Shown here: positions 1-11,162 of the stretch, piece after piece
How positions within the stretch are numbered: position 1 is the first letter of the stretch
Layout of the letters: the number at the start of each line of letters is the position of its first letter
Source: an uncultured archaeon
GTDB lineage: Archaea; Asgardarchaeota; Thorarchaeia; Thorarchaeales; Thorarchaeaceae
Length of the DNA: 11,162 nt
Direction: 5' to 3'
Assembly: GCA_964631415.1 (NCBI GenBank)
Contig: CAZVZC010000052.1
Span: forward strand, 1-11,162
Made by a program: the position numbers and the translations under genes
Notes under the pieces: model-generated
What the model saw: the letters and a program-made list of their open reading frames with translations, nothing else
Told to the model about the DNA's origin: nothing
The model's database searches: none

Positions 1-1
1 C

Positions 2-586
2 TCGTCGGTTTCTCAGATGGGGTATGTACTGTTTGCGCTAGGAGTGTTCACAACATTCGGCGTGTCAGGTGGGCTCTTCCATCTGATCAACCATGCATTC
101 TCCAAGGGTCTACTCTTCATGACGGCTGGTGTGGTGATACACCAGACAGAGCTCAGAGACATAACAAAGATGGGCGGCCTGTCCAACAAGATGCCAATCA
201 CTGCGTTCACTGCTGCGATAGGGGCGTTGAGCATAGCTGGAAGCCCTCCTCTTTCGGGATTCGCTAGTGAATGGATGATGTTTCTGGGTGGCTTCCAAGC
301 AGCCCTCCCTAGTGGAGCCGGTCTGGGTCGGCCCGAGTTCGCCGTCCTAGCTCTCTTGGCCGTCGCAAGCACAATCATCAGTGCAGGATACATGCTGAGG
401 TTCCTCTGGAAGGTCTTCTTGGGACCCACTCCTCAGGCCTTGGAAGAAGTCACCGAGGGGCCGAGGTCCATGACATACCCAATGATAGCACTCGGTGCGC
501 TGATTGTGCTGTTTGGTGTGTTTCCTGGGCTCGCCCTGACAGTCATCACGCCCATTGTCGAGGCCATCGCCAACATAATACCATGA
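2..586 (+). CDS. Antiporter-like proton-pumping subunit, NuoM-like/MrpD-type (5'-partial; extra, fourth pump subunit of the operon)
   Basis: The frame is open to the window edge (tcg tcg gtt tct cag atg = SSVSQMGY, the conserved [AY]SSxSQMGY motif). It also has NHAFSKGLLFMTAG, MGGLSNKMP and AGSPPLSGFASEW (TM12 Glu, as in NuoM). It ends after ...LFGVFP with no lateral helix, so it is not NuoL. Confidence 0.88.
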   Translation, partial: SSVSQMGYVLFALGVFTTFGVSGGLFHLINHAFSKGLLFMTAGVVIHQTELRDITKMGGLSNKMPITAFTAAIGALSIAGSPPLSGFASEWMMFLGGFQAALPSGAGLGRPEFAVLALLAVASTIISAGYMLRFLWKVFLGPTPQALEEVTEGPRSMTYPMIALGALIVLFGVFPGLALTVITPIVEAIANIIP

Positions 587-591
587 GGTGA
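585..591 (+). promoter_or_regulatory. Ribosome-binding site GAGGTGA for nuoL
   Basis: GAGGTGA ends 4 nt before ATG 596 and overlaps the upstream stop codon. Confidence 0.75.
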
Positions 592-595
592 CAAC

Positions 596-2827
596 ATGCT
601 GCTTGGACTACCCTACTATCTCATTGTCGTCATCCCACTGGTCGGTTCTCTCATTGTGCCGCTGGTCGGACGCTTCAACGAGAAGTTGCGGGACTGGACA
701 CCGGCCCTGTTCATGGGTGTAACGATGGTCCTCTGCTGGTCACTTCTGCTGGACCTTGGGAGCCCTCAGGGTCCCACGAGTTGGGTCTGGATTGAAACAC
801 TAGGTCTGCGTTTCGAAGTGCTGCTGGATCCTCTATCGGTCATCATGGCAGTCCTGTCCAGCACATTGTGTTTCCTAATCTACGTTTACAGCACTGAGTA
901 CATGGCTCACGAGGGTGACCGTGACAGGTTCTTCTTCCTGATGCTCGCGTTTGGAGGCGGCATGCTCACACTGGTCATCAGCAACAATCTGCTGATTGCT
1001 TTCATTGGATGGGAGATAATGGGCTTCTGTTCCTACGGCCTCATCGGCTTCTGGAACGACAGGAAGAATCCCCCTGAGAAGGAGCTGGATGGCAGCGAAT
1101 CCAGCAATCCCCTGCTTCAATTTGAAACGGAGGGTCAGTACAACACTCATTGCGGGACCAAGGCATTCATTGTCACAAGAGTCGGGGACGCTTTCATGCT
1201 GGGTGGAATCCTTCTGCTGTTCATGTTCACGGGTACCTTCTCCTTCTCCGAGATGGCGCAGAACGCTCAGAACTGGTGGCAGATTATGGCATCTGTGGGA
1301 TTGCTTGTCCCAACTCTTCTGTTAATCTTCATGGGGGCCATTGGCAAGTCCGGGCAGGTCCCACTTGACGTGTGGCTCCCTGAGGCGATGGCTGGACCCA
1401 CTCCGGTTTCTGCTCTCATCCACGCAGCAACGATGGTCAAAGCTGGTGTCTACATAAGTGCGAGATTCCTTGTCACTATGGCCGGCGCGGCGAGCACGGA
1501 TAACAGCGGGACTGGATGGATGCCGCTGCAACACACAGGACTCGAATTGGCCGCGCAGTTCTTCACAGTCGTCGCAGTCATCGGAGCGATTACGGCGCTT
1601 TTGACTGCCACTATGGGGATGGTTTCGAACGAGCTCAAGCAGGTTCTAGCTTTCTCTACGTTGAGTCAACTGGGCTACATGATGCTGGCCATAGGAACGG
1701 GCGGTCTTCTTGTCGAGTATGAGCCCGCGTACCTGAGCGGAATCCTACATGTGGTGAGTCACGGTGCTTTCAAGGCACTGCTCTTCTTGGCCGCAGGCGG
1801 TGTCATCCATGCCCTGCATACGAAATACATGAGCAAGATGGGCGGTCTCAAGAAGTACATGCCGAAAACGTTCATTGTGATGTGGATTGGAGTGCTCGCG
1901 CTGTCAGGCATACCTCCATTTTCGGGCTTCTGGTCAAAAGACTCCATCATTGAGTATTCGTATGAGCTGGCAATGCATCAGCCGCTAGGGGTCTTTCTCT
2001 TTGCTCTGGCCGTTCTCGCTGCAGCATGCACGATCTTCTACAGCTTGAGGCTCATGGGTATGACCTTCTATGGTCCCTATGGTGCCCAACATGTAGCTGA
2101 ACACAGTGAGCCTGCCGAGTCCTTAACCAGTGAACAGTCCGAGTCTGCTCATGATGAGGAGCATGAACACGAACACCCGCATGACCCCGGTCCTGCGATG
2201 ATGGTTCCTCTGTACATCTTAGCAGCCTTCACAGTGATAGCATTCGCAGTGTTCCCGCTGATTGAAGCAATCATTCTGAGCGAGGGTGGATTGAGTTTCG
2301 CGCTATGGGCCGAAACCCTTACTGAGATGGTCTTGGTCAAGATCACACTGCCCGGCGTCATTCCGTTCGCATTCACTTTGGGCGCTCTCGCCCTAGGTGG
2401 GATTCCGGGGTATGTGCTCTATATCAAGAGGGCAGATCGATCAAGGACTGCAGTCCCCGAAACTGGAGTCAGGAGGCGGCTGTACAGCTTCCTGAAGCAT
2501 CGGTGGTACATCAACGAATTCTACTACTGGATTGTTCGTAAGTTCATGAACTCTACAGAGTGGTGGCGCGTACGGGTGGACAACCGCATCATCGATGGGA
2601 TCGACTTCGGGTCCGCCCGGGCAGCTCTGTCAATGTCTTCGCGTGTAAGATGGTTTGATGACCATGTCATCGATGGTTTTGCTGAGAACGTGTCAACTGT
2701 CAGCGTGGCCGCATCTGAGTCGAGCCAAGCGATTCAGACAGGTCGGGTCAATGACTATGTGGCCGTCATCATCTTCGGAATAGGGATCCTGGTTATACTG
2801 ACCTTGGTGAGTTTGGGGGTGATATGA
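596..2827 (+). CDS. nuoL: NADH-quinone oxidoreductase / Fpo-like subunit L (743 aa) with extended lateral helix
   Basis: Motifs LDPLS, GWEIMG, KAFIVTRVGD, GKSGQVPLDVWLPEAMAGPTPVSALIHAATMVKAG, AFSTLSQLGYM, HGAFKALLFL, GFWSKD. The C-terminal lateral helix RWYINEFY...IDG...QTG is followed by one final TM and has no MrpB-like extension. Confidence 0.95.
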   Translation: MLLGLPYYLIVVIPLVGSLIVPLVGRFNEKLRDWTPALFMGVTMVLCWSLLLDLGSPQGPTSWVWIETLGLRFEVLLDPLSVIMAVLSSTLCFLIYVYSTEYMAHEGDRDRFFFLMLAFGGGMLTLVISNNLLIAFIGWEIMGFCSYGLIGFWNDRKNPPEKELDGSESSNPLLQFETEGQYNTHCGTKAFIVTRVGDAFMLGGILLLFMFTGTFSFSEMAQNAQNWWQIMASVGLLVPTLLLIFMGAIGKSGQVPLDVWLPEAMAGPTPVSALIHAATMVKAGVYISARFLVTMAGAASTDNSGTGWMPLQHTGLELAAQFFTVVAVIGAITALLTATMGMVSNELKQVLAFSTLSQLGYMMLAIGTGGLLVEYEPAYLSGILHVVSHGAFKALLFLAAGGVIHALHTKYMSKMGGLKKYMPKTFIVMWIGVLALSGIPPFSGFWSKDSIIEYSYELAMHQPLGVFLFALAVLAAACTIFYSLRLMGMTFYGPYGAQHVAEHSEPAESLTSEQSESAHDEEHEHEHPHDPGPAMMVPLYILAAFTVIAFAVFPLIEAIILSEGGLSFALWAETLTEMVLVKITLPGVIPFAFTLGALALGGIPGYVLYIKRADRSRTAVPETGVRRRLYSFLKHRWYINEFYYWIVRKFMNSTEWWRVRVDNRIIDGIDFGSARAALSMSSRVRWFDDHVIDGFAENVSTVSVAASESSQAIQTGRVNDYVAVIIFGIGILVILTLVSLGVI
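2579..2734 (+). repeat. Tandem 26-codon repeat in the NuoL amphipathic helix (two units, 2579-2656 and 2657-2734)
   Basis: DNRIIDG (codon 2579) and DDHVIDG (codon 2657) are 78 nt apart. The 10-mer TCATCGATGG recurs at 2589 and 2667. QTG follows exactly 26 codons after the second D. Confidence 0.8.
2815..2822 (+). promoter_or_regulatory. Ribosome-binding site GGGGGTGA for nuoM
   Basis: Ends 5 nt before GTG 2828, which directly follows the nuoL TGA (2825-2827). Confidence 0.65.
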
Positions 2828-4345
2828 GTGCAGTTCCCTATTGCGCAACAGTTCATTGACGGTCTTCCGCTTGGCATCCTGCCTCTGATGCTGGCTATCG
2901 TGCTCGGTTCTTCCGTGGTGGCGTACATCCTTGGAAAGCGAGCTGCACGAGCAGTATCCATCTTGGTCACAGCTATTGAGCTCGGGCTCTCGATTGTTCT
3001 GGCACTAGCCATTGACCCAAGCATTGAGATTTCGGATCCCAATGCCGGGATGACGTACATGTGGCAGTTCACGATGGGACGAATCACCGTGGACGAAACC
3101 GAAACCGTTCTGCAGATCCTCCTCGGTGTTGACGGCATCTCAGTCGTGATGGTTGTTCTATCCAACCTCGTTGTGTTCATTGCCGCACTGTGCTCGAATC
3201 ACATTCACAAGTCAGAGAGTCTATACTATGCGATCCTGCTACTTCTTCAGGCAGGACTCATCGGTGTCTTCGTTTCGGTCGACCTCATCGGCTTCTTCGT
3301 GTTCTGGGAGTCTGTCTTGATTCCCATGTTTTTCATCATTGGCCGGTGGGGCGAAGAAGGATGCCAGCATGCAGCCGTCAAGTTCCTCATTTACACTCAG
3401 CTAGGATCCGCAATCTTGCTGATCGGCATCTTCATACTGTATTTTGCCTCCGCACCGCACACATTCAACATGCTGGCTTTGCGGAGCGCTGGACTGCCCG
3501 TCAATGCTCAAATCGCCTTTGCTCTCACGGTCTTCGTGGGTGCAGGTGTCAAGCTACCCGTGTGGCCGTTGCACAACTGGCTCCCGTGGGCTCACGTTAA
3601 GGCACCCACGCCCGGGTCTGTCATCCTAGCAGGTATCCTCCTGAAGATGGGCGGCTACGGTTTCTTGCGGCTGGGTGTGTGGATGATCCCCGAAGGGTTT
3701 GCCCGGATTAGCATCCCCTTAGCTGCCCTCGCGGTTTTCACATGCATCTACGCTGCGCTGACTGCAATGGCTCAGACAGACCTCAAGAGCATGGTGGCCT
3801 ACACGTCGATCAATCACATGGCTTGGATTCTGCTGGCCGTCGCAGTTGGGACAAGTGTCGCGCTGCAAGGAGCGGTCTTCATGATGTTCTCGCACGGTGT
3901 GATAATATCTGTCATGTTCATTGTTGCGGGTCAGCTGAAGTACTCGGCGGGATCCAGAGAGATTCCGATGGTGCGAGGTCTCATGGCTGGTGCCCCCAGA
4001 TTGTCATCCGTGCTCATACTGGCATCTCTGGCAACGTTCGGTCTTCCGGGTTTCAGCGGTTTCATAGCTGAGGTACTGATTCTCTTTGGCTCGGTCAGAG
4101 TCTACATCTGGACTGCACTCATCACATTTGGTGTCTTCATCACGGTCGGCTATCTCCTATGGACACTCAACAGAATCGTGTTCAGTGACCCTGACCCCGA
4201 GAAGAAGGTCAGTGAAGCCCCATGGAGTGATCTTGTGGCTCCAGTCCTGATGCTTGTTCCTGTGGTATTGCTGGGCCTCTTGCCTGATCTGATCCTCAGC
4301 CTTGTGAAGCCGGTTGCCCTGTTCATAGTGGGAGGTGGTCCGTGA
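2828..4345 (+). CDS. nuoM: NADH-quinone oxidoreductase / Fpo-like subunit M (505 aa), canonical type
   Basis: Motifs LGVDGIS, DLIGFFVFWESVLIPMFFIIGRWG, VKLPVWPLHNWLPWAHVKAPTPGSVILAGILLKMGGYG, AYTSINHM, FSHG and GLPGFSGFIAE. All the conserved charged residues I can recognise are present. Confidence 0.95.
   Translation: MQFPIAQQFIDGLPLGILPLMLAIVLGSSVVAYILGKRAARAVSILVTAIELGLSIVLALAIDPSIEISDPNAGMTYMWQFTMGRITVDETETVLQILLGVDGISVVMVVLSNLVVFIAALCSNHIHKSESLYYAILLLLQAGLIGVFVSVDLIGFFVFWESVLIPMFFIIGRWGEEGCQHAAVKFLIYTQLGSAILLIGIFILYFASAPHTFNMLALRSAGLPVNAQIAFALTVFVGAGVKLPVWPLHNWLPWAHVKAPTPGSVILAGILLKMGGYGFLRLGVWMIPEGFARISIPLAALAVFTCIYAALTAMAQTDLKSMVAYTSINHMAWILLAVAVGTSVALQGAVFMMFSHGVIISVMFIVAGQLKYSAGSREIPMVRGLMAGAPRLSSVLILASLATFGLPGFSGFIAEVLILFGSVRVYIWTALITFGVFITVGYLLWTLNRIVFSDPDPEKKVSEAPWSDLVAPVLMLVPVVLLGLLPDLILSLVKPVALFIVGGGP
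4331..4337 (+). promoter_or_regulatory. Ribosome-binding site GGAGGTG for nuoN
   Basis: Precedes GTG 4342, which overlaps the nuoM stop (GTGA). An alternative ATG lies at 4348. Confidence 0.7.
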
Positions 4346-5847
4346 AGATGCTGCAGTTGGCTCCTTTCGCCGAATTCATCAGAATGCTCTTCAAGCCCCT
4401 TACAGACCTGCTCATGCAGTATGTACCTCTGGAGTGGGTAGGGTCTCTCCCTGCACTCACTCTCGTCGTTTTCTCGGTCCTCGCGCTAATCATTGGGATG
4501 CGCTACAATCCATTGTTGGTCAGCTTTGTGGGGGTGACCATTGCGACGGTCGAGATGATCGTCATCGACCCCACATCATCCTTCGGCGGTCTGTTCGTGA
4601 GAAACGCGTTCTCGGACTTCTTCATCTACATAATTCTCATAGTCGGCTTTCTCGTGCTGATGTCTTCCACACTGTGGGCTGGCGAGCGCGGAACGTACAA
4701 CTTCCTTCTACTGGTATCCTTCGCTGGTGCCATATGGGTCGTCATGGCAACCGACCTTGTCGCGCTGTTCATCTCTTGGGAAGTGATGTCCACTCCAACC
4801 TATGTACTTGCAGCGCTCGGTCCCAACCGCGGTGCTGTGGATGGTGCGACGAAGTACTTCGTCATGGGACTACTTGCCACCATGTTGATGATATTTGGGA
4901 TTGCTCTGGTCTATGGTGTGACAGGCGAAACCGACCTCTCCGCGGTGGCCACGGTTGTCGAGTCTGTCTGGGTTTCGGGGCCCAGTGCGTCGCCTGCGGC
5001 CTACACTCTCATGCTGGCAATGATCCTGTTCGTGTTCTCCTTTGGCTTCAAGGTTGGCATATTTCCCGGATGGATGTGGGTCCCTGACACCTACTCAACG
5101 GCCGATGGGAGCGTCACCTCCTATCTGGCTGGTGCCACAAAGAAGGCTGGAGTCAGTGCGCTCATACGGATCCTCATGGTCGCATTCATAGTGGCCAGGC
5201 TGGAGTGGGGTTTTCTGATCGCCATTGTTTCAGCCCTGACCATGTTGATAGGAAACGTGCTGGCGCTAGCTCAGCGGAACATCATGCGTATGCTGGCTTA
5301 CTCAAGCATAGCCATGATGGGGTATCTGCTGATGGGAATCGCTGCTGGTACACAGTTCGGAGCGGCTGCAGCGATGTTCCATGCATTCACTCATGCTCTC
5401 ATGAAGTCTGCAGCCTTCATTCTGATATGGGCCATTTCAGTCCGAATGGCCAAGGAAATCACATATGACGATTTAGCAGGACTGAGTCAGAGGGCGCCAT
5501 TCGCATCGGCGATGTTGGGTATACTCGTCACGGCCCTGATGGCAGTGCCTATTCCTCCGACCGTGACATTCTGGTCCAAATTGTTCCTCTTTCAGAGCGC
5601 ATGGGACGTCGGACTGTGGTGGCTTGTCCTCTTCGGGCTCATGAACACGGTTCTCTCATGGGGGTACTATGTCAGAGTCTTGAAGTACTGCTACATGGTC
5701 GAGCCGAAGGATACCACGAAGCTGGTTCTCGCAAGGACTCCCATGCTTGCTGTGGCACTCTGTGTGGCTTCCATAATGTTGCTCTTCTTCAACTCGGATG
5801 TCATATTCCAATATGCGTTCGAGGCGGCCACGGGGATCATCCCATGA
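4342..5847 (+). CDS. nuoN: NADH-quinone oxidoreductase / Fpo-like subunit N (501 aa)
   Basis: Motifs DLVALFISWEVMSTPTYVLA, GATKYFVMG, FKVGIFPGWMWVPDTY, TKKAG, MRMLAYSSIAMMGY, PPTVTFWSK and GYYVRV. The exact start is uncertain (4342, 4348 or later). Confidence 0.93.
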   Translation: MKMLQLAPFAEFIRMLFKPLTDLLMQYVPLEWVGSLPALTLVVFSVLALIIGMRYNPLLVSFVGVTIATVEMIVIDPTSSFGGLFVRNAFSDFFIYIILIVGFLVLMSSTLWAGERGTYNFLLLVSFAGAIWVVMATDLVALFISWEVMSTPTYVLAALGPNRGAVDGATKYFVMGLLATMLMIFGIALVYGVTGETDLSAVATVVESVWVSGPSASPAAYTLMLAMILFVFSFGFKVGIFPGWMWVPDTYSTADGSVTSYLAGATKKAGVSALIRILMVAFIVARLEWGFLIAIVSALTMLIGNVLALAQRNIMRMLAYSSIAMMGYLLMGIAAGTQFGAAAAMFHAFTHALMKSAAFILIWAISVRMAKEITYDDLAGLSQRAPFASAMLGILVTALMAVPIPPTVTFWSKLFLFQSAWDVGLWWLVLFGLMNTVLSWGYYVRVLKYCYMVEPKDTTKLVLARTPMLAVALCVASIMLLFFNSDVIFQYAFEAATGIIP

Positions 5848-5889
5848 TTCTTTCTCACGTATCCGGGCATGTCAGCTACGACACCCCGG
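5848..5889 (+). terminator. Possible operon terminator: T-rich tract plus imperfect hairpin
   Basis: TTCTTTCT directly follows the nuoN stop. CCGGG..TGTC (5863-5873) can pair with GACA.CCCGG (5880-5889). Confidence 0.3.
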
Positions 5890-6254
5890 CATTTATGAAA
5901 TCAGTTGGGAGCAGGGTTGAAAGGCAATCACGGTACTCAGCGATGACACACCGCTTTAATGAAACCTGAACTAGGGCAAACCACGAATCAACGAGGTCCT
6001 GCGCTTCGACCGAGTTTGAACCATGCTACATGTAGGATTGAAACTCCATGACATCACGAAAACGACATCAGAGAGCAATCTACGGGGTGGCCGTTTGTTG
6101 AGGTAAAGCCCGGTGTGATGTCAGACTTTCAGAGTTTGATCCCTCAATCGCAGTCTTCTTCTCAGGGTCGGCTGTATCTGGTAGATCTGACCTTTCCCTC
6201 ATGGTCATCGGTCTATTTGCGCCCTTGTGGATTCGGGCTTTTGCGGAACTCATC

Positions 6255-6262
6255 TTTATAAG
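6255..6262 (+). promoter_or_regulatory. Archaeal TATA-box candidate TTTATAAG upstream of the protease gene
   Basis: Fits the TTTA(T/A)A consensus, lies in an intergenic region about 70 nt before ATG 6332, and is near-palindromic (CTTATAAAG on the minus strand). Confidence 0.45.
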
Positions 6263-6331
6263 CGCATAGTTGTATGTGTATACAAATCGCTCCTTAACTC
6301 AGGAATGCGCACACTAAGTGAGGGCTGAAGC

Positions 6332-7603
6332 ATGAGGACATATGGACCGGGAGTATGCTTTCTGCTGGTGTGTCTACTTGTACCGATGAGTGCGTGCGGT
6401 GTAGGTTTTGCGGCTGCTGCAGATGAATCCACACGCGCCATCGTTGAGATCCAAGGTCATAGAATCGACTCTGTGACAATGACATGTGCCAACGATGTGA
6501 CAGGCGAAGTCACTCTCAAACCAACGGCCGAGCACACTCTGGATGTCAGTGTAGTATTTCAGACCAGTAGCGGGATTGCTGAGAAGCATGTTTGTGGTGT
6601 ATCGCCAATAAGGGAAACCACCAAGTCCGACGAAGGTCTTGAATTCGTCAAGATTGATGTGAGCTCATACCGAGACGGGTTATTCGTTGACATCCGGCTG
6701 CTTGCGAACGGATCGGCCATGGTTTATGTCGCTGCTGACATCGATGATACTCAATACTCTGCGCTTGGTCTTCTCAGTAGGCCATTGACTGTGCCTGCTG
6801 TAGAAACCAGACTGGAGGATGTCAAAGATGCCTTGGCCATCAGGCTCCTCAAAGAGGAACGTGTTCCGTCAACGTCAGCAGTGGTGATTTACAATGACAG
6901 ACAGAAACCATTACCGAATGGCCCCAGCTGTTATGACCCACTATACGTGCCGAGCGGTCCTAGGGTGTACTGCTTAGTGCATGAAGTGTTCTTTGACGAT
7001 AACAACAGCGTACCAGAGCAAGTTGGCGCTTGGTGTGTTAGCTACAGCTGGGTGGACTACTCTGTCTACCGCGAAGATGTGTCAGAGGCCCAGATAAAGA
7101 GCGACCTCCAGTTCTACAACAAAAAGCACTACACGATTGACACACGATCAAGGATAGTGGGTGCCTATGAGATTGACATACACGGTGATGTTGATACAGA
7201 TGAACCAGATCGCCCTCTTATGACATTTGACGGCGGCTGGCTCTATCCGTCAGAGGTCGAGAGCCTGTGGGGGCCCTATTCCCAAGACTACTACATCAGG
7301 CCGGACAATACAATAATGCTCGCATCAGCCTGTCAGAGCCTCTGGAACTCCGGTGAAACGAGCGGTTCTGAGATGGGCGATGTGTTCATCAACTACGGCG
7401 CAACAGCATACGTTGGTTCAACTGTGAATCTGCCAATAGTCATGGATGACTGGACCGAGGAGTTCTGGTGGTCGTTGAGCTATCAGGACCAGACGATCTC
7501 TGATGCCATATCAGACGCGAACCTAGCAATGGGGTGGGCACGGACGTCAACGTACATCCAGGTATACCTTTCAAGCTATGGCACTAGGAGGCTACCCAAC
7601 TGA
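6332..7603 (+). CDS. Secreted protein with C-terminal caspase-hemoglobinase-fold (clan CD; CHAT/C25-like) cysteine peptidase domain (423 aa)
   Basis: Hydrophobic N-terminal signal ending ...GFAAAA. EIDIHGD gives His284-Gly285 and IMLASACQS gives Cys334. These are followed by MGDVFINYGATAYVGS and WTEEFWWSL...TISDAISDAN, the typical post-catalytic pattern of CHAT/gingipain-like domains. Confidence 0.78.
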   Translation: MRTYGPGVCFLLVCLLVPMSACGVGFAAAADESTRAIVEIQGHRIDSVTMTCANDVTGEVTLKPTAEHTLDVSVVFQTSSGIAEKHVCGVSPIRETTKSDEGLEFVKIDVSSYRDGLFVDIRLLANGSAMVYVAADIDDTQYSALGLLSRPLTVPAVETRLEDVKDALAIRLLKEERVPSTSAVVIYNDRQKPLPNGPSCYDPLYVPSGPRVYCLVHEVFFDDNNSVPEQVGAWCVSYSWVDYSVYREDVSEAQIKSDLQFYNKKHYTIDTRSRIVGAYEIDIHGDVDTDEPDRPLMTFDGGWLYPSEVESLWGPYSQDYYIRPDNTIMLASACQSLWNSGETSGSEMGDVFINYGATAYVGSTVNLPIVMDDWTEEFWWSLSYQDQTISDAISDANLAMGWARTSTYIQVYLSSYGTRRLPN

Positions 7604-7608
7604 AGACG

Positions 7609-8172
7609 GTGCACCTCATCGCAGCAGTAATCACATACATCTTGTTACTTGGGTGTACTTCTCAGGCGGTGGCAGCGAGCTCTGATTCCTCAACATTCTC
7701 TGATGAAGCAGCAATCCTTAGCCTGGGCGCTCCTGAGTCGTTCTCCATGACTGAAGGCTTTGTGGTCACGATAGCTGTCGTCGTCACAAACACTGGACTC
7801 AGCATGCTGAATGTGACTGTGGTAGTGGAACAGGATCGCTCTCCTCATGAGATAGTTCTGGCCGAACCTGCTCCTGTCAAGCCCGTCGATGCAGGCTCTG
7901 AGGCGGAGCTGATGCTCAGATTCAGGGCAGTCGTGGAGGACTCTCTGTTGAACAGCTCACTCCTGACGACTCATGTATCGACTGCCATCTTCCTCAGGGC
8001 AGTTTCGATTGACTTCTTGGCTGCCTCACCACAGAAGACCGTGATTGTTGACATAAGTGTCGTAAGAGCTTCTCAGCTCGTCGTTGGCGGTTTCGTCCTT
8101 GCTGTCGCAGCCATACTGATAGCTGTTATCGCTCGCAGTCGAGTAGGATGGATAGGCCTGCACAAGAAGTAA
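7609..8172 (+). CDS. Type I membrane-anchored surface protein with Ig-like (CARDB-like) domain (187 aa)
   Basis: GTG starts 5 nt after the protease stop. It has an N-terminal hydrophobic signal (LLLGC / AVA-A), a beta-rich core with VVVTNTG...LNVTV, and a C-terminal TM LVVGGFVLAVAAILIAVIA followed by a basic tail RSR...KK. Confidence 0.7.
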   Translation: MHLIAAVITYILLLGCTSQAVAASSDSSTFSDEAAILSLGAPESFSMTEGFVVTIAVVVTNTGLSMLNVTVVVEQDRSPHEIVLAEPAPVKPVDAGSEAELMLRFRAVVEDSLLNSSLLTTHVSTAIFLRAVSIDFLAASPQKTVIVDISVVRASQLVVGGFVLAVAAILIAVIARSRVGWIGLHKK

Positions 8173-8537
8173 TGGTGCGACGATTGGACACATGAGCCGC
8201 CCTCTGAGTGTGCATCTTCATACAGAACGGACCGGGCACACAGTCCGAAAGCTGGCATGTCCGAGTGTAAGACACAGGCCCGAAAGGTGCAGGTTTGAGA
8301 AACCGCCCATTGTCAGTTAGGCTGGGAGTTCTGTTCCCAAGAATAGCAATGAGGTCATAATCATTGGATCAAGGATAGCTTGTGAAGGACTACTTTCAGC
8401 AGCATGGAGTCTGGACGGTCTTGTACAACCCGCGGAAGAAACCTGAGCCTCAGACCTTTGAATGGGTCACAAGTCTGATTGGCAGGCCAGCTGACTCCTC
8501 CACTCGAAACCCATCCACGGCTCTGACCAAACTTCAA

Positions 8538-8752
8538 CCCGGCAAGCAGCACGATGACGATCCTCAGAATCAGGATATGGACCAGATGTAGCTGTGTGAT
8601 CAACAGCGTGATGCCGATGAAGAGCATGGCCTTTTTCATGTTTCATCTTTCCGGCTCTCCACGAATCTGAAGAAAAGAATGAATAGGAACGTGGCACCTG
8701 CCCGCTCGAAGGGAACAATCGTAGGCATCTCGAACAGCACCAGTATCGCCTG
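8538..8752 (-). pseudogene. Frameshifted 3'-fragment homologous to the CruF/DUF422-like gene at 10335-10958
   Basis: The minus strand reads QAILVLFEMPTIVPFERAGATFLFILFFRFVESRKDE, then after a 1-nt deletion near 8640 MKKAMLFIGITLLITQLHLVHILILRIVIVLLAG. This aligns colinearly with EAIRVLFEMPAIVPFGWAGAAFLFIFFYRWTESRK...AALFMVLTLLVIVLHLVYVFVVRTIIVLLLA (40/72 identical by hand count). Confidence 0.9.
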
Positions 8753-8940
8753 TCGACTGGCACCCGGATGGGGGTTTCGCGAAATGCCAAAACGAGAAAC
8801 ACCATCGGCATGAAACGTCTAGGGGGATTTTGAGCTAACGACGGATTAATGATGCCGAGGATCTTAGTCACAAATGATAAATGAAGGCTTCTCGCAATAT
8901 GACATGTAACCCCACGTTATCTTAGTTCAATGCAAGGCAT

Positions 8941-8945
8941 GGTGA
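8941..8945 (+). promoter_or_regulatory. Ribosome-binding site GGTGA for the arrestin-fold gene
   Basis: Ends 6 nt before ATG 8952. Confidence 0.6.
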
Positions 8946-8951
8946 AGATCT

Positions 8952-9398
8952 ATGAGTTTTCTTGGCAAGCTTAAGGCCCCGAACGCGACGATAGCAGTGC
9001 TGCTTGACAAGGGTACGTCTAGCCTCAAAGAGCCGCTTCAAGGCAAGCTCGACGTTTCCTCGTCAGAGGAATTCGACGCCACTGAACTGCGTATTGAGAT
9101 TTGGGTCAACGAATGGACGAAAGCCACTGAACAAAAAAAGGTTGGACAGCAGACAGTCCCCGTAACCGCCGAACAAAAAAGCGTGCTGCACCAGAGTAAG
9201 AATACAGTAGCAGGAGGACGGCACTTCACGAGCGGCTTCAGGGATAGCATTCCCTTCAGCATCTCCTTACCGTCGAACGTGCCCCCGACCTATCACAGCC
9301 AGAACGCCCGCAACACTTGGATGTTGAAAGGCGTGATTGGCGTCAAAGGTCGGCCCGACGTGACCAGCCACGACATGGAAGTCGTCATCACCTACTAA
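8952..9398 (+). CDS. Single-domain arrestin N-domain / SpoOM-like protein (148 aa)
   Basis: The pattern IAVLLDK...EPLQGKLDVSSSEEFDATELRIEIWVNE...PFSISLPSNVPPTYHSQNARNTWMLKGVIGVKGRPD resembles the arrestin_N/SpoOM beta-sandwich consensus (F.F.LP..LPPS....G.I.Y.LKA). No signal peptide or TM; good RBS. Confidence 0.8.
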   Translation: MSFLGKLKAPNATIAVLLDKGTSSLKEPLQGKLDVSSSEEFDATELRIEIWVNEWTKATEQKKVGQQTVPVTAEQKSVLHQSKNTVAGGRHFTSGFRDSIPFSISLPSNVPPTYHSQNARNTWMLKGVIGVKGRPDVTSHDMEVVITY

Positions 9399-9550
9399 GT
9401 AGGCTGTCTTCCATAGCCCAGCCTGTCGAGCAAGGTTCTCGGCTAGGTCAGTGAGCCGTTACGGGACAGTTTCGCACTCGGTGTTCGAGGCCAAGAGGCC
9501 GAGGATTTGCAAACGTTGATATGAAGAAATGCTGGGTATGAAAACCGAGC

Positions 9551-9997
9551 ATGAAACTTTCCAGACGTAAGAAACTAGCGTTATCGCTGGTCGTTGTTCT
9601 CACAACGACAGTCCAGATCTTGGCTTGCTATAACCTTGGGACCGTCCAGTGGGTTCCTGACTGCGGTCGATTATGCTTTGTGAGCCGAGTGTACAGCCGC
9701 ATTTCCGGCACACCCGACGGCACACCATATACAGTCGAGTTCGCTGGAATCAATTTCACGTTCCTGTACGTTGATTCCATGATACCGGACATGGGTGCCT
9801 CTGCCTACTTCGATATCGAGTTACCAGGATGGACCGCCCATGACATCTCGATATATATTGGCGGCGGCTGGGTCCGGCCCTCACTATTCGGCCCTCTGGA
9901 AAGCTCCACAGTTGAACACAATGGAAAGGTCGTCGGTGTAGCCACGGCACACACCTATCTAATGGAGGGCCAATGGGTTTTCCTAGTTTCGGTTTGA
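9551..9997 (+). CDS. Hypothetical N-terminally anchored/secreted protein (148 aa)
   Basis: Basic N-terminus MKLSRRKK plus a hydrophobic stretch, then a beta-rich aromatic domain with an NFT sequon. An AT-rich TTGATATG lies about 30 nt upstream. Confidence 0.65.
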   Translation: MKLSRRKKLALSLVVVLTTTVQILACYNLGTVQWVPDCGRLCFVSRVYSRISGTPDGTPYTVEFAGINFTFLYVDSMIPDMGASAYFDIELPGWTAHDISIYIGGGWVRPSLFGPLESSTVEHNGKVVGVATAHTYLMEGQWVFLVSV

Positions 9998-10142
9998 GGT
10001 AGCAGCGGCTAATATGCCCAAGTGAAGCCAATGCTTGATCGTCAGCATGAAAGGATGTTCATCCTCTGCCGTTGTTGAAACGGCTCCTCTTATTATGCGG
10101 ACTCCGTACTTTCTTCTCCTCACATACAAGTGCTGCACAGAG

Positions 10143-10307
10143 ATGGGCCGGCTTGACAAGTCCGCGAAAGGTTTGGAGGAGTCTGCAGGCAAGTCGGTGA
10201 AAGCAAAGGTAGGGAAAACCGACCCGGATGCTTCCACCGAGAAGAACGCTAAGCAGATTACGGAGTGGCTCAGCGCCGCTAACGGCAGACTCGACGCCGG
10301 ACGCTAG
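10143..10307 (+). pseudogene. Truncated remnant resembling the N-terminus of DUF6144-family proteins (54 aa)
   Basis: MGRLDKSAKGLEESAGKSVKAKV...KQITEWLSAANGRLD resembles, from memory, the family start (..LE..AG..V..KV....EW...AM.RLD). It stops before any Cys-rich C-terminal half and only 27 nt from the convergent gene. Confidence 0.45.
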
Positions 10308-10334
10308 CGTTTGTTCCGCAATATGCCAAGGAAT

Positions 10335-10958
10335 CTAAGCCAGCAATAGTACAATGATGGTCCTCACTACGAATACATAGACTAGGTGCAACACTATGAC
10401 CAGTAGTGTGAGGACCATGAATAGCGCGGCATTTGTCCTTGGTGTAGCCTTCCTGCTTTCTGTCCACCTGTAGAAGAATATGAACAGGAACGCAGCCCCA
10501 GCCCACCCAAATGGAACGATGGCCGGCATTTCGAATAGTACCCTGATGGCCTCAGGCGGCCACACCCACCACATGGTCTGACTTGCGCCTGCAGCCACTT
10601 CTACGGGCAACGAGAGAGTGGCAGTCACGATTGCCGCAATGAAGGGCCCGATCCACTTGTCGTCCTTCCATTTCGGCGCAAAGGCTTCGAGCAGTCTGTT
10701 GCCAACTATCCAGCACGCATAGAATGACGCGGACCATCCGAACCCCATCATGATAGGAGCATTTCCAATGTAGAACGGATGGCTCGGATAAGTGTACATG
10801 CCCGGCAGCAGTGAAACGATGTTCTCTCTCACGATGCCAAAGACAAAACCACCCACAAAGAAGGCCAGCGTCTGCCATCTGCCCCTGTAGAGCCAGCTAT
10901 GAATGATGCAAAGCAGGCAGCCAGCCATGACTGTCAGTGTCACAATCTCAGCGTACAC
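10335..10958 (-). CDS. Polytopic membrane protein, CruF/DUF422 (carotenoid-biosynthesis hydratase-like) family (207 aa)
   Basis: Two internal repeats, E...YTY...IGNAPIMMGFGW and E...WWVW...FEMPAIVPFGW, plus the N-terminal HSW...G.....FF pattern. RBS AGGAGGT at 10971-10965 precedes GTG 10958. Confidence 0.75.
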   Translation of the reverse strand: MYAEIVTLTVMAGCLLCIIHSWLYRGRWQTLAFFVGGFVFGIVRENIVSLLPGMYTYPSHPFYIGNAPIMMGFGWSASFYACWIVGNRLLEAFAPKWKDDKWIGPFIAAIVTATLSLPVEVAAGASQTMWWVWPPEAIRVLFEMPAIVPFGWAGAAFLFIFFYRWTESRKATPRTNAALFMVLTLLVIVLHLVYVFVVRTIIVLLLA

Positions 10959-11160
10959 GCTCAGACCTCCTGACCTTCAGGGTGGCAACGAGCCATATCA
11001 CGAGCACAAGCACGACTGGTATGACTGAGATGAGCCTCGATGGTTCACCAATGATGAAAAGATCGACGCCGCTCATCATGACGACAACCAACAGGATTGC
11101 GGAAACCGGGAGGAGCTCCTTCATCGGCTGCATACGATTCACCAAGCCACATAGGAACCA
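10948..11160 (-). CDS. C-terminal part of a membrane protein (5'-partial), translationally coupled to the CruF-like gene
   Basis: The frame is open to the window edge (WFLCGLVNRMQP...). It has two hydrophobic segments and a basic tail, and overlaps the next gene by 11 nt. Confidence 0.65.
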   Translation of the reverse strand, partial: WFLCGLVNRMQPMKELLPVSAILLVVVMMSGVDLFIIGEPSRLISVIPVVLVLVIWLVATLKVRRSERVR

Positions 11161-11162
11161 CA

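Follow-up and report, generated by a model that had tools for sequence, protein, structure and literature searches.

The closest described relatives of the operon reported here are the '2M' forms of complex I, for which PMC9040806 describes a fourth NuoM-family subunit encoded in the nuo operon and a NuoL whose lateral helix is lengthened by about 26 inserted residues. With the 2M design, one more ion was proposed to be translocated in each turnover (Chadwick, Hemp, Fischer and Orphan 2018, as cited in PMC9040806, PMC7117926 and PMC7300363). The gene order reported for the Chloroflexi is nuoL-M1-M2-N (PMC7117926), and archaeal 2M examples without NuoEFG are reported from heterotrophic marine Thaumarchaeota (PMC7300363). 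More than three pump modules with matching helix insertions are also described for Complex_I_3 of 'Ca. Manganitrophaceae' and for the rhizobial 'green' complex I (PMC9040806). A literature search on NuoM of Thorarchaeota and other Asgard archaea, in which the 2018 study was covered through the papers citing it, returned no description of the operon presented below.

The window analyzed in this work (11,162 nt, one whole contig) comes from a Thorarchaeota (Asgard) archaeon. We propose, with a probability of about 0.7 and on the evidence of gene content and sequence motifs, that it carries the distal end of one operon for a complex I relative, in which the membrane arm most likely has four pump modules, the NuoL helix is longer by one module, and the head is neither of the hydrogenase type nor linked to NADH or F420.

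The operon and its reconstruction

Four antiporter-like open reading frames, all on the + strand, occupy positions 2-5847 of the window: the C-terminus of a subunit named here M', followed by nuoL, nuoM and nuoN. All four matched PF00361 in a profile search (E values 4e-25 to 3e-66). The M' frame (2..586, +) is open at the 5' end and encodes the C-terminal 194 residues (312-505 of 505; PF00361 E value 4e-25). The nuoL gene (596..2827, +) encodes 743 aa, scores 482 bits with TIGR01974 (cut-off 407.5) and matches PF00662 and PF00361. The nuoM gene (2828..4345, +; 505 aa) is of the canonical type, with a TIGR01972 score of 415 bits and the residues E-K-K-E at TM5/7/8/12; its product clusters with bacterial NuoM in the tree with 100% support. 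The final gene of the operon is nuoN (4342..5847, +; 501 aa), which at 270 bits falls below the curated TIGR01770 cut-off of 332.6, yet TIGR01770 is its best family; in the tree its product falls together with the bacterial NuoN proteins. The spacings (a 9-nt gap between M' and nuoL, a 0-nt gap between nuoL and nuoM, and a 4-nt overlap of nuoM and nuoN) are exactly those given in a preliminary description of this DNA. It had also assigned a ribosome binding site to each complete gene, and Shine-Dalgarno-like sequences are indeed located 4-6 nt ahead of the starts of nuoL (GAGGTGA, 585..591, +, overlapping the M' stop codon at 584-586), nuoM (GGGGGTGA, 2815..2822, +) and nuoN (GGGAGGTGG, 4330..4338, +).

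The full gene order, assembled from the window and two further contigs, is nuoA-J-K-C-D-H-I-M'-L-M-N. The N-terminal part of M' is supplied by contig C71 (C71:4013-4972), whose final 28 bases are identical to window positions 1-28 and join them in frame; at its 5' end M' overlaps nuoI by 4 nt. The preliminary description had suggested reading the upstream contigs and surveying related genomes. The former yielded nuoA, J, K, C, D, H and I ahead of M', with nuoB fused elsewhere in the genome; in the latter the same gene order was found in every related locus with enough flanking sequence, in about 40 Thorarchaeota species. Of the 87 genomes of the class, 55 have an M' orthologue, and these orthologues are spread over 13 of its 17 genera. 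On the 3' side, nuoN is followed by a 485-nt non-coding gap, and homologues of the open reading frames farther downstream are missing from the related loci. Two 148-aa open reading frames, one at 8952 and the other at 9551, are not paralogous to each other. An Rfam search of the window gave no RNA family match.

The redox head

The operon encodes NuoC, NuoD and NuoI of the redox head; NuoB is missing from the row. It occurs in the genome only as a C-terminal domain fused to an FAD protein similar to GlcD/D-lactate dehydrogenase; the fusion gene is unlinked to the operon in this genome and lies directly upstream of nuoA in relatives. In the fused domain the N2 ligands (CC, C, CP) are present; its best match is Nqo6 (151 bits, with MbsJ at 109 and MbhJ at 98), and the neighbor of the fused flavoprotein is an HdrD/GlcF-like protein. 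The remaining two PF01058 genes encode hydrogenase small subunits that adjoin NiFe large subunits. The archaeal fusion survey PMC11237513 makes no mention of an FAD-NuoB fusion.

The preliminary description held that the choice between Nuo/Fpo and group 4 hydrogenase coupling could not be made, and the genes outside the window now allow it to be made. NuoD is devoid of the NiFe cysteine pairs, with one N-terminal Cys left and no Cys in the C-terminus (DPYPGWWDR), which rules out a group 4 hydrogenase (Mbh, Ech, Hyf). No match to NuoF (PF01512) or to FrhB/FpoF (PF04432) was detected in the genome, and the FpoD, H, K and L models scored far under their cut-offs; since the genome is 85% complete, gene absences from it are provisional. 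The NADH module NuoE/F/G is likewise absent from the operon. As read from these sequences, the head is neither a hydrogenase nor NADH- or F420-linked.

The quinone site of NuoD is also altered. The ligand His38 (T. thermophilus Nqo4 numbering) is kept as H22, and opposite Nqo4 Tyr87 the alignment places Met70, part of the motif ERLCML; among 25 Thorarchaeota NuoD proteins the Tyr87-equivalent residue is Met in 24, Leu in one and Tyr in none. The best match of NuoD among solved chains is MbsL (191 bits). A search limited to the futalosine route to menaquinone did not find the MqnA/D family. The head is thus atypical: its NuoB is joined to an FAD oxidase, and its NuoD has lost the quinone Tyr. 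A further-reaching reading, which we regard as rather unlikely, is that the complex represents a new energy-converting class and not a usual quinone reductase: 2-hydroxyacid/ferredoxin (or heterodisulfide-type) chemistry would drive the four-pump arm, and the NuoB-fused D-lactate/glycolate-dehydrogenase-like flavoprotein and its HdrD/GlcF-like neighbor would replace the NADH module. Under such a scheme, energy would be conserved from ferredoxin oxidation, or the ion gradient would push electrons from weak donors to ferredoxin.

The fourth subunit and the NuoL lateral helix

The preliminary description took M' as an extra M subunit in an operon of the '2M' kind. The operon type is upheld by the position of M' between nuoI and nuoL and by the 26 additional residues in the NuoL helix; the identity of M' needs amendment. 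A near-identical full-length M' (P0001) does score as NuoM family (TIGR01972 300.1 bits, cut-off 263.8). M' is, however, only 30% identical to the adjacent nuoM product, and its placement in the tree and the AU test (p = 8e-8) rule out that it recently arose by duplication of the resident nuoM. Among solved structures, M' is matched best by MrpA (7qru_A), MbsH' (6u8y_X) and MbhH (6cfw_H), not by NuoM. By these comparisons M' cannot be taken as just another NuoM; it belongs to a different clade of M-like subunits. The TM5 Glu and TM7 Lys are present in L, M, N and M', and the TM12 charged residue is Lys in L and N and Glu in M and M'. The central TM8 site is Lys in L, M and N, so that the charged motifs of the three complete genes are intact as first described, and Glu in M' alone. 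At every key site M' has retained a protonatable residue; the pumping competence of M' is an assumption, because Glu replaces the central TM8 Lys.

The lateral (HL) strap helix of NuoL (residues 637-716; 2504..2743, +) spans 80 residues between two conserved anchors (WYINEFY and QTG), and the span is 80-81 residues in all 28 Thorarchaeota NuoL proteins compared. The helix contains two D-x-x-[IV]-[IV]-D-G units 26 residues apart (D662/D688; DG 667-668/693-694); the repeat within the helix thus has an offset of exactly 26, equal to the length of the insertion described for 2M complex I (PMC9040806), and the extra length corresponds to one 26-residue repeat. Between the same anchors, every three-pump comparator measured has 54-56 residues: 54 in the solved cyanobacterial NdhF1 (6hum_F), 56 in a Rickettsiales NuoL, 55 in L of the three-antiporter clusters of Jord/Freyarchaeia, and 54 in L of three-antiporter clusters within the same class. 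The extension is present in every NuoL that follows M' and absent from every NuoL measured in three-antiporter clusters, a correlation that probably rests on one evolutionary origin. An AF2 model of NuoL was built from a 32-sequence alignment (mean pLDDT 69); pLDDT is below 50 over residues 662-724, and therefore no helix geometry was drawn from it.

These features bear on whether M' is a fourth pump of the complex or has another role. M' might stand in for NuoM (or N) as an alternative subunit in certain conditions, leaving three pumps per complex and making the longer NuoL helix a surplus strap or a non-pump contact. The assignment of both M' and M to the NuoM family by NCBIfam is compatible with this, but we consider it improbable: M' is translationally coupled within the operon (4-nt overlap with nuoI, 9 nt to nuoL), which argues for co-expression and not for alternation with NuoM, and the extension amounts to exactly one 26-residue module that accompanies M' in all cases and is lacking in the measured three-antiporter clusters. 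It is very unlikely, in our estimate, that M' only shares the operon and functions apart from the complex, as a stand-alone or Mrp-like cation/proton antiporter. Its top structure matches, to MrpA, MbsH' and MbhH rather than NuoM, point in that direction; against it, the TM12 Glu of M' is of the NuoM type, the NuoL helix extension would be left unexplained, all four PF00361 genes found in the genome lie within this operon and no fifth was detected, and profile searches of the genome for MrpG and MrpE (PF03334, PF01899) gave no match. We know of no antiporter-like subunit that works singly. The preliminary description had allowed that the upstream gene could belong to a separate Mrp or hydrogenase operon; M' lies in the nuo operon itself, between nuoI and nuoL, and with no MrpE/MrpG match a separate Mrp operon is ruled out. 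That the four-gene row is an assembly artefact, with an M' fragment joined to nuoL at a chimeric contig end, might be suspected because the contig break falls within the family's most conserved motif and the overlap is just 28 bases long, but is refuted for practical purposes by a database protein of 505 aa, 97% identical and encoded on a contig of 609 kb, that crosses the break without gaps and by M' lying directly 5' of nuoL in about 40 independent assemblies.

The proposed complex and its relation to known systems

In the arrangement we favor, a four-pump relative of complex I, the operon would encode an 11-subunit-type complex in which M', L, M and N form four antiporter-like modules instead of three, and the longer NuoL helix (+26 residues, about 39 Å of helix) would strap the four together. 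We infer the pumping stoichiometry, physiological direction, subunit order and redox partners. If, by analogy with solved complex I, every module carries a single ion for each pair of electrons, about 5 ions would be moved instead of 4, or about 5 would be needed in a reverse run. NuoB, the N2-cluster subunit, would be delivered as the C-terminal domain of the separately encoded FAD protein. Given the FAD-fused NuoB, the operon-encoded NuoC, D and I, and a head not of the NADH, F420 or hydrogenase type, electrons probably enter via ferredoxin at NuoI and/or via the fused flavoprotein and its HdrD/GlcF-like neighbor. The putative acceptor may be a prenylated carrier in the membrane or a different molecule.

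Since no relatives closer to eukaryotes than the Asgard archaea are known, the way these archaea conserve energy bears on models of eukaryote origin. A class-wide extra-pump complex without an NADH module, with a changed quinone site and a flavoprotein-NuoB, would take Thorarchaeota bioenergetics beyond the usual fermentative picture, and would be one more independent origin of the four-pump design. The three-pump relatives in the same class, with their short helix, would serve as a natural control, so that the correspondence of one 26-residue module to one pump is directly testable.

The operon resembles 2M complex I in having four antiporter-like subunits (L, two of the M family, and N) in one nuo operon and an insertion in the NuoL helix (80-81 versus 54-56 residues, repeat offset 26). 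It differs in that the extra gene is placed between nuoI and nuoL and not, as in the Chloroflexi, beside nuoM, M' is no duplicate of the resident NuoM and has Glu for Lys in TM8, J and K are placed ahead of C, NuoB is encoded outside the row as an FAD oxidase fusion, and NuoD is without the Tyr87 equivalent. Complex_I_3 and 'green' complex I are bacterial and have MrpD-like additions in the place of NuoL, or five pumps. The eleven-subunit, ferredoxin-dependent relatives, which comprise NDH-1 of cyanobacteria (6hum) and the Fpo-like complexes that lack FpoF, share the A, C, D, H-N core and the lack of NuoEFG, and NuoI is likewise a plausible entry point for ferredoxin, whereas a probable fourth pump, a flavoprotein-fused NuoB and the loss of the quinone Tyr set the Thorarchaeota complex apart. 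Similarity to Pyrococcus furiosus MBS (6u8y) is found in NuoD, which like MbsL keeps the first NiFe Cys only and has no Tyr, and M' scores higher with MbsH' and MbhH of MBS and MBH (6u8y, 6cfw) than with E. coli NuoM; the arm, in contrast, is of the complex I type (NuoA, J, K, H and a NuoL with lateral helix), the searches for the Mrp small subunits MrpE and MrpG gave no match, and the NuoB domain is nearer to Nqo6. Canonical Nuo-14 differs in NuoE/F/G, not found here, and in Tyr87, since NuoD keeps only the His, and F420H2 dehydrogenase (Fpo/Fqo) differs in FpoF/FqoF, for which there is no match. The four-pump design is known from other microbes; the Thorarchaeota operon stands out by the separate origin of the extra pump and by the unusual head.

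The NuoL-NuoM-NuoN pump genes, the M' gene and their operon

Four consecutive open reading frames lie on the forward strand at positions 2 to 5847, and each of them matches the antiporter-like family PF00361 (E values from 4e-25 down to 3e-66): the C-terminal 194 aa of the fourth antiporter-like subunit M' (2..586, open at the 5' end), nuoL (596..2827, 743 aa; NCBIfam TIGR01974, 482 bits), nuoM (2828..4345, 505 aa; TIGR01972, 415 bits), and nuoN (4342..5847, 501 aa), for which TIGR01770 is the best NCBIfam family, yet its 270 bits fall below the 332.6-bit cut-off. The spacings are exactly those of the preliminary description (9-nt gap, 0-nt gap, and 4-nt overlap), and the ribosome-binding sites it reported for the three complete genes are seen in 3/3 as Shine-Dalgarno-like sites a few bases 5' of the start. 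Right after the operon (6332-8172, forward strand) are two ORFs of 423 and 187 aa without family match or homologue in related loci, which look lineage-specific. A further 148-aa ORF (8952-9398, forward strand) has weak matches to Arrestin_N (E 0.0014) and Spo0M (E 0.0035), both under the cut-off, and is kept at 71-81% in two close relatives. No Rfam family was matched in the window.

The genome (G000) comprises 2.16 Mb in 81 contigs and is 85% complete; the window is the whole of contig C52. Its first 28 bases are identical to those that end contig C71, with consistent reading frames, and C71 carries the C-terminal part of nuoJ, then nuoK, C, D, H, and I, followed by M' as far as residue 320; M' starts with GTG in a 4-nt overlap with the nuoI stop codon. 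Because the C71/C52 junction falls in the family's most conserved motif, it was checked independently: P0001, a near-identical full-length database protein (505 aa, 97% identical, from a 609-kb contig), aligns across it free of gaps. From contig C67, read in reverse, come nuoA and the portion of nuoJ that encodes its N-terminus; over the roughly 66 codons that C67 shares with C71 there are three amino-acid differences, and the contig breaks are therefore put down to strain variation. The operon order is therefore nuoA-J-K-C-D-H-I-M'-L-M-N. Among the upstream genes that the preliminary description proposed to look for (nuoA/B/C/D/H/I/J/K), all are in the operon except nuoB.

The closest NuoL relatives, searched in one-genome-per-species contigs, are from Thorarchaeota (Asgard) metagenome-assembled genomes (64-93% identity), followed by Jord- and Freyarchaeia at about 35%. 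In the survey of related genomes for the same order, every Thorarchaeota locus with enough flank agrees, M' being always immediately 5' of nuoL. Orthologues of M' (E below 1e-100) occur in 55/87 species genomes and 13/17 genera of the class; the other four genera have instead a Jordarchaeia-like cluster with two or three antiporter-like genes. Three such clusters from genera without the four-pump operon (loci L059-L061 in G082, G077, and G076) have a short NuoL helix, and L060 also has a stand-alone NuoB.

Origin and charged residues of M'

A recent duplication of the neighbouring nuoM as the source of M' was ruled out by identity, FastTree, and the AU test. M' is 30% identical to M, 29% to L, and 29% to N; in a FastTree phylogeny of 91 antiporter-like proteins, Thorarchaeota M grouped with bacterial NuoM at 100% support, and M' fell in a separate clade together with M-like proteins from metagenomes and a single Jordarchaeia subunit. 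The IQ-TREE AU test rejected a clade of Thorarchaeota M and M' (delta lnL 102, p = 8e-8), a grouping named only after the first tree was seen. With 300 bits on TIGR01972, M' clears the 264-bit cut-off for NuoM, the runner-up models being Mbx/Mbs-type (287 bits), HyfB (276 bits), and MrpA (271 bits), and its best solved-structure relatives are MrpA, MbsH', and MbhH. Outside Thorarchaeota the nearest relatives (41-49% identity) are encoded directly 3' of a nuoL-like gene. Nine proteins among the best M' relatives (P0122-P0129 and P0134) are about 1250-1330 aa long, in most cases match over two to four separate stretches, and may be several antiporter-like modules fused in one chain.

At the key charged positions in TM5/TM7/TM8/TM12, L and N have E-K-K-K, M has E-K-K-E, and M' has E-K-E-E. 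The TM8 Glu is invariant in 8/8 aligned Thorarchaeota M' and recurs among the closest relatives. Across the M-like clade to which M' belongs, E, G, S, A, N, D, or V takes the place of the central TM8 Lys in 30/51 aligned rows (47 database representatives and four references), while canonical NuoM, unlike many members of this clade, retains it.

A probable membrane arm with four pumps

Four lines of evidence suggest that a single complex holds all four pumps. M' lies within the operon, with translational coupling to both of its neighbours; the preliminary description had allowed that this upstream gene might belong to a separate Mrp or hydrogenase operon, and it was found inside the nuo operon between nuoI and nuoL. 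A search of the 85% complete genome found only these four PF00361 genes and no member of the MrpG or MrpE families, and no other complex was found that M' could join. M' has a protonatable residue at every key position. The fourth line concerns the lateral helix of NuoL, the strap that holds the pump modules to one another in solved complex I. From the conserved WY[IF][ND]E anchor to the QTG anchor this helix spans 80 residues in the window protein and 80-81 in 28/28 Thorarchaeota NuoL, against 54 in the solved cyanobacterial NdhF1 (6hum_F), 56 in a Rickettsiales NuoL, 55 in Jord/Freyarchaeia L, and 54 in L from two genera of the same class that have three-antiporter clusters. In HMMER alignments two successive stretches of the NuoL helix align to one and the same NdhF1 stretch, and the helix repeats itself best at an offset of exactly 26 residues, estimated to be about 39 Å of helix or roughly one module's width. 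Judged from these alignments, the strap is one module longer than in the three-pump comparators; the AF2 model of NuoL gives no reliable prediction for the lateral helix. The association of the helix extension with M' probably goes back to one evolutionary origin. An insertion of 26 residues in this part of the helix is, according to PMC9040806, the published hallmark of '2M' complex I, a known kind with a second NuoM-family pump.

Redox input, energetics, and comparison with known systems

The preliminary description proposed checking the D subunit for NiFe CxxC motifs. In NuoD three of the four NiFe cysteines are gone, so there is no NiFe site; the His38 equivalent is kept, the position of T. 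thermophilus Nqo4 Tyr87 is Met within a conserved ERLCML motif, and among solved structures NuoD best matches MbsL from the Pyrococcus sulfane reductase. The single remaining NiFe Cys and the Tyr87 to Met change thus indicate, at the sequence level, a complex that is not a hydrogenase and has a non-canonical quinone site. Neither the NuoF family nor the FrhB/FpoF family was found in the 85% complete genome. Of three PF01058 genes in the genome, two encode small subunits of cytoplasmic NiFe hydrogenases and the third encodes a 616-aa fusion protein in which the match is the C-terminal domain. This NuoB domain carries the cluster N2 ligands (CC, C, and CP; best match, Nqo6), and the 420 residues at the start of the protein form an FAD-linked oxidase most similar to LctD, D-lactate dehydrogenase, and glycolate oxidase. 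In relatives the fusion gene precedes nuoA by 1-1.8 kb in the same orientation, and a single small uncharacterized gene separates the two; in G000 it is on a separate contig, C20 (locus L064, C20:14000-31000; 10054-11876, forward strand), with a 154-aa follower and then ABC-transporter genes but no nuoA. This C20 versus C67 layout is a local rearrangement or insertion. In two relatives (L065, 15236-17190; L039, 456-2299) the fusion is split into two overlapping frames, possibly through a frameshift or an error in the sequence around residue 400.

Adjoining the fusion gene in divergent orientation (L064, 8490-9716, reverse strand) is a gene for a 407-aa HdrD/GlcF-like protein with two CCG domains and a 4Fe-4S dicluster domain; the pair also occurs in two relatives of different genera (G010 and G024), and the protein may be part of the electron-input module. 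Just upstream of it (L064, 3995-8481) are geranylgeranyl-reductase-like, polyprenyl synthase, DoxD/DoxX-like membrane protein, and UbiA prenyltransferase genes, present in the same-genus G024 and absent from G010, which hint at a prenylated membrane carrier and could be the biosynthesis cluster for such a putative redox carrier.

We propose that the four pump modules would form one membrane arm in which, by analogy with solved complex I, each module contributes one ion for every two electrons, giving about five ions per turnover. With a ferredoxin donor this is plausible, because textbook potentials of about -450 mV for ferredoxin and -74 mV for a quinone give about 73 kJ per two electrons. 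Lactate oxidation alone gives about 22 kJ, too little for about five ions to be plausible, and the flavoprotein would then be a second low-energy input or a component of a reverse or confurcating mode.

In the literature that could be searched, no description of such a four-pump system for Thorarchaeota was found; the membrane arms discussed in an Asgard respiratory survey (bioRxiv 10.1101/2024.07.04.601786) are shorter, not longer. The Thorarchaeota system has both sequence-level characters of '2M' complex I and differs from it in the position of the extra pump gene, that gene's separate origin, the TM8 Glu in M', a gene order rearranged so that J and K come ahead of C, and the unusual redox head.

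Follow-up and report, generated by a model that had tools for sequence, protein, structure and literature searches.

2M complex I, described by Chadwick, Hemp, Fischer & Orphan (2018, ISME J 12:2668) and followed here through later papers that cite it (PMC6606698, PMC9040806, bioRxiv 10.1101/2021.05.03.442362), has a second NuoM-type subunit and a NuoL helix that is longer by ~26 aa. The archaeal examples reported in these accounts are ammonia-oxidising Nitrososphaerales and Ca. Angelarchaeales. As far as the citing papers relate, the literature thus already covers 2M complexes and the 26-aa insertion in the helix, together with archaeal representatives and a relative with five pumps. Yu et al. 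2022 (PMC9040806) described the helix insertion also in complexes without extra subunits. The residues P564-L565-N566 of E. coli NuoL form a kink of the lateral helix and lie closest to NuoM, and their replacement resulted in a fragile enzyme (PMC3274701). A survey of Asgard archaea discussed shorter, not longer, membrane arms, and no report that names a 2M complex in Thorarchaeota was found in the literature searched, which covered Chadwick 2018 through citing papers.

Four antiporter-like genes in a complex I-type operon of Thorarchaeota

The analysed stretch of DNA (hereafter the window) covers positions 1–11,162 of contig C52, which belongs to a genome of 85% completeness, and contains four antiporter-like genes in a row, all on the + strand: the 3′ part of a fourth antiporter-like gene of NuoM type (M2, last 194 codons, positions 1–586, PF00361 match), nuoL (743 aa, 596–2827), nuoM (505 aa, 2828–4345), and nuoN (501 aa, 4342–5847). 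NuoL matched PF00361 and PF00662 and exceeded the cut-off of the NDH_I_L model TIGR01974 (482.3 bits, cut-off 407.5), while the FpoL model of F420H2 dehydrogenase (NF040617) scored 312.7 bits, below its cut-off of 1050. The top matches of NuoL among PDB sequences were NdhF/NuoL/ND5 chains. Its nearest public sequence derives from a Candidatus Thorarchaeota MAG (93% identity), and nearly all other close matches are likewise from Thorarchaeota. NuoM is a divergent M-type subunit on a long branch (TIGR01972, 415 bits, above the cut-off). NuoN was assigned by its top match TIGR01770 (270 bits, below the cut-off of 332.6) and by its grouping with the N subunits in the antiporter tree.

Contig C71 carries nuoJ (partial), K, C, D, H, and I upstream of M2, which gives the operon order J-K-C-D-H-I-M2-L-M-N across C71 and C52. 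A nuoA gene and a NuoB-domain fusion are located upstream in a same-genus orthologue (G001), and the NuoB fusion is also present in the genome of the window, on contig C20. In this fusion, NuoB is joined to a FAD-oxidase domain. The NuoD homologue (L008:1299-2435) had NuoD/FpoD as its top models and possesses neither an N-terminal CxxC nor a C-terminal cysteine pair; it lacks these nickel-iron cysteine motifs and is therefore considered a complex I-type and not a hydrogenase subunit, which ruled out a group 4 membrane-bound [NiFe] hydrogenase. By its gene content, the window is predicted to encode the distal membrane-arm subunits of a complex I-like enzyme without NADH module from Thorarchaeota (Asgard).

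The 5′ part of M2 is located at the end of C71 (L008:3992-4972), which has an exact 28-bp overlap with the start of the window, and joining the two contigs yielded a single open M2 frame of 512 aa. Of the NCBIfam models, TIGR01972 (NDH_I_M) matched the N-terminal piece best and was one of the leading matches for the C-terminal piece. In a tree of 58 antiporter-like subunits, M2 was placed in the M clade and close to M subunits encoded in three-pump operons; the product of the gene that follows nuoL is also M-type in this tree. M2 retains the TM5 Glu, TM7 Lys, and TM12 Glu, the last being M-specific and present in both M-type subunits, and has a Glu at the position of Lys265 in TM8 of E. coli NuoM. 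M2 adjoins nuoL, with 9 nt between the two genes, in every orthologue.

The lateral helix of NuoL is extended by about 26 residues

The lateral helix region of the window NuoL extends from W637 to G716 (WY to QTG, positions 2504–2743, + strand) and consists of two 26-aa modules, followed by the TM16 anchor helix (aa 717–739, positions 2744–2812, + strand). Its measured span of 80 aa agrees with an earlier note on this DNA and exceeds that of three-pump NuoL from related Asgard genomes (52–56 aa). The net insertion relative to three-pump NuoL that the note had claimed was seen, at ~26 aa, in MAFFT alignments, in the span classes described below, and in comparison with solved NdhF. In the MAFFT alignment of 38 NuoL from related genomes, 26 extra residues were located at the helix site relative to NuoL of K-L-M-N operons, and the insertion was carried by the window protein, 16 same-family orthologues, and the NuoL of G025, a genome of another family in the same order. 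Residues 598–612 of cyanobacterial NdhF (6hum_F) were aligned by HMMER to residues 655–669 of the query and again to residues 681–695, which has the appearance of the classic picture of a doubled segment. The alignment of chloroplast NdhF (7eu3_F) to the window NuoL contained a 26-residue gap.

AlphaFold2, run with a 33-sequence alignment, predicted a single helix of 71 residues (637–707) followed by the TM16 anchor (717–739), compared with a helix of 48 residues in L063, a three-pump paralogue from a family member. The longer helix expected by the earlier note was thereby recovered, and the difference of 23–26 residues would correspond to an additional length of about 35–39 Å. The pLDDT of the helix was low (~40–60) in both models, which is unsurprising for a strap helix modelled in isolation from its partners. 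The helix is moderately amphipathic (muH 0.2–0.38, mean hydrophobicity ~0) with a drifting phase, a profile that did not tell the readings considered below apart.

The D-x-x-x-I-D-G landmark occurs twice, as reported before, in the form of DNRIIDG (aa 662–668, positions 2579–2599, + strand) and DDHVIDG (aa 688–694, positions 2657–2677, + strand), offset by 26 aa or 78 nt. Offset 26 was the best in a self-match of the single sequence, which did not reach significance over all offsets (p = 0.16) but had p = 0.003 if offset 26 is pre-specified. A clear signal came from a profile of the helix region of Thor orthologues (43 distinct sequences), whose self-match at offset 26 scored 27.6 compared with a column-shuffle maximum of 15.3 ± 2.9 (p ~0.003). 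The likeness between the modules is restricted to eight residues, DNKIIDGI and DDNVVDGF in the Thor profile. At the nucleotide level, the two 78-nt units are identical at 30 of 78 positions (null 20.9 ± 4.0), but the excess is entirely contained in a 10-nt run, TCATCGATGG, found at 2589 and at 2667, and identity elsewhere is 29% versus 27%. Across 53 orthologous loci, the two copies of the motif vary without restriction at their synonymous sites, and an orthologue of 93% identity already has only 8 of 12 matches between the copies. The run is thus not a residue of duplication; it is best read as a chance agreement of codons over the same amino acids that is not common to orthologues, and nucleotide identity was dropped as a sign of recent duplication. 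The "exact 26-residue duplication" with "residual nucleotide identity" of the earlier note accordingly stands for the spacing of 26 aa and 78 nt and for the presence of the 10-nt match, but not for the sequence, in which only about eight residues per module match, nor for the match as a relic. The comparison of the copies points to a module doubling that is old and diverged, exact in spacing only.

Motif copy 2 was also recovered in an alignment of C-termini with E. coli NuoL, in which P564-L565-N566 align with V691-I692-D693 over a short and divergent stretch; the distances from the E. coli kink and from motif copy 2 to the QTG/ENG landmark agree within one residue. Based on this alignment, the D-G motif is read as a putative pump-contact kink.

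Helix modules and pump number in Asgard archaea and bacteria

Helix span and number of antiporter genes were compared among Asgard operons. Operons with two antiporter genes (L065, L139) have spans of 27–28 aa, those with three (~30 Asgard operons) 52–56 aa, those with four (Thor, G025, G048) 80 aa, and the single operon with five, one of them frameshifted (L131), 108 aa. Exceptions are the operons of Asgard family f12 (L062, L134, L144), in which a span of 108 aa with three copies of the motif is paired with four pump genes; genome-wide searches with PF00361 retrieved no fifth pump gene in G073 and one orphan gene only in G035. All 17 long-type NuoL orthologues of the family (17/17) are encoded in the same ten-gene order with M2, and M2 adjoins nuoL at every further Thor locus with upstream sequence. 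G025 and G048 likewise carry this operon with a span of 80 aa; the NuoL of G048 is labelled Heimdallarchaeota in NCBI. The check proposed in the earlier note, whether the repeat co-occurs with the fourth antiporter gene, hence had a positive outcome for every Thor orthologue and for two further lineages of Asgard archaea.

Across 167 NuoL homologues (the Asgard loci and 150 cluster representatives at 50% identity), the W-to-G span takes discrete values of ~28, 54, 80, and 106 aa, with six sequences at 27–28 aa, 65 at 51–57 aa, ~81 at 79–85 aa, and eight at 105–108 aa. The best self-offset in two-module homologues is 25–27 in 70/82 and 26 in 60/82 sequences; one-module sequences have no preferred self-offset. 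Neighbouring modules are near-identical in several homologues (P0027, P0041, P0103, P0131), from which we conclude that tandem duplication of a 26-residue unit is real and recurrent. The Thor module pair is among the most diverged of the homologues compared.

Metagenome contigs were scanned with an alignment of bacterial two-module NuoL, and antiporter-like ORFs were counted at loci with at least 1.5 kb of upstream and at least 4.5 kb of downstream sequence. Among the 12 bacterial loci with a two-module helix, nine have three pumps (L-M-N only), two have four, and one has two, whereas all of the ~15 loci with a one-module helix have three. A one-module NuoL in a four-pump operon was found neither among these ~15 one-module bacterial loci nor among the ~30 Asgard three-pump operons. 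L127 and L128, with a two-module helix and only L plus one M at the locus, were considered as a counter-example, but represent an isolated gene pair among unrelated genes and hence give no pump number. L122 (Rickettsiales) turned out to have a standard L-M-N operon with one module. A two-module helix thus looks necessary, yet far from sufficient, for four pumps, in line with the insertions that Yu et al. 2022 described in complexes without extra subunits. The claim that the helix is in itself "physical evidence" of an incorporated extra subunit did not survive, as two-module helices are common in bacterial L-M-N-only operons and some Asgard operons with three modules have four pump genes. Relatives that carry the repeat and lack a fourth pump, which the note had named as evidence against its reading, were encountered among distant homologues and not among operon relatives. 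The four-pump reading of this locus draws instead on the helix, the adjoining conserved M2, and the Asgard series together.

A four-pump enzyme and its alternatives

Taken together, the operon probably encodes a 2M-type enzyme with four antiporter-like subunits (M2, L, M, N), in which a NuoL helix of two 26-residue modules would strap four pumps. Each module carries a kink motif of the form h-D-x-x-h-h-D-G. Judging from the homologue pattern, the doubling would have proceeded by in-frame tandem duplication of 78 nt. If the D-G motif is the pump-contact kink, as the position of the NuoM contact in E. coli suggests, the second copy may dock the second M-type subunit, such that the helix would strap four pumps and not three. 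The integration of M2 in the membrane arm and a resulting increase of the H+/e- ratio are putative.

It is unlikely that the longer helix is unrelated to the fourth pump, that is, that a two-module NuoL was inherited and M2 was added or acts independently. Such a disconnection would fit the nine of 12 bacterial metagenome loci with a two-module helix in L-M-N-only operons, Complex_I_1 and Complex_I_2 of Ca. Manganitrophaceae, which have the insertion without extra subunits (PMC9040806), and the f12 operons with three modules and four pump genes. It is at odds with the joint change of span and pump number from two to five pumps in the sampled Asgard operons, with the lack of any four-pump operon with a one-module NuoL among the loci compared, and with the invariable adjacency of M2 and the two-module nuoL, 9 nt apart. 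We consider it similarly improbable that the second motif arose other than by tandem duplication, either by convergence, if each pump contact needs a kink motif, or by recombination with another nuoL. Only ~8 of 26 residues per module match in the window NuoL; copy 1 is similar to the I-D-R-F-N-Y type that forms the only motif in three-pump NuoL of Asgard archaea, and copy 2 is more like the bacterial V-D-G-x-V-N type. Moreover, the five-pump L131 and the three-pump L129 have NuoL cores that hardly differ, whereas two modules separate their helices, a pattern that suggests recombination between nuoL genes. Against these points stand the quantised helix increments of 26–27 aa, the best self-offset of 26 in most two-module homologues (60/82), and the near-identical adjacent modules in several homologues, which indicate recent tandem duplication of the 26-residue unit.

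An independent origin of the four-pump architecture in this Thor lineage, as the earlier note had envisaged, is very unlikely. Several independent 2M origins are on record (Chadwick 2018, as cited in PMC6606698 and PMC9040806), and a FastTree phylogeny of the NuoL core, calculated without the helix columns, has at least 38 changes of helix class across its 182 tips; both findings would agree with such an origin. The same tree, however, contains one clade of 13 members (support 0.97) that all have two modules and that comprises Thor, G048/P0007, G025, P0008, P0010, P0011 (labelled Asgardarchaeia), and P0025. In the antiporter tree, M forms a monophyletic group across the three four-pump operon lineages included (Thor, G025, G035), and so does N, and both the operon order and the two-module helix are shared with the Heimdall-labelled G048 and with G025. 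The all-two-module clade together with the monophyly of M and N therefore argues that the doubling is not private to Thor and predates it; on these trees, it is older than the divergence between Thor and the other Asgard archaea compared. For polarising gain and loss of modules, the NuoL-core tree was set aside because of the frequent class changes (38 changes over 182 tips) and the recombination signal.

The 2M-type enzyme proposed here may be one instance of a more general scheme, which we put forward tentatively and with somewhat more doubt than conviction: the NuoL helix could act as a modular ruler, composed of a 28-residue base and n modules of 26–27 residues with a kink motif, in which repeated in-frame tandem duplication of modules, their loss, and recombination among nuoL paralogues set the stage for gain and loss of pumps. 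If so, enzymes with two, three, four, and five pumps would exist within Asgard archaea alone, and three-pump enzymes with a two-module helix would be pre-adapted or have an extra partner under the helix.

Comparison with known four- and five-pump enzymes

With the operon described here, a complex I-like enzyme with four pumps would also be represented in Thorarchaeota and related Asgard lineages, a point relevant to energy conservation in these anaerobes, which are relatives of the eukaryotic host lineage; a higher H+/e- ratio would ease reverse electron flow to ferredoxin. Caution is warranted in annotation: helix length changes in clean steps of 26 residues, yet two modules alone are no proof of a fourth pump. 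The initial interpretation of this locus was right in outline and overstated in its exact duplication, nucleotide relic, and independent origin.

Canonical NuoL/Nqo12/NdhF (3rko_L, 4he8_L, 6hum_F) and the window NuoL have in common the antiporter core, TM15, the lateral helix, and the TM16 anchor. The canonical proteins have one module, a span of ~52–56 aa, and a single kink motif at the NuoM contact, whereas the window NuoL has two modules and a span of 80 aa, as well as extra loops at aa ~155–185 and 499–531. In Complex_I_3 of Ca. Manganitrophaceae (PMC9040806), the 26-aa insertion in the lateral helix likewise accompanies an added pump subunit, but NuoL is replaced by two MrpD-like subunits and the complex has five pumps, in contrast to the single NuoL and four pumps of the window operon. 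2M complex I, as portrayed in the papers citing its description, shares with the window operon a second NuoM-type subunit in the nuo cluster, a NuoL helix longer by ~26 residues, and the lack of NuoEFG in the cluster. The remaining core subunits are encoded as well, with J, K, C, D, H, and I on C71, the NuoB fusion on C20, and nuoA located in the same-genus orthologue G001. Relative to the 2M complexes as described in these sources, the window operon differs in its host, which belongs to Thorarchaeota (Asgard), in the location of M2 upstream of nuoL instead of a tandem M-M arrangement, in the derivation of its two M-type subunits from different M lineages, and in the fusion of NuoB to a FAD-oxidase domain. 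The window operon is hence a case of the published 2M design and not a new kind of machine.

NuoL helix length and pump number in other Asgard loci

Locus L131 (genome G053, contig C151) has the operon C-D-H-I-K-M-M-L-M-N with five antiporter genes, the first M carrying a frameshift, and its NuoL lateral helix is 108 aa long with three motifs. In a genome of the same family, the NuoL of a three-pump operon has a helix of 55 aa (L129; G078, contig C78). The NuoL cores of these two loci are almost the same despite the different helices, which suggests, from the sequences, that nuoL genes have recombined or undergone gene conversion with one another. The 108-aa, three-module helix was also present in three loci of family f12 (L062, L134, and L144), whose K-M-L-M-N operons have only four antiporter genes. 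A genome-wide search of G073, an 88% complete genome with an f12 operon and three-module helix, found no fifth antiporter gene. Two loci of family f21 (L127 and L128) encode a two-module helix of 82 aa in an isolated nuoL-nuoM pair, with no further nuo genes within 18 kb and with unrelated neighbours, i.e., Glu/Gln-tRNA synthetase, a Ras-family GTPase, and a thermosome subunit. Adjacent helix modules are nearly identical in the NuoL representatives P0027 and P0041 (self-match scores of 115 and 147) and, as judged by this identity, derive from recent tandem duplications.

Other features of the window and the NuoB fusion protein

The window NuoL has two lineage-specific loops. One, which separates the antiporter core from TM15, is acidic and His-rich (window 2090–2188, aa 499–531, including HDEEHEHEHPHD), and its model has very low confidence; the other spans approximately aa 155–185. 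Window ORFs 6332–7603 and 7609–8172 had no Pfam match, and for a 148-aa ORF (8952–9398) the Pfam families Arrestin_N (E = 0.0014) and Spo0M matched weakly, below the threshold. On contig C20, the same genome encodes a 616-aa protein (L123:55–1905) composed of an N-terminal D-lactate/glycolate dehydrogenase-like module (FAD_binding_4 and FAD-oxidase_C) and a C-terminal NuoB domain (PF01058). An orthologue is encoded at L039:3–1028, and in G001, a genome of the same genus, the fusion is located ~1.8 kb upstream of nuoA in one cluster. Electrons may enter the four-pump complex through this FAD-oxidase/NuoB fusion, which would be an unusual input module.

The fourth antiporter gene, nuoM2

The contig break falls within nuoM2, where the gene encodes the conserved sequence AYSSVSQMGY. 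The two contigs overlap there by 28 bp (window 1–28 = L008:4945–4972), and the joined M2 protein is encoded by L008:3992–4972 plus window 29–586. Several other Thor MAG contigs (L076, L079, L094, L098, and L108) also start inside nuoM2. At the position of E. coli NuoM TM8 Lys265, M2 has Glu (AMIETGA), and the NuoM encoded downstream retains Lys.
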